Assembly: GCF_003334765.1 (NCBI RefSeq) | Contig: NZ_QOWT01000047.1 | DNA: 21,426 nucleotides | Source of the DNA: Escherichia coli | Lineage (GTDB): Bacteria > Pseudomonadota > Gammaproteobacteria > Enterobacterales > Enterobacteriaceae | Direction: 5' to 3' (one strand) | Shown: positions 1 to 21,426 of the stretch, piece after piece | How the letters are laid out: each line of letters opens with the position of its first letter | Numbering within the stretch: position 1 is the stretch's first letter | Translations under genes and position numbers: made by a program | The notes under the pieces: generated by a model | The model's input: the letters and a program-made list of their open reading frames with translations, nothing else | What the model was told of the DNA's origin: nothing | Databases searched by the model: none

Positions 1-9707: not shown

Positions 9708-10553
9708 TTGAACAATTGGTCACCAGAGCATACAAAAGTCATCAAGAGCTGGTTTAAGATTGATACATATCGCAAATTTGAAGACCTCTCATTGATTCAG
9801 TTCTACCATGAGATATGGGCCCGTAAATTGTTCTTTAAGGAGTATCGGGAAGAGTTTGAGAGCAGAGCACTTGCGGGTTACTTCTCAAAAATTTTTAGTG
9901 GCAATCCTTTTTTAATTGAAGAAGGACAACTGGGATACATGACTCCTGCCAACAAACTTTTTCAACCTCCCCATTTCTTTCTCACAACTCTTGATCGCCT
10001 TGCTGAAACGAGCATTATTGCAATGCAACGTGGAGGTTTTCTTTGGCATGAAGGTGATAATTATTCTATAAACGCAGAGCTTCGAGAAGAATCACTTTCA
10101 GACATTATGCCAGATCAGTTTACACGAACGATCATGTTCGAGATTGATCTGGCAAGTGGCACAGACGAAGAGATTGCAGAGTCGCTTAAAGCTGCATTAC
10201 CGCAGTGGCGTAAAGTTAAGGGTATTGATGAAAACCCATTGGAATCTGTTCGTTTTGGATACGGAACTATCAAGAAACTCATCAGTTATCGTGTAATACC
10301 TATGCTTGATATCCTGGTGTGGGCAGCCGTTAAAAAAATCCGTGTCTCTGACGACAGGTTATCCAGACTACTATATACAGACGATGACGAAGAAAGCGAA
10401 ATGAGACAGTCCAGCCAAATCAAAGATACCGACAGGCCTTTGGCTCTTAAATCCTGCACAACTGACTTTATCCGACAATTCCATTACTTCATGAACAAAA
10501 ACAGCCATTTAAAGCAAATGAAAGTCTCTGATGTAATGAAACTATCGGATTAA
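9708..10553 (+). CDS. Hypothetical island protein (281 aa); possibly inovirus Gp2-like family
   Basis: Long ORF starting at TTG 9708 with GGTGGAG RBS about 8 nt upstream; no in-frame ATG until about codon 78. Positioned immediately upstream of an AlpA-family gene. Family assignment is from recall only. Confidence 0.55.
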   Translation: MNNWSPEHTKVIKSWFKIDTYRKFEDLSLIQFYHEIWARKLFFKEYREEFESRALAGYFSKIFSGNPFLIEEGQLGYMTPANKLFQPPHFFLTTLDRLAETSIIAMQRGGFLWHEGDNYSINAELREESLSDIMPDQFTRTIMFEIDLASGTDEEIAESLKAALPQWRKVKGIDENPLESVRFGYGTIKKLISYRVIPMLDILVWAAVKKIRVSDDRLSRLLYTDDDEESEMRQSSQIKDTDRPLALKSCTTDFIRQFHYFMNKNSHLKQMKVSDVMKLSD

Positions 10554-10597
10554 GAGTTAATTAATAACTGTCTGTTTTTTTATTATAAAAATAAACT

Positions 10598-10628
10598 AAA
10601 AGCACTACTGTAAATGGTGCTTTTTTTT
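10598..10628 (+). terminator. Rho-independent terminator candidate
   Basis: AAAGCAC-(loop)-GTGCTTT hairpin followed by a run of 8 T, 45 nt after the stop of 9708-10553. Confidence 0.5.
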
Positions 10629-10835
10629 GCGATTTTTACTTTAAACCGGCCATTTTTACACTTGCTATAAAACAGGGGAATTTCAGCTACTCTCAAGTTC
10701 CCTTGTTCTGTACTGCACCAACTTCGAGAAAACCATCCTGCACAGCAGCGAAGAACCTCCGCTTCAGGAGCTTCGCTCCTTTCTTTTCCCAACTGCTCGT
10801 ATAGTGACTTCACCGCAACGACAAGGGATAACGAA

Positions 10836-11042
10836 ATGAAAAATCAAGCAACCCGCCTCATACGCTTACCAGAAGTTCTCGAACGAACTGGCTACGGAAA
10901 AGCCTGGATCTATCGTCTGATCAACGATGGCAAGTTTCCTGCTCCTGTCAAAATTGGAAGTCGTGCAATAGCTTTCGTTGAAAGTGAGATTGATAGCTGG
11001 ATTCAGTCTGTTATCGAAACAAGTCGAAATAATGTTGCTTAA
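10836..11042 (+). CDS. alpA: AlpA-family phage/island transcriptional regulator (MerR-like HTH, 68 aa)
   Basis: MKNQATRLIRLPEVLERTGYGKAWIYRLINDGKFPAPVKIGSRAIAFVESEIDSWIQ matches the AlpA signature (LxRLxEVxxxTGxSxxxIYRLIxxGxFPxPxKxGxRAxAWxESEIxxWI). AAGGGA RBS 8 nt upstream of ATG. Confidence 0.85.
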   Translation: MKNQATRLIRLPEVLERTGYGKAWIYRLINDGKFPAPVKIGSRAIAFVESEIDSWIQSVIETSRNNVA

Positions 11043-11062
11043 TTGAATTTAGGAGAGATTTT

Positions 11063-11362
11063 ATGACTATCGAAGAATTTGTGAATGAAGAAAACCATAT
11101 GTGTAATCTGGGCCAGGAACTATTCTTTAAAATTTTCGAGCCTGAATCGATTTATAATTTACCCAATAACGAGTTTAATAAAGAAATAATATATTGGCTC
11201 AGTCAGTATCTTGTCGGAAATTTGATACAACCTTTAGACGCGATCTCAGAGCTTAATGCTTCCAAACAAATATATGTTTACGAGACTTGGTTTTCGCTAA
11301 TTAAATGCCCTGATGAAATGAAACTCTTGGCGAAGCGGATAATTGAATATTTATTGGATTAA
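11063..11362 (+). CDS. Hypothetical small protein (99 aa)
   Basis: ATG with AGGAGA RBS 7 nt upstream, 20 nt after the alpA stop (likely co-transcribed); AT-rich; no recognisable motif. Confidence 0.55.
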   Translation: MTIEEFVNEENHMCNLGQELFFKIFEPESIYNLPNNEFNKEIIYWLSQYLVGNLIQPLDAISELNASKQIYVYETWFSLIKCPDEMKLLAKRIIEYLLD

Positions 11363-11574
11363 GAAATTCATATGGCAATGCAAAGTTTTGCTGCATATTT
11401 TAGATTAAAACGTTAAAGAATAACTTGCATTATTTTTATGACCGTTCTTTTGCAAGGCAGTGAGATGGTTTTAGGTGGGTTGGGTGTGCATAATATTAAT
11501 AGTGTTAGGACGGTTTTTAGTATTAAGAAGTAATAATAATAGCCATTGGTGAAAATTATGACGGGATTTTTACC

Positions 11575-11886
11575 ATGACATTTCATATTAATAAGTATAG
11601 GAAAGTTAAAATGAATAATTCAATCATAGTACCAGAAGATAAAGATTTTGTATGTGCGTTTGCGACTTCACCGAATAGCTTTTATGAGGCTATTGAATCC
11701 TATCGTAATTATGTAGATCTAGTCCAAGAGATAGAGTTCGAGCACGTCTTTCTTTATTTATTGTTTTCTATAGTGGTCAATGGTAGTACAGATATTACGA
11801 TTAATGATGAAGTACGAATGTGTATTGAGCAGCTTGTCTATGAAAAAAATAGTATCAGAAATAATAATGCAGATAAAAAGATGTAA
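11575..11886 (+). CDS. Hypothetical small protein (103 aa; alternative start at 11611 gives 91 aa)
   Basis: ORF with possible internal start MNNSIIV… preceded by AGGAAA; followed by a strong terminator hairpin. Confidence 0.45.
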   Translation: MTFHINKYRKVKMNNSIIVPEDKDFVCAFATSPNSFYEAIESYRNYVDLVQEIEFEHVFLYLLFSIVVNGSTDITINDEVRMCIEQLVYEKNSIRNNNADKKM

Positions 11887-11907
11887 AGGCTGTAATAAAT
11901 TATCATG

Positions 11908-11945
11908 GGTACAGACAGCACAAGTCTGTACCTTCTTATTTTAAT
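11908..11945 (+). terminator. Rho-independent terminator
   Basis: Perfect 9-bp stem GGTACAGAC / GTCTGTACC with 7-nt loop, followed by TTCTTATTTTA. Confidence 0.6.
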
Positions 11946-12057
11946 TCAACAGATAATGATACATGAAAATTATGTGCTTTTGATAGTGGTCATCTGGTTT
12001 TCTATAGTAAACATTATAGGATATAGGTTATCCTGAATTTTAATATTATGCTCTTTT

Positions 12058-12363
12058 TTATTTAAAAGAGCTGAAAAATACAGGATTTAAATGGTGTTGG
12101 TATTTAAACTCAGTAGGTATAGTAACACTCGCATCAATCAGTTCTGTGATAGCCTGATAAAATTGAGTGGGTGTAATATGTATCCCTTCTTGCTGTGCTA
12201 TGGGCGTAACACGATGAAAAATTAGGTAAACAATGCTCTTATCTGGCTTATACGACGCGATTAATGTAAGCAACCAGAATACATTGTGAATAGTAGTGTT
12301 AAGATTATGACTTTCAACTGATGATTGATTATTTTGAAAGTAAGTGGAGAGTCTTTTTTGCAT
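12058..12363 (-). CDS. Hypothetical protein (101 aa)
   Basis: ORF downstream of and co-directional with 12428-12991; weak RBS; no motif recognised. Confidence 0.35.
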   Translation of the reverse strand: MQKRLSTYFQNNQSSVESHNLNTTIHNVFWLLTLIASYKPDKSIVYLIFHRVTPIAQQEGIHITPTQFYQAITELIDASVTIPTEFKYQHHLNPVFFSSFK

Positions 12364-12427
12364 AAAGGTATCGTTTTTTTGTTAATGTTATCACTCGCGT
12401 GGAGAAAATTACCACGCTGTAATGTTT

Positions 12428-12991
12428 TTAAAATGGAATGCCGTCTGCAGGATTTCGTCTTCTGGAGTTTTTAACTGATTTTGTTTTACTCCAGGCACGA
12501 TAAAAATTAAACGAATTGGCAAAATCTTCTGTCTCCAGTCTGGATTTTCTGAATTTATCCATCAGATCTTCATTGAAACGACGAGGAATTCCCTTAACGC
12601 ACAAGTTTGAATTCAGATATACCTGATTATCTATGGTGTCACGAATAAGTATTTTTTTTCCAAATAACTCTTTGAATGCACGTGAAACATTTGATTTATT
12701 CAGCCCAAGCTCTTTGGCAGTACGTGACTGTGAAAAATCAGGAATAATATTACCGTAATCAATGGCTGAGAAGAGATAAATCACAATTCTAAATGCTGTA
12801 GGCGTCAAATCCATTCTGGCGAGTGTCGCCATATTACCTTTAAATACCATTGAGAAATCGTCCTTGAAGGACGTCTTTTTATAGCTGGTTGCTTTAATTT
12901 TTATTTCTTCTAGATCTTCGGGCATAACCTCTAATGCTTCTGCAATAATGGATTTTTGTTCTTTAGTTAATACAACACTTGTGATTGACAT
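12428..12991 (-). CDS. Winged helix-turn-helix DNA-binding protein (187 aa), RepL-like / plasmid replication-associated candidate
   Basis: AGGAG RBS 5 nt upstream of ATG. Central segment …TPTAFRIVIYLFSAIDYGNIIPDFSQSRTAKELGLNKSNVSRAFKELFGKKILIR… has typical wHTH spacing. A divergent AT-rich region and tandem direct repeats lie 460-600 bp upstream. Family is inferred from motif pattern, not from a search. Confidence 0.6.
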   Translation of the reverse strand: MSITSVVLTKEQKSIIAEALEVMPEDLEEIKIKATSYKKTSFKDDFSMVFKGNMATLARMDLTPTAFRIVIYLFSAIDYGNIIPDFSQSRTAKELGLNKSNVSRAFKELFGKKILIRDTIDNQVYLNSNLCVKGIPRRFNEDLMDKFRKSRLETEDFANSFNFYRAWSKTKSVKNSRRRNPADGIPF

Positions 12992-13452
12992 AATGGCTCC
13001 TTTTTTATTGTTGTGATTACAGATATGGCATATTTAATTTATTTGTCAATGGTTTTGATGATATTATTTTAATTATATCTTATTTGAATTTTTTATCCGT
13101 TCTTTGGTGGTGGTAATAGGTTGTAAAATTTGAAACGAGGGGTGCTAAATTTAACCATCACCTGTTATGTGATTGATAATTTTTGGTGCTGAAATTAACA
13201 ACGGCATATTTTGTATAATCATATGATTTTATTAGATAATTTTTGATTTTGATCTGCAAGATAAAAGAGTGATAAAGAAATAAGAAACCACAGTTTTGCA
13301 TTTGATCGATACTCAAGGCCTTGGTGTACCTGATGAAAACATTTTTATTATTGCTTTTCTTAAATAATATCATTTGTAAATTGAAGCCTGCGCAACTGTG
13401 TGTTACGCCCCATTGGGCTTCAGAACATCACTATAGTGTTTTCAGTCAGTAT

Positions 13453-13600
13453 AAATACGCTTCGCGCACGAGTTCACAGTATTTAGGTTTACTGTCATTA
13501 AAAATACGCTTCGTGCAGAAGTTCAGAAAAATGGGGTTAGCTGTCAGCACAAATACGCTTCGCGCAAAAAAAAATCAGGAGGCTAAGTTGATCGAGAAAG
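13453..13600. repeat. Three direct repeats at exactly 49-bp spacing sharing a 16-bp core AAATACGCTTCG(C/T)GCA (iteron-like)
   Basis: Cores at 13453-13468, 13502-13517 and 13551-13566. Units 1 and 2 also share AGTTCA and CTGTCA blocks further along the 49-bp unit; unit 3 keeps only the core. Non-coding context. Confidence 0.7.
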
Positions 13601-14030
13601 CGAACACAGATACATGATTTACCCGTTTGCTGACTACGGCTCACGCCGGGACCCTTCGGAAAAACCCTTTCTGCTTCAGCGAGTGAGTGCTGCGGGCACT
13701 CAGAGGCGCTGCCAGGGAGACAAAATTAAGTTTTTCAACTGTTTGGTAAAAATAATTAACATTTATAGGTAGTCGGGGCGTAAGCCAGTGCGTAGCACGC
13801 TCTCAAAAAATATTCCTGTGGGTTTCTTATCTGCAATAGGGAAATAACTCAGATAATTGATATATGAAAAAACAATACAATCGGGAAGACACAACTTTAG
13901 CACAGTAAAAGCTATTTGTATTTATGAGGAATAAAATATATATGAATAATAAAATATTTTTATTTTGCTATTGATTTTAATTTTTAAGATGATAGTACTT
14001 AATTATAAAAACAAAATAATGGAGGAAATT

Positions 14031-14456
14031 ATGAGTGCTATTAATGTGTTATCTCAGGAGGAAAAATTTATACATGTTGTTGATAAATTTATAACCCATA
14101 ATCACAACGGCGTTAATAACAATGTCTTTTATAAAAAACTTTATGTTCTCTTCGCCGGATATCATCTGAAGTATTTTTATTCACGGGCGCAATATCGCAA
14201 TTCGTGTTATCACGTTGATAATATCATGCAGATGTTTATGGGTGTCGTTTCTACCCTGAAGACCCCTCTGCTCAGGCAACTCGCAAACAGTGACACATTG
14301 CTGCATTGCCTGAATTCGCTCGTGAATTATATTTCAGGCAATCTGGATGAAGCAGAGCACATTTATGCTGATTTACTGGCACAGTATGAAAAGAAACGCA
14401 TTGCACGTTCTCTGGCTTATACACCACCAGGATCCGTGGTCAGGAAAAGACTGTGA
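14031..14456 (+). CDS. Hypothetical protein (141 aa from ATG 14031; ORF track begins at 13965)
   Basis: GGAGG RBS 8 nt before ATG 14031 (MSAINVLSQ…). C-terminal tail …EKKRIARSLAYTPPGSVVRKRL resembles the tail of the ankyrin protein at 17683-18636. Confidence 0.5.
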   Translation: MSAINVLSQEEKFIHVVDKFITHNHNGVNNNVFYKKLYVLFAGYHLKYFYSRAQYRNSCYHVDNIMQMFMGVVSTLKTPLLRQLANSDTLLHCLNSLVNYISGNLDEAEHIYADLLAQYEKKRIARSLAYTPPGSVVRKRL

Positions 14457-14539
14457 GACATCGGAAATGCGCCGGACAAGGCAGAGTATGGCAGAGTGAC
14501 ATAAAAGCAGTCGTTTCCCGCAAGATATTACCGGGCATT

Positions 14540-14573
14540 AAAAAGGCAGGATCCACCGATTTGGTGTCCTGCC
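14540..14573. terminator. Bidirectional terminator hairpin between convergent genes
   Basis: GGCAGGA-(15-nt loop)-TCCTGCC perfect 7-bp stem, flanked by AAAAA on the 5' side (T-run on the minus strand) and a T-rich stretch on the 3' side. Confidence 0.5.
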
Positions 14574-14597
14574 TGGCGGGATTATTTTATTGTGGTC

Positions 14598-14918
14598 TTA
14601 CTTATCAACGACCTGCCAGCCATCATCTGTTTTGACCAGCTTGACAGCCGCTGTGCGTTTTTCGTTATCGACAACAGCTGTTACATTGCATTTATAGCTT
14701 TTATCCGATAGTTTTTCGCAGTCGTGTTTTTTGACTGATTTTAACTTCCGCAGCATGTCAGGCGTGATATCGTTTCTCGCTATGGATTTAACGATGGCAT
14801 TCGTCTGCTCCACGACCTTATTCATCGCAGTGTAAATATCCTGCTCAGACGGTTCACTGGTGCAGCCGGTCAGCAAAAAAATGGACGCAATGAGTGTGGT
14901 AAATGCATATGTTTTCAT
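14598..14918 (-). CDS. Small lipoprotein (106 aa)
   Basis: Signal peptide with lipobox LLTG|C (MKTYAFTTLIASIFLLTGC). Mature part ends …AAVKLVKTDDGWQVVDK. Confidence 0.7.
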   Translation of the reverse strand: MKTYAFTTLIASIFLLTGCTSEPSEQDIYTAMNKVVEQTNAIVKSIARNDITPDMLRKLKSVKKHDCEKLSDKSYKCNVTAVVDNEKRTAAVKLVKTDDGWQVVDK

Positions 14919-14944
14919 AAAATAATCCCAGACGGTAGAGTACG

Positions 14945-15343
14945 TTATTGAAAAAGGCCGGTTTTCATCTTGCTGTTGTTTTCAGAGAACGTCCACTTGC
15001 TGACGGTTTCGCCTTTAAATTCGATTTCCAGCGTTTTGGCCTGCGTCTGTGAACCCCCGGTCAGCAGTCCAATCACGGGAATGAATGTGGTGGCATCAAA
15101 CTGATTGTTGTCCATCGAATAAGTCCATTGTTCATTGCCACTATCAAGTGTAGTTTTGGTTTCGGGCTGACCGAATGCGGTAATGATTTCTGATTTCGTT
15201 GTTTTATTTTTGATGATTTTCGACTGCAGACTTTGTGATGTTTCTTTTTTTAGATGCTGGTTGCCTGATGTTGAACAGCCAGAAATAAGTAAAGAAGAAA
15301 TAAAAAACACAGAAATCATGAATCTGTTCATAAGTTTTCTCAT
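14945..15343 (-). CDS. Lipoprotein (132 aa) with BamE/SmpA-OmlA-like motif
   Basis: Lipobox LISG|C. Segment …EIITAFGQPETKTTLDSGNEQWTYSMD… resembles the BamE-type LGxP…W.Y motif. Possible alternative start at M5 (15331). Confidence 0.65.
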   Translation of the reverse strand: MRKLMNRFMISVFFISSLLISGCSTSGNQHLKKETSQSLQSKIIKNKTTKSEIITAFGQPETKTTLDSGNEQWTYSMDNNQFDATTFIPVIGLLTGGSQTQAKTLEIEFKGETVSKWTFSENNSKMKTGLFQ

Positions 15344-15380
15344 ATTAATTTTTTATGTTTGCGGTGGTGTGAAATTAATA

Positions 15381-15656
15381 TCATCTTATAAAAACAACTC
15401 TGTCTGCATATTTCTTTTTAATAATGCAGATAAGAATAATGACGCTGGCAAAAAACGTAATGACTGAGGCAGGAGTGCTGCCGGTCAATGAAAACACTAA
15501 CCAGGCGAGAGCTAATGCCACGAATTGAAACAGGAATGCCACACTGAGTGGACTTTCACCATAGGCCACTTTTGCATGGCAACCTTTGCAAACCCGCACA
15601 CCGTGTGGGCTTTGTGTAAAGCAGAAAGGGCAGCTAATCGTTTTATTATCCATCAT
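15381..15656 (-). CDS. Zinc-ribbon membrane protein (91 aa)
   Basis: N-terminal CPFC…(8)…CKGC four-Cys zinc-ribbon motif followed by two hydrophobic helices (FLFQFVALALAWLVFSL; VITFFASVIILICII). Confidence 0.6.
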   Translation of the reverse strand: MMDNKTISCPFCFTQSPHGVRVCKGCHAKVAYGESPLSVAFLFQFVALALAWLVFSLTGSTPASVITFFASVIILICIIKKKYADRVVFIR

Positions 15657-15733
15657 GACTCCGTAGCCTGATTTAAGGTGATGTATTTTTGAACATTTTC
15701 GATGAATGAACTGCTTTAGTAAAATTGCTTGTA

Positions 15734-15806
15734 CCGATCGATGGATCTCAGGCGATAGGTTATATCTATTATAACTAGATTATCGATATATAAAAACGAT
15801 CGATAT
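15734..15806. promoter_or_regulatory. Cluster of three GATC sites within four ATCGAT palindromes, 80-150 bp upstream of the zinc-ribbon/lipoprotein gene trio
   Basis: CCGATCGATGGATCTC at 15734-15749 and TATCGATATATAAAAACGATCGATATC at 15780-15806. Dam-site clustering in a promoter-proximal region; a regulatory role is inference. Confidence 0.3.
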
Positions 15807-15841
15807 CTTATTGACTATCACTAAAGTATGGACTAGCTAAC

Positions 15842-17077
15842 TTATGGTGCAGGATGGTTGTTGTTTTTAAATGATTGTTCTTTATTGGTATTTGTTGTCA
15901 TGGGATGACAGGGTGTCAGAATATGTAGGTGGAGGATTTGGTGGAAAGGATGTGCAGTGGCATGTAACAGAGACATGCCTCTGCGCCTGAGAAGTGCCAC
16001 AATATGGACGAGCAATACAAGCCATGAATACAGACGACGCTGGCGGGGTATCTGACGAGCTGTATTGTGCAGATTGCTCCTGAGCTGGATGATACCCACT
16101 GTCTCCTGTTGTCTTTCCAGACGAATTTTTTCTTCAAGCTGATGGATTTTCTCCAGAATCGTTTCCCGGTTTGCAGCCTGCTCTTCAGACTCGCATGATG
16201 GCACTGGCACTGGCACTGGCACTGGCACTGGCACTGGCACTGGCGCGGTTGTAGGTTCTATTGGCCTCTGGGCTTCTTTCAGTAAACTCAGATGCTCAGG
16301 CGTAAAATCAATCAGTGCTTGCAGGGAAGACCAGCCATATTTTTTACCCAACTGAGATGCTTTAAAGGCAATACCCTGGTATTGAAATGAAAATCCACTC
16401 ATTTTACCCGTAGTGGCGATATTGGGTTTGCAGGTCACTCCTTCCTGTTCCAGTAAGCGAACAAAGGTTAGTAAATCGGGATGGTGTGTTAATGCATTGT
16501 CGAGCAGGGCCTGCAACAGTGACTTAGGGCAGGGAGCTGCTGTGCGTTCTGCCATCATCAGTTCATTACGGGAAGGCTTCCTTTTATCCTGGCGGCTACT
16601 GCCGGTTACACCCGTAGTTTCGGTGAGGCCGTGTACTCTCTCCAGCTCACTGATAATCCGTGTGCCGATAAGATTTTCATTTTTCCCCAGGTACAGTTTT
16701 CCACCGACCATGTTAATACGACTTGCAATGATATGAATATGCTGCCCATCCGGATCATCGTGCATGATATAGCAGCGAAGATGGGTGTCAGTGAAGCCCA
16801 TTCGGGCCATATAATCGTCAGCGAATGCTGCCCACTGTCTGTTTGACAGTTTCTCACCCTTTGGCAGGCGAAGTGAATTATGCCAGACAGGTTTGGCGAC
16901 ATCGGGACGCAGCAGTCGGGTGCCTTCAAATTCACTTATAAGCTCAGCAGCAGTGCTACCCGTCATGTTGCCACCGATGACATAAGGCGTGATTTTGTGG
17001 TGAGAACCTGACTTCAGGCTATAAATAACCACACCTGTGAATTGTTTACCCCTTTTTATTTTCTGCATGCCTTTCAT
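15842..17077 (-). CDS. Plasmid mobilization relaxase (MobA/VirD2-like relaxase domain), 411 aa
   Basis: N-terminal candidate catalytic Tyr (…VVIYSLK…) and histidine-triad motif HDDPDGQHIHIIASRIN (HxDxDxxHxHxxxxxxN). Start ATG overlaps the mobC stop (ATGA). Central (PV)7 linker. C-terminal about 80 aa is unusual in composition and the gene may be 3'-degenerate. Confidence 0.8.
   Translation of the reverse strand: MKGMQKIKRGKQFTGVVIYSLKSGSHHKITPYVIGGNMTGSTAAELISEFEGTRLLRPDVAKPVWHNSLRLPKGEKLSNRQWAAFADDYMARMGFTDTHLRCYIMHDDPDGQHIHIIASRINMVGGKLYLGKNENLIGTRIISELERVHGLTETTGVTGSSRQDKRKPSRNELMMAERTAAPCPKSLLQALLDNALTHHPDLLTFVRLLEQEGVTCKPNIATTGKMSGFSFQYQGIAFKASQLGKKYGWSSLQALIDFTPEHLSLLKEAQRPIEPTTAPVPVPVPVPVPVPVPSCESEEQAANRETILEKIHQLEEKIRLERQQETVGIIQLRSNLHNTARQIPRQRRLYSWLVLLVHIVALLRRRGMSLLHATAHPFHQILHLHILTPCHPMTTNTNKEQSFKNNNHPAP
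16201..16242. repeat. Perfect hexanucleotide simple-sequence repeat (GCACTG)x7, in-frame in the relaxase gene (encodes PVPVPVPVPVPVPV)
   Basis: Seven perfect tandem copies read directly from the sequence. Confidence 0.9.
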
Positions 17078-17481
17078 GGGTCTGACTCCAGAAATGTTGA
17101 GGGAATAAGGTGATCCCTGAGAGTTTTGATTTGTCTGCGCAGGGCGAAGAGTTCTGTACGGGTCAGTTCGCTGTCAGGGCTTTTGCTGTCGAGATGACTC
17201 AACAGGTAGTTTAAATCCTGTGAAAGGCTGCCAAGTTTTATCCATGCTTCACGATTGATTTCTGGCAGAACCGGCGGGAGTTTATTCAGGGAAGCCATCC
17301 TGAGCCATTCTCCTTTTTTATACTGACCTCTTTTACTGTCGAGAATAATTAATTCTTCTTCATTTAATCTGACACTGATGCAGTGATGTCGTATTTCATT
17401 CTCAGGAAATTTGTCAGTATGGAATTTACCGCGTTTTGATACTCTGGTTATATCATCATCATTACTCATGTCACTGTTCAT
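17074..17481 (-). CDS. MobC-family mobilization/relaxosome accessory protein (135 aa)
   Basis: Segment …WIKLGSLSQDLNYLLSHLDSK… fits the MobC (L.kiGnNlNQiar) motif. Sits immediately upstream of and translationally coupled to the relaxase. AGGAT RBS. Confidence 0.7.
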   Translation of the reverse strand: MNSDMSNDDDITRVSKRGKFHTDKFPENEIRHHCISVRLNEEELIILDSKRGQYKKGEWLRMASLNKLPPVLPEINREAWIKLGSLSQDLNYLLSHLDSKSPDSELTRTELFALRRQIKTLRDHLIPSTFLESDP

Positions 17482-17580
17482 AGTTATCCTTTTATTTCAT
17501 GTTTATTACTACAGATAACCGATGAAATGAATAAGTCAAGTTGTTACGGGATAAATAATTTAATTATCTGGATTAAAAAA

Positions 17581-21426: not shown

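What the first reader, a model, noticed from the sequence alone, without database searches (positions are those of the whole stretch)
11063..11886. Two small AT-rich ORFs downstream of alpA
The 99-aa gene starts 20 nt after alpA with a good RBS, and the second small ORF is followed by a strong terminator. Small unknown proteins in this position on islands are frequently regulators, anti-defence or toxin-antitoxin-like factors.
Basis: inference. Interest (0 to 1): 0.3.

Follow-up and report, generated by a model that had tools for sequence, protein, structure and literature searches.

The report
Two unrelated small island genes after alpA
Both small genes downstream of alpA are real, but they are not a pair: the first belongs to an unnamed family that travels with the excision-regulator gene alpA on genomic islands, the second is part of a separate add-on cassette, and neither function is known, so this is an ordinary result.

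Summary
ORF1 (11063-11362, 99 aa) starts 20 nt after alpA behind an AGGAGA ribosome-binding site. A second ORF ends at 11886 and is followed by a strong terminator (-16 kcal/mol, z -5.7). Both are AT-rich (33% and 31.5% GC). Homologs put the ORF2 start at 11611 (91 aa), not 11575.

Both are coding: dN/dS is 0.08-0.13 for ORF1 and 0.29-0.57 for ORF2. They are not a unit. The window is a mosaic joined at 11497-11502, just after the motif GGTGTGCATAAT. Left of it, DUF6387-alpA-ORF1 matches one island type (about 86%). Right of it, ORF2-o101-o187 matches another (about 88%) that normally lacks ORF1. ORF2 and the convergent, unannotated o101 (12058-12363) form a 930-bp cassette absent from a Pseudocitrobacter island.

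ORF1 belongs to an unnamed family of about 100-aa acidic, all-helical proteins (AF2 pLDDT 94.5). It has no Pfam, NCBIfam, PHROG, PADLOC, PDB or viral structural relative. In Enterobacterales it always follows an AlpA/Vis-type gene by 12-21 nt, typically as tRNA-Leu, P4-type integrase, DUF6387, alpA, ORF1.

My best guess is inferred, not shown: ORF1 is a protein-binding accessory of the excision and regulation module, and ORF2/o101 is fast-evolving cargo. A toxin-antitoxin pair is not supported. Interest is low to moderate.

The parts
9708..10553 (+). DUF6387 family gene (281 aa). It is the first gene of the DUF6387-alpA-ORF1 head module and has its own terminator-like hairpin at about 10598-10632.
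   Evidence: PGAP product name. PF19924 on homologs. PHROG 23422 at E 5e-31. Hairpin -9.7 kcal/mol, z -3.0.
10836..11042 (+). alpA: an AlpA/Vis-type winged-helix excisionase and transcriptional regulator (68 aa, pI 9.7).
   Evidence: 37% identity to P4 Vis, E 7e-15. PHROG 66/2790. PF05930 on homologs. The EARL-island homolog SEN1998 was characterised as having the features of an RDF and binds the island's attachment regions (PMC8844411).
11051..11056 (+). AGGAGA ribosome-binding site of ORF1, 6 nt before the ATG.
   Evidence: Read from the sequence.
11063..11362 (+). ORF1: 99 aa, acidic (pI 4.4), all-helical. It belongs to an unnamed conserved family that always follows alpA in Enterobacterales.
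   Evidence: 108 clusters of homologs. 58 clusters at 50% identity in the exhaustive HMM search. dN/dS 0.08-0.13. AF2 pLDDT 94.5, pTM 0.85. Synteny.
11363..11482 (+). Conserved 3' spacer that travels with alpA-ORF1. It holds no convincing terminator or structured RNA.
   Evidence: Alignments. Fold z-scores +0.9 and +1.05. No Rfam hit.
11483..11502 (+). Module-boundary motif GGTGTGCATAAT (consensus GGTGTACATAAT) and the mosaic junction at 11497-11502. Sequence to the right differs according to which module follows.
   Evidence: Ungapped identity is 0.64 in the 40 nt to the left and 0.33 in the 40 nt to the right, across 8 loci with different downstream modules.
11599..11604 (+). AGGAAA ribosome-binding site of ORF2 (AGGAG in homologs), 6 nt before the ATG at 11611.
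11611..11886 (+). ORF2: 91 aa, acidic (pI 4.4). It belongs to a narrow Enterobacteriaceae family, evolves fast, and is the first gene of a 930-bp two-gene cassette.
   Evidence: homologs of 91 aa with an invariant N-terminus. (start). dN/dS 0.29-0.57. Cassette indel relative to L028. AF2 model poor, pLDDT 53.6.
11907..11943 (+). Intrinsic terminator after ORF2: 10-bp stem, 7-nt loop, T-run. It is conserved in ORF2-bearing islands.
12058..12363 (-). o101: a 101-aa gene convergent with ORF2 and always present or absent together with it. It is not annotated in the identical RefSeq record. A hairpin lies at its 3' end (about 12049-12070).
   Evidence: tblastn synteny. Intact 101-aa ORFs at 58-66% identity. 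dN/dS 0.23-0.69. Annotated by PGAP in strain ET745. Hairpin -15.5 kcal/mol, z -5.0.
12428..12991 (-). o187: a helix-turn-helix protein and backbone gene of the relaxase-bearing island. It marks the right edge of the ORF2/o101 cassette.
   Evidence: PGAP name 'helix-turn-helix domain-containing protein'. Weak phage-O/Rep-like hits. dN/dS 0.08-0.15. L028 joins the motif directly to the o187 stop codon.

Best explanation
The finding is two real, unrelated small protein genes lying on either side of a recombination junction in a decayed integrative mobilizable island of E. coli, next to ypjA and between ileY and ssrA.

Shown:
- ORF1 is the second gene of the alpA transcription unit.
- It belongs to an unnamed, strongly constrained family of about 100-aa acidic, all-helical proteins.
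- In Enterobacterales this gene always follows an AlpA/Vis-type excisionase-regulator gene by 12-21 nt. It typically sits in a head module of tRNA-Leu, P4-type integrase, DUF6387, alpA, ORF1.
- ORF1 divergence tracks that of AlpA (r = 0.80) and not that of DUF6387 (r = 0.26).
- ORF2 (91 aa, 11611-11886) belongs to a different module. Together with the convergent o101 it forms a 930-bp cassette that is gained or lost as a unit.
- ORF2 evolves three to five times faster than ORF1. It ends at a conserved terminator.

Inferred:
- No terminator separates ORF1 from ORF2, so alpA, ORF1 and ORF2 are probably read as one transcript that stops at 11907-11943.
- ORF1 has no DNA-binding features and is acidic, next to the basic AlpA. 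It most likely works by binding a protein, as an optional accessory of the island's excision and regulation module. The target could be AlpA, the integrase, or a host or helper factor.
- ORF2/o101 is dispensable cargo of unknown role.

The two ORFs are not a toxin-antitoxin pair.
For: - Coding status. ORF1 dN/dS is 0.08-0.13, with variable sites by codon position 29/18/66. ORF2 dN/dS is 0.29-0.57, with a synonymous excess at p down to 5e-4. ORF lengths are constant.
- Family. ORF1 has 108 homolog clusters in Escherichia, Salmonella, Klebsiella, Enterobacter, Citrobacter, Cronobacter, Serratia and Erwinia. It has 58 clusters at 50% identity in the exhaustive search. The AF2 model has pLDDT 94.5 and eight helices. 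The family's median pI is 4.64.
- Synteny. alpA-ORF1 is adjacent in all enterobacterial loci examined. Gaps are 12-21 nt, with r = 0.80 against AlpA.
- Integrase. An integrase 58% identical to P4 Int lies next to tRNA-Leu(CAA) and directly upstream of DUF6387-alpA-ORF1 in L023-L032.
- Distant homolog. A 38%-identical homolog sits in the order integrase, 106 aa, homolog, DUF3987, TrwC.
- Mosaic. Window 9625-11499 is about 86% identical to the ORF1-type islands. Window 11500-14600 is about 88% identical to the ORF2-type islands. The same breakpoints appear in the 5426 E. coli genomes. L028 equals the window minus 11501-12430.
- Separate distribution. ORF2-type islands lack ORF1.
- Terminators. 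There is one after ORF2 and none after ORF1.
Against: - ORF1 cannot be an obligatory AlpA cofactor. Very common ORF2-type islands carry an AlpA 74-75% identical to this one and have no ORF1.
- Distant family members (25-38% identity) have no Pfam-recognisable AlpA next to them.
- The AlpA-ORF1 correlation may reflect physical linkage only.
- Co-transcription of ORF2 with alpA is inferred from the absence of a terminator. It is not shown.
Confidence: 0.5

Rival explanations
1. ORF1 and ORF2 form a toxin-antitoxin or similar addiction pair that stabilises the island.
For: Two adjacent small genes on a mobile island. No tool result supports it.
Against: - The two are unrelated modules joined by recombination.
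- ORF1 occurs without ORF2 in most loci. ORF2 occurs without ORF1 in at least 10 loci, and one ORF2 homolog alone is indexed in 2412 blocks of the assembly collection.
- They are 248 nt apart.
- Neither hits a TA, Abi or PADLOC family.
- Both are acidic.
Confidence: 0.03
2. ORF1 is an anti-defence or establishment protein. It would be an acidic protein or DNA mimic, like ArdA or Ocr, made early from the alpA promoter to protect the island or its helper after transfer. It would not be part of excision control.
For: - The family is uniformly acidic, with median pI 4.64.
- It is small, compact and helical, with no DNA-binding motif.
- The family is confined to mobile-element contexts, including loci with TrwC relaxases.
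- It is dispensable for islands with a near-identical AlpA.
Against: - No structural similarity to ArdA, Ocr or any viral protein.
- No plasmid or phage homologs at all. tblastn against 72,556 plasmids gave none. The single hit in the 50,697 phage records is a Salmonella genome contig. This is unusual for leading-region anti-restriction genes.
- Very strong purifying selection (0.08-0.13) is atypical of arms-race proteins.
- Its position is integrase-proximal. It has not been shown to be oriT-proximal.
Confidence: 0.2
3. ORF1 works like phage P4 epsilon. It would be a small protein encoded just after the Vis/AlpA gene that binds and inactivates a repressor of a helper element, either a phage or a conjugative plasmid or ICE, so that the island can exploit it.
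For: - P4 has the same order and sizes: vis (88 aa) and, in the same operon, epsilon (95 aa, 'helper derepression protein').
- The island's integrase and AlpA are P4-type, at 58% and 37% identity.
- The island carries a relaxase but no transfer apparatus was seen in the window, so it would need a helper.
Against: - No detectable similarity between the ORF1 profile and P4 epsilon (hhalign probability 0.1%).
- No PHROG hit.
- No helper or target is known.
Confidence: 0.1
4. ORF2 and o101 form a self-contained conflict cassette, such as a small defence, immunity or addiction pair, carried as island cargo.
For: - They are gained or lost together as a 930-bp unit.
- Both evolve fast, at dN/dS 0.29-0.57 and 0.23-0.69, while the neighbouring o187 is at 0.08-0.15.
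- One is acidic and the other mildly basic.
- Taxonomic range is narrow.
Against: - The convergent orientation, each gene with its own hairpin, is unusual for two-gene toxin/immunity operons.
- No family hit in PADLOC, NCBIfam, PHROGs or Pfam.
- The ORF2 structure prediction is unreliable.
- High dN/dS may simply mean weak constraint.
Confidence: 0.2
5. One or both ORFs are chance open frames in AT-rich spacer DNA.
For: The DNA is AT-rich and no family is annotated. ORF2 has only moderate constraint.
Against: - Codon-position bias and dN/dS below 1.
- Constant ORF length at 53-99% identity (ORF1) and 56-99% identity (ORF2) across genera.
- Conserved ribosome-binding sites.
- A confident fold for ORF1.
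Confidence: 0.02

Closest known systems
Phage P4 vis (ORF88) and epsilon in the P4 left operon
   Same: An AlpA/Vis-type excisionase-regulator gene is followed in the same operon by a protein of about 95-100 aa with no DNA-binding motif. The related leuX islands share the P4-type integrase (58% identity) and the leuX target with P4.
   Different: There is no sequence or profile similarity between ORF1 or ORF2 and epsilon. In P4 the cI region lies between vis and epsilon. This island has a relaxase and no P4 capsid-size, psu or primase genes in this module.
EARL (ROD21-like) genomic islands, e.g. ICEKp258.2 and ROD21, with the RDF SEN1998
   Same: The islands have a P4-like integrase, a DUF6387 gene followed by an AlpA-family RDF, a run of about 100-aa hypothetical genes after it, and a relaxase. 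The ICEKp258.2 table lists DUF6387 (287 aa), AlpA (72 aa), then 109, 103, 96 and 126 aa (PMC10763509). SEN1998 binds the att regions (PMC8844411).
   Different: EARL islands integrate at tRNA-Asn, with the integrase and DUF6387-AlpA at opposite ends. The islands studied here sit at ssrA/ypjA or at leuX, with the integrase directly upstream of DUF6387. I could not test whether the EARL 109-aa gene is an ORF1 homolog. The small genes have not been studied in that literature.
GInt elements (ginABCD; Bardaji et al. 2017, PMC5385486)
   Same: In most ORF1-bearing loci the motif after ORF1 is followed by an operon with the GInt order and sizes. It has two tyrosine recombinases (400 and 435-513 aa), a 620-665-aa protein with no recognisable family, and a 128-131-aa protein. 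GInts are reported in 7.5% of Escherichia replicons (PMC10214605).
   Different: This operon is absent from the window, where ORF2/o101/o187 occupy its place. Flanking imperfect direct repeats were not found. Homology to the published GinC and GinD was not tested. In L002/L003 the DUF6387-alpA-ORF1 genes lie inside the segment that is identical at two chromosomal sites.
Type II toxin-antitoxin modules
   Same: Small adjacent genes on a mobile island.
   Different: The two genes are not co-inherited and are not in one tight operon. Neither resembles any toxin or antitoxin family.
Acidic DNA-mimic anti-restriction proteins (ArdA, Ocr)
   Same: Small, strongly acidic proteins encoded on mobile elements.
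   Different: There is no fold or sequence similarity. ORF1 is absent from plasmids and phages. It is under strong purifying selection.

Membership tests
AlpA/Vis family (PF05930) - the upstream gene | Winged-helix, about 60-90 aa, basic, similar in sequence to AlpA/Vis/TorI-type excisionase-regulators. | tested here: met
   37% identity to P4 Vis, E 7e-15. PHROG 66/2790 at 1e-10. PF05930 on homologs. pI 9.69.
Type II toxin-antitoxin pair (ORF1+ORF2) | The two genes are co-inherited as a unit. | tested here: not met
   ORF1 occurs without ORF2 and ORF2 without ORF1 in most loci. The mosaic junction at 11497-11502 lies between them.
Type II toxin-antitoxin pair (ORF1+ORF2) | Similarity to a known toxin or antitoxin family. 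| tested here: not met
   No hits in Pfam, NCBIfam, PHROGs or PADLOC.
Type II toxin-antitoxin pair (ORF1+ORF2) | One product is toxic and the other neutralises it. | not testable with these tools
   Needs expression experiments.
P4 epsilon (helper derepression protein) | Sequence or profile similarity to epsilon. | tested here: not met
   hhalign probability 0.1% for ORF1 and 0.5% for ORF2.
P4 epsilon (helper derepression protein) | Encoded downstream of vis/alpA in the same operon and about 95 aa long. | tested here: met
   (position and size only).
DNA-mimic anti-restriction proteins (ArdA/Ocr) | Strongly acidic surface. | tested here: met
   pI 4.44, net charge -9.4, family median pI 4.64. 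This measures overall composition only. The surface itself was not analysed.
DNA-mimic anti-restriction proteins (ArdA/Ocr) | ArdA- or Ocr-like fold or sequence. | tested here: not met
EARL (ROD21-like) islands - the surrounding element | Integration at a tRNA-Asn gene by a P4-like integrase. | tested here: not met
   The window lies between ileY/ypjA and ssrA. Related ORF1 islands are at tRNA-Leu(CAA).
EARL (ROD21-like) islands - the surrounding element | A DUF6387 gene followed by a SEN1998-type AlpA RDF, plus a relaxase. | tested here: met
GInt (for the operon that follows ORF1 in related loci) | Four-gene operon: two tyrosine recombinases, a large recombinase-fold protein without catalytic residues, and a small protein. 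| tested here: inconclusive
   Order and sizes fit, and the first two are tyrosine recombinases. The fold and catalytic residues of the third, and homology to the published GinC/GinD, were not tested.
GInt (for the operon that follows ORF1 in related loci) | Flanking imperfect direct repeats of 10-17 nt. | tested here: not met
   No second copy of the motif within 3 mismatches in L034 or the window beyond chance. None was found near the right-hand homology boundary.
Intrinsic (Rho-independent) terminator after ORF2 | A GC-containing hairpin followed by a U-run, more stable than chance, and conserved. | tested here: met

The most novel reading that the evidence does not exclude
The conserved spacer and the GGTGTACATAAT motif, 115-135 nt after ORF1, could be a dedicated docking or exchange site inside P4-integrase islands. 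At this site GInt-type tyrosine-recombinase elements and other cassettes would be swapped in and out. In GInt-bearing loci the motif is followed by 4-5 variable nucleotides and then the conserved ACTAGATCTACC. That layout looks like a hybrid attL with a variable crossover region. In this reading the alpA-ORF1 pair is the control module for the exchange. ORF1 would be a previously unrecognised recombination-directionality or targeting cofactor.
Probability: 0.12. Interest if true: 0.55.

Novelty: new member of a known kind. Interest (0 to 1): 0.28.

Why it matters
ORF1 defines a compact, confidently folded protein family with no name. It is as tightly conserved as the island's core genes. It is consistently attached to the AlpA/Vis excision regulator of P4-integrase-type islands at leuX and ssrA. 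These are common carriers of virulence and defence genes in Enterobacterales.

If ORF1 modulates excision, or manipulates a helper element, it would be a missing component of how these islands control their mobility. The family is a reasonable candidate for a new domain-family entry and for a simple knockout and excision assay.

The sharp module boundary after ORF1 is a practical marker for dissecting mosaic islands. Beyond that, the finding is ordinary: hypothetical accessory genes on a decayed island, with no evidence of a new kind of system.

Tried and rejected
- Family searches. Pfam, NCBIfam, PHROGs and PADLOC were run on ORF1, ORF2, o101 and o187. Nothing was significant for ORF1, ORF2 or o101. 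o187 gave only weak HTH/Rep-like hits.
- PDB profile searches found nothing.
- The ORF2 AF2 model was too poor (pLDDT 53.6) to search with.
- ORF1 against ORF2, and each against P4 epsilon, by profile comparison: unrelated.
- The ORF1 3' spacer as a structured RNA or terminator. RNAalifold gave a weak consensus (-4 kcal/mol, no convincing covariation). Single-sequence z-scores were positive. There was no Rfam hit. Rejected.
- The motif as one of a pair of att repeats. No second copy was found. Unresolved.
- A simple model in which a GInt inserted into the window-type island. Rejected, because the GInt-bearing islands replace window 11500-14970. They do not interrupt it.
- A search for ORF1 on plasmids and phages found none.
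- A literature search for the RefSeq accessions of these proteins found no paper.
- A degenerate-pattern scan with the broad alignment A3 failed because no block was conserved enough. The narrower A1 was used instead.
Full report
**Where the window comes from.** The region is 100% identical to the chromosome of E. coli FORC 064 and about 70 other complete E. coli genomes. It lies between ileY/ypjA and, further on, ssrA. This is the position that carries prophage CP4-57 in K-12 (my own knowledge). Here it holds a different, AT-rich island. The gene order is DUF6387 (9708-10553), alpA (10836-11042), ORF1, ORF2, two minus-strand genes (o101, o187), about 1 kb of non-coding DNA, several small genes, a MobP-type relaxase (15842-17077) and an ankyrin protein. 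In strain G3/10 the complete relative runs from the ssrA-proximal integrase to DUF6387 beside ypjA.

**Checking the observation.**
- The alpA stop codon is at 11040-11042. AGGAGA is at 11051-11056 and the ORF1 ATG at 11063, so the gap is exactly 20 nt.
- The upstream gene really is AlpA/Vis-type. It is 37% identical to P4 Vis. It hits excisionase/regulator PHROGs. Its homologs carry PF05930.
- The hairpin after the second ORF (11907-11933 plus a T-run) folds at -16 kcal/mol, against -5.1 for shuffles (z -5.7). It is conserved in related loci.
- GC content is 33% and 31.5%, against 40% for the window.
- The only correction concerns the start of the second gene. Homologs are 91 aa and have an invariant N-terminus, MNNSIxVPEDKDFVCAF. 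A conserved AGGAG lies upstream of it. The 11575 ATG is not conserved, so the gene is 11611-11886. PGAP agrees.

**Are they genes?** Yes.
- ORF1 has 108 homolog clusters at 53-99% identity across at least eight enterobacterial genera. It aligns without internal gaps.
- ORF1 has pairwise dN/dS of 0.08-0.13. Variable sites by codon position are 29/18/66. That is as constrained as the backbone gene o187 (0.08-0.15).
- ORF2 has only 18-24 clusters, all from Enterobacteriaceae. One of them is listed in 2412 blocks of the assembly index, from Salmonella and related Enterobacteriaceae.
- ORF2 has dN/dS of 0.29-0.57, with a significant synonymous excess in several pairs. It is coding, but it evolves fast.

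**They are not a pair.**
- Window 9625-11499 matches one island type at about 86%: DUF6387-alpA-ORF1 followed by a recombinase operon.
- Window 11500-14600 matches another type at about 88%: DUF6387-alpA-ORF2-o101-o187... That type has no ORF1.
- The same breakpoints appear in the complete E. coli genomes. Of 5426 genomes, 71 have the full arrangement at 99% identity or more. Others match only up to about 11502, or only from about 11497 or 11516 onward.
- A Pseudocitrobacter island equals the window minus 11501-12430. So ORF2 and the convergent o101 form a 930-bp cassette that is present or absent as a unit.
- o101 is unannotated in the identical RefSeq record. It is nevertheless an intact 101-aa ORF in all ORF2 loci, with dN/dS 0.23-0.69.
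- The ORF1 and ORF2 profiles are unrelated.
- One strain has lost ORF1, ORF2 and o101 through an IS5-associated deletion.

**What ORF1 is.**
- An exhaustive HMM search widened the family to 58 clusters at 50% identity, mostly 95-105 aa.
- With a 41-sequence alignment, AlphaFold2 gives a very confident compact eight-helix model, with pLDDT 94.5 and pTM 0.85.
- No member hits any Pfam family.
- The family is uniformly acidic, with median pI 4.64. AlpA has pI 9.7.
- ORF1 homologs are absent from 72,556 plasmids and from true phage records.

**Genomic association of ORF1.**
- In every enterobacterial locus examined, ORF1 follows alpA on the same strand. The gap is 12-21 nt, across 25-97% pairwise ORF1 identity.
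- Pairwise divergence of ORF1 tracks that of AlpA (r = 0.80). It does not track that of DUF6387 (r = 0.26). So alpA-ORF1 is the co-inherited unit.
- In islands from Citrobacter, Kosakonia, Buttiauxella, Pseudocitrobacter, Erwinia and others, the order is tRNA-Leu(CAA), integrase, DUF6387, alpA, ORF1. The integrase is 58% identical to P4 Int.
- A 38%-identical homolog lies in the order integrase, 106 aa, homolog, DUF3987, TrwC.
- Other distant members have no recognisable AlpA beside them.
- The window's copy has lost its integrase. The DUF6387 flank abuts ypjA.

**The boundary after ORF1.**
- A spacer of 115-135 nt travels with alpA-ORF1 and ends in GGTGTACATAAT (window 11483-11494, GGTGTGCATAAT).
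- Immediately beyond this motif the sequence depends on what follows. It can be a four-gene recombinase operon with the gene order and sizes of GInt ginABCD, always starting ACTAGATCTACC after 4-5 variable bases. It can be ORF2, as in the window. It can be o187 directly (L028). It can also be unrelated DNA (L007, L029, L030, L033).
- Ungapped identity among eight such loci is 0.64 to the left of the motif and 0.33 to the right.
- I found no second copy of the motif that would make it one of a pair of att repeats.
- The GInt-bearing islands replace window 11500-14970. They do not interrupt it.
- I therefore call it a module boundary and recombination breakpoint. An att-like function is only the speculative reading.
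- The spacer shows no convincing RNA structure or terminator. Transcription from alpA therefore probably continues through ORF2 to the conserved terminator. This is an inference.

**Mechanism.**
- Shown: two real genes, ORF1 operonic with alpA, ORF2 in a separate cassette, and no family assignment for either.
- Inferred, at roughly one chance in three: ORF1 is an optional, protein-binding accessory of the excision and regulation module. It is acidic and has no DNA-binding features. It is co-expressed with a basic RDF-type protein and linked to integrases. It is under core-gene-like constraint.
- It cannot be an obligatory AlpA cofactor. The widespread ORF2-type islands have a 74-75%-identical AlpA and no ORF1.
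- Rivals are an anti-defence or establishment protein, and a P4-epsilon-like helper derepressor. P4 has vis followed by epsilon in the same operon, but there is no homology.
- ORF2/o101 looks like dispensable, fast-evolving cargo. A conflict function is possible but untested.
- An ORF1-ORF2 toxin-antitoxin pair is effectively excluded by their distribution.

**Literature.** The DUF6387-AlpA arrangement followed by several genes of about 100 aa is listed for ICEKp258.2 and the ROD21-like (EARL) islands (PMC10763509). There the AlpA homolog SEN1998 binds the att regions and behaves as an RDF (PMC8844411). None of those papers studies the downstream small genes. No paper in the library cites the RefSeq accessions of these proteins. 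GInt and related recombinase elements are described in PMC5385486 and PMC10214605.

**Verdict.** ORF1 is a conserved alpA-linked accessory gene. The two ORFs are not a functional pair, and a TA reading is not supported. This is a new member of a known kind: uncharacterised accessory genes of P4-integrase/AlpA islands. It is worth a family definition and a simple excision assay, but it is not surprising to a specialist.

Noticed in passing
window 13433-13566: Three tandem 49-bp repeats with the conserved core AAATACGCTTCGCGCA. They lie in the roughly 1-kb AT-rich non-coding stretch between o187 (HTH, weak phage-O/Rep-like hits) and the 141-163-aa gene. They look like iterons or an oriT-type site, which suggests the island may replicate or be nicked here.
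   Followed up: no
window 12058-12363 (-): A conserved 101-aa gene (o101) is not annotated in the 100%-identical RefSeq record NZ_CP022664. It is annotated in strain ET745, and it is intact in all ORF2-bearing loci.
   Followed up: yes
window 11488-11499 and 12040-12051: A perfect 12-nt inverted repeat (GCATAATATTAA / TTAATATTATGC) brackets ORF2 and its terminator. One arm overlaps the boundary motif. The sequence was not seen at the corresponding position in the ORF2-type loci read (L012, L018, L040), so it may be chance in AT-rich DNA.
   Followed up: partly
L012, L018, L040 (about 15-90 nt after the alpA stop): Islands that lack ORF1 carry a conserved 22-23-codon micro-ORF after alpA, ending ..KW(C/R)YSxMxRGPP*. 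It occupies the position that ORF1 takes in the window.
   Followed up: no
L008-L011, L023-L027, L031, L032, L034, L037 (downstream of ORF1): A four-gene operon with GInt-like order: tyrosine recombinases of 400 aa and 435-513 aa, a 620-665-aa protein with no family, and a 128-131-aa protein. It starts about 100-160 nt after the boundary motif. In E. coli G3/10 it is pseudogenised (frameshifts and a partial gene).
   Followed up: partly
L002 vs L003 (Salmonella): A 7.6-kb segment starting 147 nt upstream of DUF6387 is 100% identical in two assemblies but has different left flanks (a LysR gene in one, rph in the other). It contains DUF6387-alpA-ORF1 plus the recombinase operon. The whole unit has either moved or been rearranged recently. 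L007 shares L002's left flank and stops at the motif, followed by slsA-cigR-mgtB-mgtC.
   Followed up: partly
window 1569-1644: ARAGORN calls this tRNA-Met (CAT), whereas RefSeq annotates tRNA-Ile. It is probably ileY, whose CAT anticodon is lysidine-modified (my own knowledge).
   Followed up: no
window 4550-9259: The ypjA/EhaD autotransporter reads as one 1569-aa ORF in the window. PGAP flags it as frameshifted in the identical strain. It is intact in G3/10 and N-terminally truncated in another strain.
   Followed up: no
L039 (E. coli Res13-Lact-PER04-33): An IS5 sits immediately after the alpA stop codon, with an associated deletion. The deletion removes ORF1, ORF2 and o101 and truncates o187. 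These genes are therefore dispensable.
   Followed up: yes
window 17683-18636 (-) and L034 34219-37866, 32412-34229, 17362-18324: The ankyrin-repeat protein hits the PADLOC candidate PDC-M72A (E 3e-8). The G3/10 relative of the island carries a 1215-aa AAA protein and a PLD-like protein next to the ssrA integrase. It also carries an adenylate/guanylate cyclase-domain gene beside DUF6387. These are possible defence cargo.
   Followed up: no
window 14598-14918 (-) and 14945-15343 (-): Two small backbone genes give weak lipoprotein or superinfection-exclusion-like hits (Cor-like PHROG 1119; PHROG 3135 at 5e-24). These may be surface or entry-exclusion functions of the mobilizable island.
   Followed up: no

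Follow-up and report, generated by a model that had tools for sequence, protein, structure and literature searches.

A candidate pHW126-like replication module beside a 49-bp repeat array in a mobilizable island of the Escherichia coli chromosome

A chromosomal island with its own rep gene and relaxase

The window analysed here, a stretch of 21,426 nucleotides of Escherichia coli DNA with an overall GC content of ~40%, is a chromosomal island of the ileY-ypjA ... ssrA region with a relaxase gene aboard. Its sole Rfam match at the gathering threshold is a tRNA-Ile (1569-1641), and at that threshold the intergenic region beside rep has none. Among complete E. coli genomes the locus was chromosomal in all 149 of 149 places, and PLSDB gave no nucleotide match. 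Because this chromosomal island carries a relaxase, we regard it as an integrative mobilizable element, in agreement with an earlier reading made from the letters alone (the sequence-only reading), which had suggested an integrated or decayed mobilizable plasmid; an AlpA-type RDF is a further feature of this kind, and no T4SS genes were seen in the island. The order int-DUF6387-AlpA-...-rep-1 kb of non-coding DNA-...-relaxase-MobC is found repeatedly, in elements of E. coli, Salmonella and Yersinia. Citrobacter and Superficieibacter also have the core of rep and non-coding DNA, and a scan of genome contigs with alignment A4 returned 10 loci. Relatives L003, L005 and L018 have an adjacent integrase, and the mutS-linked element of strain 97.3 is an example of an intact relative with one; in this window none stands beside DUF6387, whose neighbour is ypjA, so this copy may not excise and its replicon may be idle or decaying. 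Neither trbJ nor trbL was annotated or detected in the module. Anti-phage defence cargo is frequent in relatives of the island. The features of the module are as follows.

12428-12991, minus strand: rep, encoding a 187-aa homolog of single winged-helix initiators (ORF, BLASTP, AF2 model, Pfam matches of relatives)
12992-13060, minus strand: ribosome-binding site and promoter region of rep, with TTGACA at 13044-13049; conserved in all relatives (9 diverse loci)
13141-13202, minus strand: candidate Rep-binding sites in 22-bp phase, at the position of the plasmid iterons IT1-4; conserved across relatives
13255-13289, minus strand: polypurine/polypyrimidine block, candidate CR, reading GGTTTCTTATTTCTTTATCACTCTTTTATCTTGCA on the minus strand; nearly invariant in 9 diverse loci
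13383-13421, strand not assigned: nested hairpin GAAGCC-T-GCGCAAC-loop-GTTrCGC-...-GGCTTC, at the position of the ssi-like palindrome of the plasmids
13438-13566, plus strand: 49-bp tandem array of 2.6 units, candidate accessory cis site (TRF, 16-mer search)
13636-13712, strand not assigned: conserved GC-rich block in which the hairpin stems are invariant; a candidate cis site, perhaps oriT
13775-13821, strand not assigned: block GGGGCGTAAGCCAGTGCGTAGCACGCTCTCAAAAAATATTCCTGTGG with nic-like words, recognized by its conservation
15842-17481, minus strand: relaxase and an overlapping upstream 135-aa gene in the MobC position (PF03432, HxDxxxxHxH motif)

Two further ORFs, 13321-13617 on the plus strand and 13158-13373 on the minus strand, were rejected as genes because they are unannotated in RefSeq and the 49-bp indels among relatives would shift their frames.

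The 187-aa protein is homologous to initiators of small plasmids

The rep ORF faces the 49-bp repeats and encodes a protein whose AF2 model (mean pLDDT 88) contains a single wHTH, so the divergent winged-helix gene of the sequence-only reading is borne out. By BLASTP, the protein aligns with RepM of pIGMS31 (40% identity over 131 aa, E 1e-30) and with Rep of pHW126 (30% identity over 120 aa, E 6e-15), and tblastn recovered homologs of 45-48% identity on circular Enterobacteriaceae plasmids of 2.67-2.81 kb. Searches with the Rfam RNAI/RNAII models found no match in the small plasmids L013 and L014, which are therefore not of the ColE1 type. RepM and Rep of pHW126 are experimentally proven initiators and distant RepL relatives. 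Origin function depends on RepM and RepR in trans, both of which bind IT/IR/CR and regulate their own genes, and DNA relaxation has been reported for RepM and for pHW126 Rep.

Domain searches say less. Pfam matches to the 187-aa protein are weak (HTH_36, E 0.0019; Phage_rep_O, E 0.024; Rep3_N, E 0.12) and include no RepL (PF05732), HUH or Rep_trans domain; NCBIfam and PHROGs returned nothing for it. A sequence-profile search of the PDB gave generic MarR-type wHTH matches only, and structural matches do not tell initiators from MarR/GntR regulators. RepL is matched by 33 of the 55 phmmer relatives (E<=0.001; best E 8.4e-12), and the RepL-like label given earlier can be kept in this form, since membership of the 187-aa protein itself would be transitive only, through its relatives. 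Taken at the level of sequence, the homology supports a pHW126-like, RepL-superfamily replication-initiator homolog. That the protein is instead an ordinary MarR-like island transcription factor, with promoters alone behind the upstream conservation and no origin present, is very improbable: its homology to proven initiators is significant and specific, its homolog on plasmid L013 (2675 bp) is the only ORF there longer than 116 aa, and the upstream architecture is common to the island and the small plasmids. The recognition helix of Rep, SNVSRAFKELF, is unchanged in relatives, including those that lack the 16-mer described below, and the C-terminus (...ADGIPF) resembles an SSB tip.

The DNA upstream of rep resembles the origin layout of the plasmid family

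Beside the repeats lies the AT-rich tract that had been described there, with a GC content of 27.8% over 13001-13400 against the ~40% of the window. Judging from position and motif conservation, the order away from rep would be promoter, a set of degenerate sites (three or four, in 22-bp phase), the TTTCTTAT block and the hairpin. Every plasmid relative has TTGACA or TTGACT a short way upstream of rep.

In pHW126-like plasmids, four ~20-bp direct repeats lie between rep and the CR (~20 bp, common to all members). The iterons of the plasmid relatives read GTTATGn6-8CATAAC, four times at -215 to -125 from the ATG, and four repeats of 22-bp period were seen in L013, L014, L031, L033, L034, L035 and pHW126; three near-identical copies were visible in pIGMS31, for which the published report gives IT1-4. 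Four near-identical ~20-bp repeats were not found in the island, which has one palindrome-like site, GTTATGTGATTGATAAT (13164-13180), and two degenerate copies, GGTGCTAAATTTAACCAT (13141-13158) and GGTGCTGAAATTAACAAC (13185-13202), with the island site at -189. Taken by itself, the palindrome-like site does not rise above chance (101 of 500 shuffles); the two degenerate copies (GGTGCTrAAwTTAAC) form a direct repeat with an offset of 44.

Further upstream, the TTTCTTAT block occurs at the same distance and in the same orientation in the island, L013, L014, L031, L034, L035 and pIGMS31 (-300 to -255 in the plasmids), and our own alignment of motif and distance makes the island block a candidate equivalent of the CR. 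The hairpin at 13383-13421 (ssDNA fold of -9.5 kcal/mol, z -2.5) is conserved out to Yersinia and has no sequence similarity to the conserved GC-rich palindrome of the plasmids; the ssi-like palindrome beyond the CR in pHW126-like plasmids is dispensable and prevents multimers. The layout shared by the island and eight plasmids consists of the block at about -300 to -255, iterons or iteron-like sites at -215 to -125 and a palindrome further out. In a comparison of 9 diverse relatives, the corresponding island blocks rank with the most conserved non-coding DNA.

The 49-bp array carries one strongly conserved 16-bp site

The three direct repeats reported by the sequence-only reading, with a 16-bp core written AAATACGCTTCG(C/T)GCA at a spacing of exactly 49 bp, are real: the 16-mer AAATACGCTTCGYGCA occurs exactly at 13453-13468, 13502-13517 and 13551-13566 on the plus strand, three such matches were found in 0 of 100 shuffles, and with up to three mismatches no further match turned up in the 21.4 kb. 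TRF gave a 49-bp period over 13438-13566 (2.6 copies, 76% matches, score 139), and a second repeat search returned the same register. Across 29 distinct units, conservation is 98.7% in the core and 67% elsewhere in the unit, which marks the 16 bp as a real recognition site; CTGTCA, a second and less strongly conserved block, is found on the 5' side of the core, and the unit is longer than 16 bp. The mini-hairpin GCGAAGC (core, minus strand) was discarded as a candidate, being present in two of the three copies only and six times in the window against ~2.6 expected, and as ssDNA the array folds no more stably than shuffled sequence does (z 0.05 to 0.56). Positionally, the array starts ~17 bp past the hairpin, 460-575 bp from the rep ATG, and lies outside the segment that matches the mapped minimal origin of pIGMS31 and pIGRK. 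Among relatives, the 16-mer is present in 3, 2, 1 or 0 copies.

A classical iteron origin, in which Rep bound to three 16-mers spaced by 49 bp melts the AT-rich tract for theta replication, is what the earlier claim amounts to, and several observations agree with it: three regular direct repeats adjoin both a tract of 28% GC and a gene of the rep family, purifying selection on the core is strong, Salmonella elements whose Rep is 71% identical retain the repeats, the iterons of the plasmid relatives also lie upstream of rep, and RepM of pIGMS31 seems to recognize sequences of more than one kind. Nevertheless, we consider this reading unlikely. The core is unlike the family iterons, which have a 22-bp period and lie close to rep, whereas the array is found beyond the ssi-position hairpin; at ~4.7 helical turns, the 49-bp period puts neighbouring sites out of phase on the helix; and no DnaA box (TTWTNCACA) was found in 12992-14030. 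The sequence-only reading had further counted on the repeats recurring in homologous elements, and for part of the family they do not, since the 16-mer falls to one copy in Superficieibacter and to none in the Yersinia and S. diarizonae elements with the recognition helix of Rep unchanged. Of the candidate origin proposed earlier, then, the rep family and the AT-rich DNA with the family's origin layout stand, and the part that does not is the 49-bp repeats as initiator-binding iterons; they are probably an accessory binding site rather than essential iterons.

Operators or an enhancer for an island regulator (AlpA, the 141-aa protein, Rep or a helper-plasmid factor), acting on rep or on the rightward operon from 14031, would be another role for the repeats, named by the sequence-only reading as its alternative, and one that we likewise hold to be improbable. 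In its favour, protein-binding sites typically combine a 16-bp core of such high conservation with a spacer that varies, the genes on either side of the 1-kb region with the array are divergent, Rep proteins of the pHW126 family control several promoters, and helper factors are described as triggering island replication and excision in PIME and SGI1. However, promoter-like sites beside the array do not exceed chance (a promoter/terminator scan of 12900-14100 stayed at shuffle level), the array is at least 460 bp from either start codon, and a search for genes co-varying with presence of the 16-mer gave no clean correlate, the island's DNA-binding genes included, and identified no binder. Pfam was uninformative on the 141-aa, 91-aa and 135-aa proteins.

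Mobilization genes and candidate transfer origins

The mobC-relaxase pair noted earlier is indeed nearby, with the relaxase at 15842-17077 and the MobC-position gene at 17074-17481, 2.3-3.9 kb from the repeats. The HEN motif is characteristic of ColE1 MbeA; the relaxase here has HxDxxxxHxH rather than HEN. OriV and oriT are often adjacent in small mobilizable plasmids, and on this general ground the repeats could belong to a transfer origin, as sites for a relaxosome accessory protein such as the 135-aa MobC-position protein, with 13636-13821 as the oriT/nic region. Invariant hairpin stems (CGGC/GCCG and CAGCG..GAGTGCC-loop-GGCACTC..CGCTG in 13636-13712) and conserved blocks do lie 70-250 bp from the array, the nic-like words ACTGGCTTA (minus strand) and TTCCTG (plus strand) fall within a conserved block, and the island encodes a PF03432 relaxase. 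We nonetheless find this explanation quite unlikely. The ColE1-like word ACTGGCTTA, a 9-mer, was rejected as a nic site, arising by chance in 12 of 100 shuffles; block 13775-13821 has no significant similarity to the oriT regions of the nearest plasmid relaxases; and regions upstream of mobC in the plasmids with the closest relaxases (43% identity) match at chance level only. The words TACGCTTCGC and GGCYTACGCCCC, set against the mobC-upstream regions of the IncQ2-like plasmids L037 and L038 and of L039 and L040, looked suggestive but were at chance level versus shuffles, and were dropped. A blastn search of 13380-13840 against PLSDB in distant mode came back empty, so neither the repeats nor the GC-rich blocks have a helper-plasmid look-alike there. 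Moreover, the usual oriT position upstream of mobC (17482-17682) carries an inverted repeat of its own, and the relaxase and conserved blocks are still present in elements without the 16-mer.

A probable replication module with a candidate accessory repeat array

We posit that 12428 to ~13421 is likely a pHW126-like (RepL-superfamily) replication module in a chromosomally integrated mobilizable island, to which the 49-bp repeats are accessory. This reading draws on protein homology, the shared layout and the conservation of the repeats, from which we infer binding, nicking and replication. By analogy with RepM, RepR and Rep of pHW126, the 187-aa protein would be an initiator of the dimer-type winged-helix kind that binds the repeated sites just upstream of its own promoter, represses its own gene, and opens or nicks the adjacent origin, upon which the excised circular island would be copied. 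The 49-bp repeats would stem from a single 16-bp recognition site that was amplified in tandem and is present in 1-3 copies in relatives; this clade-specific site may form a second class of Rep site or serve another protein encoded by the island or a helper; as such, the array could modulate replication, copy number or incompatibility, or couple replication to transfer. At the level of sequence, the evidence supports an integrated mobilizable element with a replication origin. Weak Pfam matches, the degenerate iteron-like sites and the chance-level palindrome count against the preferred reading.

A more elaborate version, distinctly doubtful as a whole, is that enterobacterial mobilizable islands domesticated a pHW126-like rolling-circle/theta hybrid replicon, whose initiator gained a disordered tail mimicking the SSB tip (...D-G/D-I-P-F-COOH) and in which the 16-bp site took over control from decayed iterons. 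Under domestication, the tail could bring SSB-client proteins (PriA, primase, the chi subunit) straight to the origin, and with four perfect iterons decayed, the 16-bp site in its 49-bp unit would control handcuffing, incompatibility or the coupling of replication to transfer.

The pHW126-like replicons are understudied and have so far been described only on tiny cryptic plasmids; here the same module would be conserved in mobilizable islands on the chromosomes of E. coli, Salmonella, Citrobacter and Yersinia. If the replication-module reading is true, excised copies of these islands probably replicate in the manner of SGI1 and PIMEs, and the origin could be dissected through natural variation, since relatives differ in having 0-3 of the 16-bp sites and have degenerate iterons. 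The tail that resembles the SSB tip would give experimental access to the way in which minimal initiators recruit the host replisome, and the annotation labels 'MarR family' and 'hypothetical protein' would become 'replication initiator, pHW126/RepL-like'.

Comparison with known systems

The pHW126-like plasmids, namely pHW126 (Rahnella) and pIGRK and pIGMS31 (Klebsiella pneumoniae), share with the island a homologous single-wHTH Rep, a strong promoter, repeated sites ~130-220 bp and a TTTCTTAT-type block ~260-300 bp upstream with a palindrome further out, low GC and an associated mobilization module. Unlike these plasmids of 2.3-2.9 kb, the module here is chromosomal, in an island of ~10 kb or more; its sites in 22-bp phase are degenerate rather than four near-perfect 20-bp iterons, its hairpin has no sequence similarity to ssi, its Rep has an extra C-terminal extension ending in D(G/D)IPF, its relaxase is of the MobA/VirD2 (PF03432) and not the MOBV type, and it adds the 49-bp array of a 16-bp site. 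In pHW126-like plasmids both rolling-circle and theta intermediates have been seen, the mechanism is disputed, and Rep has relaxase activity without a HUH motif. With the RepL/pSN2 family (PF05732), which is found on Firmicutes plasmids whose origins and mechanism are poorly defined, the island has in common a small wHTH initiator homolog without HUH or Rep_trans motifs, but the 187-aa protein is not significant against PF05732.

Iteron theta plasmids (R6K, pSC101, RK2, P1) resemble the island in their direct repeats, AT-rich tract and autoregulated rep gene, and in some of them extra repeat clusters outside the minimal origin act in copy control. The island differs in having no two-domain WH1-WH2 Rep_3 protein (Rep3_N being the marginal match given above), a period of 49 rather than ~22 bp, no DnaA box, and 0-3 copies among relatives. 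In the sopC centromere of the F plasmid a 43-bp unit is repeated in tandem, and every unit contains a protein-binding core of 16 bp; purely by analogy, the array is similar in its long tandem unit and short, highly conserved core. IMEs can exploit the partition systems of helpers, and SGI1 is reported to hijack the parABS system of IncC plasmids; unlike sopC, the core is non-palindromic, has no similarity to known parS/sopC sites and is present in 1-3 copies only, and the conserved module has no partition gene.

Among chromosomal islands there is precedent for an own rep gene with an iteron oriV: SGI1 is described as having an IncC-dependent rep/oriV, and PIME1, in a preprint, as having repA and an oriV of four iterons. 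In both, transfer and stability are said to benefit when the excised form replicates. The present island is like them in its chromosomal location, int/alpA, own rep and candidate origin, and mobilization functions, and unlike them in its Rep family. It also departs from PIMEs (search criteria int, alpA, replicase, and trbJ with trbL) in lacking trbJ and trbL, and from subfamily PIME1 in lacking the marker luxR regulator. EARL islands are described, in the sections of that work drawn on here, with a MOBQ relaxase, TraD and pilus genes, and the conserved ORFs named there include no pHW126-like rep; with EARL/ROD21-like islands such as ICEKp258.2, as described in those sections, our island shares an end formed by integrase, AlpA-type RDF and DUF6387, together with a relaxase.

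A probable plasmid-type replication gene in a chromosomal island

Taken alone as a query, the 187-aa protein encoded at 12428-12991 on the minus strand, pointing away from the repeats as the sequence-only reading had it, gave weak Pfam scores (HTH_36 0.0019, Phage_rep_O 0.024, Rep3_N 0.12). A large protein search returned many ~199-aa homologs with 45-48% identity, their longest contigs mostly 2.6-2.9 kb, and tblastn against PLSDB placed homologs on circular 2.67-2.81 kb plasmids of Klebsiella, Enterobacter, E. coli and Serratia, with pIGMS31 and pHW126 among the matches and RepL annotations on the more distant ones. Pairwise BLASTP gave 40% identity to RepM (E 1e-30) and 30% to pHW126 Rep (E 6e-15). 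Apart from its rep homolog, the 2675-bp plasmid L013 has no ORF >116 aa, while the two annotated genes of the 2811-bp plasmid L014 are the rep homolog and a plasmid recombination (Mob_Pre-type) gene; no ColE1-type RNA was found in either.

In 73 complete E. coli genomes the 2-kb region recurs at 99-100% identity. Related sequence occurs in 146 of 5426 such genomes, at 149 places that are all chromosomal; a nucleotide search of PLSDB gave no match. Strain H3 has the locus between tRNA-Ile/ypjA and ssrA. A recurring module emerges from diverged copies (DNA 78-92% identical) and is also found in Salmonella (Rep 71% identical) and Yersinia (Rep 61%, integrase adjacent).

Gene order of the module
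First half: [integrase] - DUF6387 - AlpA - small ORFs - 187-aa gene - ~1 kb non-coding
Second half: 141-aa gene - two lipoprotein genes - 90-aa gene - relaxase - MobC-position gene - ankyrin - cargo

Since the relaxase (Pfam PF03432, HxDxxxxHxH motif) travels with a recurring chromosomal module, the island is an integrative mobilizable element. The earlier suggestion of an integrated or decayed mobilizable plasmid is supported in part: the relaxase-bearing element is chromosomal and its rep family is that of small plasmids. Anti-phage systems are found in the cargo end of relatives L002, L003 and L016-L018: Kiwa KwaAB, type I RM, SIR2, reverse transcriptase and BamHI-type RM. In the window, DUF6387 comes straight after the ypjA autotransporter gene (9260-9707, 9708-10553), and the tyrosine integrase that L003, L005 and L018 have at that position is missing; the island copy in the window may not be able to excise itself.

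Several further observations concern the island and its surroundings. Within the relaxase gene, a perfect (TGGCAC)x7.7 microsatellite at 16199-16244 codes for a (Pro-Val)n tract; variation in its length may explain why the annotated relaxase of strain H3 has four more codons. In strain H3 (L001, 23165-24327) an IS3 element adjoins a truncated hypothetical gene where the window (~14945-15343) has an intact 132-aa lipoprotein gene matching phage family phrog_3135; next to it, a 106-aa lipoprotein has a weak match to Cor superinfection-exclusion proteins. PLSDB includes two linear 'plasmid' records of 3.6 kb from a Salmonella draft assembly (OX345049.1, which is L012, and OX345050.1), which carry rep (67%) and relaxase (82%) homologs and look like island fragments labelled plasmids, not autonomous replicons. 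The ypjA adhesin gene contains a CCAAAx-rich 42-bp tandem repeat (8245-8325, 1.9 copies, sub-periods of 6/12/18 bp).

Layout of the probable island origin and of plasmid origins

In pHW126-like plasmids the REP module runs from an ssi-like palindrome (dispensable, although its loss yields multimers) through a conserved region (CR) of ~20 bp, four iteron-like repeats of 20 bp with a 22-bp period, and IR/DR operators to rep; in pIGMS31 the minimal origin is 258 bp (CR + IT1-4 + IR1). Rep, a wHTH protein that lacks HUH and Rep_trans motifs, is autoregulatory and binds IT, IR and CR; DNA relaxation is known for pHW126 Rep and RepM, and both rolling-circle and theta intermediates were observed for pIGMS31. 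In the authors' view the family is distant kin of RepL of pSN2-like plasmids.

We compared the oriented 520 bp upstream of rep in eight plasmids and three island relatives. The plasmids share a GC-rich palindrome at about -390..-300 from the ATG, a polypyrimidine block with TTTCTTAT at about -300..-255, four iterons (mostly GTTATG-N6-8-CATAAC) at -215..-125, and TTGACA/TTGACT near rep. In the island, the previously noted AT-rich tract was borne out (GC 27.8% over 13001-13400).

Features upstream of the island rep gene
13044-13049: TTGACA, -58 from the rep ATG
13141-13158 and 13185-13202: GGTGCTrAAwTTAAC copies flanking ATTATCAATCACATAAC, exactly 22 bp either side
13164-13180: palindrome-like ATTATCAATCACATAAC, -189
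13255-13289: GGTTTCTTATTTCTTTATC... block (candidate CR), -298..-264
13383-13421: hairpin, -430..-392
13438-13566: 49-bp array, -447..-575
13453, 13502, 13551, plus strand: AAATACGCTTCGYGCA

The two GGTGCTrAAwTTAAC copies were also recovered as a direct repeat (offset 44), and the palindrome match of ATTATCAATCACATAAC by itself is at chance level (101/500 shuffles). In a nine-locus footprint, the island blocks matching the plasmid layout are the best conserved non-coding DNA. No DnaA box was found in the intergenic region upstream of rep. We consider it probable that this region and gene constitute a pHW126-like/RepL-superfamily replication module, whose activities we infer. Two mechanical ORFs overlap the origin region (13321-13617, plus strand, 98 aa; 13158-13373, minus strand, 71 aa); they are probably not genes, because both are unannotated in RefSeq and 49-bp indels among relatives break the frame of the 98-aa ORF.

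The 49-bp repeats

The three direct repeats exactly 49 bp apart are real: TRF (period 49 bp, 2.6 copies, score 139) and a separate repeat search gave an identical register, three matches of AAATACGCTTCGYGCA arose in 0/100 shuffles, and the window holds no further copy at <=3 mismatches. Conservation over 29 distinct units is 98.7% at the 16 core positions and 67% at the remaining 33, which makes the core a genuine sequence-specific site that has been amplified in tandem. Its copy number varies among relatives.

Copies of the core
3: window, L001 (strain H3), L004, L005, L015, L024, L025
2: L002, L003, L021-L023
1: L027, L028 (Superficieibacter; TAATACGCTTCGCGCA)
0: L018, L029, L030 (Yersinia and S. 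diarizonae)

The zero-copy elements retain the flanking blocks, and their Rep recognition helix (SNVSRAFKELF) is unchanged; the core is thus not universal in the origin of this Rep family, nor would it be essential there. The array begins ~17 bp past the hairpin, which places it outside the island's equivalent of the minimal plasmid origin, and it scores low in the nine-locus footprint. Folded as ssDNA it does no better than shuffles, and no gene co-varying with the core was found among relatives. The proposal that the repeats are initiator-binding iterons is accordingly not supported by copy number and position, and we regard classical iterons as improbable. Of the repeat-plus-rep arrangement that the sequence-only reading proposed to look for on small plasmids, these supply the rep homologs, and no look-alike of the array was found in PLSDB.

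Candidate oriT sites

Two non-coding, GC-rich blocks hardly vary, even in the Yersinia relatives.

13636-13712: GC-rich block
13775-13821: GC-rich block

They hold invariant hairpin stems (GAGTGCC/GGCACTC inside CAGCG/CGCTG) and nic-like words (ACTGGCTTA, minus strand; TTCCTG, plus strand), and are possibly oriT; their similarity to oriT regions of the nearest relaxase-bearing plasmids is at chance level. Separately, an inverted repeat (GGTATAC-N14-GTATACC) followed by a TTGACT promoter-like site lies upstream of the MobC-position gene (17586-17613, minus strand), the conventional place for an oriT or mob operator.

Comparison with known systems

Through its C-terminal tip, DDDIPF, E. coli SSB recruits PriA, primase and chi, among others. 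The 187-aa protein ends in a similar D(G/D)IPF (...RRRNPADGIPF, window 12428-12460), and D[GDS]IPF or D[GDS]IPF[DN] closes 30 of 36 full-length island-type homologs, whereas most close plasmid homologs end otherwise, mostly in ...DWVDIE. Model confidence is low in the ~25 residues before the DGIPF end, a stretch that is presumably disordered.

PIME1 and SGI1 are known precedents for islands that bring their own rep and an iteron oriV. The present island falls outside the PIME definition because it has neither of the required trbJ/trbL, and it shares its int/AlpA/DUF6387 end with EARL (ROD21-like) islands. The literature searched held no link between pHW126-like replicons and genomic islands; the finding here is a probable pHW126-like/RepL-superfamily replication module inside an integrative mobilizable element. 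It differs in that its iterons have apparently decayed, a 16-bp site has been added in a 49-bp array, and its Rep has a tail like the SSB tip.

Follow-up and report, generated by a model that had tools for sequence, protein, structure and literature searches.

pHW126-like replicons, single-strand initiation signals and transfer origins

RepM of pIGMS31 and Rep of pHW126 are experimentally studied initiators of the pHW126-like family, in which the module upstream of rep comprises an ssi-like palindrome, a conserved region of ~20 bp common to all members, four iteron-like repeats of 20 bp and operator repeats. Replication does not require the ssi-like palindrome, but its loss leads to a higher copy number and to multimers; the Rep proteins of the family relax supercoiled DNA, the nick of pIGMS31 having been mapped just upstream of the conserved region (bioRxiv 10.1101/2022.12.05.519187; PMC6854812; PMC2831885). 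The analysis reported here places a replicon of this pHW126/RepL type, known until now from studies of tiny cryptic plasmids alone, in a widespread chromosomal island.

Signals of the ssi kind are thought to act solely as single-stranded DNA, in a single strand and orientation, with PriA/DnaG or a primase of the plasmid making the primer on the folded DNA. In the transfer origins (oriT) of IncP-type systems, an inverted repeat is followed by the nic core YATCCTG|Y, and the usual position of an oriT is beside, and mostly upstream of, the operon for the relaxase and its accessory protein. Integrative mobilizable elements account for a large part of the defence and virulence cargo in enterobacterial genomes, and, to our knowledge, their replication and their establishment after transfer are known for few families only.

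A RepL-type replicon in a chromosomal island

The window, a stretch of 21,426 nucleotides from Escherichia coli (assembly GCF_003334765.1, contig NZ_QOWT01000047.1), represents a chromosomal island beside a tRNA gene with a CAT anticodon (1569-1644; tRNA-Met according to ARAGORN, tRNA-Ile in the RefSeq annotation) and the ypjA autotransporter gene. The island is an integrative mobilizable element with a constant module that reads, from left to right, a 187-aa helix-turn-helix protein on the minus strand, a gene-free gap, a 141-aa protein, three small proteins, the relaxase and a MobC-like protein. Other strains carry this module next to a tyrosine integrase at mutS, and the cargo depends on the strain (retron Eco8, type I restriction and an N6 methylase, with a RelA/SpoT-domain gene also in relatives). 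The literature searched describes neither this island family nor any chromosomal mobilizable element that contains a pHW126/RepL-type replicon. The genes that bear on the gap are the following.

12428-12991, minus strand: rep, by homology a 187-aa winged-helix replication initiator related to pHW126 and RepL
14031-14456, plus strand: gene of a conserved, all-helical protein of 141 aa, always to the right of the segment described below and with its own promoter
15842-17481, minus strand: mobilization operon, with a MobC-like protein of 135 aa (17074-17481) and a relaxase of 411 aa (15842-17077)

In BLASTP comparisons, Rep is homologous to proven initiators, with 40% identity to RepM of pIGMS31 (E 1e-30) and 30% to the Rep of pHW126 (E 7e-15), and it is 45-47% identical to an ORF of enterobacterial plasmids of 2.7-2.8 kb, in some of which this is the sole annotated ORF (OX345050 and OX345049, labelled as plasmids, are short linear contigs and were left out). 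Its Pfam matches to HTH_36, Phage_rep_O and Rep3_N are weak; its relatives carry PF13730 and PF05732 (RepL), and some of the more distant ones are annotated as RepL. By this homology, with its central winged helix-turn-helix, Rep belongs to the pHW126-like family of Rep, RepR and RepM. The rep gene is transcribed away from the segment, from a conserved promoter of its own.

The 141-aa protein had no match in Pfam, NCBIfam or PHROG, and its AlphaFold model (pLDDT 48) is unusable. The relaxase contains the three-histidine motif HDDPDGQHIHI, its nearest plasmid relatives being MOBP relaxases of the IncQ2 type at 43% identity, and a second non-coding block of extreme conservation, 15657-15841, equal in this to the segment, lies directly beside its gene.

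Anatomy of the segment

The original prediction had singled out a GC-rich, structured segment in AT-rich DNA, with an extended imperfect hairpin, other GC blocks and no plausible ORF, and this description proved accurate. The GC content is 0.47 over 13501-13800 (300 nt) against 0.24-0.33 in the flanks; the hairpin CAGCG-AG-TGAGTGC-TGCGG-GCACTCA-GAGG-CGCTG occupies precisely 13677-13711; the other GC blocks, 13637-13662 and 13775-13800, are both conserved; and the sole ORF that spans the segment (13614-13772, 52 aa) is unconserved, its ATG being missing in lineages L008 and L015 and the relatives carrying indels of 1 nt and 15 nt. The functional unit is about 13633-13800, possibly with an extension to 13830, and its parts are as follows.

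13633-13662: left conserved block, present in all lineages, containing GGCTCACGCC and a small hairpin
13638-13647: GGCTCACGCC, the first GGC-N3-CGCC motif of the inverted pair
13646-13659: small hairpin CCGG-GACCCT-TCGG, overlapping GGCTCACGCC
13677-13711: two-tier hairpin, with an outer stem of 5 bp (CAGCG/CGCTG) and an inner stem of 7 bp (TGAGTGC/GCACTCA)
13712-13774: AT-rich spacer of 63 nt, variable (identity 0.27-0.51) and 15 nt shorter in the L008/L017 lineage
13775-13800: right conserved block, GGGGCGTAAGCC followed by a mini-hairpin
13777-13786: GGGGCGTAAGCC, the second GGC-N3-CGCC motif, inverted
13788-13798: mini-hairpin GTGC-GTA-GCAC, of the GC-GNA-GC type, in the right conserved block

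In the two-tier hairpin the internal loop is asymmetric and the terminal loop has 5 nt, both loops varying among lineages (TGCGG, TGTGG, TGAGG, TTTGT). The mini-hairpin keeps its stem with a loop of GTA, GAA or AAA, and in L018 it reads GGC-GTA-GCC, with both sides changed and the pairing preserved. The spacer alone is unstructured (z about 0), the Yersinia-like lineage excepted. To the left and right of the two-tier hairpin, GGCTCACGCC (13638-13647) and GGCGTAAGCC (13777-13786) are near-complements of each other; in these GGC-N3-CGCC motifs the outer GGC and CGCC are almost invariant and the central triplets vary independently: of the nine lineages examined, two have complementary triplets and seven have one to three mismatches. 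Such independent variation is more in keeping with a recognition motif present twice than with a helix in an RNA.

Other conserved parts of the gap and the comparison with plasmids

An alignment of eight divergent versions of the gap, with the conservation profile computed on five of these lineages, consists of peaks of conservation with unalignable DNA between them. The identity bins of 13669-13708 in the hairpin region, together with 13269-13288, top the 1-kb gap at 0.86-0.89 against a mean of 0.53. The peaks and other recognizable parts are listed here from rep to the gene of the 141-aa protein.

12989-13048: rep promoter and ribosome-binding site, mean identity 0.73-0.86
13033-13060, minus strand: sigma-70-like promoter of rep with a TTGACA -35 element, read from the sequence and conserved in all lineages
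13129-13188: conserved block, mean identity 0.66-0.70
13257-13292: A-rich block GCAAGATAAAAGAGTGATAAAGAAATAAGAAACC (T-rich in the orientation of rep), mean identity 0.78-0.88 over 13249-13288
13384-13424: nested hairpin GAAGCC-TGCGCAAC-TGTGT-GTTACGC-...-GGCTTC, identity 0.68-0.78 over 13389-13428
13433-13580: three direct repeats with a spacing of 49 bp and the core AAATACGCTTCGCGCA, the cores at 13453, 13502 and 13551
13629-13708: the segment first predicted, mean identity 0.66-0.89
13769-13828: conserved block, mean identity 0.66-0.70
about 13985-14020: promoter of the gene for the 141-aa protein, mean identity 0.83 at about 13989

The window shares with pHW126, pIGRK and pIGMS31 a homologous initiator and origin-type non-coding DNA upstream of rep, and has there the same kinds of parts as the pHW126-like plasmids, namely direct repeats, a short block of very high conservation and, set in AT-rich DNA, palindromes rich in GC, which supports an ssi-like reading of the segment. 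The block at 13257-13292 may be the counterpart of the plasmid conserved region; the resemblance of GCAAGATAAAAGAGTGATAAAGAAATAAGAAACC to GGTTTCTTCTTTCTTATTTTC of plasmid L073 is one by eye only, local alignments to the plasmids being at chance level. Upstream of this A/T-rich block lie the palindromes 13384-13424, 13677-13711 and 13788-13798, and the segment itself occupies the distal, upstream part of the origin region, where the plasmids carry their ssi-like palindrome. The nested hairpin at 13384-13424 has a DNA fold z of -2.47, and its outer stem shows a compensatory change from GAAGCC/GGCTTC to GAAGTC/GACTTC in L008 and L017.

The differences from the plasmids are also clear. The replicon is here located within a chromosomal integrative mobilizable element and not in a plasmid of 2.3-2.9 kb, the Rep of 187 aa is shorter than those of the pHW126-like plasmids, and the order of the parts is changed, the repeats lying between the segment and the A/T-rich block instead of between that block and rep. 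The repeats themselves are three, with a spacing of 49 bp and a variable number, whereas the plasmids have four of 20 bp at a spacing of 22 bp. Alignments of the gap with pHW126, pIGMS31 and two closer plasmids of 2.7 kb gave DNA similarity at chance level.

The repeat core AAATACGCTTCGCGCA reads GCGAAGC on the minus strand, with three matches against 0.21 expected. Its copy number is three in the window, two in other lineages and one in L015, while L008, L017 and L018 show no recognizable copy; the repeats lie in a trough of conservation and diverge along with Rep. The iteron-like repeats of the original prediction are thus present, although atypical in their 49-bp spacing and in a number that ranges from one to three copies by lineage.

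Direct repeats that vary and are specific to a lineage, placed some 110 nt away from a hairpin that is GC-rich and invariant, match the layout of rolling-circle families, and the segment might be the nick locus of a rolling-circle double-strand origin of the pMV158 type, Rep binding the repeats and cleaving in the extruded hairpin or beside it. Both the Rep of pHW126 and RepM of pIGMS31 relax supercoiled DNA, and a nick has been mapped in the pIGMS31 origin. That nick, however, is outside a hairpin loop, just upstream of the conserved region and near the iterons and rep, whereas the loop is the variable part of the hairpin here, and one lineage has a single repeat and three have none that can be recognized, which makes a nick locus at the hairpin unlikely.

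Conservation and distribution of the segment

Among 5,426 complete E. coli genomes, the gene-free gap of 1 kb (12992-14030) was found in 152 and a core of 186 nt in 182, always in the chromosome and in nearly all cases as one copy per genome, the carriers including E24377A and MRE162. A dispersed repeat of the REP, ERIC or MITE type is ruled out by this single copy. The segment is also present at 10 loci from nine other species, in six genera of Enterobacterales, and a search of metagenome and viral contigs with a degenerate pattern added 46 loci, for which the pattern itself had fixed the stems. Its position is the same at all of the E. coli, other-genus and contig loci; no occurrence of the hairpin in another genomic context was found, 46 of the 46 additional loci sharing the synteny. 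BLAST of the region against plasmid and phage collections gave no match, and the hairpin motif is not contained in the four small plasmids compared.

The invariance of the hairpin was assessed in 15 distinct sequences gathered without the hairpin as a probe, that is, the BLAST variants of E. coli and the 10 genome loci reached through a neighbouring protein, and both stems are unchanged in 15 of 15. In the total set used for pairing counts, 39 distinct full-length sequences, the inner stem never varies and the outer stem varies at one position only, from G-C to G.T, a constancy that follows by construction where sequences derive from the pattern. The sequence of the segment is fixed while the flanking proteins fall to 37-66% identity and the adjacent repeats diverge.

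The hairpin is hence more than a product of chance, on the grounds of comparative conservation and not of thermodynamics: as DNA, the hairpin alone (a GC-rich 58-mer) is not stabler than dinucleotide shuffles (z -0.58 and -0.69). That a shuffle of equal composition folds as well would be expected of a GC-rich palindrome that arose by chance, or of what a decayed gene had left behind, in either case without function. This explanation is nevertheless hardly credible, being refuted by the conservation of the segment at the same position in E. coli, six other genera and 46 contigs, by an identity among the highest of the gap and by indels that are not triplets. The proposal of a remnant of a deleted gene, in particular, fails against strong purifying selection over seven genera and those non-triplet indels.

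A structured RNA or a DNA element

A non-coding RNA, the first of the possibilities raised by the original prediction, found no confirmation. The covariance-model search recommended there, run against Rfam at the gathering thresholds and at E up to 10, gave no match, and in the comparison for compensatory base changes the RNAalifold covariation term was 0.03 kcal/mol for one strand and 0.4 kcal/mol for the other, which is no real covariation; a consensus scan of 13600-13900 detected neither a promoter nor a terminator. As RNA, the 221-nt region folds no better than its shuffles (z -0.71 and -1.41).

Single-stranded DNA gives a different picture when the 171-nt unit is taken as a whole. The unit of the window has z -2.98 for the minus strand, which has the sense of rep, and -1.73 or -2.05 for the plus strand; in 12 divergent homologues the values range from -1.5 to -5.3, equally on both strands. 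A stable fold of one DNA strand, as expected of an ssi, is therefore a property of the unit, the hairpin alone being unexceptional. The wobble pairs, from which the folded strand can be read in principle, are contradictory between helices. G.T pairs on the plus strand occur in the outer stem (10 of the 39 sequences), in 44 cells of a third tier and in 22 cells of the CCGG hairpin, whose pair 13649-13656 is G.T in 22, A-T in 13 and G-C in 3 cases; on the minus strand they occur in the long-range pairing (18 cells). With equal folding of both strands and wobbles divided between them, the data favour neither strand.

The main stems are, the one G.T exchange apart, invariant in the 39 distinct sequences, most lineages having mismatches in the long-range helix. 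These data show that the segment is a palindromic DNA element in which the sequence, and not merely the pairing, is under selection, a pattern characteristic of a site that is read by proteins as DNA rather than of a structured RNA. More generally, invariance of sequence without covariation should not count as an RNA gene.

A structured small RNA of about 170 nt encoded by the segment, for example a replication primer or an RNA for copy-number control, is very unlikely, even if some observations speak for it. According to the literature, the origins of pIGMS31 and pIGRK contain Rep-activated promoters of unknown product, and in the segment the minus-strand fold is closed by a helix of 11 bp, in which the pair 13642-13782 alternates between C-G, T-A and a minus-strand wobble. 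Against such an RNA stand, besides the fold and covariation values given above, the missing Rfam match, the absence of a sigma-70 promoter and of an intrinsic terminator from the segment and its surroundings, the disagreement of the helices on the strand and the one to three central mismatches of the long-range helix in seven of nine lineages.

A site read as DNA may alternatively act in duplex form, as binding sites for an island-encoded regulator or partition-type protein, such as the 141-aa protein, that would read the palindromes and the inverted GGC-N3-CGCC motifs. The conservation of sequence rather than pairing, the independent variation of the central triplets in the motif pair and the constant adjacency of the 141-aa gene agree with this view. 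It is nonetheless rather improbable, since lineages with an unchanged hairpin retain only 37-42% identity in the 141-aa protein, which has no recognisable DNA-binding domain and an unusable model, and since the two GGC-N3-CGCC motifs are 130 bp apart.

A proposed origin-associated element of the ssi kind

The hairpin is most likely a DNA signal for the copying or the transfer of the island, and not a small RNA or a dead gene, because it is real and, jointly with 13269-13288, constitutes the most conserved non-coding DNA beside rep. Among the readings compatible with such a signal, we tentatively favour that of an origin-associated DNA element acting in the extruded or single-stranded state, a counterpart of the ssi-like palindrome. 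The reason lies in the contrast between an invariant hairpin and fast-diverging repeats, which suggests two readers: the repeats would be read by a diverging, element-specific DNA-binding domain and the hairpin by something conserved.

In mechanistic terms, 13633-13800 would be cis-acting DNA in the origin region of a pHW126/RepL-type replicon on an integrative mobilizable element. Negative supercoiling of the excised circle, or the displacement of one strand, would let the palindromes fold, namely the two-tier hairpin, the mini-hairpin of the GC-GNA-GC type and both inverted GGC-N3-CGCC motifs. A conserved factor, which could be the priming machinery of the host or the catalytic portion of Rep, would then recognise the folded DNA and so start or organise complementary-strand synthesis. 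In this role the segment would correspond to the ssi-like palindrome of pHW126, pIGRK and pIGMS31, which is not essential there. Action as folded DNA, a reader of this identity and a function in priming or terminating replication are thus what we infer from the comparison.

The suggestion of a single-strand origin or nick-site structure in the original prediction has accordingly held in one respect, that of context, with a rep of the pHW126/RepL family adjacent and plasmid kin that carry an ssi-like palindrome by their repeats; in the other, no significant DNA similarity to a known ssi, oriT or pHW126-type origin emerged, and it is for this reason that the function has to be deduced. Smith-Waterman scores against the primosome assembly site of ColE1 and the ssi/oriT region of IncQ2 lie within the distribution of shuffles, the repeats and the order of the parts do not match those of the pHW126-like family, and the oriT that the island needs is not located elsewhere with certainty, all of which weighs against the ssi-like reading, as do the equal folding of the two strands, the divided wobbles and the ordinary stability of the hairpin alone.

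A further, unlikely elaboration is a dual-purpose origin module, undescribed so far, of replicating mobilizable islands, in which two opposed single-strand motifs (GGC-N3-CGCC, one per strand) flank the invariant hairpin and a conserved host factor reads them and primes in both directions. If true, the same element would act in vegetative replication of the circle after excision and again, after entry by conjugation, in synthesis of the second strand, and would represent a new class of priming-signal sequence, unrelated to the ColE1, G4 and IncQ types.

A possible origin of transfer

The strongest competitor of the ssi-like reading, possible but doubtful, is that the segment serves the island as oriT, on whose hairpin the relaxase (15842-17077) would assemble with its MobC-like partner to nick a conserved sequence nearby; one candidate for the latter is the minus-strand GCAC-TGGCTTACGCC, resembling ACTGGCTTA of ColE1. 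The region upstream of the mobilization operon is unconserved apart from a promoter, for which reason the oriT would have to be elsewhere, and the segment is as conserved as a nic region should be across relaxases of 55-89% identity. Its layout of inverted repeats followed by conserved flanks, the nine bases ACTGGCTTA common to the segment and the ColE1 transfer region, and the adjacency of oriT and replication origin reported in the literature for small pHW126-like plasmids point in the same direction. The segment is also present at every locus that bears the relaxase (55-100% identity), an association that is not specific to the relaxase, since the segment never occurs without the rest of the module.

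Several observations disagree with this interpretation. The three-histidine relaxase has no similarity to MbeA of ColE1; the ATCCTG core of the IncP type is absent from both strands of 13380-13900, and hence from 13621-13800; the similarity of the segment to the region upstream of the mob genes in the nearest plasmid relatives is at chance (41 of 300 shuffles); and the segment is separated from the relaxase by 2 kb and four genes, the conserved non-coding block 15657-15841 beside the relaxase gene being at least an equally good candidate. In summary, the likeness to oriT regions of the MOBP/MOBQ types lies in the conserved inverted repeat, the conserved 3' flanks and the presence of a relaxase and a MobC-like protein on the element, and the differences in the location away from the relaxase operon, the lack of an ATCCTG-type core and the dissimilarity to the oriT region of the nearest relatives.

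The only sequence by the segment that resembles a nic core is the loosely conserved TATTCCTG at 13811-13818. Other candidate sites were considered and rejected. For a nic of the ColE1 type, the nine-base identity in ACTGGCTTA is real, but the relaxase is not MbeA-like and the alignment of the whole region is at chance; ATCCTG at 14552, in a terminator arm, and at 15855, in the end of the relaxase coding sequence, is unconserved; homology to the mob-upstream/ssi region of the IncQ2 type, including a shared CCGAAGGG and GGCGTxxGCC, is not significant; and for a XerCD (cer/dif) site at 13787-13823, compared by eye with the consensus sequences, the XerC-like arm agrees at 8 of 11 positions and the XerD arm does not fit.

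Comparison with known priming signals and mobilizable islands

The most constrained cis-elements pinpointed here provide a short list of targets for mapping oriV, the single-strand origin and oriT in this island family. Among known single-strand initiation signals and origins (the PriA-type ssiA of ColE1, those of the G4 type, and ssiA and ssiB of IncQ), the segment shares the character of a GC-rich imperfect hairpin beside an origin, and its inverted pair of GGC-N3-CGCC motifs is similar to the two opposed signals beside the iterons in the IncQ oriV. It differs from them in having no significant similarity to the ColE1 site or to the IncQ2 ssi region, in a module that encodes no plasmid-type primase, and in sequences that favour neither strand.

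With respect to the whole element, replicating integrative mobilizable elements such as the recently described PIMEs (bioRxiv 10.64898/2026.01.12.698999) and SGI1 are likewise chromosomal islands with AlpA, a replicase of their own, an iteron-type oriV, a relaxase and defence cargo; the replicase here is, however, of the RepL/pHW126 type and not RepA, trbJ/trbL and traJ are absent, and oriV and oriT are putative. The segment itself is best called an origin-associated palindrome, or priming signal, of a known kind in a new variant form.

Elements in the Gene-Free Gap

Besides the segment under study, the gene-free gap between rep and the 141-aa gene carries further elements:

13257-13292, A-rich block, GCAAGATAAAAGAGTGATAAAGAAATAAGAAACC
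13384-13424, nested hairpin, the second conserved one
13433-13580, three direct repeats at 49-bp spacing, core AAATACGCTTCGCGCA

The conservation score of the A-rich block is among the two highest in the gap, and its resemblance by eye to a T-rich block that precedes the iterons of 2.7-kb plasmids encoding a related Rep is statistically not significant. The second hairpin has a DNA fold z of -2.47, and its outer stem shows a compensatory change, from GAAGCC/GGCTTC to GAAGTC/GACTTC, in loci L008 and L017. The copy number of the direct repeats depends on the lineage (three, two, or one), and in the lineage comparison they are not recognizable in the most divergent lineages. On the minus strand, each repeat core reads GCGAAGC, a motif that forms a very stable DNA mini-hairpin.

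Intergenic Elements near the Mobilization Genes

Two further intergenic regions contain conserved elements:

within 14457-14597, conserved hairpin AAAAAGGCAGGA...TCCTGCC, where the 141-aa and 106-aa genes converge
15657-15841, 185-bp intergenic gap separating the relaxase gene from the 91-aa gene that follows, both on the minus strand

The hairpin between the convergent genes looks like a bidirectional terminator, since its inner stem changes from lineage to lineage in a compensatory fashion. The 185-bp gap is extremely conserved across elements that share just 55-58% relaxase identity; it includes a 31-nt block, ATCGATCGGTACAAGCAATTTTACTAAAGC, that is invariant across the compared elements, as well as inverted repeats rich in GATC, and may be either the oriT or a Dam-sensitive regulatory leader. 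In the relaxase itself (15842-17077), a run of Pro-Val repeats, PVPVPVPVPVPVPVP, separates the catalytic domain from the C-terminal part.

Insertion Sites, Cargo, and Accessory Proteins

The ileY-ypjA region is one insertion point of the island, marked by two genes:

1569-1644, tRNA gene with a CAT anticodon, tRNA-Met according to ARAGORN and tRNA-Ile according to RefSeq
4550-9259, ypjA/ehaD autotransporter gene

Related islands are located at mutS instead, adjoining a tyrosine integrase. The island copies vary in cargo and decay (related loci L001, L005, L008, L024, and L025): in the strain H3 copy, the 132-aa gene is interrupted by an IS3 insertion, and in the strain TC24 copy an IS1 element has inserted and an N6 methylase gene lies on its far side, with no relaxase gene annotated in the stretch covered. 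Retron Eco8, DUF4209, type I restriction, and ankyrin-repeat genes make up the cargo of other copies.

The gene interrupted in strain H3 belongs to a pair of small downstream genes:

14598-15343, genes for the 106-aa and 132-aa proteins, with the look of small lipoproteins

The pair gives a strong match to phrog_3135 and weak ones to Cor superinfection exclusion and Lpp-type lipoproteins; these proteins might provide entry-exclusion functions like those of ColE1.

Follow-up and report, generated by a model that had tools for sequence, protein, structure and literature searches.

The conjugative type IV secretion systems (T4SSs) of F, pKM101 and RP4 translocate proteins, for which a positively charged C-terminus is generally enough, and the translocation signal of RfaH is wholly C-terminal, ending ...KHSVKNTEFRKL (PMC11288057). 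Substrates of VirB/D4 systems carry arginine-rich C-terminal signals, and Bartonella uses a helical domain together with a basic tail (PMC10025392). The F system tolerates five extra C-terminal residues. C-terminal signals for type IV secretion, and those for conjugation machines especially, are still described by charge and hydrophobicity, with no compact consensus. Here we describe a short C-terminal tag that sits on unrelated proteins in two very different bacterial settings, an Escherichia coli island with its relatives and an uncultured low-GC bacterium, and that is selected at the level of the peptide. We found no description of the island family or of the tag in the literature.

Two proteins of an E. 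coli island with one C-terminal tail

The window, by which we mean the whole stretch of 21,426 nucleotides analysed, is part of an island inserted beside ssrA (tmRNA) in E. coli, and at least 80% of an 11.8-kb query over the window is present in 57 of 5,426 complete genomes. The relevant features are listed here, with residues of the tag counted back from the C-terminus.

14031..14456, plus strand: p141, 141 aa, predicted all-helical; island backbone gene, convergent with the mobilisation (mob) operon (ORF; RefSeq WP_001274227.1)
14388..14396, plus strand: E120-K121-K122 of p141, upstream element of the tag with E at -22, in the last predicted helix (residues 105-127) (alignment A1)
14412..14453, plus strand: predicted disordered tail of p141, residues 128-141 (translation, homologues, alignment, AF2 model)
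14442-14453, plus strand: R138-K139-R140-L141-COOH, end of p141
14598-14918 and 14945-15343, minus strand: two lipoproteins, distal mob operon genes (syntenic backbone)
15381-15656, minus strand: 91-aa zinc-ribbon/membrane protein, distal mob operon gene (syntenic backbone)
15842..17481, minus strand: mobilisation genes, between the two tagged genes (NCBIfam relaxase matches, RefSeq)
15842-17077, minus strand: MOBP-type relaxase, 411 aa
17074-17481, minus strand: MobC-like protein, 135 aa
17683..18636, minus strand: ankyrin protein, 317 aa, with ANK repeats (1-165), alpha/beta domain (168-284), terminal helix and tail
17686-17697, minus strand: R314-K315-R316-L317-COOH, end of the ankyrin protein
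17686..17724, minus strand: predicted disordered tail of the ankyrin protein, residues 305-317 (pLDDT down to 52-69)
17725-17784, minus strand: terminal helix of the ankyrin protein, residues 285-304
17743..17751, minus strand: E296-K297-K298 of the ankyrin protein, upstream element of the tag with E at -22, inside the terminal helix
18651..19091, minus strand: p146, 146-aa backbone protein, untagged, always adjacent to the ankyrin gene or genes

By translation, p141 ends in ...YEKKRIARSLAYTPPGSVVRKRL and the ankyrin protein in ...REKKDLLKEMKPEIPRSSVRKRL; one point to correct is that the ankyrin gene lies on the minus strand. The original prediction that the two proteins share a C-terminal tail is borne out, with 10 of the last 23 residues identical in register, the terminal VRKRL included. 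When the C-termini of all window ORFs of at least 80 aa were compared (1,128 pairs), the next-best pair reached an anchored identity of 6/23 and other pairs had at most two terminal residues in common. The likeness is also longer than first noted, extending over ~34-35 residues and including the last helix of each protein (tail alignment A3).

The last 25 codons of the two genes are identical at 30 of 75 nucleotides, and eight of the ten identical tail residues are specified by different codons. Among homologues, four codons (AGA, AGG, CGA and CGT) specify the invariant arginine at -2 and seven specify the terminal Leu, Ile or Met, and all three stop codons are in use, in agreement with the earlier view that the tail is conserved at the protein level and is not a recent duplication. 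The same codon analysis rules out a conserved DNA site, an inverted repeat or a recent gene conversion at the two convergent gene ends. The bodies of the two proteins, said to be unrelated, were compared profile to profile and have no relationship: hhalign of the p141 profile (A1) against the ankyrin profile (A2) aligns columns 115-141 with 290-316 only (27 columns), and this rules out hidden paralogy. Given the codon differences at synonymous sites and an alignment confined to the last 27 columns, p141 and the ankyrin protein are not paralogues. A secretion or targeting signal, a partner-binding motif and a module swapped by recombination had all been offered as explanations. Of these, secretion or targeting is favoured by the unrelated tagged proteins of the low-GC bacterium described below, and a recent recombination swap is unsupported, as the DNA is diverged and the tails of co-resident genes are no more alike than those of orthologues. 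The tail is possibly the product of an ancient module transfer.

The tag is bipartite: E-[KR]-x-x-[ILV] lies near -22, and [KR][KR]R[LIM]-COOH follows beyond a variable linker. Over the ~35 residues of the tail alignment the consensus reads [DE]x[DE]x[IV][YF]..[YL][IL]Axx-E-K-K-x-[LI]xxx[ML], followed by the variable linker and the basic terminus. E120 is invariant in the p141 alignment A1, and K121 and K122 are mostly conserved. As counted by the pattern E-[KRQH]-x-x-hydrophobic, the upstream element lies 22-25 residues from the C-terminus in most tails (18/28), in both settings, and is absent or offset in the remainder. Homologues of both proteins were searched for absence of the tail and were found to have it, [KR][KR]R[LIM]-COOH being retained in p141 homologues (60 clusters) and ankyrin homologues (78 clusters), and in ankyrin proteins of only 29-34% identity; 412-aa ankyrin proteins, for example, end in ...CKRRL or ...SKKRL. 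Homologues of p141 at 42-46% identity end in ...RVRAVRL, ...VNRVRL or ...VRVRNVRL, and one ankyrin subfamily has cleanly lost the tail. In every family the last four positions have an entropy of ~0, in contrast to a variable linker; together with the codon diversity this indicates selection on the peptide.

The predicted structure of the ankyrin protein (pLDDT 90) has the domain limits listed above, and that of p141 (AF2, pLDDT 51, low confidence) is all-helical with a disordered tail after the last helix, such that the tail is predicted to be disordered and exposed in both. Mean Kyte-Doolittle values over the last 25 residues of the tails range from -0.5 to -1.6. A sorting signal of the sortase or exosortase type (motif, transmembrane stretch and basic cluster) was rejected, the linker being hydrophilic and variable. 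No family match was found for p141 in Pfam, NCBIfam, PADLOC or PHROG, and p122 (see below), p146 and the C-domain of the ankyrin protein likewise correspond to no known family in NCBIfam, PADLOC, PHROGs or Pfam.

Carriers of the tag in two bacterial settings

All the tagged families come from a single family of Enterobacterales islands that have a relaxase and carry defence systems. The E. coli MRE162 island begins with ypjA/EhaD, a DUF6387 protein, an AlpA-like HTH protein and a 187-aa winged-helix protein; then come p141, the two lipoproteins, the 91-aa membrane protein, the relaxase and the MobC-like protein, followed by the ankyrin protein, the 146-aa protein and DUF4928 remnants, and lastly by NACHT and RelA/SpoT-domain proteins, two ParB-family proteins, a serine recombinase and an integrase beside ssrA. 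Among plasmids, the relaxase is closest to those of small mobilisable IncQ2-type plasmids that also have MobC, with 43% identity in the catalytic domain. No transfer apparatus or T4SS is present in the island, which is thus an integrative mobilisable element and, having a relaxase and MobC, presumably relies on a helper. It is not a PIME (int, alpA, repA, trbJ/trbL), as the window has no trbJ/L, nor does it belong with EARL/ICEKp258.2 (MOBQ relaxase, TraD, pilus genes), since its relaxase is of the MOBP type and TraD and pilus genes are missing from the window; the MOBP-type relaxase, the MobC-like protein and the lipoproteins together set the window apart from both.

ORF-level synteny across ~25 loci from at least 10 genera reveals one common backbone, in the order DUF6387, HTH187, p141 (tagged), lipoproteins, p91, relaxase, MobC-like protein, ankyrin protein (tagged) and p146, continuing with a second ankyrin protein (tagged), a variable cargo slot, and p122 (tagged) next to the chromosome. 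Backbone content varies, some elements being without some of the genes. In at least 20 loci from at least 10 genera p141 adjoins the relaxase. The defence system in the cargo slot varies between hosts: it may be an OLD/UvrD pair of Gabija-like type, a restriction enzyme of Type ISP, Type I restriction-modification with Kiwa, a YobI ATPase, or NACHT plus RelA/SpoT-domain proteins. The element family shuttles Gabija, restriction-modification, Kiwa, NACHT and other defence systems among Enterobacterales. Remnants lacking the relaxase keep the tagged genes with their tags intact, among them a Klebsiella block with a 412-aa ankyrin protein, a Gabija-like pair and p122, and small islets consisting of an integrase and two ankyrin genes.

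The search for the motif on otherwise unrelated proteins of the element family was positive: several ankyrin lineages and a family of 122-aa proteins carry it. When the termini of all ORFs in the fetched loci were scanned with [KR][KR][KR][LIMV]$, only one protein beyond the p141 and ankyrin families was identified, the 122-aa p122. It aligns with the ankyrin family over its last 32 residues only (91-122 against 287-316) and gives no alignment at all with the p141 profile A1. Homologues of p122 keep ...[KR]KR[LI]-COOH down to 52% identity with a wholly changed linker, and in a fourth ankyrin lineage the C-terminus reads ...EQKEISRHLKP...KNGGRL. The loci contain 503 distinct ORFs of at least 100 aa, of which 33 end in [KR][KR]R[LIM], and all 33 fall in the three families; none of the 470 other ORFs has this terminus, which has an expected frequency of 2.8e-4. 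At least three unrelated families of one mobilisable element family therefore carry the tag.

The second setting came to light through a weak ankyrin match (P0132, 30% identity) on a metagenomic contig, L042, of 25.9 kb and 25% GC. It is bacterial, encoding a prolyl-tRNA synthetase (ProRS) that scores above the TIGR00409 cut-off and is without the editing domain, as well as a MoxR ATPase with a transglutaminase gene downstream; no rRNA or tRNA is present on the contig. The low GC, the reduced ProRS and the many ORFans and ankyrin proteins suggest that the bacterium is symbiont-like. Of the 24 genes on L042, 13 end in [KR]R[LIMV]-COOH, usually after E-K-[EK]-x-[IL], and by all-against-all BLASTP their products form at least seven unrelated groups, with ankyrin proteins (four), two-transmembrane proteins (four) and singletons (five). 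This relaxed terminal motif is expected at 1.1e-3 per protein and occurs at 0.0008 per position inside the L042 tagged proteins.

A metagenome scan with the L042 ankyrin proteins gave four more loci. Two short contigs, L043 and L044, come from close relatives, and both complete ORFs of the former and one of the latter end ...IKRL after an EIERD or EFEKN helix. On L045, a region of a related 285-kb contig (Ga0308166_1000051) of 31% GC, 7/29 ORFs (173-586 aa) end in [KR]KR[LIM]. An unrelated control contig has no tagged ORF among 14. No T4SS genes were seen on L042 or L045.

Neither the tail peptides nor the tagged families have a real match in 72,556 plasmids, the single plasmid match of the peptides being to a 3.6-kb linear assembly fragment, and none of the annotated genes of plasmids F and R751 has the motif at its end. 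The IncQ2-like relatives of the relaxase have no such tail. No match to the tail peptides was found in 50,697 phage records, no relatives on viral contigs, and none for the tail profile among PDB sequences. A 34-column tail profile run against 1.84 billion representative proteins gave nothing at E<=0.001 beyond the p141 and ankyrin families, with a sensitivity for short tags that is evidently limited, as p122 (which is in the profile) and the L042 proteins were missed.

Export and other readings of the tag

The presence of the tail on so many unrelated proteins plausibly fits a targeting or export signal best, and we infer an export role, a T4SS as the machine, and the functions proposed here for the cargo proteins. 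The tail would be a bipartite C-terminal address tag, in which the last helix finishes with an exposed E-[KR]-x-x-hydrophobic element ~22 residues from the C-terminus, followed by a variable flexible linker and a strictly terminal basic-basic-Arg-Leu/Ile/Met with a free carboxylate. Unrelated proteins tagged in this way would be recognised by one common receptor, most likely the substrate receptor (coupling protein) of a T4SS; this candidate leads because a T4SS is the sole type of machine plausibly common to a mobilisable island (via its helper) and an effector-rich bacterium. The conjugation channel of the helper plasmid would receive p141 and the ankyrin proteins from the E. coli island, and p122 from sister elements, and would deliver them into the recipient together with the island DNA, where they could aid establishment or blunt the defences of the recipient. 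For the low-GC bacterium, the proposal is of a secreted effector arsenal marked by this tag.

Several properties of the tails are consistent with export. All 26 tails scored have at least three basic residues and hydrophilic character over the last 25 residues, which is how the basicity and hydrophilicity criteria of S4TE were applied, and ankyrin is a listed effector feature in S4TE. By analogy, the mass tagging of unrelated ORFans and ankyrin proteins may be likened to an effector repertoire. The net C-terminal charge is at least +2 in 15/26 tails (+5 in p141 and +4 in the ankyrin protein), and many tails of the low-GC lineage fall below this. The tag fits none of the defined classes of T4SS signal. 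Points against a T4SS are its strictly terminal position and invariant Arg at -2 where known signals are fuzzy, the E-block and -3/-4 features that the tails lack, the relaxase-less remnants with intact tags, the annotated F and R751 proteins without the motif, the absence of the families from the 72,556 plasmids, and low-GC contigs on which no T4SS gene was seen. Weighing the sequence specificity of the tag, its uneven charge, the untagged helper plasmids, the remnants and the low-GC contigs without a T4SS, we put the probability that the tail is an export signal with a T4SS as its machine at roughly 0.4, a judgement made from sequence. A fuller version is more doubtful, in which the tail would be a sequence-defined, portable secretion tag (E-[KR]-x-x-hydrophobic, ~17 residues, [KR]R[LIM]-COOH) read by a conserved receptor of a type IV or still-unknown machinery, used by the islands to inject proteins (ankyrin binders together with small proteins of acidic or helical kind) via a helper and by the low-GC bacterium for its effectors. 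Such a portable tag, if real, would give conjugative protein transfer its first compact consensus signal and allow the 'vanguard' proteins of mobilisable islands to be listed directly.

Two other functions are each unlikely but deserve weighing. The tail may mark proteins for degradation by, or tethering to, a universal AAA+ machine of the cytosol, with ClpX the most likely one; it would be comparable to the C-motif-2 degron of MuA, and the proteins would be kept short-lived or brought to ClpX. The MuA ClpX tag, ...CILEQNRRKKAI-COOH, also has a basic cluster followed by a terminal aliphatic residue and is transplantable (PMC12723719, PMC8138137). Strict anchoring at a free C-terminus and a disordered tail are typical of degrons, and the presence of ClpX in every host would account for the persistence of the tag in remnants that have no mob genes. 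ClpX is often exploited by mobile elements. The SspB XB tail also resembles the tag, but ends in Lys, not Leu. A degron leaves unexplained, however, why 13 of 24 neighbouring and unrelated L042 genes are tagged, membrane proteins included, and why a second element is conserved 22 residues upstream; the tag moreover differs from RRKKAI in its invariant Arg at -2, where MuA has Ala. With about the same low probability, the tail could be a ligand of the co-occurring ankyrin proteins, whose acidic groove would bind the tails of partners in trans and their own tail in cis (autoinhibition), making the ankyrin family an adaptor or chaperone. This ankyrin family accompanies tagged proteins in most settings seen (the window, L006, L008-L014, L029, the Klebsiella block, L042 and L045), the ANK domain has a net charge of -8 and the tail of +4, and ankyrin repeats with bound extended autoinhibitory peptides are among the top structural matches. 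Yet tagged p141 and/or p122 occur without an ankyrin gene in elements L004, L005, L015 and L031-L033, the AF2 model has no confident docking of the tail (pLDDT 52-69), and no co-variation was seen between tails and ankyrin lineages.

It is improbable that the signal is read by a eukaryotic host after delivery, as a nuclear localisation signal (NLS) or other sorting signal, and is kept in enterobacterial islands only through a host-associated origin of the genes. Many tails do look like monopartite NLS cores (e.g. PKRKRM, PKKKRI and PVRKRL), ankyrin repeats are eukaryote-like, and the low-GC contigs, with their reduced ProRS, ORFans and many ankyrin proteins, appear symbiont-like. However, the conserved variants ...RVRAVRL, ...KNGGRL and ...LIKRL do not resemble an NLS, a terminal position is not required of an NLS, and clear purifying selection acts on p141 and p122, backbone genes of an element in free-living Enterobacterales. 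A classical monopartite NLS or AT-hook was itself rejected, as these three variants and ...VNRVRL lack a K-[KR]-x-[KR] (or GRP) core. We consider it highly improbable that the tails have no common function, whether they resemble one another by chance or derive from a fragment inherited passively and spread between element genes by recombination. The modest hhalign P-values for single family pairs (0.013 and 0.034), and the lack of a further family at E<=0.001 when the whole-module profile was run against the 1.84 billion proteins, would be in keeping with this; set against it are alignments that are co-terminal in both partners, a motif present in 33/33 family members and 0/470 other ORFs, peptide-level conservation with synonymous turnover, and the recurrence of the tag with the same spacing on many unrelated proteins in a second lineage.

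If the tag does direct export, mobilisable defence islands would send proteins besides DNA into recipients, and a simple rule would be at hand for finding effectors in uncultured, ankyrin-rich bacteria. Should it prove to be a degron or an ankyrin ligand instead, it is still a new short linear motif common to a mobile-element family. In either case a short, strictly terminal, two-part tag on unrelated proteins is a concrete sequence that can be tested by fusions and point mutants.

Relation to described C-terminal signals

The T4SS substrate signals, such as the Arg motif of Agrobacterium VirB/D4 and those of the F/pKM101/RP4 'conjutome' (e.g. RfaH), resemble the tag in lying within the last ~25-50 residues, in being unstructured, basic and hydrophilic, and in occurring on otherwise unrelated proteins in a mobile-element context; the sufficient signal of RfaH similarly ends in ...FRKL-COOH. 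They are defined by charge and not by sequence, however, and they tolerate C-terminal extension, whereas in the tag Arg never varies at -2, the last residue has to be aliphatic and a second element is fixed at -22; nor do all tails have a positive net charge.

Xanthomonas XVIPCD and Bartonella BID are, like the tag, conserved C-terminal modules common to unrelated effectors, and BID shares the bipartite logic of a helical part and a basic tail. Both are much larger than the tag module, which spans ~35 aa and a single helix end: XVIPCD is ~120 aa and BID is a folded domain of ~100 aa. The tag was rejected as either domain, as the shared region is ~35 residues and neither p141 nor ankyrin residues 160-317 have a Pfam match. 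The signal of Legionella and Coxiella Dot/Icm substrates is likewise C-terminal and hydrophilic and has an acidic element before the terminus, and ankyrin proteins are numerous among the effectors, but the tag differs in its hydrophobic residue at -1 and its basic end. EEXXE occurs in the last 30 residues of 0/26 tails, and a hydrophobic residue at -3/-4 in 2/26, which argues against a Dot/Icm-type signal.

MuA, with ...RRKKAI-COOH (ClpX C-motif-2), resembles the tag in its extreme C-terminal basic cluster, its terminal aliphatic residue and its use by a mobile element. The tag differs in having Arg and not Ala at -2 and an extra upstream element, and its mass occurrence on unrelated L042 neighbours is unexpected of a degron such as that of MuA. 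A C-terminal recognition tag is a known concept; the sequence, the architecture and the distribution of this one are new.

Defence cargo between tagged genes

The defence cargo of the island family occupies a slot that is shared between loci, and a related block is conserved in Klebsiella:

window 20776-21426, continuing in L001 25186-28196: defence-cargo slot, also present in L002, L004, L029 and L031-L034
L002 3990-10400 (Klebsiella): conserved block of ~6.5 kb, also present in L020-L025

With the mob and ankyrin genes on one side and the gene for p122, the tagged 122-aa protein, on the other, the slot is a defence hotspot. In the window's island it encodes NACHT and RelA/SpoT-domain proteins; sister elements have a Gabija-like OLD/UvrD pair there, or a Type ISP enzyme, Type I restriction-modification together with Kiwa, or a YobI ATPase. 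The Klebsiella block consists of a Gabija-like gene pair between two tag-bearing genes, one, divergently oriented, encoding a 412-aa ankyrin protein and the other, downstream, p122. As the right-hand flanks of this block differ between loci and no relaxase is present in any of them (L002, L020-L025), it seems to be either what is left of an island of this family or a portable end of the family's cargo.

Mobilisation region and autotransporter

window 17581-17607: near-perfect 13-nt inverted repeat, GGTATACCATTTG/CAAATAGTATACC
window ~16181-16228, minus strand: (Pro-Val)8 run of the relaxase, TTAPVPVPVPVPVPVPVPSCE, separating its catalytic and C-terminal parts
window 4550-9259, plus strand: long YpjA/EhaD autotransporter, outside the tagged set

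The inverted repeat, a candidate operator or oriT, falls in the 200 bp that separate the ankyrin gene's end from the MobC-like gene's start. The first 4 nt of the relaxase gene (17074-17077) also belong to the MobC-like gene, which suggests that the two are translationally coupled. The autotransporter gene is unlike the mobilisable part in composition (49% versus 38% GC).

Tagged gene ends

L042 12269-14489 and 20235-20768: four small proteins of 168-180 aa, all with the C-terminal tag

These four proteins, encoded on a 25% GC metagenomic contig, have two central transmembrane helices and a common N-terminal motif (NIHILNKLFKEYKK-like), and the tag is therefore not confined to soluble proteins. 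At the DNA level, 38 distinct but not independent tails were compared (window 14442-14456 and 17683-17697, and the tails of L004-L034). In 35 of them a rare codon, AGA or AGG, specifies the invariant Arg that lies two codons ahead of the stop, compared to an AGR share of 39% for Arg codons across the genes of the island. SsrA tagging is reportedly provoked by rare Arg codons near stop codons. The island itself is inserted at ssrA.

A putative replication module

window 12428-12991, minus strand: 187-aa winged-helix protein, with weak matches to HTH_36, Phage_rep_O and Rep3_N
window 13433-13566: three direct repeats with 49-bp spacing, core AAATACGCTTCGCGCA, adjoining the 187-aa protein gene

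The repeats look like iterons, and together with the winged-helix protein they resemble a replication module, which might plug into SSB-partner proteins. The 187-aa protein ends in ...NPADGIPF, and an ...[DS][GD]IPF end is kept among its homologues of E. coli, Citrobacter and Superficieibacter; this end is similar to the C-terminal tip of SSB, DDDIPF.

Follow-up and report, generated by a model that had tools for sequence, protein, structure and literature searches.

Three small envelope-protein genes that follow a relaxase gene in Escherichia coli belong to the backbone conserved in a family of integrative mobilizable elements of the Enterobacterales, because the two deep clades of this module have only six genes in common, the trio among them, while the flanks vary. 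We tentatively propose, by analogy with known exclusion systems, that these three genes (hereafter ORF1, ORF2 and ORF3) could be an accessory envelope module with which a resident island limits incoming conjugation or phage. This functional reading is drawn from location and context, because no characterised family is linked to the trio.

The window (the whole stretch of DNA analysed, 21,426 nucleotides of contig NZ_QOWT01000047.1) is an E. coli chromosomal island. The chromosome NZ_CP148275 is 100% identical to it over positions 13900–17600, and its copy of this stretch is flanked by a tRNA gene and an ssrA remnant. The earlier note on this DNA had described three co-directional small genes, encoding a four-cysteine zinc-ribbon protein with two transmembrane (TM) helices and two lipoproteins, and both the ORFs and the orthologue alignments bear this description out. 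The ORFs as called are tightly spaced and all on the minus strand (15381–15656, 14945–15343 and 14598–14918). Since orthologue alignments and RefSeq agree on two other starts, that of ORF1 was corrected to 15653 (90 aa) and that of ORF2 to its second Met, at 15331 (128 aa). Opposite-strand ORFs lying over the trio (e.g. 15183–15467, plus strand) were set aside because conservation follows the minus-strand frames. The coordinates of the six core genes and of the associated elements are given in Table 1.

Table 1. Core genes and non-coding elements of the module in the window
Feature	Position	Strand	Evidence
MobC-like relaxosome accessory, 135 aa; first of the six core genes	17074..17481	-	Synteny with the relaxase at every complete locus
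Relaxase, 411 aa, MOBP-type, HxDx5HxH motif	15842..17077	-	NCBIfam, RefSeq name, plasmid relatives
Conserved non-coding element	15690..15815	-	Top column conservation of the module
ORF1, 90 aa, zinc ribbon and 2 TM	15381..15653	-	Sequence, family alignments, dN/dS
ORF2, 128-aa lipoprotein	14945..15331	-	Lipobox, predicted fold, phrog_3135, dN/dS
ORF3, 106-aa lipoprotein	14598..14918	-	Lipobox, model, distribution
Terminator-like hairpins between convergent ORF3 and 141-aa gene	14540..14582	.	Sequence reading
Convergent 141-aa gene	14031..14456	+	Co-conserved with the module

The relaxase scores with the NCBIfam models MobB (1e-15), TraI_MobP (5e-14) and MbpB (1e-10), all far under the curated cut-offs, and its RefSeq name is "relaxase/mobilization nuclease domain-containing protein". 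Over its N-terminal 250 aa, it shares 43–50% identity with relaxases of small plasmids, of which the pWES-1 one is typed MOBP. A PV-repeat linker is also present in the relaxase (~16199–16243). The MobC-like protein has no direct family match in NCBIfam; the related plasmid relaxases have an annotated MobC upstream. At the other end of the module, the hairpin 3′ of ORF3 reads GGCAGGA...TCCTGCC on the minus strand and is followed by TTTTT. The convergent gene was found in 14 of the 16 GTDB loci described below, as well as in Salmonella and E. coli variants. Its product has no predicted signal peptide or TM segment, and no family match in NCBIfam, PHROGs or PADLOC.

For the distribution of the module, one genome per GTDB species was scanned with the ORF2 alignment. 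This search gave 16 loci, in Citrobacter, Kluyvera, Phytobacter, Superficieibacter, Pseudocitrobacter, Enterobacter, Pluralibacter, Photorhabdus and MAGs. Every sufficiently long locus presents the same gene order, i.e. mobC-like, relaxase, ORF1, ORF2, ORF3 and, in convergent orientation, the 141-aa gene, and the spacings are kept even at only ~50% relaxase identity. Salmonella contigs show the same six-gene arrangement, and the module is also found in Citrobacter, Klebsiella, Enterobacter, Cronobacter and Photorhabdus. The expectation of the earlier note that the three genes are co-conserved elsewhere holds in all 16 GTDB loci, in Salmonella and in 272 of 5,426 complete E. coli genomes (~5%), where the trio is always chromosomal and usually in one copy. 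The sole plasmid match at the DNA level, OX345050.1, is actually a piece of the same island on a 3.6-kb linear contig and not a plasmid. Pairwise dN/dS of ORF1–3 against orthologues is 0.07–0.28 (ORF1 0.07–0.28; ORF2 0.07–0.27), with dS up to saturation, and all three genes are under purifying selection. Around the core, the flanks are variable and carry defence cargo and toxin–antitoxin genes (Kiwa, SIR2, PLD, AAA_13 and TacAT) as well as UvrD-like genes. Also found there are two tyrosine recombinases and, after them, a larger protein (annotated as DNA-binding in one E. coli genome); this arrangement recalls the GInt islands (PMC5385486), as a resemblance only.

As to whether the three genes always travel together, which had been asked at the first description of the locus, the six-gene core is indeed syntenic, but the trio is composite and not an indivisible unit, because ORF1 can be present where the lipoproteins are missing and phages carry ORF2 on its own. 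In E. coli D8, the mobC–relaxase–ORF1 segment is directly followed by a terminator and the convergent gene, ORF2 and ORF3 being absent.

ORF1 carries the motif CPFC-x10-CKGC, which is invariant in the module orthologues and nearly so in the wider family. These two CxxC knuckles in a short N-terminal domain are those of a DZR-type zinc ribbon, with predicted zinc binding; the Pfam DZR profile is matched by ORF1 with an E-value of 0.006 and by 17 out of 22 family members at E ≤ 0.1. Two hydrophobic helices (~36–56 and ~63–78), separated by a 6-residue loop, precede a basic C-terminal tail, KKKYADRVVFIR, conserved as (K)YADRVVFIR. ORF1 is therefore predicted from its sequence to be an N-in/C-in inner-membrane hairpin, with the zinc ribbon and the basic tail in the cytoplasm. 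A profile search of 1.84 billion representatives gave, at E ≤ 1e-3, a family of 231 clusters at 50% identity, whose members are mostly 90–105 aa long and share the same architecture and the C-terminal motif RVxFxR. Generic zinc ribbon excepted, this family is absent from Pfam, NCBIfam and PHROGs. The label DUF983, given once in UniRef to one member of an ORF1-like cluster, is not among the Pfam matches of ORF1 or of 22 diverse members.

Several relatives of ORF1 lie in plasmid-like contexts. One of them, P0305 (C-terminus IYADRVVFQRR), is found on circularly permuted 3.8–3.9-kb metagenome contigs whose only genes are those for Rep, a small HTH protein, a MobA/MobL (MOBQ) relaxase, a MobC-like protein and the ORF1-family member. 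Others, with 32–37% identity, come from plasmid records of 30–45 kb (Klebsiella, Citrobacter, E. coli, Salmonella). In the two plasmid records examined, a different small lipoprotein gene lies 5 bp upstream of the ORF1-like gene and, in one of the two, a type-4 pilin gene is located just upstream of this pair. Distant members of the family have mixed contexts, ordinary chromosomal ones included.

ORF2 has the lipobox LISG/C with a Ser at position +2, and is probably located in the outer membrane because it lacks the Lol-avoidance Asp at this position. It is predicted to adopt a BamE/OsmE/BLIP-like fold, i.e. the two helices and three strands of BamE borne by a lipoprotein. Compared with BamE, OsmE and BLIP, its identity is ~18% and its strands are much longer. 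The Pfam BamE profile (PF04355, SmpA_OmlA) is not significantly matched (i-E 0.19), and the ORF2 family profile has no sequence match in the PDB. Moreover, in contrast to the housekeeping bamE locus, ORF2 and its relatives are carried by mobile elements (islands, prophages and Burkholderia plasmids), the homologues on Burkholderia MPF_F plasmids being annotated "bamE". The PGAP name of ORF2, "SEN1984 family lipoprotein", is carried by the identical protein WP_001079017.1 in recent RefSeq annotations; no SEN1984-family model scored for ORF2 in NCBIfam release 20.0.

The relatives of ORF2 form more than 350 clusters at 90% identity across the Enterobacterales, with a branch outside the islands at 37–46% identity, and ORF2 matches phrog_3135 (5e-24), a PHROGs family of unknown function. 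Such relatives are encoded by 134 IMG/VR contigs. Among the best 80 of these 134 contigs, 3 are the island itself, ~51 carry the gene in the lambdoid immunity region, where a co-oriented cI precedes it and kil or N follows it, and ~21 carry it within the tail-gene region. Neither ORF1 nor ORF3 was found near the ORF2 relatives of phage contexts in these 80 contigs. The prophage relatives of ORF2 occupy classic moron sites, either after cI or among tail genes.

ORF3 presents the lipobox LLTG/C and two invariant Cys, and is predicted to be a small periplasmic lipoprotein with a disulfide. In its model (pLDDT 82), one long helix lies against a four-stranded antiparallel sheet, and the modelled structure is a generic cystatin/NTF2-like half-fold. 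Foldseek against the PDB gave nothing at E ≤ 1e-3, and weak NTF2/cystatin-like matches (N-terminal domain of PBP2a, TcpC) were not accepted as homology. The NCBI name of ORF3, "cell wall-binding protein", is without Pfam or NCBIfam support and looks like a signal-peptide carry-over, because relatives elsewhere are called Lpp, YajG or EscJ. The earlier statement that none of the three is a known named protein is thus right for characterised families, and has to be amended for names, since ORF2 and ORF3 both bear one. According to NCBIfam and Pfam, none of the trio belongs to a characterised housekeeping lipoprotein family either, as the same note had supposed. ORF3 matches phrog_6360, a PHROGs family of unknown function, and is confined to the module, with no plasmid match and viral matches that are essentially the island itself only. 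A match to Cor (phrog_1119) covers residues 7–40 only, i.e. the signal peptide and lipobox, and weak PHROG matches to Rz-like proteins or spanins are likewise limited to the lipoprotein signal peptide and lipobox.

The gap between the relaxase gene and ORF1 is 185 bp long, and within it lies a GATC-rich element of ~120 bp that is more conserved than any other stretch of the module. Column conservation in this element is 0.83–0.90, versus 0.7–0.85 in most coding stretches and ~0.45 upstream of mobC. Within the element are three ATCGAT-like boxes that each bear a GATC, an invariant block of 31 nt, CATCGATCGGTACAAGCAATTTTACTAAAGC, and a TATAAT/TATGAT hexamer, with which the inverted repeat TGATAG/CTATCA overlaps. 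The element is kept in the lipoprotein-less D8 variant. No Rfam family matches it, its single-strand DNA gives no significant fold and no genuine plasmid contains a match, and blastn-short against small MOBP/MOBQ plasmids gave chance words only. It may be the promoter/operator of ORF1–3, possibly Dam-sensitive, or the oriT of the island.

Scans for known systems returned little. PADLOC-DB v2 gave zero matches at E ≤ 1 for all six core proteins, and NCBIfam and Pfam gave sub-threshold noise only for ORF1–3 and their neighbours, relaxase excepted. Families of the TraT, TrbK, Eex/EexN, TraS and Sfx types were absent for ORF1–3 among the NCBIfam matches at E ≤ 1 and the Pfam matches listed, and no homology to exclusion lipoproteins of the Cor/Llp type was found beyond the signal peptide. 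The PDB sequence search with the family profiles returned designed helical repeats and a signal-peptide match, which are artefacts. The entry-exclusion system of pKPC_UVA01 is TrbK and is unrelated to the trio. Apart from the ROD21 paper for SEN1984, no literature naming the protein accessions of the trio was found.

In the ROD21/EARL segment SEN1980–SEN1984 of Salmonella Enteritidis, a relaxase is followed by SEN1981A (an 87-aa membrane protein) and by lipoproteins including SEN1984, for which the Phyre2 prediction is also BamE-like (PMC3198454, PMC10655114). The layout relaxase–membrane protein–lipoprotein is the same as in our module, SEN1981A being likened to ORF1 by description only. The segment differs by its MobA/MobL (MOBQ) relaxase, its other lipoproteins (SEN1982, 180 aa) and another integration module. 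ROD21 is virulence-associated, and SEN1982, the neighbouring lipoprotein, has been reported to affect organ colonisation (PMC10655114).

In the exclusion reading, ORF1–3 would be the accessory, envelope-acting half of the six-gene mobilization core of integrative mobilizable islands. The resident island would express them, probably by way of the conserved region preceding ORF1, and the envelope so altered on the recipient side would impede further DNA entry, by helper-type T4SS conjugation or by phage infection. The lipoproteins would bind or mask a component of the envelope at the outer membrane, in the manner of TraT, Sfx, Cor and Llp, and ORF1 would act at the inner membrane, in the manner of TraS or Eex-type proteins. 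To our knowledge, exclusion by mobilizable islands has been documented once, for Sfx in 2024. Sfx is a surface-exclusion outer-membrane lipoprotein of IncC plasmids and of some integrative mobilizable elements (Rivard et al. 2024, PMC11493245). Like the island lipoproteins studied here, it is found on a mobilizable island without its own T4SS, as an accessory gene near the transfer genes. Sfx acts in the resident cell against incoming conjugation, whereas the equivalent for the trio is only proposed. It is also a single protein of 286 aa whose donor target is TraN, while ORF2 and ORF3 (128 and 106 aa), set apart from it by description, are paired with an inner-membrane zinc-ribbon partner. The TraS (inner membrane) and TraT (outer-membrane lipoprotein) proteins of F, TrbK of RP4 and Eex of pKM101/SXT are likewise small and encoded in or next to transfer genes, and the classical exclusion pairs span both membranes, as does the trio. 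However, these systems target their own T4SS (TraG/VirB6, TraN), while the island encodes none; therefore, no cognate donor target can be named. In phages, the ORF2 homologues are lone lipoprotein genes, situated at the kinds of site that Cor (phi80/N15/T1), Llp (T5) and the genes at the lambda rexAB position occupy; the similarity to Cor itself lies in ORF3, not ORF2, and in the signal peptide only.

Six observations count for exclusion. All three genes encode envelope proteins, no such genes directly follow the related plasmid relaxases examined, and the phage relatives of ORF2 lie at sites of exclusion or conversion genes expressed by lysogens. In addition, the fold predicted for ORF2 is that of a module for protein binding or inhibition, one natural variant does without the lipoproteins, and Sfx is a published precedent for exclusion by an island-borne outer-membrane lipoprotein (PMC11493245). 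Against it, there is no sequence or profile similarity to proven exclusion factors, Cor or PADLOC models, and distant ORF1-family members are found in ordinary chromosomal contexts. Moreover, as the distributions of ORF1, ORF2 and ORF3 differ, the three may act separately. A transfer function would account just as well for the position directly after the relaxase and for the ORF1 found on minimal MOBQ plasmids. The exclusion idea of the earlier note thus keeps circumstantial support, from the lysogeny-expressed moron sites of ORF2 homologues and from Sfx, but not that of homology to proven exclusion proteins.

A transfer function, the main rival, is rather doubtful in our view, being ranked just below exclusion. 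The trio would then be a mobilization accessory of the donor, ORF1 using its cytoplasmic zinc ribbon and basic tail to tether the relaxosome to the inner membrane or to a helper coupling protein and the lipoproteins remodelling or docking on the helper apparatus. The trio does lie directly downstream of mobC–relaxase, in the same orientation, in every locus, the relaxase keeps ORF1 when the lipoproteins are lost, and an ORF1-family gene is one of only five on 3.9-kb Rep and MobA/MobL plasmids. The conserved element preceding ORF1 may serve as an oriT, and SGI1, which replaces TraN, TraG and TraH of its helper, is a precedent of an island reshaping a helper apparatus (PMC5704250, PMC11493245). 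However, the related plasmid relaxases examined are accompanied by MobC (or by a small gene upstream) and not by ORF1–3 directly downstream, the ORF2 homologues thrive alone in phages without conjugation genes, and no similarity to a known Mob accessory or T4SS component was found. A small gene on a mobilizable plasmid may also equally be an exclusion gene, as debated for mbeD of ColE1.

It is unlikely that the three genes are independent and merely linked envelope morons, i.e. host-fitness or virulence factors (serum or stress resistance) like Bor, Iss or TraT. This would agree with the different phylogenetic ranges and contexts of the three families, with the location of SEN1984, the namesake of ORF2, in virulence-associated ROD21 beside SEN1982 (PMC10655114), and with the link of OsmE- and BamE-like folds to envelope stress. 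However, the gene order, the 25–50-bp spacings and the single terminator are kept across deeply diverged modules, and ORF3 was never found outside them. In plasmid records, another and unrelated case of an ORF1-like gene lying 5 bp from a small lipoprotein gene also suggests a functional partnership.

Anti-phage defence or abortive infection, with ORF1 as a membrane-disrupting effector and the lipoproteins sensing or gating, or a lysis/immunity cassette, are very improbable, although envelope-based phage defence and a lysis/immunity module had been raised earlier: the variable defence cargo of these islands (Kiwa, SIR2, PLD, AAA_13, toxin–antitoxin), the ORF1 topology resembling small holins or effectors (two TM helices and a basic C-tail, class-II-holin-like) and the weak spanin matches of ORF3 speak for them, but none of the six proteins has a PADLOC match, the trio is a component of the conserved backbone rather than of the variable cargo, ORF1 is likewise known from minimal plasmids and ordinary chromosomal settings, no muralytic gene (endolysin) or i-spanin is present in the module, the sole periplasmic segment of ORF1 is a loop of ~6 residues, and the spanin (Rz-like) and Cor matches cover only the signal peptide and lipobox.

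A more specific form of the exclusion reading seems unlikely to us as well. ORF1–3 would be a previously unrecognised trans-envelope exclusion system, blocking helper T4SS transfer and/or phage entry, and switched by the GATC-rich element (e.g. by Dam-dependent phase variation or by induction on entry). If this is true, the prophage relatives of ORF2 would be a new family of superinfection-exclusion lipoproteins.

Whatever its function, the module defines three uncharacterised families, including a zinc-ribbon/2-TM family of ~230 clusters recurring on mobilizable elements and BamE-fold lipoproteins present in at least 134 viral contigs. The module is common and belongs to the backbone of islands ferrying anti-phage defence cargo. 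If it aids mobilization, it would represent a new class of Mob accessory. If it is an envelope barrier, it would be the second island-borne one, unrelated to Sfx and far more widespread, and would bear on the movement of plasmids, including resistance plasmids, and of phages in enteric populations.

Conservation within the mobilization module peaks in the non-coding element that separates the relaxase gene from ORF1 (inner-membrane zinc-ribbon protein), even between modules whose relaxases are only ~50% identical. This element contains three ATCGAT-like boxes, each with a GATC, and a -10-like TATAAT with an overlapping inverted repeat TGATAG/CTATCA. Its invariant block is CATCGATCGGTACAAGCAATTTTACTAAAGC. 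We consider the element a candidate Dam-sensitive promoter/operator or oriT. The gene convergent to the trio formed by ORF1 and the lipoprotein genes ORF2 and ORF3 accompanies the mob-trio core at nearly all loci, with identity down to ~43%. Its 141-aa product has no family match, no signal peptide and no TM segment, and may regulate the module. Within the relaxase itself, indels of the module alignment were found at a (Pro-Val)n linker, whose length differs among E. coli strains: the relaxase gene measures 1272 bp in strain TB4019, the one examined, vs. 1236 bp in the window, and the same 36-bp longer match was found in three further genomes.

Positions of the features in the window and in the comparison loci
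Feature	Locus	Coordinates	Strand	Remark
Non-coding element, relaxase-ORF1 gap	window	15690-15815	minus	highest conservation in the module
Convergent 141-aa gene	window	14031-14456	plus	co-conserved with the mob-trio core
(Pro-Val)n linker of the relaxase	window	16199-16243	minus	residues 279-293
Module variant: mobC-like, relaxase, ORF1, convergent gene	L031	4450-7065		E. coli D8, NZ_CP010151; module variant without lipoproteins
ORF1-like + lipoprotein gene pair	L023	5696-6273		plasmid record
ORF1-like + lipoprotein gene pair	L024	5706-6273		plasmid record; whole record, L029 (NZ_CP026209)
ORF2 homologue	L019	3956-4336
ORF2 homologue	L020	3956-4336
ORF2 homologue	L022	4956-5336
ORF2 homologue, annotated 'bamE'	L021	5941-6339		Burkholderia glumae plasmid bglu_3p

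In the distant clade of Salmonella and E. coli islands (L026-L028 and L030), the six-gene core adjoins a tandem pair of tyrosine recombinases. Next to these come a protein of 548-624 aa, which carries a DNA-binding annotation in L030, and a small gene; the arrangement is similar to the GInt recombination module. Variable cargo of these islands includes Kiwa (KwaA/KwaB), SIR2, PLD, AAA_13, TacAT and a UvrD-like helicase.

ORF1 was also found without the two lipoproteins. In the natural variant of E. coli D8, the mobC-like gene, the relaxase and ORF1 are kept and both ORF2 and ORF3 are missing; a terminator hairpin lies directly 3' of ORF1, followed by the convergent 141-aa gene. Circularly permuted metagenome contigs of 3.8-3.9 kb (L034-L037), which look like tiny plasmids, encode only a Rep (PF03090), an 86-aa HTH protein, a MobA/MobL relaxase, a 105-aa MobC-like protein and a 95-aa ORF1-family protein ending in IYADRVVFQRR. 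An ORF1-like gene (32-37% identity) is carried by 30-45-kb plasmid records from Klebsiella, E. coli, Citrobacter and Salmonella. In both records examined, an unrelated 96-99-aa lipoprotein gene lies 5 bp upstream of it; on these plasmids, a zinc-ribbon/TM protein is paired with a lipoprotein a second, independent time. A type-4 pilin gene is located just upstream of the pair in L024/L029, and the one whole record examined (NZ_CP026209) also bears methylases, ankyrin proteins, H-NS and DotA/TraY.

Homologues of ORF2 (phrog_3135) are carried by lambdoid phages as stand-alone lipoprotein morons (L046-L122 from IMG/VR; L019, L020 and L022). Among the 80 best viral loci, ~51 have the homologue immediately 3' of cI and in the same orientation, and ~21 have it within a tail-gene region, where Ig-like and DUF6246 genes precede it. 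More than 100 Burkholderia plasmid records also contain ORF2 homologues annotated 'bamE'. The single record examined, bglu_3p, is an MPF_F conjugative plasmid, on which the homologue neighbours membrane proteins, a DsbD-N-like gene, a zeta toxin and a TraG_N gene.

Finally, in the alignment of ORF3 from the window with relatives (P0250-P0258), the residue at position +2, which follows the lipidated Cys, differs by clade, being Thr, Asn or Asp. Asp at this position would favour inner-membrane retention. The membrane in which ORF3 resides may therefore differ among variants, as judged from this residue.

Follow-up and report, generated by a model that had tools for sequence, protein, structure and literature searches.

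A coding hexanucleotide repeat of variable copy number in the interdomain linker of an Escherichia coli relaxase

A relaxase gene of Escherichia coli contains a perfect hexanucleotide tract that differs among isolates by whole repeat units. The tract is a true coding, in-frame variable-number tandem repeat (VNTR). Very probably it is a slippage-driven microsatellite located in a length-tolerant interdomain linker, and the relaxase that carries it is intact and presumably mobilised with the aid of a helper element. The DNA examined here, hereafter termed the window, is a stretch of 21,426 nucleotides from E. coli contig NZ_QOWT01000047.1.

The repeat tract and its copy number among isolates

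On the plus strand of the window, positions 16201-16242 read (GCACTG)7. Tandem Repeats Finder places the array at 16199-16244 with a period of 6, 7.7 copies, 100% matches, and a score of 92, and among the ten rows that this program returned for the window the hexamer tract was the only perfect array. A 24-mer of the repeat has four exact matches in the window versus none in 100 dinucleotide-preserving shuffles, and the perfect repeat is far above chance level. The relaxase gene is encoded on the minus strand, which had been left unstated when the repeat was first described. On this coding strand the tract takes the register (CCAGTG)7 at 16202-16243 and specifies (Pro-Val)7 as amino acids 279-292, with the seven CCA GTG codon pairs followed by Pro-Ser-Cys-Glu. 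The original prediction, which had been made from the letters of the window, gave the coordinates, repeat unit, copy number, dipeptide, and gene identity, all of which proved right by direct reading of the sequence, Tandem Repeats Finder, the open reading frame, and a match to Pfam family PF03432.

A search with a 351-bp sequence that has the tract at its centre gave matches in 130 of the 5426 complete E. coli genomes. Fifty-nine complete E. coli genomes have flanks identical to those of the window, and their tracts fall into nine length classes that are separated by multiples of 6 bp. These classes comprise 4 units (one genome), 6 units (7 genomes), 7 units (17), 8 units (11), 9 units (6), 10 units (3), 11 units (6), 12 units (4), and 13 units (4), and the Simpson diversity of tract length computed from these counts is ~0.85. 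Copy number for most of the 59 genomes was inferred from match length, and the tract sequence itself was read in one representative per class. Each of these representatives consists of a perfect CCAGTG run with identical 30-nt flanks. Alleles with a differing upstream flank carry 4, 7, 8, 10, 12, or 17 full CCAGTG units before a fixed CCA TCA.

Across complete E. coli genomes the total range is therefore 4-17 copies, in whole hexamers every time. Copy number is thus not invariant when compared across isolates, and the length differences are all multiples of 6, as expected from the earlier proposal that such a repeat would alter the length of the linker and keep the frame. An assembly artefact was rejected as the source of this variation because every length class save the single 4-copy genome is common to 3-17 independent complete genomes, and because the steps are made of whole units.

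Other alleles reveal changes of the unit itself. One E. coli allele contains (CCAATG)14, which encodes (Pro-Met)14 and, judging from its sequence, is a point-mutated unit that expanded in turn. In a contig of Klebsiella pneumoniae the tract reads (GTGCCA)5. A higher-order duplication is carried by a metagenome contig, in which four GTGCCA units, one GAGCCA, three GTGCCA, a second GAGCCA, and a final GTGCCA follow one another.

The smallest possible step was found within the Res13 pig-farm series, where 7 units are found in five genomes and 8 in a sixth. Two Res13 isolates, L010 and L020, are one hexamer apart and otherwise identical when aligned over 2 kb; the clonality of the series was judged solely from strain names, matching coordinates, and this 2-kb identity. 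Together with the whole-unit polymorphism among genomes, this single-unit step supports the earlier view of the repeat as prone to slippage. The interrupted allele GTG CCA TTA ACA GTG CCA GTG CCA, translated within the peptide SVPLTVPVPS, has no 6-bp insertion or deletion in 15 genomes that are at least 99% identical, and the interrupted linker has equal length in all 47 protein clusters that carry it. From these comparisons, pure tracts appear to slip whereas interrupted tracts do not, which is classical microsatellite behaviour.

The relaxase, its island, and its C-terminal region

The tract belongs to an intact gene for a relaxase or mobilization nuclease of 411 amino acids (15842-17077, minus strand), as indicated by its open reading frame, Pfam, the RefSeq coding sequence, and its invariant residues. 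Amino acids 32-151 (16625-16984) match the MobA/VirD2-like relaxase family PF03432 with E = 3.6e-22. Positions 1598-20023 of the window share 99.93% identity with the chromosome of E. coli O157:H16 98-3133, in which RefSeq annotates the gene product as WP_000677822.1, an intact coding sequence for a "relaxase/mobilization nuclease domain-containing protein." Nicking and transfer are putative functions of this protein.

The gene resides within an accessory island that adjoins the ypjA/EhaD autotransporter gene. Its neighbours include an ankyrin-repeat gene, three small genes downstream, and a 135-amino-acid gene (17074-17481, minus strand) that was defined as an open reading frame, overlaps the start of the relaxase gene by 4 nt, and keeps its synteny in the allele L021. 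The best Pfam match of the 135-amino-acid gene is the NikA-like family PF21983, which is not significant (E = 0.14), and no significant family was found for it in Pfam, NCBIfam, or PHROG. On the basis of that weak match, its product is a possible relaxosome accessory protein. A candidate inverted repeat, considered as a possible oriT, lies at 17580-17608, upstream of the relaxase gene.

Of the 5426 complete E. coli genomes, 205 contain relatives of the 1.9-kb region. A plasmid origin of the locus was rejected because all 207 places occupied by these relatives are chromosomal and because a collection of 72,556 plasmids yielded a single partial match of 221 bp. No transfer apparatus is encoded within the window, and the island is therefore presumed to be mobilisable and not self-transmissible, with mobilisation presumably provided by a helper element.

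The architecture of the protein was predicted with AlphaFold2 from a 76-sequence alignment, with a mean pLDDT of 78. A folded N-terminal module (amino acids 1-270; 16268-17077, minus strand), for which pLDDT is mostly 87-97, is predicted to consist of an HUH-type relaxase domain (approximately amino acids 1-150) and a second alpha/beta domain (approximately 170-270). This module is also delimited by a fold match and by remote homologues. In the PDB, the minimal relaxase domain of R1162 MobA (2ns6; probability 0.99, E = 3.8e-3) provides its sole specific fold match. A sequence search of the PDB with the relaxase returned no relaxase match, and a match between the Pro-Val run and a polyketide synthase linker (E = 0.48) was set aside as spurious.

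The module is followed by a proline-rich interdomain linker, RPIEPTTA-(PV)7-PSC (amino acids 271-296; 16190-16267, minus strand), which was assigned from pLDDT and the family alignment. Amino acids 274-296, which contain the tract, have pLDDT values below 50, and the tract is thus predicted to lie within a disordered linker between the relaxase module and a C-terminal helical region. The latter (amino acids 297-386; 15920-16189, minus strand) is basic, rich in His and Leu, and family-specific, as judged by AlphaFold2, conservation, and composition. It is predicted to form a long helix (298-341) and two shorter ones (345-365 and 376-386), with block-mean pLDDT values of 52-83 over amino acids 301-380 and 44 for 381-390. 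AlphaFold2 and the alignment define a disordered C-terminal tail (amino acids 387-411; 15845-15919, minus strand) that ends in NNNHPAP, an end point found family-wide.

When 1.84 billion representative proteins were searched exhaustively, 3572 relatives of the relaxase were recovered. For nearly all of these, the alignment covers only amino acid 1 to approximately 250-265, and their C-terminal extensions differ widely in length. Because remote relatives stop aligning at approximately amino acid 260, the tract can be placed exactly at the junction of a widely conserved relaxase module and a C-terminal region that, by the same alignments, is specific to the family. In a family-wide alignment of 121 sequences, the linker is a hot spot for insertions and deletions.

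The last 80 amino acids had been described in the original prediction as atypical, and this oddity of composition is real: they include 9 His, 13 Leu, and 8 Arg, with a net charge of +9. The relaxase had further been suggested to be evolving or possibly in decay; on the latter reading, the repeat and the odd C-terminus would reflect drift toward a pseudogene. The unusual composition is one point in favour of decay. Another is the faster evolution of the tail. When 20 E. coli alleles were aligned by codon, deep comparisons (pS about 0.5) gave pN/pS values of 0.34-0.48 for the tail versus 0.15-0.19 for the catalytic domain, and shallow comparisons, which involve few substitutions and are noisy, gave 0.78-0.96 for the tail. 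The excess of changes at third codon positions is likewise weaker in the tail than in the N-terminal domain (35:25:46 vs. 24:13:63 for the three positions). In addition, one strain (H22) has an IS2 element inside the matched region, between the two aligned pieces.

However, the region after the repeat aligns cleanly within the protein's own family, and the claim of decay falls. The best 120 database homologues, from E. coli, Klebsiella, Enterobacter, Salmonella, Citrobacter, Raoultella, and Cronobacter, are 399-413 amino acids in length, align over 99-100% of the query, and share the frame and the HPAP terminus. On average, these proteins are identical to the window protein at 90% of amino acids 1-160, 83% of 161-270, 94% of 297-331, and 85% of the last 80 amino acids, and the linker (271-296) is the least conserved region of the family with a mean of 71%. 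Twenty-four alleles read as DNA (20 E. coli loci and L021, L023, L024, and L025) have a frame that is open to the same stop, and no length variant of frameshift size was seen among the 130 genomes matched by the tract query. The C-terminus is predicted to be helical, with the pLDDT values given above.

The catalytic residues are also preserved. In the 76-sequence alignment, which includes remote relatives, little or no variation is seen at Y19, H113, and H115, and H106 is nearly invariant. All four are present in the window protein, in which the motif HDDPDGQHIH spans amino acids 106-115 and supplies the His triad H106/H113/H115. The window protein keeps every invariant residue of this alignment, among them R9, Y19, H66, H115, and R120. 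The comparisons suggest that the tail is under constraint that is weaker than that on the catalytic domain, yet probably purifying, and that its composition is a conserved property of the family and not the product of a frameshift. By these sequence criteria the gene is intact and not decaying, and we regard drift toward a pseudogene as extremely improbable. Because the tract is not a sign of gene decay, the island is still regarded as potentially mobilisable.

Origin of the length variation and competing explanations

Slipped-strand mispairing is most likely the mutational mechanism, and it is favoured because the units are codon-identical, the changes involve whole units, and a single-unit step has been captured. 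Across seven identical CCAGTG units, the nascent and template strands would re-pair out of register during replication, and whole 6-base units would thereby be added or removed. One unit corresponds to two codons (Pro-Val), and slippage would never break the frame and would change only the length of the linker. A disordered, proline-rich linker would tolerate many lengths, so that the products of slippage could persist in the population. With two codons per unit and a linker predicted to be disordered, the length variants remain in frame and are probably close to neutral. The repeat has hardly any self-complementarity (fold z-scores of +1.1 and +1.6), and hairpins would therefore not be needed for this mechanism.

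Linker length might instead serve as an adaptive tuning knob by which the reach or relative geometry of the DNA-bound relaxase module and the C-terminal region is set. The latter might contact a coupling protein or oligomerise, and slippage would then rapidly re-tune the efficiency of mobilisation or compatibility with helpers. An extended X-Pro segment spans ~3.1 Å per residue, the value for polyproline II, and tracts of 4 and 17 units could thus differ by ~80 Å if the Pro-Val run is extended. This wide range is consistent with such a role, as is the maintenance of a pure tract across several genera and in no fewer than five divergent backgrounds, and alternating X-Pro runs also occur at the same domain boundary in three remote homologues, P0121, which has (PA)5, P0154, and P0220. 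However, X-Pro runs were found in just 16 of 150 remote homologues, only these 3 of the 16 being at the boundary occupied by the tract, and most remote homologues have no repeat. Moreover, the commonest linker type in the family (47 of 121 aligned sequences) is short and interrupted, and it is equally conserved, from which it follows that long tracts are not required. Adaptive tuning is therefore a doubtful explanation for the variation, and near-neutral slippage remains the preferred one.

The sequence next to the tract has features of its own. A stretch of ~100 nt directly downstream of the tract in the coding sense (16100-16201, minus strand) is nearly invariant in allele comparisons, synonymous sites included. 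When alleles are compared, identity is 66-87% over the 100 nt upstream of the tract and 94-100% over the 100 nt downstream, and divergence at third codon positions is 0.01-0.07 for amino acids 286-315 versus 0.12-0.33 elsewhere. The codons of the tract are themselves unchanged in alleles whose flanks are 15-35% different, and across genera. Either this codon retention or the invariant flank could point to selection or recombination beyond passive slippage, and the tract and flank may represent a crossover patch for the exchange of modules or the site of a nucleotide-level element.

If the former applies, the tract and its invariant flank would constitute a patch of identity at which N-terminal and C-terminal modules are exchanged, and the tract would be maintained or homogenised in this way as well as by slippage. 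Besides the jump in identity across the tract and the trough in third-position divergence, the patterns of three alleles agree with this possibility. L013 is similar to the window in amino acids 1-160 and in the tail (pS 0.07-0.09) and divergent in amino acids 161-270 (pS 0.54), and L015 and L019 are divergent in their N-terminal and middle parts (pS 0.38-0.56) with a window-like tail (pS 0.07). Relaxase alleles thus appear to be mosaic, and the near-invariance of the downstream flank remains unexplained. On the other hand, the mosaic structure was recognised from pS values by region, a conserved stretch can be a consequence and not a cause of exchange, and a functional element at the nucleotide level would yield an equal trough. 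The 351-bp tract query found two copies of the locus in only one genome, and opportunities for recombination between alleles therefore look rare. A recombination junction is accordingly an unlikely account of the tract. We would give a little less weight still to the broader proposal that the tract and the invariant 100 nt form a conserved joint for shuffling modules between island lineages while also re-tuning spacing for different helpers. If true, this arrangement would amount to a contingency-like device for a mobile element.

A nucleic-acid element or an overlapping gene hidden in the tract and flank, comparable to the overlapping mob genes of some plasmids, would also explain the trough at synonymous sites downstream of the tract, and alternative frames are open for 83-84 codons in the window allele. 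This explanation is nonetheless very improbable. A second gene overlapping the last third (3') of the relaxase gene was rejected because both alternative frames contain stops in several alleles. Similarly, a hairpin or other structured nucleic acid was rejected because folding was no better than that of shuffled sequences for either the repeat, with the scores given above, or the flank (z-scores of -0.9 and +1.8), and because the only Rfam matches in the window are to tRNA. Slippage in a length-tolerant linker thus remains the reading that we favour.

Uses of the tract and comparison with known systems

With nine alleles among 59 genomes that share the same flanks, the tract provides a highly discriminating length marker for the island and its host strains, with applications in resolving outbreaks. 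It also calls for caution in annotation and clustering, given that one gene can appear under many protein accessions that differ in Pro-Val units alone. Furthermore, the tract lies where the conserved relaxase module gives way to the family-specific C-terminal region, and its alleles offer a natural linker-length series with which the importance of spacing for relaxase function can be tested.

The tract is an ordinary kind of microsatellite, and its presence in this relaxase is a new example. It most closely parallels the coding hexanucleotide VNTRs exploited for MLVA typing of E. coli and Salmonella (PMC3877011, PMC3407997), with which it shares perfect 6-bp units inside an open reading frame, gain and loss of whole units, many alleles, and single-unit steps between very close isolates. 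Highly variable E. coli loci of this type have been described, such as CVN014 (PMC3877011). The tract, however, resides on an accessory island that only about 130 of the 5426 complete E. coli genomes carry, and it is therefore not a marker of the core genome. A full-text literature search for the repeat string returned no paper, and the CVN descriptions in these two reports (PMC3877011, PMC3407997) give no repeat unit or position. Nothing relevant was returned by a literature search that combined relaxases with tandem repeats or VNTRs.

Among relaxases, the protein resembles those of the MOBP type in its N-terminal HUH-type nuclease domain with tyrosine Y19 and the H-x-D...H-x-H motif (HDDPDGQHIH), in having R1162 MobA as its closest fold, and in the small overlapping gene that precedes its own. 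It differs from these relaxases in that it is short (about 400 amino acids), chromosomal, and equipped with a family-specific C-terminal region. Its bit scores against NCBIfam models fall far below the curated cut-offs for TraI/MobA(P) (52.2 vs. 250), Bacteroides MobB (57.5 vs. 400), and MbpB (41.7 vs. 400). Because of these low scores, the relaxase can be classified as a separate, uncharacterised subfamily that shares the domain superfamily and lies outside the three NCBIfam families.

The tract is also reminiscent of phase-variable simple-sequence contingency loci, in which a hypermutable repeat likewise occurs in a gene of mobile or accessory function. However, the unit of the tract is a multiple of three, and because all of its variants are in frame, there is no on/off switching and the locus does not belong to this category. 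A further parallel is found in TonB, whose spacer region consists of alternating (Glu-Pro)n and (Lys-Pro)n runs. Both proteins thus have an alternating X-Pro dipeptide run between two functional regions. In contrast to the TonB spacer, the run encoded by the tract is Val-Pro or Met-Pro and therefore hydrophobic and uncharged, has pLDDT values below 50, and varies in length within a species.

Sequence conservation and disruption within the relaxase locus

Directly 3' of the (GCACTG)7 tract, approximately 100 nt of the relaxase gene (positions 16100-16201, minus strand; about amino acids 293-326 of the protein) are nearly invariant, even at synonymous sites, when alleles of E. coli, Klebsiella and metagenome origin are compared. 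In the remainder of the gene, 12-33% of third positions differ between alleles, and the relaxase alleles have a mosaic structure around the nearly invariant stretch. Disruption of the locus was observed in a single strain, E. coli O141:H4 P13-6 (NZ_CP080223.1, positions 1124589-1127831), wherein the match to the 1.9-kb query region is stretched to 3.2 kb because an IS2 element separates two matching pieces.

Neighbors of the relaxase gene

Three small genes are located immediately 3' of the relaxase gene on the minus strand (14598-15656). One encodes a 91-aa protein that carries a Cys-rich motif at its N-terminus and a hydrophobic segment, and the products of the other two, 132 and 106 aa in length, are putative lipoproteins whose signal peptides end in ...SGCS and ...TGCT. 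Family searches conducted with these products yielded significant matches for none of the three. The gene order, with the relaxase followed by products of 90, 128 and 106 aa, is kept in L021, a divergent allele.

On the other side of the relaxase gene, an inverted repeat of 13 pairs (GGGTATAC...GTATACC) followed by a T-run is present at 17580-17608 on the minus strand, approximately 100 nt 5' of the 135-aa gene located ahead of the relaxase gene. This candidate element was flagged by a consensus scan only; an oriT or operator would be expected at such a position.

Additional repeats in the window

Three imperfect direct repeats of approximately 49 bp (core ...AAATACGCTTCGCGCA...; TRF 2.6 copies, 76% matches) span positions 13438-13566 on the plus strand, within a stretch of about 1 kb for which the matching RefSeq genome has no gene annotation. 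These repeats could be iteron-like or regulatory. The window also has a second in-frame repeat region, a degenerate and imperfect 6/12/18/42-bp repeat (CCAAAT/CCAAAG/CCAGAC...; 68-87% matches) at 8245-8325 on the plus strand, which resides inside the ORF (4550..9259) of a 1569-aa ypjA/EhaD-type autotransporter gene.

Ends of the window relative to E. coli O157:H16

A tRNA gene with a CAT anticodon (1569-1644, plus strand) was called as Met by ARAGORN and scored 73.8 bits with the Rfam tRNA model. Because identity to the O157:H16 98-3133 chromosome begins within this gene, at position 1598, and that reference has a tyrosine recombinase gene past the tRNA gene, the tRNA gene looks like an integration site at which strains differ. 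At the right end, positions 20024-21426 diverge from the reference, which carries an IS3 element at that place. In this end lies an ORF (20776..21372) that heads toward the window edge and encodes a Walker-A-like motif (GFGKT).
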